Below the pieces are notes generated by a model, which was not told the DNA's origin, did not search any database, and saw only the letters and a program-made list of their open reading frames with translations. DNA of 63,621 nt, filler included, from Collodictyon triciliatum (taxonomy: Eukaryota): NCBI GenBank assembly GCA_043381765.1. It is 4 parts of 4 records of this genome, joined end to end, with 100 filler letters (N's around TTAATTAATTAA, not from the genome) between each part and the next. Parts side by side here need not be neighbours in the genome. Positions count along the whole stretch, not along the records: positions 51,813 to 60,480 come from JBHJMP010000136.1; 3 more parts are not named here. The stretch is one strand, 5' to 3'. Below, in pieces: positions 1 to 63,621 of the stretch (position 1 is its first letter; every line of letters starts with the position of its first letter). The position numbers and the translations under genes are program-made.

Positions 1-110
1 TTTTTCTCTTTTCTTTTTTCTCTTTTCTTTTTTCTCTTTTCTTTTTTCTCTTTTCTTTTTTCTCTTTTCTTTTTTCTCTTTTCTCTTTTCTTTTCTTTTC
101 TTTTCTTTTT
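1..110. repeat. Pyrimidine tandem repeat (TTTTTCTCTTTTC-like / TTTTC)n
   Basis: Directly visible. Confidence 0.9.
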
Positions 111-290
111 TGCACTTTTTTATGTGCTTCAGGTACTAGGCTTTGTTAACACAATGTAAAAGCCCTCTGATGACGAAAATATTATTAAAAAAACTTGATG
201 AGTTATTATTTATCTGAATCGTAAGACAAGCCCAGCCATATCAATGTCCTTCCTTTTCTTTTCTTTTTTTAATCGGCAAAATCATCGAAG

Positions 291-3200
291 GGCCATATTT
301 TTCGAGGATGGAAGCGAAGGTATTTCATCATCCGTGGAAACCGACTATTTTACTACATGGATGAGCATTCAAATCAAGAGAAGGGGGTGATTGAACTTGT
401 GGATTGTATTATACTCCCTGTAATGGTACTCTTCTGCATTCCTGACATATTTTCCTATCTAGACTCAAATTACCTTCTTTAAATATAGATGACACCAATT
501 AATTTTGAAAAATAAATATTCTTCTCTGATTATACAACTAACTGATCCAAAATCATACAGCAAATGGACATCAGAGATCCCAGTGAAGGTCCTTTCTGTT
601 TTGAAATATCTTCTGTTTTCCCAAATAGCCATAATCGGAGTACGTATCGTCTTCGGTGTGATTCTGAGCATGATCTTATTGAATGGCTCTTTGCAATTCG
701 AGAGTCTGTCACGATTAAGGTTAAATACCCATGACGACATGTTTCTTCCGTGGATTTAACCATCTATTTCATTTAAGTAACTAAAATATGCCTCTTTTTT
801 TTTTTCTTGATATATTTCCCTCCATTTTGTTCCCAATTACGAATAAATACTTCACAGGCGTCCACATGGGTTGTGAAGCAAGTCAATTCCCCTCCTCAGC
901 TAATCGGCATATTGGTTGTTACATTGAAATCTGGCCAACGGTTCAATGCACGTCATGGATACAACATATTACTTTCTCTAGATAACCAATTTGCCCGACA
1001 GCAGAAAATCGCATCGTCTCAGAGCGGCAGTCATTGTCCAGTCTGGGACGAACATTACTCATTCGCAATATGGAATTCTGAATCCAGGCTTGTTGTGAGA
1101 TTAGCAGTCAGAAAAAGGTAAGAAAATAGCATTCTAAGCAAGGGTTGTAACAAAAAAAAATGAAAAGTAAACTATTAAGGCAAGACACACGCGCTGAAGT
1201 ATACCTATGAATTGCCTTTCAAAATGGTATATTTAGTCACATGCTTAACGTTTCCATCATTTCGGTCTCGAATAGACAGGGTACGATTATGCGCTCCAAT
1301 TATCGCTCAAAAATTAAAGGAATACATTCCTTTTCTCTCGAAGATATATTCCGGATAGAAGGTGGCGTCAGTAAGTGGATTGAACTCCACTCTTTAGGCT
1401 CCCAAGGATTAATGGATAGCTCCATACAAGCAAGAAAAGGAGTTCATAGGACCCAACAATCAGTTTTAACTGAACTTGAAGGCTCTGGAAACCCAGCCGT
1501 GAATATTCAAGTTCAATTCCTTAGTCTAGATACAATTTTGTATCAAGTTCTCGACAGGTGCGAGATGCAACCAAAATTCCCCTTTTCTTCATTTATTATT
1601 CTTTTCTTTGCCCTTTTTATTTGTTCCTTTTTCCAGTACTATGGGATACTAATATCTATTATTGTTATTAAAGTTCTTACATCTAAGATTGTCTCGTGAT
1701 TTGCTTGCTGATAGTACCGCTCCTGTGGTTGCTAGAAGGGCTTAAAATATTCTCCCTGCTGATTAGGTATCAAGACATGTTTACGAATATTATGGATGAC
1801 AAGAACGCTCTAATTGTGTTGTGCAACCATGCTGTGATTCTGAAAGAAAATGAGGTATATTAAGCTAGCTTTCCAATCAATAAGCCAGTCAAGTATTTTA
1901 TCACATAGTTCACGTCTAATAATTTACACTTTAATTTGTTTTTCTTGCCAGGTTTTTAGCACTATCATACATGTCTTTCTACAAAATCGGAAGGTACTTT
2001 CCCTCCTCCAGTGGCTTATTCGAGAAGAGGTGGAAAAGTGCTCTGACTCTAATACTTTATTTCGAACTGATAATATTGTTACCAAGCTGATGTCTTCTTT
2101 TTGGTAAGATACAATCACTTTCAGGGAATATTGTGTCTGCTATTATACTCCGTCCGAAAATGTATTAATATCCAAAATATAACTTCCACACAAGTCGACT
2201 TGTCGGGGCTTGCTATCGGCGCAAGGTTCTGGAGAATTTCGTCAAAGGAGTCTGCGAAAGCCCATTTAAATATGAAGTATAGTATATTCTCAATCTTTTC
2301 TTCTTTTCTTCTTTTCTTCTTTTCTTCTTTTCTTCTTTTCTTCTTTTCTTCTTTTCTTCTTTTCTTCTTTTCTTCTTTTCTTCTTTTCTTCTTTTCTTCT
2401 TTTCTTCTTTTCTACTTTTCTACTTTTCTACTTTTCTACTTTTCTACTTTTCTACTTTTCTACTTTTCTACTTTTCTACTTTTCTACTTTTCTTCTTTTC
2501 TTCTTTTCTTCTTTTCTTCTTTTCATATTTTATTTTACTTTGTTTTCTCCAATTATATACATGCCATCTGATTGTGCTTTTTTGTTATTGTTGTATTTAT
2601 TTTATCATTGTCGTCAAAGCTGGACCCAGATAAAATTTCCACCGGAGAATCGATTGAAGAGAATACGCATAATGTTTTCCATAAAACAGAAGAAGTTGTT
2701 ATGCAGATAATTAACCAAGTGTGCAATTAATTATTTTCATATTATAAATCCGCCATTAAATAAAGCAATTTACTCATTATTTCTATGGTTGTGTCATAAG
2801 AGTATTACAAATCCTTAAATGTAGCCTGCTGAAATTCCTTTGAGCTTCATCGTAATCTGCAAGATACTCTATGATGAAGTATCTCGTAAGTTTGAGGAAG
2901 ATTCGGCGTATAAGGCATTATCGGGTTTCCTGTTTTTAAGATTTCTGTGCCCTGGGCTTGTCTCTCCTGTCCTGATTTATGTGAGCTCAGCTTCAGTCTT
3001 GTTATATCTACAACAATAATAAACTATAACACTTACAAATTAATGAAGTGTAAATAAGAACCCCCTCCGCCTATCTCTTGATTTTTATTCTCTATATTTT
3101 ATTTTAATTTTTTGTCGCTTCCTCTGGGTGTTTTCTGTAGGTCTTGGCATATATCTACTTCAACTCATTCCAAAAAAAAACCCGTTGTAGGAGGATGACC

Positions 3201-3641
3201 CGCTTCTCTTGCCAAAAGAATTTTTGAACATAAGCCCGGAGGCACGAAGAGCATTGGTCATTCTGGGGAAGGTATGGAAGATTGATGCGATATCATTTGT
3301 GTATTTTTTTTTATTTTTTATTTTTATTTTTTGCCTTTGTTGCATTTCTTGATGTGTTTTTAATCACGAGTTTTTTTTTCGTGTTGTTCTCATCTTGATT
3401 TAAAGTCTCACACCAAAAACAAACAAAAAAAAAAAAAAAAAAAAAAAATCTTTCCAAAGCCCCTTTCCATAATATAAATACCAAAGGTAGTCCAACCCCC
3501 CCNNNNNNNNNNNNNNNNNNNNNNNNNNNNNNNNNNNNNNNNNNNNNNNNNNNNNNNNNNNNNNNNNNNNNNNNNNNNNNNNNNNNNNNNNNNNNNNNNN
3601 NNTTTTTTTTAATTTTTTTTAAATTTTTATATAAAATATAA

Positions 3642-3679
<38 letters not shown>

Positions 3680-4449
3680 AAATCTTTCAGAAGTCCCTTT
3701 CCATAATATGAATACCACAGGTAGTCCAATCCCTCGCCAACGAGGTTGGCTTTGGTGTGAAGGAACGCTATCTCGAACGACTGGAGCCTCTCTTGGTCAA
3801 CCTTCGAGCTCCCATGAGGGAATTTTACAACTCCCTCACACTCAAATCCAACGGGCGTTCCAGCACCTCACGACCTCGACTCCTTACGCATGACTACAAC
3901 ATGGCGATTCGTTCGTACGAATCCATTCGCAACTCAAGCACCATGTCATCATCATTGTCTACTGGAGACTTCGACTTTCAGCTTCTCTTGCAGCGGGCAG
4001 ATTTCGACCTCGACCCTTCGCTGCTGAGTCTGAGGCAGTTGACAGCAGATGCCGTCCAGCTGCACCGTTTTTTGCTGCAGCACCCCATCCCCGACGACCT
4101 GCAGCTTCTTTATTCGGTGACTGAGCCTCTCGGCCTTGTGAGTGTAGAGGAGATGAAAGCGCACGGAATCCGTGCGTGGAGTCGCGTTATCGACGGTCTC
4201 CGCCAGAATGGAACAGAGGAAGCCATCCGCATGTCGCACTTGGTCACGAGCCAAGTCTCCTTGCCTCACCCGCCTCACCAAGAGGCTCGCGGTCCCCAAC
4301 CATTCGCCGCAGCGCAGGAAACAAACACCGCAGCACTTTCAGCAGCCACCCATGACCATTGCGAACGCCAAACTCTCATCACAGTAATGCGCGTCCTCAA
4401 TCCAACAGACCCGCTCTATATCCTCCCAAAGATGGCTGCTCGGAAGTGA
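291..4449 (+). CDS. PH-C2-RasGAP domain Ras GTPase-activating protein (multi-exon; 5' end probably upstream of the window)
   Basis: GT-AG exons join in phase. PH: GHIFRGWKRRYFIIRGNRLFYY...EKGVIEL and PFCFEI...YRLRCDSEHDLIEWLFAI. C2: LVVTLKSG...HCPVWDEHYSF. RasGAP: TLFRTDNIVTK (arginine finger), YELDPDK, SGFLFLRFLCPGLVSP (FLR motif), RRALVILGKVVQSLANEVGFGVKE. Stop TGA at 4449. Confidence 0.9.
2295..2524. repeat. Intronic (TTTTCTTC)n/(TTTTCTAC)n tandem repeat
   Basis: 8-nt unit with an internal block of the CTAC variant, inside a RasGAP intron. Confidence 0.9.
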
Positions 4450-5130
4450 CCGCGGTGCTGCTTCGTTTATACTGGTAATTCTCTCGCTCTGCAGCGTGCT
4501 TTTCTGGTCTCTGGCTCCTCGACAACCTACGCCTCTCCCTCGGTGGCCAATCTGTTTCAAACTCCAAACCCTTTCATATTATTCAGTACGGAGACAAGCA
4601 TGATAAATGAAGAGATAAGGAAAAGTTATTGAGAGTATTTGTTTCATGAAATCAAATTAGCGGCGTATGTCTTACACCAGACTGCCAGCCGACTGTTGCG
4701 AGTGTATGTGCAGGTCTTACCAGGCTTCAGTCCCGAGCGTGGCGACACCTTTCCCTTCATGCCACCAACCTCTTTTCCTTTTTCTTTTCTTTTTTTTTAA
4801 AAAATCTTTATGGCAGTTTCTCACAGGTGGTAGAGTCTATGAGCATGGGCTCTTGGGCAGCGTTTGTGGCTTCCGGGTGGTTAGGTGTCGCTGGTTTTGG
4901 TTGTGCTGGTGATAAGCCATGAAAGAAGGTGAGATAAAAGAGGAGAATGTGAGTGAGGCTCGTCTATGAGCAGGAATTGAGGCGTGCGAATAGCCCCATA
5001 GATGATGTGGTGGACCCTCCTCATGATTTGCCGGGAAATAAAACGAGGACGCAAAGAAAACACAAAGAACCCAGGGACTACGCTGTCGAATGAGCGAAGC
5101 AGCATCCCGTGTACACAACTTCTTAGGCGC

Positions 5131-7762
5131 TTAGTAGGGTGCTGGATGAGTGATGAGTGATGAGTGGGTGTTTGATTCATGTTAGTTTGTAATGAGGAAG
5201 AGGGAAAAGCAAGTAATGCAAAGGCCTCCTCATAATAACACGAGGCTTAGAGTTCATGTGCATAATCAAAGGGCAGGGCAACCATGACATTGAGACCGCC
5301 CCTGTGCACACATTATGCAAGCACAAGGAAGGATTGCGTATGTGTGTGTAACACTTACATGTGACGACTTGGGCGTAGTGATGAGAGCTGGTGTGTCCGC
5401 TGCGCTCTCCAAACACATCCTTGCGGTACTGGTAGAACAGCACAGCAGCACCAAAAGCAATTAGAATGGGGCCGACGATAACTCCGACAAGGAAAAGAGC
5501 ATCACGAGCATCCTGGTCGACAGTACCCGCGAAAATAAAGGGTGTTACAACTTAGTTAAACAGGGCGTAGGAAAAATGGTTTGTTCATCACGGCAAGGGA
5601 AGTGAAAAAGTCCTTGCAAGCAGAGTTTGGGAGATGAATGTGGATACCCTTGAGAGAAATTAAGAAGTTACCTGGGCAAAGTAAACTTGGTCCTTAAACT
5701 CGTTGGCCAGCTTGTCATTGATGGCACCGCGCTCGGTAAACCAAAGGTGTGGCATGTAGATTTCAGGCAAGTTTTGGTATTCTGACCCAGGGAGGAAGAA
5801 AGACTTCTGAAGCTTGACGTTAACTTGAGCACGTCTGGCTCCATCCATCATAGTCCCGAGGAAAGGCTCGATGGCGAGATAAGTATCGTGCTTCTCAGCA
5901 TCTGGTTTCATTCCGTCCACAGCATTTGAGAGCGTCTCATTTGCGTCTAGATATATCGAGAGTAGCTCAGTCAGCATTAATTTCACTCTTGTAGTGATTG
6001 ATATTAACATGCGCTGATGATGATACAAAAGCATATACATCTTTTGTGGAGTAGCCAAGTGTGCTGGTATATGGAGAATTAGAATAGTACAGAGGAAGTG
6101 GGCACGGCTGATGAAGACTGGGATGGGTGGGCCTTCGATGGGACCGATGGCGTATTTGATCACGTTGACAGCCGTAACGTTGAACATGCCATCCGGGCCA
6201 TCATACAAGAAGAAATCGCTCTTTTGGAAAGTCTGCATTATTTTTTTCAATATTAGTGGGATATTTGGCCTCGACGTATAAGTAAATCGTTTTGGTGGTT
6301 GATGTGTGAAAGAGAAGCAAACGCAATAACGATCACTTTTGAAATGGAGTAGTACATAGATATCATCCTATCAAAATACGATTCATTCAAAAAAAGTGAG
6401 TGAAGAAATTAAATGGAACCTCTGGTGCAATACGGTACTCGTTCAGTTTGATTCCCTTAACGGTCTTTTCGCGGTAGTAATTAAGTTTAACCTGGCGGTA
6501 CGCATCATCATCCCACACGACAATAGAATCCTCCTTCTTGAGGTTACGCTTGAACTGTCTCTTCTCTGTTCCAGAGATTTTATGCTTGTCCTTGTAGCAA
6601 TTGCGGAGGTAAGTGTCACCCTCCCAGAGGTCAAGATTTGTGACTTGGTCTTTGTAGTTAACGCCTGTGTACTGTCCGCGGAATGGATACTTCCCAGCGC
6701 AGGCTTCCTAGAATGTTTTATCACTTGAATTATCTATGTGTACATGGCTGTATTTTCTTCTTTTTATGTGCATGATGCATGAGAAGCTCTGGCATTTGAA
6801 CCACAGGTAAAGCCCGAGAAGAAAGGCTCTTGGGAAAACTTGCCTTTGAAGTGCAATTGTAGAAGAGATTGATTGGCACTTCGACGACAACAGGCCGCGG
6901 TCCTGGAACTCTGTTTTGTTAATAAAAGTGTGTCATAGAAATTAGAAGTTGCATGCACAGAACAAGATGGAAAAAAAATTATACGGTTTTCATTTGACTT
7001 ATGATGGATGCTAACCCGGATTTTAAATAAAAGAGGGGGAAACATACGTGGCCGTGACAGTGTAGTTGAATACCAGCTGTTCAACGGTGAGGTCGATGTA
7101 TGGAGGAGTAGAAGCAGTAGCGAGTCTAGGACCGACTTTATAGAACAGACTCAAGTATCCAAGGTTGAGCACTTTGAAGACATCCTGGTCGGACAGGCCA
7201 CTGTGTAATAGATAGCCACACAATCATTGGCATGAAAAGAGAAGAAAAAGACAGGTTGTTCCATGGCGCATGGAGTCGATCATATATCGAAAGAACGCGT
7301 GCACCCGGCGAACTACCGCTTAGTTGTGGTTTGCATTTGCTTTCGTGCAAGTAGGAGGGGACTCACTTGGACAACTCCGGCTCGAACACATAATAGCGAT
7401 AGCGGTGGAAGGAAACAAAGTCCTCGTTCAGGCTGAACTCGGTATCGAACTTCTCCCAGTAGATGCGGTATGTGTAAGGACCAACTTCCTGGAAGAGAGG
7501 GTACTTAGTTTGTAAGTTTGCGTTCTTTGACAAACTCGCGAAGGGCCGAGATTCAAGAAGGAAGAGGATAGTCTATAAGTACGAGTGGAAATAGCTCGCA
7601 AATGGGGCGTTATCTACATACATTGAGAACAGGTTTGACCGAGCTGTCAGCAAGGACTTGCTCCAGGTTGGTGAAGTTCCAGATGTAGAACTCGTAGTAC
7701 TCTGGCGGATGCTCGTCAGGGTTGTAGTTGTTTTTCCAGTTGTCGTAGCGTTCTTTGTTGAC
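5131..7762 (-). CDS. CD36/LIMP-2 family class B scavenger receptor (N-terminus lost in gap 7837-8449; alternative last exon 4808-4905)
   Basis: Exons encode EFYIWNFTN...KPVLNEVGPYTYR, YVFEPELS, PVFISRAHFLYAN, GMKPDAEKHDTYLAIEPFLG, MPHLWFTERG. C-terminal TM ALFLVGVIVGPILIAFGAAVLFY is followed by a YAQV (YxxPhi) tail. Confidence 0.9.
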
Positions 7763-9096
7763 CTGTCGAGATTGAACGATGACTTATGCAACGCCTCTCC
7801 ACAGAAAAGAAAAGAAAGGCAGCTTGTTTTCCTCTTNNNNNNNNNNNNNNNNNNNNNNNNNNNNNNNNNNNNNNNNNNNNNNNNNNNNNNNNNNNNNNNN
7901 NNNNNNNNNNNNNNNNNNNNNNNNNNNNNNNNNNNNNNNNNNNNNNNNNNNNNNNNNNNNNNNNNNNNNNNNNNNNNNNNNNNNNNNNNNNNNNNNNNNN
8001 NNNNNNNNNNNNNNNNNNNNNNNNNNNNNNNNNNNNNNNNNNNNNNNNNNNNNNNNNNNNNNNNNNNNNNNNNNNNNNNNNNNNNNNNNNNNNNNNNNNN
8101 NNNNNNNNNNNNNNNNNNNNNNNNNNNNNNNNNNNNNNNNNNNNNNNNNNNNNNNNNNNNNNNNNNNNNNNNNNNNNNNNNNNNNNNNNNNNNNNNNNNN
8201 NNNNNNNNNNNNNNNNNNNNNNNNNNNNNNNNNNNNNNNNNNNNNNNNNNNNNNNNNNNNNNNNNNNNNNNNNNNNNNNNNNNNNNNNNNNNNNNNNNNN
8301 NNNNNNNNNNNNNNNNNNNNNNNNNNNNNNNNNNNNNNNNNNNNNNNNNNNNNNNNNNNNNNNNNNNNNNNNNNNNNNNNNNNNNNNNNNNNNNNNNNNN
8401 NNNNNNNNNNNNNNNNNNNNNNNNNNNNNNNNNNNNNNNNNNNNNNNNNAGTGGCCATCTGAGAGAGCTTGGCCGTAGTCTTGGGACAGAGTCCTGCTTG
8501 TCTCTGTGTTGATTGATCGGTTGGGGCTGCTTGGCCAAAGGGATTCCTGTCGGGCTGGCGGCTTGTTGGATGGCGAAAGTTGTCGAGGAAGACACCCGAT
8601 TTTTTCAATGAAAACTGTTTATTCTGGAAGAGATGCCTTCGATTGACAAGTTTCTCTGCTTTCATCTATTTTTGGTAAAAGTTTCGTAGACATCCTCAAG
8701 CAAATATATGCTGGTGGCGCTATACCCATTGTGGTGCGCCTCAAGAGTACATTTACGGTCACACATCATTTTAATATAGACCTGTATACTATAATGTACT
8801 TAATTGTGGGGCAACAACGCGTCATTAAATTATTAAAATTATATTAGCATATATTCCGCATATATTATGTGTATCTGGAATCTAAAGAACCGTTGCTGTG
8901 TTGCCTACCACAACCAGGATCGAGACCAGAGGCACACTCTGCCAGCCTGCAAGAGGTGACAAGACCAACCCAGCCTTCACAGCAAGCAACTGACAGACAG
9001 AAGAATACAAAAGAGATCAACTAATATTTTCTTTCAAAATACCCCCAAAAAGTAAAGAAGTAAGCCTCGACAGCCCATCCCAATCCGTCGTATTTG

Positions 9097-12000
9097 ATGG
9101 ATCTGGACAAACTGGTTACCTTCGCGCACAAAGTGGCAGCCCAAGGCGAGTCAGATCCCTCGTCTCCATCGGTACGTTTTCAGAGCACTATAAAGTGGAT
9201 CTCTAAAAATCATGAATGCGCATCCTTCGCTCCTTGGTGGTGGTATTGTGATTGAGTATTCCTTCTTGTATGGCGGCATATTTCTTGGGTTTTTTTTTTC
9301 ATGACTCGCCTTCATCAAATATTCTTTTGAAAACCAGGACTCCTTTTTAGATATAAAAACAACCACAAAAAAAAAAAAAAAAAAAAAGAAAACCAAATAA
9401 TATTGGCATCATGTATGACAAACTGCTCACGGGTTTGCAGGAAACAACCGATAAGATCCAGATAGTACAGAGTCTTTTGGCTCTTCCAGTGGGTCCTCCT
9501 CCCGCTCCGCCCCAGCTCGAGCAGCCTGAGGAACTCTATTTAAAGCCTGGACATATTAAGGTCAAAACGATATATACCTATGTATATTATTTTAACATAG
9601 ATAAAATAGAAAACTGGAAATCGTTCTGAACGAAGCCTTGGCAGAAAATGGAACTTTTAAACAAACGGATATTCATCAGTTTTCTATGAAGATAATATAT
9701 GATATTGCAGCCATTTAATCCCAATATGACTCAATTCATTCCTGCTGTACAGTCCGTCGGTGGTATCGTCGATATATACAACTTGTTGTGGACACGCGAC
9801 ATCAGAGGTCGATGTTGCCCTGGGGTGTACATTCCGGACACAGTTTTGATGGGCGAAAAACACATGGAGGTTTTTTATACATCCAATGTGAAAATCATAG
9901 AATTTAAATTCGTGCTGGTGCTTTGAATTTTGATGGATATGTCTCAGGTAGGTAATGCATCGACTTCGTTGTAATGAGTGATATATTTTTGTTTCTATCC
10001 TGCCTCTCGATACATACTCTAGGTTTGGTATTTCATGTCGAATGCTGATGGGACTATTCGAAGAAAAAACACATTCAACCTATTGGAAGATAAGCTGATT
10101 GAAACTTTCTCGAATATTCCCACTCCTCCTCAAAACCCTCAAATGCCTCCTAAGCACAAACTCCCCTACGAAATTGTCGGATATTTCATGAAAGCCAACC
10201 CCGATGCAAAAGGTATTATTCTCATTTCACCAGTTCCATGAAACTTTCTCTGCATGAAATGCGGAGAGGTTGATACTTTCTCTATTGTATATATCAGCGA
10301 ATGTATCAGGTGTAGAGATGCTGCATTCAGCAATAACCGACAGTTACGAGTTTTTTTGGGATATGCGTCATGATTAAAGGCCTTCACTGATTATATTTTT
10401 TTTTAGAGACGTCCATTATCGAATACATGAACGAAAAATCGCTCAGTAAGGAAGCACTGCAATAACACAACTGCGCACAAAAATGCTTAGCATTTCTTAT
10501 TCAATCAATAAACATTATGCCATTGTCATATGAGATTTTGTACATTTTTTTTTTTAAAGAAATGTATAGGCATATGATATTTTTGGAAAAGAAATATCAC
10601 GAAGGAATCCTATATTCAGGTGAATTTTTATACGGCGAAAAATTTTCCCGCGGGTTTCTACAAAAATTCATAGAGCCAAAGGGCCAAAGCAACGGTATAT
10701 ACTAATGATCACATGGATATCAATAATGTTTATTTGTCATAAGAAGTTGTTCATGAAGATTTTATTGCATAAATGATGATTTGCACAACTCCATCGCATT
10801 ATTTGATTTTGTTTAGTCTGAGGCGATCATTTGTTACTAGCATTAATCAGAGCTATGTGGTCACCACAAATATGCCTACTGGAAAAGCGTGTGAACCGAT
10901 TCAAAGTTAATGACCGTAAAATGGATATGGCATCTAGGGCGGCAACTTTTGACTCTGTTGACTACTATAGTACACCAGGTACTCGTATAGCTTAATTATA
11001 AAATGTATTTGTATGCGATAACCATTTTTAAGATCGAAATATATTTATCAACACCCTGAAATGATAATTTTTTTCTTAAACTACAATCCTTACGATAAAA
11101 ATGAACATAACGGCAATATAATTTTACGTTAGAATAAAATCATCATGTTAACCATGTACATACCTTATGGAACAGTGTCTTTTCGAATCTAGTCTACTCA
11201 CAAAAAAAAATAATCGCTATCTCAGTCCCCATGGTGAGCGAGGTTTTGTCTCAGAGGGTTAGACAGCTATGCGCAAATATAATTGAACACATAGAAGGCC
11301 TGTGTAGACACCATCACAGGTTCATACATACGCAAACCACCAAGAAAGATTTCCCTCTCTTTTGTGAGAACCATCCACTAAATTGTGCTATTGACCTGTT
11401 CGGTAAATAGGGTTAGATATGCAGAATTTTTCTTGAAAACAGACGACTATGACCAGTTATGGTTTTTATGGTGTTCCTCACTCAAATTCATGGGACAGGT
11501 TAGATGTGTATTATCTTTGTAGTCGAAATACTTTGGGGACTGAATGATAAGCTACAGCTTACTTTAAATTCTAATTTACTTATGAATAGTTTTTTCATTC
11601 AAAACAAACAAGAGAAAAAAGAAGAAAGAGAACCACAAACCCAATCCTAACAACAAAGATTAATCATCGCTCTATAAACATTTTACGGGGGCAGGGCCAA
11701 TATGATTCTAACCCCCTCCAGAATTCGTTGGATGAATCCGTTATGAAGCTTGATAGTGGAACAACCAATCAGCTCAGGGTTAACAGAACATTTGAATGCC
11801 CTAGTTGTTTACAGATTTGTGGTAATTATTTAATTTTAAAAAAAAGAAAAAATCACGCATCCTATCACAATTATCCTTTGCACTGCAACTGATTGGCAAT
11901 ACTGGTGCAAATAGAAAATTTGAAGAAGTACGAAATGACTTACAAGACTGCCATTGCTCAATATCAAGATGTAAGTAAAAAGGCAACGCTATTTGAAGCT

Positions 12001-13959
12001 TACCATATTATATTTTCTTTCTTATTTCTCAAATACAGCTGTTTCCCTCTCATGTTTGGGATTTATTGATTTTATCCAAACAAAAGGACATCATGAAAGG
12101 CCTTGATCAAGAGAGTATCACAAGCGAAAATGGACCGAATGGAAGGCCAAATAGCAAGCGCTCAAAAAACAAACCAGAGGATAACTCAAATCACTCTTCA
12201 CATGGAGGCATGTCTTACATAACCCGAAAGATGTCTGAAGTGGAGCGACAAGAGGAGGTGGGTGGCAATATGCATCGATTAATTAATTTTATAATCGACA
12301 TACCACTACATATATCATCTCGATTTGACGCAAGGGAAATACTACTCTAATATTCTCTCTTATTAAATTAGATTGAAGCTGCTGGGACTTCTGCAGGAGT
12401 TCCACCAATATTGAAGAGAGTTGTCCCTAATCTTACTCTCTCTAAGTATAAACGGCTGTTAAAAGACCCAGCCTTCCTTCATACGCCCATATCTGTATGC
12501 GAGACCTGTTGTCTTTCGATGACAGATAGGTCTGTACTCCAAGCATTTTTCTTCATTTTTCTTCACATTCCTGGGGAAAAAACCACCACCACCACAGCTA
12601 ATATGTATCATTAGTGCCCTTCTTACTGTGAGAGAAGAGATGGGACAGCCCGAGCCGAAGCAGCGGTTTTTACCTTACATAAGACCAAGATTTCAGCAGT
12701 CGAGGTAATAGAGAGAAGTGACATTGCTGGACAAAAATAGCATGTCGATATTGCATCATGTATTCTCTTTTCTAAAGAAAGAAATACGATAAGGAGAGGA
12801 GAGGGAAAAAAGAAAAGAAAAGAAAAGAAAAGAAAAGAAAAGAAAAGAAAAGAAAAGAAAAGAAAAGAAAAGAAAAGAAAAGAAAAAGAACTGGCTTGTA
12901 ATTATTCCACTCATTCTAAACTTTATCATAATATAGTAAAACTGGCAATCCTATGGAAAAGCAAATGGGAGGGAATTATGAGGTTAGTGACCGTCGAAAT
13001 CAAAAGATATGGTTCAGTTTAATTGAGTGCCCATTGCTTATTCCTTGAAACTAATAGAGGCATGAAGGAAAACAAAACAAGACGAAAACTGTAGGAGGTA
13101 AAGGGTTTCTCCATTTTTTTTAGAGAGGAAGTCAAACGAATAATTATGATAGATTATCAATTTGTATTCAGCTTGAATTATGATATTTCAAATATATTAA
13201 TTGCAGCCAACCTAACATCAAATAACCAATCCTCAATCAAAGCACACGAACCAAAGTTAGTCATTTATTCCATACTCGAACAAATTTATTCACCAACTTA
13301 TTGGGTGCCCTGGTACAATATTATATTATCATATGTCAATTTTAGTCACATTTTTTCACCAAATTTTGCAGAGACGAAAAGAATGGTATCCATCAGAGAC
13401 CTCCAAAAGCTAAACATAACAGAATGGAGTCACCAATCCCGGTAGAGCCTGCTTCTTTATCACCAGAAGAGAAGCTCACTGGGAAGCCGCCATCACCCCG
13501 TAAACTTAGCTTCAAAAGTAGGAAGAAAAAAGTCCAAGAAGACGAGGTAATGATGCAAATATATTCTTTGCTTTTACAGAGAGAATTCCAAAACCATAGA
13601 TAAGACTCTGCTGTGAATATCCGCTATGTGCAGCCTTGTTCAAGAAGCAATCTATTCGGTCTTTATAGCGCCATGAAGACAGTTCCTTGGAGACAGTCGG
13701 CATGTCAAAATCAGCACCAACAACTATCCATGATAAGTCTCGCGACGTTCCCAAGTCTATGTCCGAAGCAAACCCACCACACAGGTGTGAGCCAAGTGGC
13801 ATGGAAGCTCACACGGTTGATACTCTGACACAAAAACCGCACAGCGCACATGACCTGCACGAGACAGAAACTCAGGGTAGCACAACAGTCGAAACAACCA
13901 TCATTGCAGTTATTCCAAAGCTCGACTTTTCCAAACTCCACCGGCAGAAGAAATCGTGA
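9097..13959 (+). CDS. Uncharacterised protein (~18 exons) with ATP-grasp/tubulin-tyrosine-ligase-like motifs, CPSC...CETC putative Zn site and low-complexity C-terminus
   Basis: Continuous in-phase GT-AG exon chain from ATG 9097 to TGA 13959. Motifs: IPDTV, [72 protein letters not shown]...KDPAFLHTPISVCETC. The gene model is well supported but the function is inferred. Confidence 0.75.
12806..12890. repeat. (AAAAG)n microsatellite
   Basis: Directly visible; intronic. Confidence 0.95.
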
Positions 13960-15028
13960 AGAGAGAAAGTACAATAGTCGCGATGCGTGTGAATATGTAC
14001 TTTAATTCCACTGTGAAAGCGCTATGTTTTTTTCCTCTCATTCTTCTGAAACCTAAACCCGACCCTATTGCTTTTCAGCAACCTTTGATGTGGGGTAGTT
14101 TTGCTCTCATTCCTGCAATACTTAAAGTCATGGTTAGCGACACGACCTAATCATCTTATTTTCCTCCTTGTTTCTTTCAATGCTTGGTCATTCCCTCAGT
14201 GCTTGAAGGAAATGGGTTGTATATTCTCTCTTTGCTGCGCCATGCAAACACGTGATTCGTCCATATCTCTGACATATTTAACTAATCTTCTTGCTCCCCC
14301 AATGGCAGATTTCTGCACAGCAAGGCACAGATATTGCAAAAAAAATAAAATCCAGAAATAAATAACGACACCCATATGTGGACTTTATGTGCTGGACAAA
14401 ACTGGAGCAGTTATTTGAAATTTCTCTGCCTTCCCACGATTCAGCGCTCCTCCAACAGACCATTCGCACTCGATGCATAGGCGGGCGAACTACATCGACG
14501 AGAGGAAGGATGCCTCCGATACACTAATCTCCTCCCCTGTTCTTTCGCTTCGATGCGGGCTTCAAGAAGCGGCCAAAGGGAGCTGTGAGCAGAAAACTGA
14601 CAAGCCACAGAAGCCTTTCTTTTCTCTGTTTTTCTTTACTTTATTTTTCTTTTTCAGTTTTTACTTAGCTTTCAAATTAAATCAGAGTGAGGTGTGGAAT
14701 GACTATTGTAGAGTTGCTCCTGGCTGGGCCGAGGAATACTCATCTTTCGATTTCAGTGCTTTTTTTCTTCTTCGAGACTTTGCCTAGTAAAAAAAAAAAA
14801 ACCGAGTGTGAAGCGAGTCCCATACAATTCCTCACAAAATAGAGGCCAAGAGAAGAGCCTCTTTTTCTTCCCCTCGTTTTCTCAGCCTTTGCTCACTCGT
14901 TTCCTTTGACAATGTCTCGTCTGAGACGATATGCCAACTGGATCAAGCTGAAACCACAGTTGCGATACCTTTATCATGCAGATAGTTTGAAGATGCGAGC
15001 AGAGCCCACTTTCCCATCTTCCCGCTAT

Positions 15029-15032
<4 letters not shown>

Positions 15033-15093
<61 letters not shown>

Positions 15094-15099
15094 TTTTTT
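15033..15099. repeat. (CT)n plus poly-T
   Basis: Directly visible. Confidence 0.95.
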
Positions 15100-15378
15100 A
15101 TCACAGTTTTTAGGTAGAAAACCGATCGAGGCGTTTACACAGGACCCATGCAAACTTTTCTTCTCGCTTAGGATTCTCTGGGTATTCGATCCGCTGGGTT
15201 CTCTGCTCTTCTCGACAAGGGATTACACACTATTCGCTTCCATTGTCTCTGCAGCTGCTAAGTTGTTGCGAAGAATATAAGGAGACCAAGTCACTCCGGA
15301 GGGTGCCATCGCCATTTCCATTATAATTAGGCCATAACAAGTCGTATTTTACGAAGAAAAAGAGAGAACGAAAAGAGC

Positions 15379-18300
15379 ATGTTCCTCAAGATCAACCAGT
15401 TGCCTATTCCCCAGCGTATGGTTCTTTTTTTCTTCATTTGACTCAAACTGTACCACAGTTTATTCATTTATGACTTCTCTGCACTCCTTACGCTTGTAGA
15501 AATAATCTTAAAGCCACACGTGGTTTTGTGCTTTATACTCTACTTTGAAAATTCATTACATTACTACGCTGGTTTATATATTAAATTGAGCTCAATAACC
15601 TTCACACTCTCCAATTATCAGAAGATGAAACAGAAAAAAAAAAGAAAGGAAATACATAATTGTACTTTAATTTTTTATGTGTATAATGTGATATTCTTTT
15701 TATTCGATTAAAGTAAAATTTTGTTGAAGATTGAGGAAGTAGAGAATCGAGTTGTTTGACTTACCCTAGACTTGCTTTCCTGACAGACTCGGAGATTTGC
15801 ACGTCTGTTGGATGGACACAATCAAACGAATGCTTTTCATGTGGAGATGATGGGCGAATTCTTCGCTGGAACATGGCTGGAGAATTTATTGGTGAACTCA
15901 TAAAGTTAGAAACTGCATTCACATCGGTTCAGTTCTTTAACGCAAAGCAACGACAGACTTCTCTCAATGACATCTTTATAGCAGCTTGCACTGATGGTAT
16001 GTCGTATGACTTATCGATACATATTTTTACACACTTTTCTTTGGAAGTATTCGAATGTGCTTAAATAGCGAATCGATGTAATGTGTTACTACGAGATATT
16101 ATCGAATGCCCTATCGGTTAGATTAAATGAGCTCTCTTCGTGTCATTCAGGAAATGTGAGGCTTCTCACCATTGGTGGTCGCTTGGAAAAACAAGTGGAG
16201 GCCCATCGTGGGGCTGTTCTGGCAATCAAATGGTCTGGTGATGGAACATCTTTTGTCAGTGGCGGTGAAGATGGGTTTATCAAGACATGGTCGAAAGCCG
16301 GAATGCTTCGTTCTCAAATATTTCAATCTTGTAATACTTACTCTGATAGATTTCTACAATATGCTGCCATATAATCAACTGAATTTTTTTATCTCAATTA
16401 ATGTATAAATCCGTCTGTGTATATTAGCAAATCCGGTTTATGCTCTTTGTTGGAGCCCTACCAACGATGCCATCTTATTTACCTCGGGAAAAGAGCTGTG
16501 TATAAAGCCTCTTCAATCGACATCAAAAACAATCCAATGGAAAGCACACGATGGATTGGTATTGAAAGTCGATTGGAATCCCATCAATAACCTTATATTA
16601 AGCTGCGGAGAAGATCGAAAATACAAGGTTATTTCAAAATACCACAAGTCATGTAATTATGATTCATTCCCAACTCTCGCGATGAATCAAATGAGACCTC
16701 ATTTTACAATAAAATCAATCTAATAACTTCACTTTGTATTCCCTTGCCATTACCTCCTATAGATTTGGGATCCATTCGGAAGGCTTCTATTCCAGAGCCA
16801 GCAGGCTGAAAATGTCGTTACTTCGGTCTCATGGTCTCCCGATGGTGAGCTCTTTGCTGTCGGCTCCTACAACACACTTCGAGTCTGCGATAAAGCAGGG
16901 GTATTGCACTGTCTTAAAAGCATCTCCTAGTCTCCACCCGCAATCCACTAACTCACATTTACTCGACTTTATTTTATCCGAAGTCCTTTTCTTTCTTAAC
17001 TATATACTTACTTTTCTCAGTATACACGGGTTTTTGTATGCGAGATTACCCTCTGTCACCATCACCTCTTCTTTTCATATATACGAACCCCGTGAATAGC
17101 CCGAATCAAATCCAAACGGTGAAATTCTAAATCTTGTCGTCGTTATTTCTGTTCTAGTGGACATATTCTCGCATCAAATCAGAAACAGGAAGTATTTTTG
17201 ACATCGCGTGGACATCCGACGGCACACAATTCTCTGGTGGCGGTGGGAACGGTTCTGTGGCATTTGGACACATGACTGGATGGTAAGTTTTTATTCAGCT
17301 GATATGTGCTAATCGCATTCTGTTTTCTCATGACATTTAGAGTGTGTACTACCACTTTATTACTATCCGGCACCAAACAATACATTCTACTCGTCCCTCG
17401 TCGGTATTTTTTTTTTATTTACAAATATTCAGGAGACTAGAGACAAATTCGCTCAGCTTGACAATCGAAGACTACAATAAAATATCTGTAAGGGACGTCC
17501 AATCTGATGGTGTTGAGTACCTGGATTTTAAAGACCGCATCATCAAGACATCTCTTGGGTATGGGCATCTTGTCGTGGCCACTTCAACCCAGGTAAGTTT
17601 TCCTATATCGCAACGATACCATCACCTTTCGCATACAATGCAGTTAAGCAACCGACTTTAACCAATTTAGAAGTCAAAGGTGTTTTTTTCTCTCCTTTCT
17701 TTCCATTTCCGAACATAATTTTAAATTAATTCATATAACCTTCGTCTAACCGTTGTGCTATCCTTATATTACTTTTAGGTCGTCATCTACACCACCGATA
17801 ACTGGAATACACCTCAGATATTCGACATCAAGGATATTATCAACTTGATTAAACAATGCGAGAAGTATACAGAGCCATCTACTTCTCTAAACAATTACTT
17901 TATCTAACATCATTTTTAAATCCGCCATTCCTTCTGCTCTCGCTGAAGGCTTTTTTTTCCAAAAAAAAAAAGACAATTAAAAGTCAAACTGTAATTACTA
18001 CTGTCAAAACTAATAAATACAATCCCTTATTCTCTCCACTTTTTTTCCCCATCTTCTCGTTTCTTTATCGTACCAGGTACTTCCTCACCGTTGATAACTT
18101 GAATGGAATTCAAGTATACACATATGACGGTCGCGTCGTGTGCAATCCGAAAGCTCCTAATCTCCGCATTGACAACTTAAATACACAGCTGATATCCATG
18201 TGCAACGACGCCATCGCCGTCATCGACCGCACAGACCCAAAAAGTAATTATCTATTGCATAACAAATTTATCAAACTTATTCGTACCTGGAAAGATTCTT

Positions 18301-20254
18301 TTATCAATTGGCATGCTCAATTTAATTCTAGGCCGACTCCAATATTCTCATATGTTGATACATACCAATTCAATCTCATACTTACCGCGCATTCTGCAGA
18401 TGTTCTCCTCTTTGACACGGCAACAGGCCGGCAAATGGCTGTGTCGATCAAGCACAGCATCGAAATATCAGAGTTATATCTTGAACAAAGTGGAATCGCA
18501 TCCGAAAGGAAGTTGGCCATTATTGACCGGAATCGCGAGCTGCATGTGACGTCTATTTCAAAGGTACATCAAATTCAATGAACTACCCATATCGAAACAA
18601 GAGATGTATAGGAAACACACATTCTCTTATCACTATATATCAACTCTATATTACTTCCCTATTCTCGGTGCTGTACACTTCTTTTATTTTTATTTTTTTT
18701 TTTAAAAAAAAAACAAAAAACAAAGCAAACACAGTCTCGTACATAATAATATGCTTACCCTAACTCAATACCAATACATAAGCCTAACCTCGTCAAGATT
18801 GGGGCCATGGTTAGCTCTGTGATTTGGCACGATTCGAGCAGCATGCTAGTTGCCCTTATGGATCAAAAGTTCATTGTTTTTCACTATCCCCACATCGTCT
18901 ATGTCGACCGCGACCTGCTCAACTCTACCAAGTTAATCCGCGATGCGGTGTAAGTCCGTTTGCAACAGAGCCATTCAAAGAGCACCGCACATCGCATTAT
19001 TCCTGGCGCACACCCAAACTCCTTCGACATTCTGCAGCTCCAGTCCACATTCAAAGCTTTTGTCTTCTCGTTCCGCTGTTTGCAACCTTCCTTTCGCATG
19101 TAAATGCCTTTTTAATCACGGGAATAACATGCAGGGAGTTCGGGGCAAACCCGCAGCTCGTCAGCTTCAACGGCACACAAGTGACCATCCGCAGAAATGA
19201 CGGGGCACTCCTGACGACCACCGTATCTCCTTATCCTCAACTCCTCTATGAAAAGTGCGGCAAGCAGGACTGGAACCAGGCTGTCATCCTATGTCGCTAC
19301 GTCAAGGTACCGGCCAAACTTTTGACAGTCATGAGAAGGAAAAAAGAAACGTACTGAAACCTTGCCGCTCTATCCACCACAACTTGCACAGGACCCGATT
19401 CTGTGGGCCACGCTTGCTGCCATGGCCATCAACGGGAAGCATCTTCCAACAGCCGAGGTTGCGCTCGCATCCATAGACGAGGTTCGTGGGCGTGTTTTTG
19501 CCTCTGCTCTTTTACTATATATTGAAAAATTAGAAGGAAAGAAGAATCTCTTTCATGCACCTCGCTAGCCGATCAGCCCGCATCTGAAAACCCCCCTTGT
19601 GCTTGGCGCGAGTGCAGGTCGAGAAGCTGCAGTTTATCCTGTGGGTATCCGGGCTGCCGCGCGAGGACATGAGAACAGCCATGATCCACATGTACAGACG
19701 CAACTTTGACGAGGCAGAGGCGGTCTTGATTCAGAGCCAGCTCTACTACCGCGCAATCAAGATGCGGATTCGCTGCTTCGACTGGGACAGGTTTTTTTTT
19801 TCCCTCTCTGTAGTCATGCATGCAGCTCGGCTGATGCCAAGGCGACTCTCTCCAAACAAACAAACAAACAAACAAACAAACAAACAAACAAACAAACAAA
19901 CAAACAAACAAACAAACAAACAAACAACTTACAGACTTGCATTAGGGCCTTCGACATAGCCGTGAAGCACAAAACACACGTGGACACAGTCTTGTACTAC
20001 CGCCAGAAATACCTTGCGTCTGTCTCCAAGGCCGAGACCAACCGCCGCTTCATCCAGTACGCACAAGGAGTGAGTCTCATGCAGCCTAATCCACACCATT
20101 TTCTTTTCCCGACCACGCTTCTCTCGCGTCTGCCTGGCATGACCATTGATGCATATGCGCTTCAACACCCATGCCGCAGGTCACTATCGACGAGGCAACA
20201 ATTCGGGCCAAAATAGCGGAGGAAAAGGTGAAGGAGGGGCGCGGCGCCGAGTAG
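15379..20254 (+). CDS. IFT80: Intraflagellar transport protein 80 (WD40, IFT-B)
   Basis: MFLKINQLPIPQHSEICTSVGW...SCGDDGRILRWN, EKQVEAHRGAVLAIKWSGDG...GGEDG, WKAHDGLVLKVDWNPINNLILSCGED, DFKDRIIKTSLGYGHLVVATSTQ, WNTPQIFD, RRNDGAL, AVKHKTHVDTVLYYRQKYL. Colinear with known IFT80; all introns GT-AG. Confidence 0.97.
19854..19928. repeat. (AAAC)n microsatellite in IFT80 intron
   Basis: Directly visible. Confidence 0.95.
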
Positions 20255-20538
20255 ACTGCAGCCCACTTACGCGCACCGAACCCCTCAGCCGCAGCAGACA
20301 TACAAGCAAATAAAGAGAAAGGCAAATGGACACGCTTTGAGAGTAGTGCGCTGGAAGTGAGGTTGCTTTGATTCGTTGTCTATTTAGGGGACAAACAGCC
20401 AGCAGGCATTGTAAGTATTGGGAAACCGAGACAGGAGAAGGATGGAGAGTGGGCTAAAAGAACATGGTGTGTATGAACAGGCCGCAGCATTTTGGCCGAG
20501 GAGACGGAGGAGGACAGGGAGCGAAGGAAGAGGGAGGT

Positions 20539-25608
<5,070 letters not shown>

Positions 25609-26159
25609 CACACGAGTCTCCCACAACGGTCTTCCTACAAATCAAGGCATGAGAAAAACCCCCACACGGTTTGGAATCACCCGCCTGATGAGCAAAGCTT
25701 CAACTTTCCCACACACCCGACAACCAAGCCAAACTCCTTCCTTGCTCCACCCAACAGCCGCCCTTCAGCCCAAGCGATCGCTAAAACGCCCCAAAAGCCA
25801 AAAAGCACAAAGCAGAAACCGTTTATCGAATGTGGAAAATATTTTTTTCAAAAGGAAAGTCCTCATTTCAGCCGCAGAACCCCTTCACGATGCCACCCAC
25901 ACACCTCCACATACAAGAGGCATACATCCCATCTCACTTCAATGGCAGGATGGTGCATATGTTCCCGTCTGACAGACTCTGTCTCTCCTCAACAAATACG
26001 GTGCGCAAAAGCAGACTCTCTGTCCAGCCTAATACCTCCTTCGTAATCGAACTCGTCGCGGTTGAATCCAGCAGGCCGCTTCCTTTCCCTGTCATCCTCT
26101 TCGCCACTTCACAGATCCTGACGCAAACACACATCCAACCAGATCATCTCTTTGCAAGC

Positions 26160-27347
26160 ATGTCGCTCAAGCCCGGACCCGAAGACTCGATCGAGAGCAT
26201 CATTCTGGAGCATCATTCCGACGCGGAGAACGACTCTGGCAGAAACAATCTCACTGGCGAGGCAGACTTTGAAGAAACTGCCGGCGACGAAGACGATTTC
26301 TATGACTCGGACGACAGCGATCTCGGCTTTGGTCCAAACCACAGCCAATCAGGCCGACGCAACGGATCGCACCTGAGGCGATCGCAACGCCAAACCTTCC
26401 CAAAGAGCTCGCAGTCACTCAGCCGCAACAGAGATCTGGACTTTGACGCAGATCCGAGCGGGAATTCACTCGAGGGCGAAGCAGACAGTCTCGAGGGCGA
26501 TTCAGAGGCACATCTCTTCCCAGCCGACGAGCGCAGCACTTATCTGCCCATGGACTACGATGACGGCGGCCTTGGCCTGGTCATTGTCAGCTCCAAACAG
26601 CCTCAACATCAGCAATCTCAACACCAATATCAAGGGCCATCGGGTCCAGAAACAAAGCCCCCAGCTTCTCTGGCTGCTGCTGCCATTACTGCTACAAAGC
26701 CTCGTGTGGCTGTAGCCTCGCTCGACCCCGAAGGAAATCTCGTTATTCTGGCGGCCTCTGAATACCAAATGGGTGCAGACGTGCCATCGCCTCCGGCTAC
26801 CGCAGGCTCGTCAAAGCGCACATCTCTCTCCGGTCCCAGTACTGTGCGCCCAATCCGCTCTCCAAAGCTTGAATCTGGTGTTGACCCAGGGATGAAGCCT
26901 GCGCAAAGGGAGAAGGTGTTTGCATAGATGACTTGTTTTTTAGCATCTTCTGTATACATACACTTTTTCTATTATACGCACCTCTGCGTCGGTGATAGTC
27001 TTTGCGTGGATTTGTCATGGTGTTCAATGTATTATATCCTTTCATTCATTCCTTTTTATAATTGTTTTGTTTTGTTTTCATAATTTTGTTGCATTTCCTG
27101 ACATGAACTTGTCTTTCGGACGAACTGGGGGTTGTCCTGAATCATGTATTGTTGTATGACATAAAACTATCTAACCCAAAAATCATCCTATTTCCTGTTT
27201 GTATGCGCGGCGGTGTCAAAGGCCCCACAACAAGGTTTCTTTTATTATTGTTATTACTATTACTATTACTATTACTATTACTATTACTATTACTATTACT
27301 ATTACTATTATTACTATTATTACTATTATTACTATTATTACTATTAC

Positions 27348-27443
<96 letters not shown>

Positions 27444-27498
27444 TATCATTATCATTATTATCATTATCATTATTATCATTATCATTATTATCATTATC

Positions 27499-27530
<32 letters not shown>

Positions 27531-30500
27531 CATTATCATTATCATTATCATTATCATTATCATTATCATTATATAATGATATTAACAGCCCCGTCCACGT
27601 GAAAAATTTTCCCCCACCGAATAGCCTTTTAAAATAAATTCTTGATACGTTTTATGAGCCACATTCCAACTGACACTTTTACATCAATAAAACCAGATAT
27701 TGCTGACTCAACGAGGGACTTAGGTTTTTTCTTTTAAATAACAAAATTGTATTGTATGAGCACAATACACATAATTTTGGGACAATGATTCTCATTTATG
27801 TCACTATATCGGAGAAAGATATACCTCGAATAAAGGAAATAATAGAGAAGAAATATATGCATTTTATTATGATTGGCCTAAAAAAAGAAAAAAAGTTAAC
27901 TATCTAAATATTGAAAAAAATTTCTAGTATCAGAAATCTTTGGAGACGATGTTTCCATAAATCTCTCCTCCAAACAAAGTCAGGACAGAATCCAGACCCT
28001 CTCAGATATTACGACATCCATCAGTGCAATGACAAACCCAAAGGTTCTTTCTCTTTAGAAGGACAATAAAGCGAATAATACCAGAACTACGAATCAATAT
28101 TTGTCGTGTGTGTGTGTTTTTTTTTTATCAGATCTTGCACTACATCCCATTTAAAATATATATGTGTGCATGCTAATCTCAATTCATTAGCCGTTAGTTT
28201 TTGATTGTATCTGCCAAATCATCCAAACATGTTTATCAGGTTTGTCTTATTATTTTAGCCTTACCACCTGAAATCAAACTTCTTTCATTTATAACTGTAC
28301 TGCAATAATGATGATATTTGGAAAAATACACAAATGAATATTTTATGAACACATATGTGTTAAAACTATTTATTAATATTTTGTCTTTTGTCAACGACAC
28401 ATTCATACATATTTCTAATGGCAAATATTTTCCATAAACTAAGATTCTGTCCCAAAAGTTGTGTTCGGAGCCATAAAACTTTCAGAGTTGGCTATGAGTA
28501 GACTTTAATCTCATACTACAATTGATATCATATGATCGGTATTCATATGTTCCTGAGGGTGTTGATTATATCCTCTGCATAGTTTTAACAAGAAAGTAAC
28601 ACTATGCCAAAACCCCATTCCCATTTCTCAATGGGAGAAAAATGATATGACTTTTTTTGATATATTTAAATTTCATAAAATTATTGGCAGGTCATGTCGC
28701 ACCAAATATACCCTATGCTGGAGTAGCCAAAGGTGCATTGGTTATGGTTCCTCTTCTACTTACAAAGTCAGCTGATAGCAATGCTAAAGTTCGCGACATG
28801 GCTATCGCTTGTCTTGAAACATTCGCGCGATACCCTGTATGTCTTAACTCGCATCATTTGAACCTTTTTTTTTTCACTATATTCGATTCAAAGTACATGA
28901 GTTGAACTAAATATACTTCATATTAATGCATAATCATGTATATACTTTTCAAAAATGTGCCAGAAGATTTTTATCTGAATTACACGCATAACTCTTTCAC
29001 ATCATTAAATGTCTATATTCCATATAAAAATGGAATGTAGCAAACATTTGAGGTAATGGGACCACTTCTTTGCAACATCGAAAGTGGCTCAAGTTGGAGA
29101 CACATCGTTTCGAGACTTACTATTATGGTTCGTCCACATTTTCTGTCTGACAGATACTTATTTTGATTCTCTGATTGATTATTTTAATATTTTTTTTTAA
29201 AAATTATTACTTATATTTACGGAAATAACCCCATTACAATATCACAATACGCTCTCCATTCAGGCTACCATTATTCCAGCATGTGGGTTTCACGAACAAA
29301 TGTCATTCGAGGTAGCCGTGTTTCCTTGTCTTGTATTCCAGCTAGCATGATATGAACCGACATGCATTATTAACTACAAAAGTGGACGGTGAATCTTCTA
29401 TATATTTTCTTGTTTTTAAATAAAAACTTCCCCGACTGTCTAGAGCATTATGACATTTACGTCCACCGCGTTACAGAATGCGAACAGTAATGTAAGAAAG
29501 GCGGCAATAGCTGTTACACTTCAGGTACATAGCTGTGATTTCATTCGATCCCCTAGCTGGTTGTTCTATGGAATATCCACTGAATGCTCAAATAACATAC
29601 CATGAATATAGGTGTACAAGCTTGCTGGGCCAAAAACAGAAGAATATCTTCGCAATCTGAATCCGGCCCTACTGAAAGTAATTTTTTTGACACATACTAA
29701 ATTTTGCTTATAATAATATCGAGTCAAATAGGTATTTAAGGTTGCTAATTCTTACATATTTGACGAAAGCTCCTTAATAATGAGCTTCAGCTTGAAACCG
29801 GCAATCCAGAAGTTTTACCAATTAGTCGATTAGAACAGAACCCACCTAGGAAAGGTTAATATTACCATGAACTATTTAATTTATCTTTTTCATTTTTTCA
29901 TTCATTCATTTATTTTACAATCACTGTGTTATCCTATTATTTCAGATATATGAGAAATTGAAGCATATTTTTTTTTAATGGTTGTATTGATTTATTTAGC
30001 TGAAGTAACTCCACAAGAACTTGAGCAGTTGAGTGAAGCAGACTTGCAAACAGCCACGCCCATGTTCGCAATATTTGGAGAACGATTTGTCTTAGTTCTG
30101 TTTTATCGAAACCTTGCCTGTCGAAAACAACAACTTATGTTTGAATTAATATGGTATCATTTATCATGTTTTTTTTTTTTAATAAATTTTCTGTATGATT
30201 GTCATGCATTTTACCGACAGAACTGCTTCTCTAAAACATGGTCAACACGCGAGTCAGCATACAATAATATGGAATCCATTCTTACACAAGCGCGAGGAGA
30301 AACTGTATACTTGATTCATTATACCTTTAACCTGCAACCGCCTTGATATATCACTTTTCCCTTAGTAGTTACTAAATGAACGAATATACAGCGTGACGTG
30401 TTCTGTGCTAGCTGCATTCTCATCTTACATGGTTTACAAGACTCAGTTCCTCAGGTGTATTTGTCTGCAATCAAGTCATTGGATGCATCGATCTGTAAGC

Positions 30501-31223
30501 AAACATACTAATTTGATATATATATATGCAAAATAATATCCATGTTGATTGGTATTGAGCAGGTGAATGAAAATATCTTCTCAGGTTAAGAATATGATGT
30601 GGGTTAAATAATCACCTCGCCGATATTGTGTGAGCATTCTTTTTTCTGAACTGTTTAGCACAATTCTCCTCTATGGCCACTGCAAATTCAGTAATTCAGT
30701 CAAGTATGGACGGGCTTCTACCCATTCTCGTGGCAAAGCTGGGAGACAGGTTCAATAAATTAATCAACAGCAATGCTCTCATGAAATATCTTGTATTCTT
30801 GGTATATGCGTATCCTGAATTCAACATGACTAATCATGAGTGTCGGAGCGCTATTTGAAATCCCTTTGTCTACCCAGTAACACAAGAGTAAGAGATTCTA
30901 CATTGGAGGGAATTCTCAGCCTGTCAAAAAAGCCGGTATAGTCTTTGACATATCATAGGCACATATATCACACAGGCATTGAATTTTCTAATGGTGCGCA
31001 TGATTTATCGCAAGAATAGTATGCCTTCGTAGTAGTTTCATATGTTGCTTTCTTTCTCAAATGATGATAGGTTGTTGGACACCATATCATCACCCGGTAT
31101 CTCCTGCAACCTGTTGAAAGTATGAATGCTTGGCGTGCTGTAGTCGGGAGATTAGCGATTTTGGACAAATTTGTAGATGATTTTGGATTCAGAGACACTG
31201 AGAAAGGGGATTTTCAGCTCGAG
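26160..31223 (+). CDS. Protein with disordered acidic N-terminus and two tandem CEP104-type TOG/HEAT domains (3' end cut by spacer; start could be ATG 25890)
   Basis: Repeat 1: EIFGDDV...DSVPKVVFGAIKL...VPLLLTKSADSNAKVRD...SWRHIVSRL...TALQNANSNVRKAAIAVTLQVYK. Repeat 2: EQLSEADLQTATPMFAIFGERFVLNCFSKTWSTRESA...LQDSVPQVYLSA...LPILVAKLGDSNTRVRDS...YLLQP...WRAVVGRL. Both resemble the CEP104 TOG domain. Confidence 0.75.
27243..27572. repeat. Compound (TACTAT)n/(TAT)n/(CATTAT)n microsatellite
   Basis: Directly visible; starts just after the donor of a 13-nt exon. Confidence 0.95.
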
Positions 31224-31273
31224 GTATGTTCAAACTTTTCCACATTCTTTTGAGACGACATAATGCTTTATTT

Positions 31274-31370
<97 letters not shown>

Positions 31371-31470
31371 NNNNNNNNNNNNNNNNNNNNNNNNNNNNNN
31401 NNNNNNNNNNNNNNTTAATTAATTAANNNNNNNNNNNNNNNNNNNNNNNNNNNNNNNNNNNNNNNNNNNN
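31371..31470. other. Artificial assembly spacer N44-TTAATTAATTAA-N44
   Basis: Exactly 100 nt with stops in all six frames; identical to two other blocks; the flanking genes are truncated. Confidence 0.95.
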
Positions 31471-31615
31471 CATTATCATTATCATTATCATTATCATTAT
31501 CATTATCATTATCATTATCATTATCATTATCATTATCATTATCATTATCATTATCATTATCATTATCATTATCATTATCATTATCATTATCGTTATCATT
31601 ATCATTATCATTATC
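31471..31615. repeat. (CATTAT)n repeat
   Basis: Directly visible at contig edge. Confidence 0.95.
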
Positions 31616-31785
31616 GCTTCGACAACAACCGTCTAAAGTTTTTTTATATTTTTTTTTGTTTTTTCGTTGTAAAGAAGAGGGGTAAATAAAAGGCTTTTTA
31701 TGATTTAGCCTAGCAGTATTAATGTTCACTGAAAGTATCCTGTTCTTGTCTAATTTTTTTTGTTTTCTCAAACACATTTCCCTAG

Positions 31786-34700
31786 GCTGCCTTTTGGCAC
31801 CAATGTATAATCTCCAAGCAGACGAAATCGCAAACTATTTTGAAAGTTTTGAAATGAACGAGCCCCTTCTATTCCAGGAGCAAGTTTTTCTTCTCGACAA
31901 TCGCATGATATTATCATCTTAATTGCTGCATTTAGATTCAACCCTTTAAGATATTGAAATTTTCAATATATTTGGGAAACATGAACATAACCCAAGGTAA
32001 TTCTACTTATCATATATTTATCGCTGTGAATAACATTGAAGGAAGGAAGCGATGGAAATCGCCAAATTTTTCAAAGACTATGTCAAGAAGCGACGGGAGT
32101 CAAAGCCCCCTACATGTATATTTATATATTTATTTAAAATAAATGCTGTAATAGAATATTATGTAGCCCAACTTAAATTTATCACAATATAGCTTATTAC
32201 TGTGCTATCCGAGATATATTATGATTTTCATTTAATTATACCTTTTCATTACAAGCGAGAACTCATAGCGTCCCTGCAAACACTCATAACTCAGCGTCTT
32301 TGAAAGGGTATATTTATCAATTTAATAACAATTTTTTATGATGTTAAAAAATAATTAAAATGATAAAAATAAAAATAAAAGAAGCAGCTGATGTAGCCTC
32401 CTCCTCTTTCATTATCGATGCGCGGATGCATACCATATTTTAAGTCTATAAATTCATCTTTATATTGTAAAAGATTTAATGACGATTTCCTTGGAAACTA
32501 TTCCAATTTTGGGTCTCAAAGCCTTCCGGTGTGTATTCTCTTCCCCATATATTCCAATTTATTTTATTTTATTATACGTATATTTAGTCCTCGGGAACCG
32601 TCACATTTACAACACATATTCATATGTTGAGGAAAATGTTTATTATATTATCATACACGATAATCGCGAATATGACAATAATACACAATTCTTGATAAAT
32701 AAAGAATATCAATGATAGCACTAATAATATGTTTAACCCTCAGCCAATTATATAGTGTTTTGTTATATTCTATGTTTGATTTCATCAACCCTGCTTTTCT
32801 TTTCTCGTTTTCATCATCAAAATTATACGAATATGAGCACTGAAACACACTATCACACCGCAGTCTGGGCAACACCCTCCTTCTGTACCAAAGGCCGAAG
32901 AGCCAACAACCCCTGTTAAGAGTCGAACACCGGCTCTCGGGTTAAACATGTAACTCATTATAAAATAATTCATAGAATGGTTCAAAAGCTCTGGAACATC
33001 ATCTTCTTTGTAGCAAAACCAGATGGAGTTATTTCGCTACAGTCAAATTTCTTCCTTTTTTTTTTTAATATACGCTCTCTCGTGGCCAATTATTCTATCA
33101 GATAAATTATCAGTTAATTTTTTTTTAATAAAAAATACCTGCTTCAATAAAACACGACAAACTATTATGATAACGCCGTCACTATTGTGGATTAACAGGG
33201 AATCACCTATCACTCCTTCACAAGTGCCAAGAGGAAAATCTCTAGAAACAATCCACACCCTAAATGATAATATACCTGGATTTGACGAGGGAATGATATT
33301 GCGCCCTTCTGATGCACCGCTTTCACTTGTCCCCATTATGGATGGCCCTTATAAGAGGCTCTATCGCACATATCAGGTAATTGCTGAGGCTTTTGCAACA
33401 AACACGTCCACCTCATTATTTCATCATCTACTTTTTATTGCTTTACCTCAGTGTATCATGACATACACATATTATTTCGAATATTATCTCAGACATACGA
33501 TTTCTTTGGATAATTCATTACAGGGAACGAATCGATTCCAGTTCAAGTATTTTGCTGAACCCATATCAGACACAATTGAAGGTTTTCATGTGAATATGAA
33601 TCGATAGTAAAATCACCATCCACCCCTTCATATATGTATTTTATGTTTTTATTTATGGACTCTTTTCGAAATAACCCAATGATTGGACTGAATTCGCCTG
33701 AAACTGCGACTACTTGTTCAATATAGCAATTGAATCAAGAATAAATCATTACAAACAACGCGCCCTTGATGATGCCTCTGTTTCTGATGAGCCCAATAGA
33801 TATATCGATCAAATATCGACTGTAATAAAATTATGCTACTCACTTATTAAATGCATATTCCTCAACTACTTCTTATCAGGTTTAAATATTATGCGAATAC
33901 ATTTTATTTCTCTAAAATACTTACATGAATTCGTTAACATAGAACATATCTCTATTCATCGGAATGATTACAACGTGTGGAGAAGATTCTCTCACAGATA
34001 GAAATATACATCTCGAGGGGATACATAGCTCCCAAAAGGTTTATTCTTTTTAATTTTTAAGCCATGAAGGAATATTTTTTTATCTTGTTTTAACTCTGAT
34101 GATGGTTGTCAATCTACCCTTGCCGATCTCATTTACAATCACAACAAAAAAAAAATTTATCGCTTCTCATTCGGTTCTACTAGTTTGGTGCCATCAAACT
34201 TAATCTTGGGGAATTACCAGAGTATTTGTTTTACCCTGGTCAGGTACGCTTCTAAGAACCTTATTATTTCTCTCGAGTAAATTTATCACATTTATCTACA
34301 AAAGCAATAATTTTTTCCCTTTGTTCGATTCAAACATGTATAGAAGCAATAATTATAATGGAATTCAGTAATGATAAAAAAAAATGCGAGCATATTTCAT
34401 TCTAATTTTATCTTTTATTATTAGATCGTAGCTCTAAGAGGGACAAATCCATCGAAAACTGAGTTGTATGTCAAGAATATCGTTAAGGTTAATTCAATTA
34501 ATTCACCTCTTCACATTTGTCGGCGGGTTGATTTCAAATTTACTTTCCATATGAATTTTTTTTCTTCTGGCGTCAAGGCCTACACATGATTATATATGTA
34601 TGGCCGTTTTTATCAACTTGAAGTTATTGTATGAACATATTCATATGAACGAGATAGCATTACACATTCAATAGCTTATTTGGTCATAACCCCTCCCAGG

Positions 34701-36375
34701 AGGAAAAAATAACTATTAAAATATTGAAATAAATAGTGCTACTTTATGAAACGAATAGAAAAGAGGGATTTTTTTTTTTAAGAAAAGAATTCGTCTAATA
34801 AATACCCCTTAGTTCACGGAAACGATCCATGATGAGGTCTTTCAGTCAGAATCGGATGGTTGGACATCTTTTTTTGCGGCTGGGCCGTTAATATCAACGG
34901 ATGGGCTAGACCAAAGCAACTTACGGCGTATGATACAAATATGTCTCGATAAAAGGCCCAATATGTTAGTTCTGGTAATCGACTTTTCCCTTTACATTTC
35001 ATTCATTCATTAATATAGTGTATGAATTTTCCCCACAAAGTTTTTGAGAGGAGAAAAAAACATGTTAGATTGGTCCTCTCTACGACATATTCTCCCAAGA
35101 TGCACAAGATCAAATTCACAAAATGGACTCAATTATCACAAAACAATTTACTGAGGTAAAACTTTAATTTCCATTGATAAATTGGACATTATTCATGTCA
35201 TCTTTCACAAATTCAAAGGAAGAGTAAATAATACGAATTGGACCTTGTAATTTACTTATAAAATGATGAAATAATATCCAATCAAATATCCATAGTATAT
35301 TTACGCGCAACAAAGCATGCATACATATATACGTATGTGTGTTTGAGCGGGGAAGAAAAGATACACAAGTATCATGTAAATTCACCTATCTCCTTTTTTC
35401 TCTTTTTTTTTCTTTTTGCAAACCAATTACGTCAAATAGATTCTATCATCAACCATGGAAATTCTCCAACAATCTGGAATACAATTTGCATACATCCCTT
35501 CACCGAAGGATCCTCATTTTTATTCCTATCCGCAACCACCGGTTCAAGGATTATCAACTGGGGTAAGAAAATGTCAAAGTATTCAACAAACCATCCATCT
35601 TACTTTGAAATGGTATCTTGTGAGTTATAATAGTTGCATAATCAAACCAATGCAATATTTTGTGAAATTTAATGTTTGGGTACAAAATAGTTTTATTTAC
35701 AAAAATCAGATGTATTATTATCATTTATACTGCGATAAATTCACATAGAAAGGATTTCTGTCCAATCCATGCATGTTCAACTATGATGGTGTAAGAATCG
35801 GCGCAAGTTCGGTAGATTCTATTTCGCAACTGAGCACATCGTCTATATCCAGGTTGAATAGATTCCAACTCTGTTTTTTTTTTTTTTAATGACATATTCT
35901 AGTTTGTAAAATTATTTGGTTCCTTACCCCCATGTAGGGTATATTAATTGTAGAATTAATGAGTAGTCATATTTTTCATCAGAACTCAAATACACTCTGA
36001 CCGTGTTACAAAACTTTGGGAGTTGTTGTTGGACCAAAAGAGGTTTTTATTTTTCATCATTTTTCTTTTAAAAAGATAATGAAAACGATGCAGACATGTT
36101 ATTCTTCCTTTCATTTGGCTTTTTTACACGAATTTTTTTGGCACAACCATGCGATTAGATCACAAGCTTTTGTATTATAATTCATTTTTGTACTAATTCT
36201 TTCACCGTACAATACATATAAGCTTTTATCCTCTATACCCGTCGCCTGTTCAACCCCAAACAAAGTCGAATCCCAATCCTCATCGTGTCCCATTGAGCTT
36301 TTTGAAGGAGTTGCCTGAAGATGGCGTACGATTTTATTTCTATGTACCTTGCCCAAACGACTGAAATTAGTCCTC

Positions 36376-36473
<98 letters not shown>

Positions 36474-37168
36474 TATCGTGCGCTGGGAGTGGGCATCACA
36501 ACATTGAGAATCAAATTACAAGAACGATTGCAAACATATGAATATTAAATATAAAGATTCTTAAGTGAAAAACACATGACAAAAAACAATCCATTGTAGG
36601 CGGACTGCCTCGCTTTTTCAGACACCCCACATATTTTAGTGATACCCTCGGATCTACGTTACTTTGCCAAGGTTTGAGTTGTTTGAGTGGTTTCAGTTCG
36701 TTGCTTGTATGCTTCCGCCCTTTCCTTCTATTCGAGTTCGATTATTATTATTATTCTTGTGTGTGTGTGTTTTTTTTAACCTTTTAGTCGATATTTTGTT
36801 TTCTTGTATTTTTTTTCTTCTCTATTTTTACAAAATGGAATATTTACATTCTCTTGGTACTCACGAGATTATATTGCTTCCCTTTGACAATATTTCTAAT
36901 CGGCTCTATAAAATATAGATATCATCCTCAATATCTCAATTCATGGGAAATATAATTGTTTTTTTTTTTTTTTATCACTGCGTAGGTAATCCGGGGCACG
37001 TTGTGCATCAACCCCGGTCGACTGACAAAGTTCAACATGACCGGAACATTTGCTTCTGTAACATATCGGCCAAGACTGACCCAACAAAGTCCTCCTGGCC
37101 CCACCGAGACAGAGAGCAACCGAGGTCGCATTCACGACTGCATTCGCGTTGATATCGTCAACCTATAA
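31786..37168 (+). CDS. POLA2: DNA polymerase alpha subunit B (POLA2/Pol12); 5' end cut by spacer
   Basis: N-terminal helical domain (DEIANYFESF...AKFFKDYVKKR), TP/SP cluster, YLFYPGQIVALRGTNP, FAAGP, KRPNMLVLIGP, YIPSPKDPH...YPQPP, FLSNPCMF, DQKSFYPLYP, TPHILVIPSDLRYFAK, CINPGRLTK...GTFA, RVDIVNL*. Confidence 0.93.
36376..36473. repeat. (ATT)n microsatellite in POLA2 intron
   Basis: Directly visible. Confidence 0.95.
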
Positions 37169-37698
37169 ACTTAACTGTCCCTATATTGTCCAATAAGTAG
37201 CAAACTTCATATTTTCCCCTCATCCTTTGCCAATCTAGTCTGACTGAAAATGGTTGATATTTGTCGCCTGCCGGCTGAAATCATAAGATGCGCCTGTCAC
37301 AAGATACTTCTGTGTGGGATACACTCTTTGATTCGGAGATATTATAGTGCTTCATAATTGACGAGCATCTGCACGGCTATGGAATCAAAACCAGGGAAGG
37401 GAAGCAGAACAAACAAGCAGGCTTGCCTATCTCTGATGGTAAGGAACAGACAGGTTGCGGTTCCATTTAATGAAGCAAGAGTATTATCTGTGCGTTGACA
37501 TCGTTTTTAATTTTTGCTATTTTTATTTCTTTAGAAGGACAAAAACAGAAAGAAAAAACAAACAACAGTTTCTCAAAAAAAAAAAAAAACCAATAGTGAG
37601 ATAGTAACAGAAACAAAGAGTATATAAATGACGGAAAGAGGGACACATGGTGGCTCATTTCATATCACCACTCCTCTACCCCTCACAGGTTAAGGGAG

Positions 37699-39564
<1,866 letters not shown>

Positions 39565-39972
39565 TGCAGGCCTTTGGATCAAGAAAGAGACTTCCTTGAC
39601 TGATGCGTCCTCTTTGAAGTGTGAGCGTGGTTGTGCCTGGCACAAATAAAAGGTAGGGAGAAAGAAAGTCTGCAGGAAACGAGCTGAGGAAGATCAGCAC
39701 TTTGCTTGCGAGCGACAGAAAGTTGTCTGGGGGACAATAAAAGTCAATATCTCGGTCGGGCGGAATGAAGCGCAAGCAGAGCCAAAATATCGTGCAGCTG
39801 AAACGGGCTTTGTCCTATGAGAACGTATTGGAAAAGAAGTGAAAAAGAAGAAAAAGTATTATTGACACTATGAATAAAATACATCAATGAGTATAAAAGA
39901 AAAAAAAGTGACCCCGACTCAGGCGCTGCATTCACACTGTTTCAATGTCTCACTTATTTCCTATTGCTATTT

Positions 39973-40018
<46 letters not shown>

Positions 40019-40251
40019 CATATTTATTATCGGTTGGCCTCTTATAACTTCTTTATATACAATGCAACAGAAGAGTGACAGGCGCGTTTGATACACACTA
40101 CTGTAACTAGAGAGTTTGGAGGAAGGGGACAAAGGAGAGACAGTTTGGACGGCAGGATTCTCTTTTTTTCTTCTTTCTTTCTTTCCCTCCTTTTTTTTTT
40201 CTTGGTTTCTTTTCCCCTCTCCTTTGTAATGTCGATGAAAAAGGAGGTTTG

Positions 40252-42566
40252 TCAGAAGTTGAAAAAACGGCGCTTTGGGTTGGCTGCCTGCTGCAAAAAA
40301 GAAGGCGGCGATGAAGACAATGAAGTTGGGGTTTGCGTTGTTGATTCAGTTGCGCGCAGATACGCAGGACGCGTTCGACCCTGGGCGTTGCGATAGTCTA
40401 AAGCCATGGAAAAGTCAAACTCACTCCCAGAGTCTGCTTCAGCCCTGGACACTTGTGAGGTAGGTAAGAACCAGCTCTCGATAACATGGGAGCCAGGTAG
40501 CTGGTTAGACTCCTGCAGTTCACTGAGACTGGACAAGTCCACAGCGGGCAACGCCGAGTCTAGTTTCGGATATTCTGCAGTGTTGCTTTCTGGGGCAGGC
40601 TCGTTGCTCGTAAAGTAATCAACCAGTCGAGAGGCCTCGTATGTATCGCCCCTTGGAGAGGCCGGGGTGGATGAGTTCATAGAGGGTGGAAGTCCTGGTG
40701 GTGTGTAGGCATTTTTCCCCGTGATGAGGTGGGCTATCAGATTTTTTGAACGCATTTTTTGCTTTGCAGGTTCAGGTGCTTTAGAGCCGAAAGATACGCG
40801 CGTTTGAAAACTGTCTCTTTGAGGCATGAAGTGCGATGCTTCCGCCGTAGTGCCCTGATCCGCGTCTAGAGTATCGTTTTCAACGGTTCGACTGATATTT
40901 CCTTCATCTTTTTCCAGTGATTCTTGAGAACATCTCTCCCTGTCACCTACCCTACCGATGCGTTGGTAGTGTTGTCTGCATTGATCAAATATCCATATTG
41001 TTATCGCTGATACTATTTCATCTTTTTCTTGTCCGCGGTCGATTTCGTGGTCGATGTTGGGCCATATATGAATCACTTTGTTCCAGTTTGATACTTGGTC
41101 ATAAAACTAGCGTGAAAGAAAGGGCATGAGTGCGAGGAATATTTTATATTATTTAAAGCAAACAAATATGCTGCGGTTTGTGCCTTAAATTTAAATGACA
41201 CTAAGGTATTATTTTGAATAGATTAAAAATGGTATTTAATATATGTGTAGATTGATGAACGTATACCTCTTGGGAGGCTTTTGGACATGCGTACTGATTT
41301 CAAGGCAGAGACATTCATTATGCCGAAATATTGGAAATGATGGAGAGAAATTATAAATGAGCTTGTGTTAAACTTACAGGTGACCACGAAGATGAATTTG
41401 GATAGGATAGTTCAGTGTTTTTTGGAGAAAAATCAAGAAACAACATAAATAATGATAATAATAATGACACATTTAATTGTGCGACAATGAACCTGGTCTG
41501 CGTCCCCATGAATAAGGAGGAGTGGGTGATGAAATTCAGAGGGCGAGGTAAGGCATAAATCGGCCAACCTCCAAGCTTCTATTAAACTTGGTGGAGTTTG
41601 GGGTGTAGGCAAGGTGCTTTTCTTTGATAAATCCTTCGGCAAGTAGGACTGACGACTTTCTCTCGCAAGTGATGCATGCAGAGATGAACTGTAATGAATG
41701 GTGAGTGGAAGCATCAAATAAATTAAAGAATAGCCAAAACAAGATGCCATTTTCTCAATATTCTGGAAACCTATCAGCTAGGGAGAACAGATAGAGGAAT
41801 TATTTAGATTTCCGACTACATGAAAAATATATATCTAACTCTATCAAAAAAAAAAGTCATACAGATTTTTTTTAGCAAATAAGAAAAAATTCCAAATCTG
41901 ATTAAGTTAGGTTTGATAATCAGGTATGTAGGGCTTTTCGACCATGTTTCAGTTTTTTTTAAAGTTGACATGAGTGACTATTTAATGATAGAGAGGGAGA
42001 AAAAAAAATACCTATTTGATGAAGATGAAATCGTCAGGGTATTTGGTCTGAAATTTAGCGCTGCTAACTTTTCTGAAAGAATAGCCTCTGGAGAAGCACG
42101 AAGCCATGGAGAAGTTACAATTATCCCATGTATGGGAACGCGATATCGAATTGATGCAGTGGGTGCCGAATCAATCATAGATGAATGCTTAAGGGTCTGG
42201 TGCGATGACAGTCCATTATGAATTAAATTTTCAATGCAAACTTTAGTTGACAGTTTTATACATGAAACTATATTACAGCTATAACAGGCTGGTCCTTCAA
42301 GTATGTATATATACAAGGAAGCGTCTGTATATTCTTCATTTGTGAGAATGAATCAAAAAAATACGAATTATGACCAATATGCACAAACTCTGTTTCTGTC
42401 TTGAAGACCTATGGATATTGCAAGGGTTCCTCCAAATCCATGTCCATACAAGAAATTGGGCAAGGCAGGGACCGAATAAGCCTCCATGATATTTTCGATA
42501 TCGCGCAAAGAATCTGCTATCGGGAGAACCCCTGAGATGCCACTTGAACGACCATGACCTTTGGGG

Positions 42567-42663
<97 letters not shown>

Positions 42664-43345
42664 TTTAATTACTTCTCATGTTAAAAAGCACATAAGGTAT
42701 ACTGGAAAAAAACAAGTAAGGGAAAATGGTTGATTGAAATGAACAGAAACAAAACAAAACACAACAAAACAAAACACAACAAAACACAACAAAACAAAAC
42801 AAAACAAAACACAACAAAACAAAACAAAACAAAACAAAACAAAACAAAACAAAACAAAACAAANNNNNNNNNNAACAAAACAAAACAAAACAAAACAAAA
42901 CAAAACAAAACAAAACAAAACAAAACAAAACAAAACAAAACAAAACAAAACAAAACAAAACAAAACAAAAGCATATATCGAAACCTCTCAGATCAAACGA
43001 GACAACACGGAATCCAGCGGCGGTAAAGCGATTGCAAGTTTCAAAAAGGGAATTCTTGTCTGAAAATAGGGAGTGAACCACAAAGACTGTTGCTAAAGGA
43101 ATCAGTTGGAATGAAATCACAGGGGTCCATACGCACAAGTGCAACTCGCAGGCATCCGCCGTGGGGAAAGTGACTTCGATGTACCGTTGAATACGATCTG
43201 AGCCGAACTCCGGGGATTCTCCTCGTTGCAGCGAGAGTGAAAGTGGAACAGCAGAAGAACCTTTCGGCTTTGGAGGGAGTGCATATTCGATTCGGGTTGG
43301 TGCGTTTCGGTTCTTTGAGCGTAAAGAGCCGAACCCCCGCTCCAT
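40252..43345 (-). CDS. Monoacylglycerol-lipase-like alpha/beta hydrolase (Hydrolase_4-like), nucleophile Ser replaced by Gly, long S/P-rich C-tail
   Basis: FPTADACELHLCVWTP, ATVFVVHSL, GFRVVSFDLRGHGRSSG, PNFLYGHGFGGTLA, GIIVTSPWL, PLLLIHGDADQYACPKASQEFY, KVIHIWPNIDHEI. Six in-phase exons; TGA at 40252. Confidence 0.85.
42568..42970. repeat. (GATA)n then (AAAAC)n microsatellites in one intron
   Basis: Directly visible. Confidence 0.95.
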
Positions 43346-44028
43346 CTATATTGAGGCGCCATCATTTTCCATATAATTCTTTATGATTATTATTAATTTT
43401 ATTGTTATGTTGGTGCCACTATTTTCGATTCAAGAGTCTTGTTCATCTCTTGTCTATCTATCGAGAATGGCATCACATGGGCGGATGGCAGGGATATGGC
43501 CCAGCTTTTCTACATCGTTAGCTCTGTCCCTCGAGCGCGCTTCGTGACCGACTTTGCTTGTTCCGAAGTACGCAAGCCAAAGCGCGAGTTGTATTCGAGC
43601 AAAATGTCACCAGATGTTTGTTGATAGGGTTTATATCTATTTACGGAATATATAGATAATTTGATATGTAATATCATATAAACTTGCCATTATTACATTT
43701 ATTAATAAAATTATATTTTATGTATATCTATGGTATCTGGTTAAATCAATCATTTATATAGTACTTGATACTCAGTTTTTTTTTCTTAATCATACTTGAT
43801 ACTTAGCACGTAAGATACAATTAAATAAGGCGATTTGCATCATCTATATTGGATTGCAGTAAATATATATTCCACAAATATCCAATTCAATACCTTTCCT
43901 TATGCGCCTAATTCGGCTACCGCAAACAAAGCCACCCGCTTTGATTCGTGCCGATCCTTTGCCCTTCCAAGCAGGTAGCCTTTTGGAATCCCTCAAGCCA
44001 GCTTCTTGTTCGCCAACAGACAGCAGAG

Positions 44029-44311
44029 ATGAGACTCCCGGTTGTTGCTTTTTTGTGTGCCCTTCTCGTGGTGGTATCGGTCGAGGCATCAGACGTCATC
44101 GAGCTTACAGACGACACATTCTTCCAGAAGGTAAACTCTTTTTTCTTTTCTTTTTGGCTTTCTAGTTTTCATTAAACATGGCACCCACGAAGCAGAGGGC
44201 GATTCAGCATTTTTGTTACAGAGTAAAAAAGAAAAGAAAAAAAGAAAAGAGAGAGGAACTCGAAGATGACACCATTCCTCTTGGTACATAGCGTTCTCTA
44301 GTTGAATACGA

Positions 44312-44379
<68 letters not shown>

Positions 44380-44838
44380 AATTTTCCATACGCGCTCGTC
44401 CTGCAAAGTTGGAAGAGTACCGCGGCTACAATAAACCGGTAGTCGTGGAGTTTTTCGCACCATGGTGTCCCCACTGCAAGCACCTCGCCCCGATTTATGA
44501 AGAAGTGTGCCTATCTCTTATCCCAATGAACGCAATAACGCATATTTTATCCATTTTAAAGATTGAATCATAGTTCCACACCTCCTTTCATATACTCCTT
44601 TTCTACCCATTTTCGTGTAGTCGCAGACGTATAATCCAAATATATGTAGCAAAAACTTACCGTCATTCATAACCAAGGTTGCCATAGAATTAGAAGGGAA
44701 AGCATTTGTCACAAAAGTGGATTGTACCGTGAATACTGGTTTGTCCAGCACAAACTTAATAGCTACTCATGCACTCGTATTTTTGTACAATTTGGCAACG
44801 ATAAACGCGGACCTTCTTTTTCTTCCAAGAGATGTTTG

Positions 44839-44899
<61 letters not shown>

Positions 44900-45957
44900 A
44901 AGATAGTCTCTATAGAATTTCTTTCCTCATTATTCCCCTTATTATTAATTTCGTACATGAATATGTATTCCTGGGCACAGAAAAGTGACAGACATTCTGG
45001 TTGACTCCTTCCCTCCTTCTCTAGATACGTGCGGAACATTCGGCATTCGCGGGTATCCAACTATTAAAATCATAGAGGGAGACCAAATGTACGAATACCA
45101 CGACGCAAGGACAGCAGATGTCATATCAGCCTTTGTGATGACAAAAAAGAAAGGTGCTGGGGCACCTGTCCCAAGAGAAGGAACGATTCCAATTTCAGAT
45201 GGAGACGATTTTTACGGGTACATCATTCCTCTCTTTATAGTCATTCTTTGCTTTCTCATGTATTTCCTCTGTCAAATCTACACCCCTGTTAAGAAGCCAC
45301 CTCGAAGCTACGCATGAGCAATATTCTGGGAAATTGTGCCAGAGTGTGCTAATAAAATGGCTTCTTTACATTTATATTTACTATTACTTCAAACAATCCA
45401 ATCATACAAACAACGGTGATATTGAACCATCATACTCTGAGTGATTGAATGTGGTGCATTAATATTCTAGAGTATGCTCGCCCATTTGCCGTAAACCATG
45501 ACCTATAATACGTATACTATTTGATTGATTGTCTCATCGTCCAACATTTTTTTTAGAATAACAATTGAGATAACCGAAAGCATCATATACAACTTTGAAA
45601 CCTTTTTGGTAATAATTATTCCCGTTCCTAAAATATGGATGTGTTGTGTGTCACTAATGTGCTAAAGGCTCCCTTTTCTTTTCCTTTTTTTTTTTTAATC
45701 GCTTTCTGAGTACCTTGTTACAACAGAGAAAACAAAACAGCCAACATCCTAATCTACCACAAATATTCATATATGATACATAATGTAAAATACATCAAAC
45801 ATATTAGACATACCTTCGTGATTTTCCGCATCAAATTCTATGTATGTCTACCGTCGCCATCTTCTTTTTTGGATTCCTTCTTGGGAGGCTTTTTGCGCCT
45901 CCAGAAAGAGACCCGGAAAGGCTTCTAGAGATTCTCTTCTCAACAAAGAACGACTAA
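44029..45957 (+). CDS. TMX-like transmembrane thioredoxin/PDI-family protein (signal peptide, one WCPHC domain, C-terminal TM; alternative end at 45317)
   Basis: [78 protein letters not shown]. The spliced end reads ...[17 protein letters not shown]...STKND*. Confidence 0.9.
44313..44380. repeat. (TAAA)n microsatellite
   Basis: Directly visible. Confidence 0.95.
44842..44898. repeat. (CT)n microsatellite
   Basis: Directly visible. Confidence 0.95.
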
Positions 45958-46325
45958 GTATTAAAGGAAAAGAAATGATTTTCACGAGCTTATCTCGTGT
46001 ATGTAACCGAGACTGCCTTAGTATCTTTCTGAATACGCGTCCTCATTTTCTATACGTGAATATTAATAGCGAAACTGTGATTAAGATTTCAGTAAGAACA
46101 CTCATTGAAATATAACTGTTGATTTGTTTTTTTTTCTTAACTCGACCAAGCAACGCGACAACCAACGCTGTGTGTAGAAAAGTTACATATGAAAATTATC
46201 TGTAAAAAAAATAATAATCAGACTCCACTTTCCCCCTCATGTTCTTATTTTCTTTCAATCCTTTCTCATTTTTTTCTTTTTGTCCTAGAATGCAAACTTG
46301 TGACAAGTGCGATAGTTTATTGACT

Positions 46326-48966
46326 TTACAGGACTTGCCACAGTTGGTCCACGCTTACGCCGTCCTTAAGTTTTTCTATAGCCTGCGGATGGCAACAGCA
46401 TTTCACAATTAAAGGAAATGTTTTTCAGATACTCAATGATTGCACGAGGATGACAGGGACATGGCAGACGATGAAAAATTCAAAGATAACATACATGAAT
46501 ATTAGTGTAAGAATAGATCGACTCACAAGACCCAGTTCAGGGCAAAAGACTGGCTCTCGGTCATCCTTCTTGTCGCCATCAGCGTAATACATGGTGAAAA
46601 CGTCATTGCCCTCGTTTCCATCCTCAACAATATCTCCTTCGTCCATCTTTCGGTCAACTTTGAGCTGGTTTAATGGAAGTGGCTAGAAAGAAATTTTGGT
46701 ATTAGATTAAGATTGATATAAGTGTAATCGGGGAGGGTTCCTATTTCTTTTCTTTTCCTTTTTTTTATTTGATAGACTTAAAGTTAATTAGAAAAATTAT
46801 GTTAATAAAAAAAAACTGTCGCATTAACCGAGAAAAAAAAAGATAATGTAAACTTTGGAAGTCAGCCCACACCTTATCTTCAATTTTGAAATCAACTCCA
46901 AGAATGGGGTTCATAGAGAACAGGCGGTGAAGATTCTGGAGCTCCTCTAGCACCTTGTGAAAGAAAAGCAATTAGACCTATCGATTAAAAAAAAAAAAAT
47001 AAAGGCGTTCTTTTTTCTCCTATCATATTTCCAAAATCCCCATATTTTAATAATGCGAAAAAAAACCAGAATAAATGCTTACCTCACTGAATTTCTCTGC
47101 GGGGTCAATACGAAAGCCCAGTACGTAGGAATGGCTACAGGGGGTTTGGAAGCGACAAATGGTTATTACGAATTTTGATGAAATGTTATCTAAAAAAGAA
47201 AAAGAAACAAGGAGGTTCGAAATAGATACCTGTATGTTGTTGTTTCGATAACCAGCGCAAGTCCAAATTTTGAGTCCCTCTTGTAAATGGATTTCTAAAC
47301 AAAAATGTAACTTATCAGACGCAGTCAAAAAAAAATTGGTTGTTTCTCGTGAAGAGCGAACGCACATATGGTGGGTGAATTGTAATAGAATTGTACCATT
47401 TGCAGGTAGGGGATACTGACGTTGAAGTTTTCTGCAAGATTTGCGTGCCATACCAGACGAACATTCGTTATAAAGAATGTCCCAATGTTTCCTTGGTCTG
47501 ATGAAAGATTCCATACTCCCATGACCTTAAATATATTTTGAATTTATGAATGGCTTCTTAAAATCATCTGCATTATCCGCTCAGCATTTCAAGTATGGAG
47601 ATTAGTATAGTATTATCAGACAAAGATAATCATTTATGAGACCACCAGGAAAAATACTTTCTCACTCTATTTGATTGAAAGGCATGCCTTTTTTTTTTCT
47701 TGAGTTAAGAATTTACCTTGTCATATATTTGCTCATGGGGCAATAGAATGAGCTGCTTTTCGCGAATGATGGCACCTCTCAATTTCAGGTCGCGGTACAA
47801 TTTACTTGTCTCGTACGCTCTTTATAAAGTACCCATTTGTATGTATTGTGGAGTTTATTCAGATAGGACAATTAGAATCATAACCGGACGAAATGGCAGT
47901 GGAAACCACTATTTATGGTGAAATAACAGACGACACAATAATACAAGGGAAATGAATGCACCTGTGTACTGCTTGGATGGTGGTAAACAGCCTGGGGCTG
48001 TTTGGAATAAGGCTCGTGAAGATAAACTCAAAGCGGGTATTTGCAAACTTTGTCAGGACATATAAGGCCTGGGTGTTTCCACGGAGCCGAGAAGAAGCTG
48101 TTCTGATTGTAATGCTGATGACGCAGTCATAGCCAATGCCTGGAATGAACATAAACACATGCTGTTTGAGCGGAATCCGCCAGCTTGGAGCCAAAATTTG
48201 GATAATGATAAGGTGAAGGGAGAGCCTTTGATAAGGAAATAAATTAATCAAGTGGCAGGATAACATTTGCTATATATTACTTAGGTTTGTTTTTGGGTAG
48301 CGGTGGGATGCCCAGATTATTCGGAGGTTGGTTATGGCAAGGGCTCCTTGGTCGCCATTATTTCCTTTGGTGTCTTCGACCTAATGTTTGAAACCAACAT
48401 CAAGTCCCAATCTTATGTTAGGAATGCTCACTTTCCCACTTTGCTGCATCAAGAGTTGTCCGAGCAAATTGATATAAAGAGGATTATTATGTCTGAAGGA
48501 GCAAAGAGTGCCGAGTTATACAGGCATTTGTTTGTTTTTTTTTGCTCTGGTGGGTAATATGTTCTGTTTACAGAAAATGAAGATATGAATAAAAGAAAAG
48601 GCGTGTCCTCATCTTTTTAAATGGCTAACCTGATTCATAGAGTCGATTAACATTTCACCACGCTTCAGATCCATGTCTCTGTTTTCAAGAGTTGGGAGGA
48701 AACACATACGGTTAACATTATAGTTGCGGCTTTATGTTTTGTTTTGTTTTTCAATGTATCTGATAAATAAGTAGAAAGCCAAGGTGACGATGCCACGTGT
48801 TGATACGATCTTTCCAGCCCTTGTTTGTTCATTCAAGGTCTTTGAGGCCATACCCGAGAGGGCTGTGTTCTGACAAGCTGAAAAGACGTCGAGTTACTTA
48901 CGGGACAGGAATGTCGAAGCGGATTTCTCTGTCCTGCCAAACGATGCCTTCACCAGACGCGTCCAT
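46326..48966 (-). CDS. BBS5: Bardet-Biedl syndrome 5 protein (BBSome subunit)
   Basis: [49 protein letters not shown]...[84 protein letters not shown]...QLWQVL*. Confidence 0.97.
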
Positions 48967-49358
48967 TTTCTTGGCTGTTTGGGCTCTGAGAAAGGAAGAA
49001 AAATGAGTGTTGCAACAGCTGCGAAGACTATGATTGTCGACAACGAGGATCCCTTTCCTGCTCTCCCTGCTTCCTGTTTTCTTTTCTTTTTAATATCATG
49101 TTGTTATTTGCCTTTTTTTAAGTTAGGCACATCCCCTTGGCCTTATATTTAAATTCAATCAAGCAGGCTCCTCACAGTCAAATAATTCATTTTAGATTCC
49201 ACTTTAGTAATCCGGTTCATCCTTTTCTGGAAAATTGAGGGATTGTGGTTCGCGGTCGCAACAGGGTCAAATAAAAAATTGCTTTGGACTTTTGGCGTTG
49301 CCCGCTGCGTCTGGTGGTTGATAAATCAAGTCAGTCCGATGTGCTACAAATACATACG

Positions 49359-50835
49359 TCATTGTTCTTCCTCCTCTTCCTCTTCTTCCTCCTCCTCTTC
49401 TTCCTCTTCTTCTTCCTCCTCTTCCTCCTCCTCCTCTTCTTCTTCCTCTTCTTCATCATCCTCCGTGTCAGCCGTCCGTGACGTGATGTCACTACTAGAC
49501 TCCGTCGGCAGTTCTTCCCCGGATTCCTCGTATATGGTCTCAGGTCGCTCTCGTGAGAAATTCCCGCTGGTATCTTCTCTTGGCTTCCTATTTCTTCTTC
49601 GCGGGCGTTTCTTTTTTGTTGTTGGTGTTGTTGTCTGTTGCAATGATTTCCAATAGTCTGATGTTGTCTGTTGTGATGATATAATTGTCAGTCGAACAGC
49701 AGAGTTCATTCGCCGCAAGCCATTTATCTTATTGATTCATTGTATTCATTGACTGGAGTAAAAATGCACCAATTTTAATTCATAGAAAAACCTGATGTTT
49801 GTGATAAACTATCTCTAGCGTCGATGACAATGAGGGCCCTAGTATGGCGGTCTAAATGAAAGGAAAATCCAATTGAGCATCGGTTAAAAGAGTGAGAAAA
49901 GAATAAGAATGTCTATAGGATGCTAGATGTTGCCAAAGTCTCTTGTAAATTTTTCTCCATACAAAAGTGTCTTTCAGTTCCTCTGTAAACTTTTCAATAG
50001 CCTCTTTATCTCCCCCATCTTGGTTCCAAATATGAAGGTAATCGACATTTTGTCGAATGGATAGGACTACCCCAGTCTAAGCAACAGACAATTTTACAAG
50101 ATTAATCAAATTCTACAAAAATTGTACTTAAGAAACAAGAAATCATACAGAGAATATGGAATAAATGAATATGAATGAATCATCATCAAAATTTGGTAAA
50201 TATACTAAAACGCACCAAGTCCTCATGAAAGGTGAATCCTCCATCAACCATTCTCTGAATCACTTGTATCCAGAGTAGACGGACACAGTTATTGGCCAAT
50301 GGGGATTGGACAGTCTGTTAAACACAGATTAGTAAAGTATTGCACAGATATGAGGATGACTCAACATTAATATAATAAAATAGCATAACACACAACATTA
50401 TTCAAGATTGGTAAAGAGGAGAGAAAAAAAAAGGAAAAAAGAGAAGAAAAAAAGACCTCATGGGACATGAGGACTTACCCATTTTCCTCCATAGTAATTA
50501 GAAGGGTCTTCCCATGTGGGCATTATTCCAGTACGGAATATTCTTATATTGCAATGATTCGGCAAATCAACTGTATCTGAAATTATGTTAAAGTATCGAT
50601 CCAGTTCCTACATCAATAGTATTAAGTTTATAAATTTCCATGAACATAGGAGACATAAAATACTCAAAGGGTGGATTGATTGTATTTATCTATAGAATAC
50701 AATATTTACCTGTCTCGTAGAAAATCTACCCAGAGATTTCAGGCTTCCCTGTATGTTCCATTACAAGTTGTAGGCTATTAGTCGTGCGCAATTTGCAATA
50801 GATAAAACTTACATGGGCGATTTCGTTTGAAGGGC

Positions 50836-50912
<77 letters not shown>

Positions 50913-51495
50913 CATAATCATAATCATAATAATCATAATAATCATAATAATCATAATAATCATAATAATCATAATAATACGAACACGAAAAGGTTCATCT
51001 GACAAACCTCAAATGTCAACTTTTCTGGCTCAACGGAGGTAGATTTATCAAACCACCATTCCCAAGGGCAGTCAAGTATCCCTTCACCACTGAAGTCAAT
51101 ATGAATTGGTTGCAAGATTGTTTGTGATGATTCTACACATGAGCTGCTTCGTGAGCTCTGCTGAGATACTTCTGCAGAATATGACAGCCCGTCTTGGGTA
51201 GAACAAACAGACAACCCATCAACCTTAGTACATTAAACCGGATTAAATTTGATTAAAGTAAATTCAAGAGACTTTCATTGGTATAATAAAATACTAGAGG
51301 TTGATGAGCAAATAAGCTCTGCAGTTCATATATTTTATATTTAAAAATATTCCAAAAAGTGAAGAAACAGAGAGAGGGAGAAAAATTCTAGTAAGACAAA
51401 TACATTCAATGATGTTGAGCGAGACCGTTCATCTGAGCTTTGCATACTCGAAGCCTTCGCTGCCTCAGCAAATTCAAGAAATGATGGTATATTCC
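49359..51495 (-). CDS. Atypical eIF4E-family cap-binding protein with basic NLS-like stretch and poly-Glu C-tail (5' end cut by spacer)
   Basis: LDCPWEWWFD, SLKSLGRFST, RIFRTGIMPTWEDPSNYYGGKW, RLLWIQV, TGVVLSIRQNVDYLHIWN, IVYHKH align with the eIF4E core. In-phase GT-AG exons lead to TGA 49359. Confidence 0.88.
50837..50979. repeat. (AAT)n/(AATCAT)n microsatellite
   Basis: Directly visible. Confidence 0.95.
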
Positions 51496-51515
51496 CTGTA
51501 ATCCAGCGATGGATT

Positions 51516-51518
<3 letters not shown>

Positions 51519-51605
<87 letters not shown>

Positions 51606-51610
51606 AAGAA
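51519..51610. repeat. (AAT)n(AAG)n compound microsatellite
   Basis: Directly visible. Confidence 0.95.
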
Positions 51611-51712
51611 CTCTTGAAAAACTATGGTTTTCTTTTTACGGTAATGTTCTTCAATACAAAAGAAAAATGATAATAGTTGAAAGAAATATCTATTACAGAC
51701 CCGATTTTCTTG

Positions 51713-51812
51713 NNNNNNNNNNNNNNNNNNNNNNNNNNNNNNNNNNNNNNNNNNNNTTAATTAATTAANNNNNNNNNNNNNNNNNNNNNNNNNNNNNNNN
51801 NNNNNNNNNNNN
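51713..51812. other. Artificial assembly spacer N44-TTAATTAATTAA-N44
   Basis: Same 100-nt block. Confidence 0.95.
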
Positions 51813-51878
51813 ATAAAATAAAAATAAAATAAAAATAAAATAAAAATAAAATAAAAATAAAAATAAAATAAAAATAAA

Positions 51879-51909
<31 letters not shown>

Positions 51910-51975
51910 TAAAAATAAAAATAAAAATAAAATAAAATAAAAATAAAATAAAAATAGAATAAAAACAAAATAAAA
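51813..51975. repeat. (TAAAA/TAAAAA)n repeat
   Basis: Directly visible at contig edge. Confidence 0.9.
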
Positions 51976-52094
51976 ACACAGCAACGAGTAAATTGCTCGT
52001 AATACGCTCCCGAAGCTGCCGCTCAGAAATCGCACAAGATTAGTGCAGTTGGTGTAAAGCGCATCAGACTCTGATCAAGCTTGGTTGTGTAGGA

Positions 52095-52420
52095 ATGGCT
52101 CTTCTAGGCCGAGGACTTGCGTTATTCGTGAGCACTGATCTTATCATGCACGTCCAGTCGGACTGTCATTTATACATATACACATATATCAATATATAAT
52201 GTCACTTTTGTTGGGGGATGTATATGCAAAGCTTTGTACAATCGCCCACGAAAAGCATATGACATTAGACCGCCTTGGGGATCGGCACTTACACCGCATA
52301 CAGCAGCGTGCAACAAGAATTCGAAAACGCCTTTCTTCCTTTTCGCGAAAGTGTGTCGTGTTTCATGGACAAACACTAATTCGATTCTTACCATCATAGT
52401 GTTTTCTCTCTTTCATCCTT

Positions 52421-52466
<46 letters not shown>

Positions 52467-55400
52467 TTCTTCAAATTCACATTTATTCACATTTTTTATA
52501 CCCTGAAATATCACATGTAAGAAACTCTGCAAATTGATGTGACATTTCCCATATATCTTGAGAATCATATAGGTTAATGCATATCTATATAAATAGAAAT
52601 CAAGGATGTCACTACTTTCTTTGGGTCGATAAAGGTCCCTGACAAGAAGAAGTATTTTTTCCCATTAAATATAAACAAATATTTATTACTGGACATATCA
52701 AGCGGCTCCAATTCAGGCAGTGCTCATGTTATTATATAAAGAGAACATTAGTTCGATATAGCTCACTTCCTATTATTTACCTGAGGATTTATGAAATGTT
52801 GCAGAGCCGTAGGATATCGCGGAAATCTCCCAGATGAAAGCGTTCCCAGTGATGAAGAAATAGAAGTGAAGCGAGACCCCAGCTTTGAAAATGATATGGA
52901 GGTTATACATCCTTAAAGTTTGCTATCAGACCTGATTTTTGTTGCCGAAGCATATCTCCTTTTTTTTTTTTTTTAATATATATAACTTCTGCATCGTCTT
53001 ATTATCCTATTAGAAAGACTAAATAATTTAAATGCGATTAAACGTGAATGCAATCAACAGAGAAGTAAAATAAATATGGAAAAGAAAATGGAGCAACTCC
53101 GAAAGGAGCGTGAGGAAATTGAAAGAAGGTATTAATATGATTCCAGTACTTTGTATGTTTTCTCTAATGCTAATTGAAAGAAATACATTAATAATGGTGA
53201 TAATATTGTATTAAAAAAGACGCTCTATTCCATCCATGATCAATAAATATCACATTTATTCAAATAATATAATCTTATCCTTTAGCATCAAAGCGCTACA
53301 GCAAACTGAAAGAGATGGGCATACAAATTCAGGAAAATCCTCTATTGTCGAGCTTTACTCTCGCTTGCTCGATACTCTTAATTCACCAGATTTGAAACTT
53401 CACTCCCAGGACATAATGCCCCGAATTGTAATCCCCCAAATAAATTGTTTGCTTCCTTTTCTCTCCAATTCAATCCTTAGATCTCTCTCTAAAATGTGTA
53501 ATGGGTGTATTTTTTTAATTAAAAAAACCGATGATGTATTATTGTTGACTCGCCTCAAAAGGTTGTTGTTGGTGATCAAAGTGCAGGAAAAACAAGTGTT
53601 CTTGAAATGTTCGCCGAAGTAAATGATTAGCATCCCAACAATTTTTTATATAAAAATTAATATATTTCTTCGATAATTTGCTTCTTTATCATTTCCTTAT
53701 ACACTTATTCTATATCGAATACATGCCTTTATTTTTTTTTTGAAATGTACTCCGCATGGAACCGCTGTTTATAGAGTAGATCAGAACAATCGTAGACACC
53801 ATAGTTATGTATTGTATTTTCTTTATCCATGAGTACTGATAGTCAGTTTTGCAGGCGCGTATATTTCCACGAGGGTCTGGTGAAATGATGACAAGGTCCC
53901 CGATACAAGTATGGAGTCACTGACTTTTTTTTTCTCCCTCCACCTCTCGTTTTTTTTTTCTTTTAATGTATATCTTAGATTGCTTTAGTAATGATAGAGT
54001 ATATTTTGATCTAACTTAATTCCTGAACCCAAGGTAACATTGACTGGAGGCGACGAGCGTATTGCGCATTTCAAGGATGAGAAGCATGTTTACAGACTCG
54101 ACAACGAAGAGGATTTGGCGAAGCTGAGATTTGACATCGAATCGAAGATGAAAGATAGCATAAAAAAGGGTTTAGACTATTCCTATTTCGGGACAGGAGT
54201 AGACTCAAGAAGCATACAATATGTCATTCTATTCCGCATTTCTTACATCGAAATACATACCTCGATTGAATAATAGTGTTTCTAATACTGAGTAAAATGC
54301 AGGAGAAACTGTGAGTGATAGGGTGATATCACTGACTGTAAGAGGATCAAAGCACCGAATAGTTCTAGTAGATTTGCCTGTAATGATTTTTCTCACTTTT
54401 GGTCTATCAATTTAATACTAATTTTGGAGATCCTACTGATGAAGTTTTAACTCTTAGGGAGTGATTGGAAGTGTGACTGCAGGAATGTCCCCTACCACCA
54501 AAGGAGACATATTTAGAATGAGCAGGTATGGTTTTTGTGTGTGTCTTTTATTATCTTTCTTTTTCCATGTTCAATTTTCATCATGATTTCTTCTAGATTT
54601 TCAAAAAAAAAAAAAGGGAAGAAGATGAAAAAAATAGCTTCAAGATTTTATTCTATACTTTATACCAGGTCTTTTATCAATAACCCAAACGCTATTATTC
54701 TCTGCATACAAGATGGATCTGTAGATGCAGAAAGGTTTTGTCGATATTTTCCTACGATCGCCTTTACAGTTTAATGTTTAATTACTTGCCTCTTATCTAG
54801 ATATTCCCTATTTGTTCATTTTTGATAAAACATATACCAAAATAATACATTTCGTAATACTCCAGGAGCAATATAACAGATTTGGTCAATGAAGCGGATC
54901 CTAAAGGTTTGAATCTGATTTACTCAAGAAATCTACACTTTCATAAATTCTATATTACATGGACTTTAAAGAATAAAAATACATACAAACATAGGCGAAC
55001 GAACTATATTTGTTCTCACAAAAGTGGATTTAGGTTTCACCCATACTCATTTATTTTGATGTAGAAGAAATCAGCATAACATTACATTTTCCCCATCTAC
55101 TTTGTTTTGTAATAAAGATAATCACAGTAGCAGTAAAACGTCAATTATATATAAATAATAAATGAGCAAGTAATTTTTTCTTTCCATTTTTATGATAATT
55201 CCAGCTGAGAAAGCAATCCGAGCAGATAGAATTAAGCAAATATTGGACGGGAAACTTTTCGGAATGAAGGCATTAGGATATTTTGCTGTGGTATTATTAA
55301 TATTATCTTGTATACAATCTAAGTACTTTTTATCAAGCGCATATCCTACATGAAGGTGAAGAACATGCTAATTTTTGTTTTAAAAATTAATCAGGAATCA

Positions 55401-56098
55401 ATTGATTAATTTCATAACATCGCTGATTGATAATACGCCCTACATTAGCCGACATAGTGTTAATAATCACAATACATATAATTGGGATCCATAGATTACC
55501 GGGACAGGGAATTCTTCAGACACGATTTCTTCTATTAGAAAATATGAACATGAGTATTTCAAAACATCATCGCTGGTCAAGTGAGGCAACCGTCAAAACA
55601 TATCGCCCAATTTATCAACCAATTTGTTTTCTTTTACTCAAAACAACATCGGATTGCTTATGTATCTTTATGTGCTTAGTAACAAGGTTTTAAGTTCTTC
55701 ACAAGTGTCCATGGATAGACTTTCGGAAGCAATTACAAAGGCATTTAAGCTTGTTTTAATTTTTGGTTAAAAAAGGACCGAGGAAATCGAGAGCATCTTA
55801 TATAAAAATTATTTATGTAATAATGGTCGAAACATTCATCAATTATTGGATGTAGATATTTTGGCTGCAAGTTCGTCGAAGCACTGGCTTACAGTTAGCT
55901 GCCATTACTAGAGAACTCTTAAAATGTGAAAAAGAATATGCCTTAATGTTTGGAAATCGAGTTCTCTCTCGGGTAAGTTGAAATGCAGTTTTATCAAAAT
56001 ATTTGCTAATATATTGCTTTTTGAACCCTAATAGAGTACTACTCTTTTATTGCAGAGTCTACATTCACAAAAAAAAAAAAAAAAAAAAAAAATAGTGT

Positions 56099-56166
<68 letters not shown>

Positions 56167-59100
56167 ATATCTTAGATTGCTTTAGTAATGATAGAGTATA
56201 TTTTGATCTAACTTAATTCCTGAACCCAAGGTATCTTTGTNNNNNNNNNNNNNNNNNNNNNNNNNNNNNNNNNNNNNNNNNNNNNNNNNNNNNNNNNNNN
56301 NNNNNNNNNNNNNNNNNNNNNNNNNNNNNNNNNNNNNNNNTTTATAAAAATATTTGCTTAAATTTTGCTTTTTGAACCCCAAAAAAAAAAAAATCTTTTA
56401 TTGCAGAGTCTACATTCACAAAAAAAAAAAAAAAATCGATTGAATTTAGGATGATGCATTTGGTATCTCGAGGACCGCCATCTTATCAAAAATCCACTCA
56501 TCAGAGGCTCTAAAAGCTGCCTACAAGTATGCTAGCTTCTTTTTTTATTTTTCCTTTTAATTGTTGCTGTTGTTGCTGTTGTTGCTTGTGTATATCATGT
56601 TTGTACATATTTTTAATTATGACAATTAAGATTAAGACTATAATTCTTTGAATGAAATTAATGGAAAAGGATTATGATTATGATTATATACCCAAATCTA
56701 TGTTAATTATTGGCGCCATTGTAAAATATTTCGCTTGTATCGCACCTTATATTGCATCCACGTCCGGAATAAATGAAAAGGGAGAAAGTTTTCTCAAATA
56801 AGATGTGGAATGCAATTTCGAAGCAATTCTTGGAGGAATTCTATTTACAATCATTTATTGAAGCAGGTTTATAGATTCGTATACATATCGTCTGGGACGA
56901 TAAAAAGATTTTTTCCCCTTTATTCGATTCAAAGAACAATCATTAAATGATAAAAAGCTTACGCTGAATAATGCACACCTTTAACATACTTACCATTTAC
57001 AATAGATACGTACAAGGAATTTCTGGTATCTATGGAAAGTAAGCTGTCAAGTTGGCCACAGGTTGTTTACTGATTTTCATTTTATTTCTCGGGTATTTTA
57101 TAGCGAAAATGATTATACCCTATTGAAATCTGATTACACAGGATGGATTGACTGACACCAGCATGGATGTTGGAAAACAGGCTCTTCTAGAGAGTCTTCA
57201 AGACTTGCCACTAGTGAATATCAATACATAAATCAGTCAATTGCTACTTTGGCAGTTGTAAAAGAATAAAACATACCCCATATCGTTTTGATTTTAGGAT
57301 AAATCAGACTTTCCCGATGGACAGTCCCCAACTGAGGCTCTTTGGCAAAATGTGTTTTCCAAAGTCAAAGGAACATTGAAGTGGCCTCCTCGAACCCGGG
57401 ACAGCTTGGTAATAAATATGCATCATACCGAAATATTATACTTTCATTTTTTCTTAGGGGGATACCTCTATTTTTTCTTCACTCGGGGGGGGGGGGGGGG
57501 GGGGGCAGCAACGAAAAATTATAAATAAAAAGTTTTAAGACACACAACTCAAGCCTCAAGCAANNNNNNNNNNNNNNNNNNNNNNNNNNNNNNNNNNNNN
57601 NNNNNNNNNNNNNNNNNNNNNNNNNNNNNNNNNNNNNNNNNNNNNNNNNNNNNNNNNNNNNNNTTAATTTCATGCTGGGTCCGCAAAATACACCTTCTGC
57701 CAATGTCACGGGAGGAGAAAGTGGAAGAGTGTGTCTCCAACGAAATAAATCAGGCAATCGATATTGAGATCTAAACCAAGACACCATACGCATTATATAG
57801 CTGTCCATTCAAACATCTATGATGAAGGAAGATATCATATCGAAGTTTGATTGGGATGAGGGAATATCATTTATGCAAGGTTATCCCTCCATATTCTTTG
57901 TTCATTTTGACATTGTATTATTCGTCACATATAGTATTGTTGTATATATTGCCTTTTTAAACTTGGAGAAAAAGAAGAAAAAAGCCGAATCAAGAGGTAT
58001 TACCTCAAAATAGTGATATACGTTAACATTTTTCACAGCTAAGATAGTGGAGCACATCAGAAGACTGAAGGCAGAAAATCGAGCCAGTTTTTCTCCGTAT
58101 TAAATCAAATCGTATTTCCTTCCTTTTTGTTGAGAATAACATATAAATCAAATAATTTATTCTATTCCATTTTTTATCACAAGGTCTTGGGGACAAAAAA
58201 TTAGAAAGCAAGAATACACAAGTCTTGAGCAGGATGTCAACTCGTTGTTACTACAGAGTAGTCAGAATCTCATGAAGAAGGAGGTGATGGAGGAATCAAT
58301 TTATTCCCCTTTGCACAAATTTTCCTGTTTTCTTTCACACTGAATATGATAATTAGAAAGGGGATTTCATAAGGCCCGAGAGCAAAAGTATCTAATAGTG
58401 ATGTACTTTTATATCCTTTTCAGGGAATTAATGTAAAGCTTGAACCTTCTGAACTCGCTTTACTAAAAAAGTCGATTAGGATCAAATATGGAATGGATGT
58501 TTCTGATGAACAGGTGTTTATAACCTATCTTGGTGATTTATTATTATGATTTCATAATAGACTTTGGTCTGCATAGCAATATTCGTATGCATATGATACA
58601 ATCATAAGAAAGTTGGAAAAGAAGTCGAGCCCCTTATCCAGATCGATTTGATCACTTATATAACCTCTGCAGGTCATTAAGGTATTTAAATATGCACAAA
58701 AACTGGAATTTCTTCGATTATCTGCAAAATCAGCGAAGCATTGCTCCAACGCATATAGCAAGGATTCCATTCAGAAAAAAGGCAAGCGCCGAGTATACAC
58801 AAACTAAAACAAATTAATACAAATCACCTCCCCATCTGAAACCATTAAATATACTCAACGAACGGGCGAATCTCTGAACATCGGTATGTATATAACTCTA
58901 TTCTTTTTGGTGTTTGAGTAGCCCCAAATCACCTGGAATGTCAAGATGTTGTCCTCTTTCTGCGTGTTTATCGCGCCATGAATGCAACCGAAAAGGCATT
59001 CCGTGTCAAAATGTTTGATTTGAAAGGTTTCATTTAATCTTTATCTGGCTTATATACAGCTTTACCTAATCCCTTTTTTTTTCTTTATCTTATTGCCTTT

Positions 59101-59331
59101 ATTTCTTTGAATCGAATGAAGGGGGGGGGGGGGGGGGGGAAGGGAAAAAAAAAAAAACAAAAAAGAGAAAAAGAGGGGTGCTTGTCTACGCATACATTCT
59201 TATGCTGTTTTCCCTGATTTACTCTTTNNNNNNNNNNNNNNNNNNNNNNNNNNNNNNNNNNNNNNNNNNNNNNNNNNNNNNNNNNNNNNNNNNNNNNNNN
59301 NNNNNNNNNNNNNNNNNNNNNNNNNNNTTTT

Positions 59332-59376
<45 letters not shown>

Positions 59377-59956
59377 TGTGGGAGGGGGGGGGGGGGGGGG
59401 GGGGGGGGAAAGAACTTATTGCCTTTGTTTAGAATGACAACTGTCCTACAAACTGTTTACTTAATTTCACAATGCGCACCCAAATATTCGCAGATATTTT
59501 TGATCGAGGTGTCCGTTTGGCGTTGGATAAAGTCGAAGGTAATTGCATCTACAAGCCAAACTTCATCACACGCTAAGTGTTTCTAATATATATGTTTGTA
59601 TTTGGATTACTGAAAGAGACGTATTTCAATCTTTTATAGCCAACCCGAACGAAAAGAAGACTTTGATGCAATGTGAGCGCGTGAATATGGGTGAAAATAT
59701 TCGCCTTCTTCGATCCGTGAAACAGCAATTAAATGGTTCGCATTTAGCGGAGATAATAATGTTTTTTTTTCCTCCTCCTTTTTATAGCCCTATGCAATAC
59801 ATTACCTCTATAATTGGTTAAGAGAAGCAGTATATGATTGAATCCTCATTCTGCTTTGTTTTGTTCATACTATCTTCAAATCTTATCTAAGTGGTTATTG
59901 CACGATACGATTCCTTAGATTTCATCGAGGAATTAAAAAAGGATAAGAGCATGTAA
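52095..59956 (+). CDS. OPA1: OPA1-type mitochondrial inner-membrane dynamin GTPase (~30 exons; 5' start uncertain)
   Basis: KSSIVELYSRLLD...[79 protein letters not shown].TDLV...[58 protein letters not shown]. Nearly colinear with human OPA1 as recalled. Confidence 0.93.
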
Positions 59957-60427
59957 GCTGGTTGGCTTCTCACTGCATCTGCTTTTCACAATCCATCTCA
60001 CGTATCGTGCGTTAAAGGGGATAGAAGGAGAATAAAAAAAAATCATAAATAAACTATCTAAATAATGGGAGGCTTGAAACCAGCCATGACATAAAAGCGA
60101 GCACACCTTGATTTATTTTTCAAGTATAATGATTCTTTCTACTCAGCAATCTTAATTGCCTCACCCCTTTTCCTTTCTTTTTCATCGGCCTTTCATATTT
60201 CTCAGTTTCCATTGCCAAGGTTTCAACATGAAATCACTTACCTCATGAGAAATATATTGCCGAGCATATTTTGGAAAGGTTGGGTTGAAATAAGAGAATT
60301 AAAACGAAACAAAAAGAAGAATATATAGTTTCCATATTAGATTATTTCACGACACATTTCTAATGCTGTATTTTAGTTCATGCATTCTTTTATCTCGCGA
60401 CAAACAACAATTTTTTTCTTTTGAGCT

Positions 60428-62496
60428 TTAATCCTTAGCGAAGTAAGTCCGGCCTCTACAAGCTGCGATTCGGATGATGANNNNNNNNNNNNNNNNNNNN
60501 NNNNNNNNNNNNNNNNNNNNNNNNTTAATTAATTAANNNNNNNNNNNNNNNNNNNNNNNNNNNNNNNNNNNNNNNNNNNNTTGAATTCGTCCGACGTTCA
60601 AATAATATGAGAATGAAAAGTATGGATATGGATTTAAATGTATTTTATGGTTTTGTGTGTCTAGTATATTTCAGACAAGGGACCTACGATGTTGATGATT
60701 GCGAACCAATCGTCCAAGGAACTAGATTCGCTTGGGATGATGGCCACCAAACCAGGGAAGAGGGATAATGTGATTCCGAATGAAGAAAAGACAAGTGCAG
60801 CAGTTTTCCATACCTTCTCAAAGACGACCCAGTAAGGTATTTTCAATTCTCGAAAACTTTCCTGACCTTGAAAATGAAATTATCAGTATGTGGCGACATC
60901 GTGTCGTAAACGAAGTGATTGTGATAAAAATGATTGAATATAGAAAAAATTAAGATTACTAGGAGATATCAAAAGCGCAGTTGATTCGTTGATATTGTAG
61001 CTGTTAATTGATTGGCGGGATATCCTAGAGGAATGGTTGCTTTTTTCTTTATACTGTGTACATTTCATCAAGTTAATAAGCAGATAGAGTGCCTTTTGGT
61101 CTAATACGAAAATTTATACATTTATTTAAAAAGACTAATCTTACGCCCAAGGTGGGTGTCGGAATAGAGATGGTAGCCCTCCCAAGCCCAACTTGAATAA
61201 ACTGCATTCCGATCAGAATACGGTAACCTTTTATTAGAAATTTAGAGTCAAAAAATAGGAAAGTATAGATTTTTGAAGACAAGTGACTCTGGCTAAGAAG
61301 CGTACCAAGAATGCACAAGAAGAGTGCGAATGCGGCGATGGAAAAGTATATGACAGAACTCAGCCGCAGGTCTAAAGAAAGCATCGATTGAAAGTTCGTT
61401 TATCATAATAGGTTTAAAGGTGAGATTTAGGAATGTTATTTAGATACAGCAGATTTCATTTGAGATAATCATAGAATCATACGCCACTTACCATCCGACA
61501 AAGCCAGCTTAGTGGTAATACGGAGTAAAGCGATTAAAATGCCTACGAAGCCGCATCCTGTTTCAAATAGTTTTTTTTAAAAAAAAAATTCCGATACAAC
61601 TCACGAAATAGAGAAAACCAAGAATGAAGAGAATTAGATGAAGTTTTCAGAAACCTCATTTGATTCTAGGGGAAAGAAAAAATTCCCCAGTGAATTTTAC
61701 ATCCAATTAAAATAGTGGTGTTTCTTGTTTACCAGTCATTACAGCCTGCGTGTAGATTGGAGGGAACGCCCCAAGTAGAGCAAATACACTTCCAAATACA
61801 ACGTTAGTCGAGACACCTGTAATTTATTTTTTGTAATAGAATAATCAATATGAACAGAATAGCTTGATTAGTGATATTGACTCATTAACATCTTGAGTGC
61901 TCACCAATCACAAAAACGCCTAACAAAACGATAACCAGCTTGATGTTTGTATCCAAAGGCATGTACGAAGCCACAGGAATCAGAACCAAAGCACCAAGTG
62001 CGATTGCATAGGACCATACAATCAACATGTCATAGGGCAGAGTTCGAGAGGAACGCACGCGGCTGATTGTGTACAACAAGGGAAGTGCACTTATATTATA
62101 AACCAGGGCAAAGGTGAAGCTGACTTCTGCGTCCGGATACTCATCATTGAAAAAGTCGATGGCGGTGATGATTGCATTCCATGGCGCTAGAATCCCGGTT
62201 CCAAGGAGGAGAAATATCCAATAGGCCCAACGTTCCTGGAAAGAAAAGAATCTATCAATGGACTCTGGGTAAATAAGGAAGTAATGAACACTCAAGCACA
62301 GATGTAACGAAGGAAATATTCGGATGTAATTTACAAAGCGAATGGAGTTAATAGTTTGTCAGAGAAGCAAGTTACTCTTATACTTTAATATTTGAAGAGA
62401 GGGATGAAGAGGAGAAATAATGAAGTGACAGACTTCTTTAGATGATTTCTCCGTGGATATTGGTAGAACTTGAGTGGTTGATTCACGGCCAGTCAT
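60428..62496 (-). CDS. Equilibrative nucleoside transporter (SLC29/ENT family); part of 3' half missing at spacer 60481-60580
   Basis: AYWIFLLLGTGILAPWNAIITAIDFF, GSVFALLGAFPPIYTQAVMTGCGFVG, SSVIYFSIA, FGITLSLFPG, DDWF. A candidate C-terminal fragment IIRIAACRGRTYFAKD* lies at 60428-60480. Confidence 0.9.
60481..60580. other. Artificial assembly spacer N44-TTAATTAATTAA-N44
   Basis: Same 100-nt block; interrupts the ENT gene. Confidence 0.95.
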
Positions 62497-63272
62497 CCGG
62501 CTCAAAGCTTCGAAGATAAAACTTTTATTAAGTGGAGTGCATCTTTGCTTGTGAGAGAGTAGAGCAAGAGAATAAAATAACGTAAAACGAGCGAGAATTT
62601 AAGAATGTTTCAATGATTAACACGCTGGGGCCAAATTAGTTTGATCGGGGTGACAAAGAGAGAAGGTTGGGAAGTCGACTAGGAGAGGGGCAAAACAAAA
62701 CAAAAAAAAAAAGGAGGAGGGAGGGCTGAATTAGAGCGGAAAGGAGTGAAGCAGAGGCAACAACTAAGCTTGTTCTGGTTGATGGTTCTTTGGGGCGCAC
62801 ATTGCACTGCGCAGAGTAATAAAATATAATAAAAATTCATAAACTTGCCTTTATCATATATTCTAAGTGCAGATGCTCTACGCTCATTCAGATAGAGAAA
62901 AGCAAGCCGCATCAAGGCTGGATTCTGCGATGACGTTTAGCGCACACAACCCCAATTCAAAAACGATGCCGAAAGGCATGAAAACGCTACCAAAACGCGT
63001 TTTTATGTGACACGTCGGTTGTGGCGTGGCATGTGGATATATAAGGCATGAATAACTCGTCAACTTTTTGGTCTTTCGTGGGGTTCGGCTTTTTGGTTCG
63101 GTGTGCAAGTAAAAGCCACAATTTGTTTCCAGGGTTGCATCGTTTGTTCCGTTGTAATAATATTGTCTTTTTATTGGTTTCTCTTCTACTGGAATCAAAA
63201 TAAAGAGAAGTTGTGATATGCTGGACGGAAACGACGGGATGGGGTGTGGTCAGCTACTTCATCTGCCAGTAA

Positions 63273-63413
63273 ATGATAAAGGAAATGGCACCAAGGAGAA
63301 GGAGTATTACTGCAATCAGCATCAGTTTGTTTGACACCATTCGCTTCCCCATGGATGTCATCACTCGCTTGGCATCGGAAATCTTGCTTTGTGCGTACCC
63401 CAACTATTCAGAG
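63273..63413 (+). CDS. Possible first exon of an unknown gene running off the window
   Basis: Open frame MIKEMAPRRRSITAISISLFDTIRFPMDVITRLASEILLCAYPNYSE ends at GAG|GTATT and is followed by a microsatellite-filled intron-like tract. No recognisable domain. Confidence 0.3.
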
Positions 63414-63460
63414 GTATTAAGAGAAAGCATGATTAGCAAAGCCATTGCATGTATTTTTTT

Positions 63461-63621
63461 TGTTTGTTTGTTTGTTTGTTTGTTTGTTTGTTTATTGTAT
63501 TGCATCGCATTGTATTGTATTGTTTTGTATTGTTTTGTATTGTTTTGTATTGTTTTGTATTGTTTTGTATTGTTTTGTATTGTTTTGTATTGTTTTGTAT
63601 TGTTTTGTATTGTTTTGTATT
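63461..63621. repeat. (TTTG)n then (TGTTTTGTAT)n tandem repeat
   Basis: Directly visible. Confidence 0.95.

What the first reader, a model, noticed from the sequence alone, without database searches (positions are those of the whole stretch)
52095..59956. Full animal-type OPA1 in an apparently non-animal flagellate genome
Seen: the spliced protein tracks human OPA1 closely through the GTPase domain ([49 protein letters not shown]). It stays colinear through the stalk, paddle and GED ([36 protein letters not shown]). These are OPA1-specific signatures rather than Mgm1, Drp1 or generic dynamin ones. Established: OPA1 proper is mainly known from animals and their close relatives, and fungi use Mgm1. 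Inference: the host looks protistan (compact short-intron genes, protist-like hypothetical proteins). About 30 host-style introns argue against contamination or recent transfer. If the host lies outside Holozoa, this would push back the origin of OPA1-type inner-membrane fusion and cristae shaping.
Basis: partly seen in the sequence, partly recalled or inferred. Interest (0 to 1): 0.78.

Follow-up and report, generated by a model that had tools for sequence, protein, structure and literature searches.

The report
OPA1 gene of a diphyllatean flagellate
This is a complete, expressed, intron-rich gene for the mitochondrial membrane-shaping GTPase OPA1 whose nearest relative comes from the free-living flagellate Diphylleia rather than from animals, but OPA1 in that protist group was already reported from transcriptomes in 2023, so it confirms and extends a known result.

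Summary
At 52095-59956 (+) I reconstructed a 32-exon, 31-intron gene for an 828-aa protein. RNA contigs of runs X1/X5 show 15 of the 31 splice junctions and two poly(A) ends. The spliced protein aligns end to end with holozoan OPA1 (36-39% identity, E about 1e-160). It is 62.9% identical over its full length to one of two OPA1 paralogues of Diphylleia rotans, a CRuMs flagellate. In an ML tree it pairs with that paralogue (100/100) and lies outside a 100/100 animal clade. So the bearer is very probably a diphyllatean flagellate, not an animal.

Two corrections. OPA1 in two CRuMs representatives, and the vertical-versus-transfer question, are already in print (Sheikh et al. 2023, PMC10280142). 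The gene also sits alone on an 8.7-kb piece joined to its "neighbours" by artificial stop-codon linkers, so IFT80, BBS5 and POLA2 are not linked markers.

New here:
- A genomic locus for a CRuMs OPA1.
- Six introns shared in position and phase with an anthozoan-like OPA1 gene (chance expectation 0.27).
- This paralogue lacks a presequence and the Trp-rich paddle loop.

The parts
52095..59956 (+). OPA1-type gene, start codon to stop codon: 32 exons, 31 introns, 828 aa
   Evidence: Gene model. Junction solver. RNA joints. blastp.
52095..52127 (+). Exon 1: start Met plus the first residues of the N-terminal membrane anchor
   Evidence: Donor shown by X1 joint 52127>52269. The homologous Met starts Diphylleia P0122.
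52269..52350 (+). Exon 2: rest of the Gly-rich hydrophobic anchor
   Evidence: Acceptor shown by RNA joint. Donor predicted by homology plus GT-AG.
52597..52651 (+). Exon 3
   Evidence: Predicted.
52805..52901 (+). Exon 4: the acceptor is the least certain border of the model
   Evidence: Best of 18 frame-compatible GT/GC..AG pairs; no RNA support.
53061..53128 (+). Exon 5: coiled-coil region
   Evidence: Predicted.
53286..53427 (+). Exon 6
   Evidence: Predicted. DNA contigs of metagenome run X2 cover 53099-53403 at 99%+.
53562..53618 (+). Exon 7: G1/P-loop GDQSAGKTS
53855..53908 (+). Exon 8: switch I / G2 (GEMMTRSP)
54034..54169 (+). Exon 9
   Evidence: Hits human OPA1 residues 327-374 only.
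54303..54379 (+). Exon 10: G3 DLPG
54458..54525 (+). Exon 11
54669..54734 (+). Exon 12 ([18 protein letters not shown])
   Evidence: The open frame around it retrieved 3020 dynamin/OPA1 proteins.
54866..54906 (+). Exon 13
54995..55033 (+). Exon 14: G4 TKVD
55205..55290 (+). Exon 15
55495..55580 (+). Exon 16
   Evidence: Donor shown by RNA joint. The X1 contig runs 82 nt into intron 15.
55680..55740 (+). Exon 17, followed by a GC-AG intron
   Evidence: RNA joints on both sides (shift +2)..
55856..55972 (+). Exon 18
   Evidence: RNA piece 55854-55971.
56450..56526 (+). Exon 19
   Evidence: Donor shown by RNA joint. The acceptor is inferred from the arithmetic of X1 record 1.
56781..56866 (+). 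Exon 20: start of the OPA1_C region
   Evidence: RNA joints. Weak OPA1_C hit at profile positions 1-25, E 0.087.
57006..57061 (+). Exon 21
   Evidence: RNA joints.
57142..57213 (+). Exon 22
   Evidence: Acceptor shown by RNA joint. Donor predicted; intron 22 (57214-57297) is retained in the X1 contig.
57298..57408 (+). Exon 23 (WPPRTRDSL)
   Evidence: Donor shown by RNA joint.
57801..57879 (+). Exon 24 (WDEGISFMQ)
   Evidence: RNA joints.
58039..58096 (+). Exon 25
   Evidence: RNA joints.
58184..58283 (+). Exon 26: aligns to the paddle membrane-insertion loop, with only one Trp kept
   Evidence: RNA joints. Alignment.
58424..58513 (+). Exon 27
   Evidence: RNA joints.
58673..58781 (+). Exon 28, followed by a GC-AG intron
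   Evidence: RNA joints (shift +2).
58922..59026 (+). Exon 29 ([13 protein letters not shown])
   Evidence: RNA joints in X1 and X5. OPA1_C profile positions 256-283, E 6e-5. Human OPA1 residues 871-897, E 0.5.
59494..59538 (+). Exon 30
   Evidence: RNA joints in X1 and X5.
59640..59735 (+). Exon 31
   Evidence: RNA joints in X1 and X5.
59919..59956 (+). Exon 32, coding part and stop ([12 protein letters not shown])
59957..60096 (+). 3' UTR with two poly(A) addition sites, near 60019 and near 60096
   Evidence: Untemplated A-runs at the contig ends of X5 and X1. Genomic sequence checked.
51713..51812 (.). Artificial linker (N44, 12-nt six-frame stop spacer, N44) bounding the OPA1 piece on the left
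60481..60580 (.). Artificial linker bounding the OPA1 piece on the right

Best explanation
The stretch is a functional nuclear gene for an OPA1-family dynamin-related GTPase. It belongs to a free-living freshwater flagellate of the Diphyllatea (collodictyonids; CRuMs supergroup), related to but distinct from Diphylleia rotans.

Shown:
- The reading frame is intact.
- It is transcribed, spliced and polyadenylated.
- It keeps the G1-G4 GTPase motifs and is colinear with OPA1 through BSE, stalk, paddle and C-terminal helix.
- It is the orthologue of Diphylleia paralogue 'A', one of two OPA1 paralogues in that species. The duplication therefore predates the split of the two organisms.

Inferred:
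- The protein sits in a mitochondrial membrane through its N-terminal Gly-rich hydrophobic segment, which aligns with the OPA1 transmembrane helix.
- It uses GTP-driven self-assembly of stalk and paddle to remodel or fuse the inner membrane and shape cristae, as OPA1 does.
- Because it lacks a long presequence and the Trp-rich membrane-insertion loop, its import route and lipid contact probably differ from animal OPA1. The more canonical B-type paralogue may carry the core role.

[quoted passage not shown] The alternative is an ancient DNA-level transfer between a holozoan and a CRuMs lineage (about 35%).
For: Gene and expression:
- Open 828-aa CDS from 32 exons.
- 15 of 31 introns are seen spliced in RNA contigs, with two untemplated poly(A) ends.

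Family:
- Exon 9 hits only human OPA1 in the PDB.
- The spliced protein aligns with coral, Capsaspora and Pigoraptor OPA1 over residues ~90-826 at 37-39% identity, E 1e-163 to 1e-166.
- Exon 29 hits Pfam OPA1_C at E 6e-5.
- The 62.9%-identical orthologue P0122 scores OPA1_C at 6e-42 and Dynamin_N at 2e-36.
- P0122 matches human OPA1 at 4e-133 over its full length, against Mgm1 at 2e-27 in the GTPase domain only.

Bearer:
- The best hit, P0122/P0013, is EukProt EP00002 Diphylleia rotans.
- Careful ML tree (23 rows, 952 columns, LG+C20+F+G4): window + Diphylleia A 100/100; + Diphylleia B 100/100; animals form a 100/100 clade excluding them. The 40-row quick tree has the same topology.
- DNA pieces 99%+ identical occur in a subsurface and a freshwater metagenome run.

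Origin:
- 6 of 17 resolved introns of an anthozoan-like OPA1 gene (L043) coincide in position and phase with window introns 8, 13, 16, 18, 23 and 27. Chance expectation is 0.27, Poisson P 4e-7.
- A single CRuMs group (window, Diphylleia A and B, Rigifila) is not rejected (AU p 0.134).

Motifs and N-terminus: alignment.
Against: - The bearer's identity rests on this gene alone. The gene is on an 8.7-kb piece with no other recognisable gene, joined to the rest of the window by artificial linkers.
- An independent marker from the same window was uninformative. The IFT80 open frame had no hit above 56% identity, and only 1 of the 10 top hits I looked up carried an organism name (Spironema).
- GC3 of OPA1 (0.40) is lower than that of the IFT80 (0.60) and BBS5 (0.52) pieces, so one common source is not shown.
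- In the free ML tree Rigifila OPA1 sits with unicellular holozoans (93/89), not with the diphyllatean clade. This fits at least one transfer or a long-branch artefact.
- The trees have no outgroup (no Mgm1, MidX or Drp1 sequences were obtainable), so the root is unknown.
- Shared introns are also expected under transfer of genomic DNA.
- Mitochondrial targeting is not shown. Only 8 residues precede the anchor, and no targeting predictor was available.
- Exons 2-15 lack RNA support, and the acceptor of exon 4 is uncertain.
Confidence: 0.8

Rival explanations
1. The piece comes from an animal or another holozoan, either as host or as a contaminant of the assembly. It would then be an ordinary OPA1 of a lineage known to have it.
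For: - The GTPase-core motifs are identical to animal OPA1.
- The piece is not linked to any other gene.
- Intron density resembles that of the anthozoan-like locus L043, and 6 intron positions are shared with it.
Against: - Identity to every holozoan OPA1 stored is at most 39%, against 62.9% to Diphylleia A.
- Animals form a 100/100 clade that excludes the window protein. The window + Diphylleia A + B clade is separated from all 20 other rows by a 100/100 branch.
- Sheikh et al. report no evidence of holozoan contamination in the CRuMs transcriptomes (PMC10280142, passage).
Confidence: 0.05
2. The gene is genuinely diphyllatean, but OPA1 entered CRuMs by one or more ancient horizontal transfers of genomic DNA from a holozoan. 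Its presence would then say nothing about OPA1 in the CRuMs + Amorphea ancestor.
For: - Distribution is patchy: Sheikh et al. found Opa1 only in Holozoa and two CRuMs representatives (passages).
- Rigifila OPA1 groups with filasterean and ichthyosporean sequences (93/89) rather than with the diphyllatean clade. Sheikh et al. saw the same non-monophyly.
- Shared introns are compatible with DNA-level transfer.
Against: - The diphyllatean clade lies outside the branch uniting all 19 holozoan or unlabelled rows and Rigifila (100/100), not nested in a holozoan subgroup.
- CRuMs monophyly costs only 4.46 lnL and is not rejected (AU p 0.134).
- The gene had time to duplicate and diverge to 41% identity before the window lineage split from Diphylleia.
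- 25 of the 31 introns are not among the 6 exact matches with L043.
Confidence: 0.35
3. The window's A-type paralogue is neofunctionalised. It would act at another membrane or in another topology than canonical inner-membrane OPA1, while the B-type paralogue does the OPA1 job.
For: - The A-type proteins (window, Diphylleia A) start 8 residues before the hydrophobic anchor. Diphylleia B and the holozoans that have a complete N-terminus carry long Arg/Ser-rich N-terminal extensions.
- The A-type loop aligned to the paddle membrane-insertion loop keeps one Trp (window) or none (Diphylleia A). Diphylleia B, Rigifila, Capsaspora and the animals keep two or three.
- The A-type stem branch is long, 1.84 substitutions per site.
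Against: - All other domains, and the anchor itself, are colinear with OPA1.
- No localisation data exist.
- A missing 5' exon or an alternative start cannot be excluded from the window; RNA contig cover begins only around 52105.
- The identity of the loop rests partly on my recall of the human motif.
Confidence: 0.15

Closest known systems
Diphylleia rotans OPA1 paralogue A (EukProt EP00002_Diphylleia_rotans_P023506/P023507; P0122/P0013)
   Same: 62.9% identity over the whole length (1-825 against 1-833). Same start Met, same short N-terminus, same domain order. Sister in the tree at 100/100.
   Different: It comes from a different organism or gene copy; 37% of residues differ. It is known only as a transcript, whereas the window gives the exon-intron structure.
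Human/animal OPA1 (PDB 8ct1, 8eew, 6jtg; Pfam PF00350 + PF19434)
   Same: G1-G4 motifs. Colinear BSE, stalk, paddle and C-terminal helix. Gly-rich transmembrane segment. Six intron positions shared with an anthozoan-like OPA1 gene.
   Different: Only 35-38% identical overall. About 130-190 residues shorter at the N-terminus, with no long presequence. The Trp-rich membrane-insertion loop is not conserved. Conservation of the S1/S2 processing sites was not assessed.
Opa1 of CRuMs as reported by Sheikh et al. 2023 (PMC10280142)
   Same: Same phenomenon: Opa1 outside Opisthokonta, in CRuMs. The Diphylleia and Rigifila proteins I retrieved are probably the two representatives meant, but the main text does not name them.
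   Different: That report rests on transcriptome assemblies. Here there is a genomic locus with 31 introns, and a further diphyllatean sequence.
Fungal Mgm1 (PDB 6jsj, 6ql4)
   Same: Dynamin-type GTPase domain. Presumed analogous role at the inner membrane.
   Different: The orthologue P0122 matches Mgm1 only in the GTPase domain (E 2e-27 and 2e-25), no better than dynamin-1 or Vps1, against 4e-133 over the full length for OPA1.
MidX
   Same: A mitochondrial dynamin-related protein with a patchy protist distribution (PMC10280142, abstract and passages).
   Different: Per that paper MidX acts from the matrix side and has a different tertiary structure. No MidX sequence was available to me, so nothing was tested here.

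Membership tests
OPA1 (dynamin-related GTPase, Pfam PF00350 + PF19434) | Dynamin-type GTPase domain with G1 (GxxxxGKS/T), G2 Thr, G3 (DxxG) and G4 (T/NKxD) | tested here: met
   The spliced protein has [17 protein letters not shown], DLPG and TKVD, aligned with the same motifs in 9 other OPA1 proteins. Dynamin_N scores E 2e-36 on the orthologue P0122.
OPA1 (dynamin-related GTPase, Pfam PF00350 + PF19434) | OPA1-specific C-terminal region (stalk, paddle, GED helix; Pfam OPA1_C) | tested here: met
   On the window directly: exon 29 hits OPA1_C positions 256-283 at E 6e-5 (23 bits, just under the 25-bit cut-off), and exon 20 hits positions 1-25 at E 0.087. The other 9 C-terminal exons tested gave no hit on their own. 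The spliced protein aligns through residue 826 with holozoan OPA1. The orthologue P0122 scores OPA1_C positions 1-344 of 345 at E 6e-42.
OPA1 (dynamin-related GTPase, Pfam PF00350 + PF19434) | Closer to OPA1 than to Mgm1, MidX, Drp1, Vps1 or Mx | tested here: inconclusive
   Met by score. For P0122, OPA1 gives E 4e-133 over the full length, while Mgm1, dynamin, Vps1, Drp1 and Mx give E 1e-16 to 2e-27 in the GTPase domain only. Window exon 9 hits OPA1 only. No rooted superfamily tree could be built, because no Mgm1, MidX or Drp1 sequences were obtainable. MidX was not compared at all.
OPA1 (dynamin-related GTPase, Pfam PF00350 + PF19434) | N-terminal mitochondrial presequence followed by a transmembrane anchor (review PMC11885689, passage) | tested here: not met
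   The anchor is present and aligns with the animal transmembrane segment. Only 8 residues, with one Arg, precede it in the window and in Diphylleia A. An upstream in-frame stop lies at 52041-52043. An undetected 5' exon is not excluded.
OPA1 (dynamin-related GTPase, Pfam PF00350 + PF19434) | Membrane-insertion loop in the paddle that binds cardiolipin (review PMC11885689; the human motif itself is recalled) | tested here: not met
   The aligned segment keeps one Trp and three basic residues in the window and no Trp in Diphylleia A. The other 8 aligned OPA1s keep two or three Trp.
OPA1 (dynamin-related GTPase, Pfam PF00350 + PF19434) | Inner-membrane/intermembrane-space location, processing into long and short forms, fusion and crista-shaping activity | not testable with these tools
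   This needs localisation, protease-site mapping and functional assays.
Mgm1 | Full-length similarity to fungal Mgm1, including its stalk and paddle | tested here: not met
   P0122 matches yeast and Chaetomium Mgm1 only in GTPase-domain residues 159-470, with scores equal to those for dynamin-1 or Vps1.

The most novel reading that the evidence does not exclude
[quoted passage not shown] Diphyllateans then duplicated it. The window's A-type copy, having lost the presequence and the Trp-rich insertion loop, works in a different topology or membrane than canonical OPA1. One possibility is a signal-anchored fusion GTPase in a lineage without opisthokont-type mitofusins.
Probability: 0.12. Interest if true: 0.8.

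Novelty: new member of a known kind. Interest (0 to 1): 0.4.

Why it matters
Whether OPA1 and Mgm1 are orthologues, and how old inner-membrane fusion by a dynamin is, are open questions. The only non-opisthokont OPA1s in print come from two CRuMs transcriptomes (PMC10280142). A 2026 review still calls OPA1/Mgm1 'suggested to be restricted to opisthokonts' (PMC12989075, passage).

This locus adds three things:
- **Genomic proof.** There are 31 spliceosomal introns, which excludes a cDNA-type artefact.
- **Shared ancestry of gene structure.** Intron positions shared with an animal-type gene show that the two gene lineages descend from one intron-bearing gene.
- **A testable contrast.** Diphyllateans keep two divergent OPA1 paralogues, which differ in their N-terminus and paddle loop.

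It does not settle vertical descent against transfer.

Tried and rejected
- No genome is held for the window.
I could not see which CRuMs taxa or paralogues that paper lists, or its Opa1-only tree.
- Rfam gave 0 matches in the window.

**Searches that gave little**
- The protein search with exon 9 found nothing at E <= 0.01 among 13 candidates. That search was wasted because few 5-residue words were shared.
- Single stalk/paddle exons against the PDB: exons 18, 23 and 28 gave no OPA1 hit, and exon 29 gave only E 0.5. Colinearity therefore rests on the spliced protein.
- The sequencing-run search listed no holder on record as RNA. X1 and X5 are labelled 'RNA?' but their contigs are spliced and A-tailed.

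**Host placement by IFT80**
- The 242-aa open frame 17853-18578 found 330 proteins at E <= 0.001, none at E <= 1e-30 and none above 56% identity.
- Of the 10 top hits I looked up, 5 were unnamed JGI metagenome proteins annotated IFT80, 3 were unnamed Logan proteins, 1 was Spironema sp. and 1 was an unnamed EukProt transcript.
- All 26 full-length hits were 28-39% identical across the gene.
- Because of the linkers, IFT80 would not have been a linked marker anyway.

**Metagenome scan**
- An alignment of three CRuMs OPA1s retrieved 55 loci. None is a close relative of the window protein. Most are closest to animal OPA1; a few (such as L016-L018) are closest to unicellular-holozoan or Rigifila OPA1, or ambiguous.
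- L043 was useful only as an animal-type gene structure. 3 of its 20 junctions could not be resolved and were left out.

**Phylogeny and literature**
- The careful tree of the 40-row set did not finish in time, so I report its quick tree and the finished careful tree of a 23-row subset. That subset is the window protein plus 22 proteins picked by me from the 261 stored at that time. It covers the named major groups and drops isoforms, fragments and most arthropods and fishes.
- I looked for GC and intron statistics in the 2026 preprint on diphyllatean draft genomes. Two malformed queries failed and I dropped the question.

Full report
**What is there**

The window is a low-GC eukaryotic draft sequence (0.27-0.53 in 2-kb windows), and no genome is held for it. 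On the + strand I rebuilt the gene in two steps. I anchored tblastn matches of the closest stored protein. I then chose, for every gap, the GT/GC..AG pair that keeps the frame open and best fits that protein.

The product is 828 aa.
- Introns are 78-477 nt (median 141) and 30% GC, against 41% for the CDS. Twenty-nine are GT-AG and two are GC-AG.

**Expression**

One sequencing-run search returned five coded runs, and I laid four of them. X1 and X5 are labelled only 'RNA?', but their contigs skip introns.

- 15 of my 31 introns appear as joints at my borders, within the stated cut ambiguity. These include both GC-AG introns.
- Three of the 15 also appear in X5.
- The contigs end in untemplated A-runs near 60096 (X1) and 60019 (X5).
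- Intron 18 is implied by the arithmetic of X1 record 1.
- Intron 22 (84 nt, with in-frame stops) is retained in that contig, and the contig also runs 82 nt into intron 15.
- Exons 2-15 have no RNA support, and the acceptor of exon 4 is the weakest border.
- X2 (subsurface metagenome) and X3 (freshwater metagenome) hold short DNA contigs that are 99%+ identical and cover exon-intron borders.

**What family**

- Exon 9 alone hits only human OPA1 chains in the PDB (3 of 3 hits).
- A 45-aa open frame around exon 12 retrieved 3020 proteins. Among the 25 stored proteins of at least 450 aa, one stood far above the rest when laid on the window.
- The spliced protein is 62.9% identical over its full length to P0122.
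- It is 40.7% identical to P0243, 37-39% to Pigoraptor, Capsaspora and coral OPA1, and about 36% to fish OPA1.
- P0122 carries Pfam OPA1_C (E 6e-42, profile positions 1-344 of 345) and Dynamin_N (E 2e-36).
- P0122 matches human OPA1 at E 4e-133 over residues 44-833. Yeast and Chaetomium Mgm1, dynamin-1, Vps1, Drp1 and Mx match only its GTPase domain, at E 1e-16 to 2e-27.
- On the window itself, exon 29 hits OPA1_C at E 6e-5 and exon 20 at E 0.087; the other stalk and paddle exons are too short to score alone.
- The alignment shows G1 [9 protein letters not shown], G2 in GEMMTRSP, G3 DLPG and G4 TKVD, and the conserved APNxLxCxDVVLF helix.

So the protein is OPA1-type and not Mgm1-like. MidX could not be compared.

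**Whose gene**

Exact look-ups name P0122/P0013 and P0125/P0243 as two different transcripts groups of EukProt EP00002 Diphylleia rotans, and P0156 as Rigifila ramosa. Diphylleia therefore has two OPA1 paralogues, which I call A and B.

- In the finished careful ML tree (23 rows, 952 columns, LG+C20+F+G4 by PMSF), the window protein pairs with Diphylleia A (100/100) and Diphylleia B joins them (100/100).
- This clade is split from all other rows by a 100/100 branch.
- The 15 animal or animal-like rows form a 100/100 clade.
- Rigifila sits in a poorly resolved group with filastereans and ichthyosporeans (93/89).
- The 40-row quick tree agrees.
- Forcing all four CRuMs rows together costs 4.46 lnL and is not rejected (AU p 0.134).
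- No outgroup was available, so the root is unknown.

The simplest reading is that the piece comes from a diphyllatean other than the Diphylleia strain in EukProt. A third paralogue within Diphylleia itself is not excluded.

**A correction on context**

Three N runs (31371-31470, 51713-51812, 60481-60580) are each N44 + a 12-nt six-frame stop spacer + N44. They are artificial linkers.

- The OPA1 gene therefore sits alone on an 8,668-bp piece.
- The other genes of the window are not shown to be linked to it. By Pfam these are a PH-RasGAP protein, a CD36-family protein, IFT80, a CEP104-like TOG protein, POLA2, NF-YA, an S33 hydrolase, a thioredoxin-domain protein, BBS5, eIF4E and a nucleoside transporter.
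- Their GC3 is higher: 0.60 for IFT80 pieces and 0.52 for BBS5 pieces, against 0.40 for OPA1.
- My one whole-library search went to the IFT80 frame and found nothing close.

The bearer's identity therefore rests on OPA1 itself.

A metagenome scan with three CRuMs OPA1s gave 55 loci, none close to the window protein. Locus L043 carries an OPA1 gene about 75% identical to Nematostella OPA1, with at least 21 exons.

- I resolved 17 of its 20 junctions.
- In the comparable region (Nematostella residues 315-891) the window gene has 22 introns.
- Six coincide with L043 introns in aligned residue and phase: window introns 8, 13, 16, 18, 23 and 27. All six lie in well-conserved blocks.
- One more (window intron 6) is one codon off.
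- With the phases taken into account, the chance expectation is 0.27 and the Poisson P for six or more is 4e-7.

The two gene lineages therefore share an intron-bearing ancestor gene. This excludes a cDNA-type origin but not a transfer of genomic DNA.

**How it probably works**

By homology it is a membrane-anchored, GTP-driven remodeller of a mitochondrial membrane. Two departures from animal OPA1 stand out.

- **No presequence.** The window protein and Diphylleia A begin 8 residues before the Gly-rich hydrophobic segment that aligns with the OPA1 transmembrane helix. Diphylleia B and the holozoans have long Arg/Ser-rich extensions. The in-frame stop at 52041-52043 and the same start Met in the Diphylleia ORF, which its source labels 'complete', speak for a real short N-terminus.
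- **Altered paddle loop.** The segment aligned to the paddle membrane-insertion loop keeps one Trp here and none in Diphylleia A. The other eight OPA1s keep two or three. The loop's role in cardiolipin binding is taken from the review PMC11885689 (passages); the human motif itself is recalled.

The A-type copy thus looks like the derived paralogue. Its targeting and lipid contact are open.

**What is known**

- Sheikh et al. 2023 (PMC10280142; passages read, supplements closed) report Opa1 in two CRuMs representatives from transcriptome assemblies.
- They find strong monophyly of all Opa1 (BS 99) and no evidence of contamination. The CRuMs sequences are not monophyletic, and the choice between ancestral presence and HGT is unresolved.
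- The review PMC11885689 repeats this.
- A 2026 preprint reports draft genomes of Collodictyon triciliatum and Diphylleia rotans and has 0 occurrences of 'OPA1'.
- Two full-text searches found no paper describing a diphyllatean OPA1 gene structure. One (opa1 + mgm1 + crums) found 4 papers. The other (opa1, diphyll, collodicty; at least 2 terms) found 33 papers, of which 15 were listed.
- A 2026 review still calls OPA1/Mgm1 'suggested to be restricted to opisthokonts' (PMC12989075).

**Verdict**

The gene is real, complete and expressed, and very probably belongs to a non-holozoan. It is a further member of an already published kind. It adds a genomic locus, shared-intron evidence and the A/B paralogue contrast. 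Interest is moderate.

Noticed in passing
window 31371-31470, 51713-51812, 60481-60580: Each N run is N44 + a 12-nt six-frame stop spacer + N44, an artificial linker. The window concatenates at least four separate pieces, so gene order across these points is meaningless.
   Followed up: yes
window 56147-56239 and 56341-56435 (inside intron 18): A 93-nt copy (96%) of the end of intron 8 plus the start of exon 9 (53950-54042) abuts the 100-N gap at 56241-56340. A 95-nt copy (87%) of 55990-56084 follows the gap. This is probably a gap-closing or assembly artefact; the intron is spliced out in RNA.
   Followed up: partly
window 57214-57297 and 55413-55494: Intron 22 is retained, and part of intron 15 is present, in the X1 RNA contig that otherwise shows spliced junctions. 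This points to pre-mRNA or intron retention.
   Followed up: no
window 55741-55855 and 58782-58921: Two GC-AG introns (17 and 28), both confirmed by RNA joints.
   Followed up: yes
proteins P0122/P0013 and P0125/P0243 (EukProt Diphylleia rotans): Diphylleia rotans has two OPA1 paralogues only about 41% identical to each other. B has a long presequence-like N-terminus and A does not. I could not check whether this is noted in the supplements of PMC10280142.
   Followed up: partly
loci L032 (773-1917) and L026 (3090-4222): Metagenome contigs with multi-exon OPA1 GTPase domains about equally distant from CRuMs, filasterean and animal OPA1 (about 50% identity). Their intron positions differ from the window's. 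Possibly unsampled protist OPA1 bearers.
   Followed up: no
window 60194-60480: RNA contigs of X1 and X5 cover the end of the OPA1 piece downstream of the poly(A) sites and run over its end. This is probably a neighbouring transcript. No Pfam hit was found for the 60095-60325 frame.
   Followed up: no
window 20000-22000: A GC-rich block (0.53) with long open frames on both strands but no Pfam match. It is flanked by TTTG-type microsatellites that recur at 42.7-43.0 kb and 63.4 kb.
   Followed up: no
run X2, joint 60330>53641: One metagenome contig joins two distant short stretches of the piece through 37 other letters. It is most likely a chance low-complexity match or a chimera.
   Followed up: no
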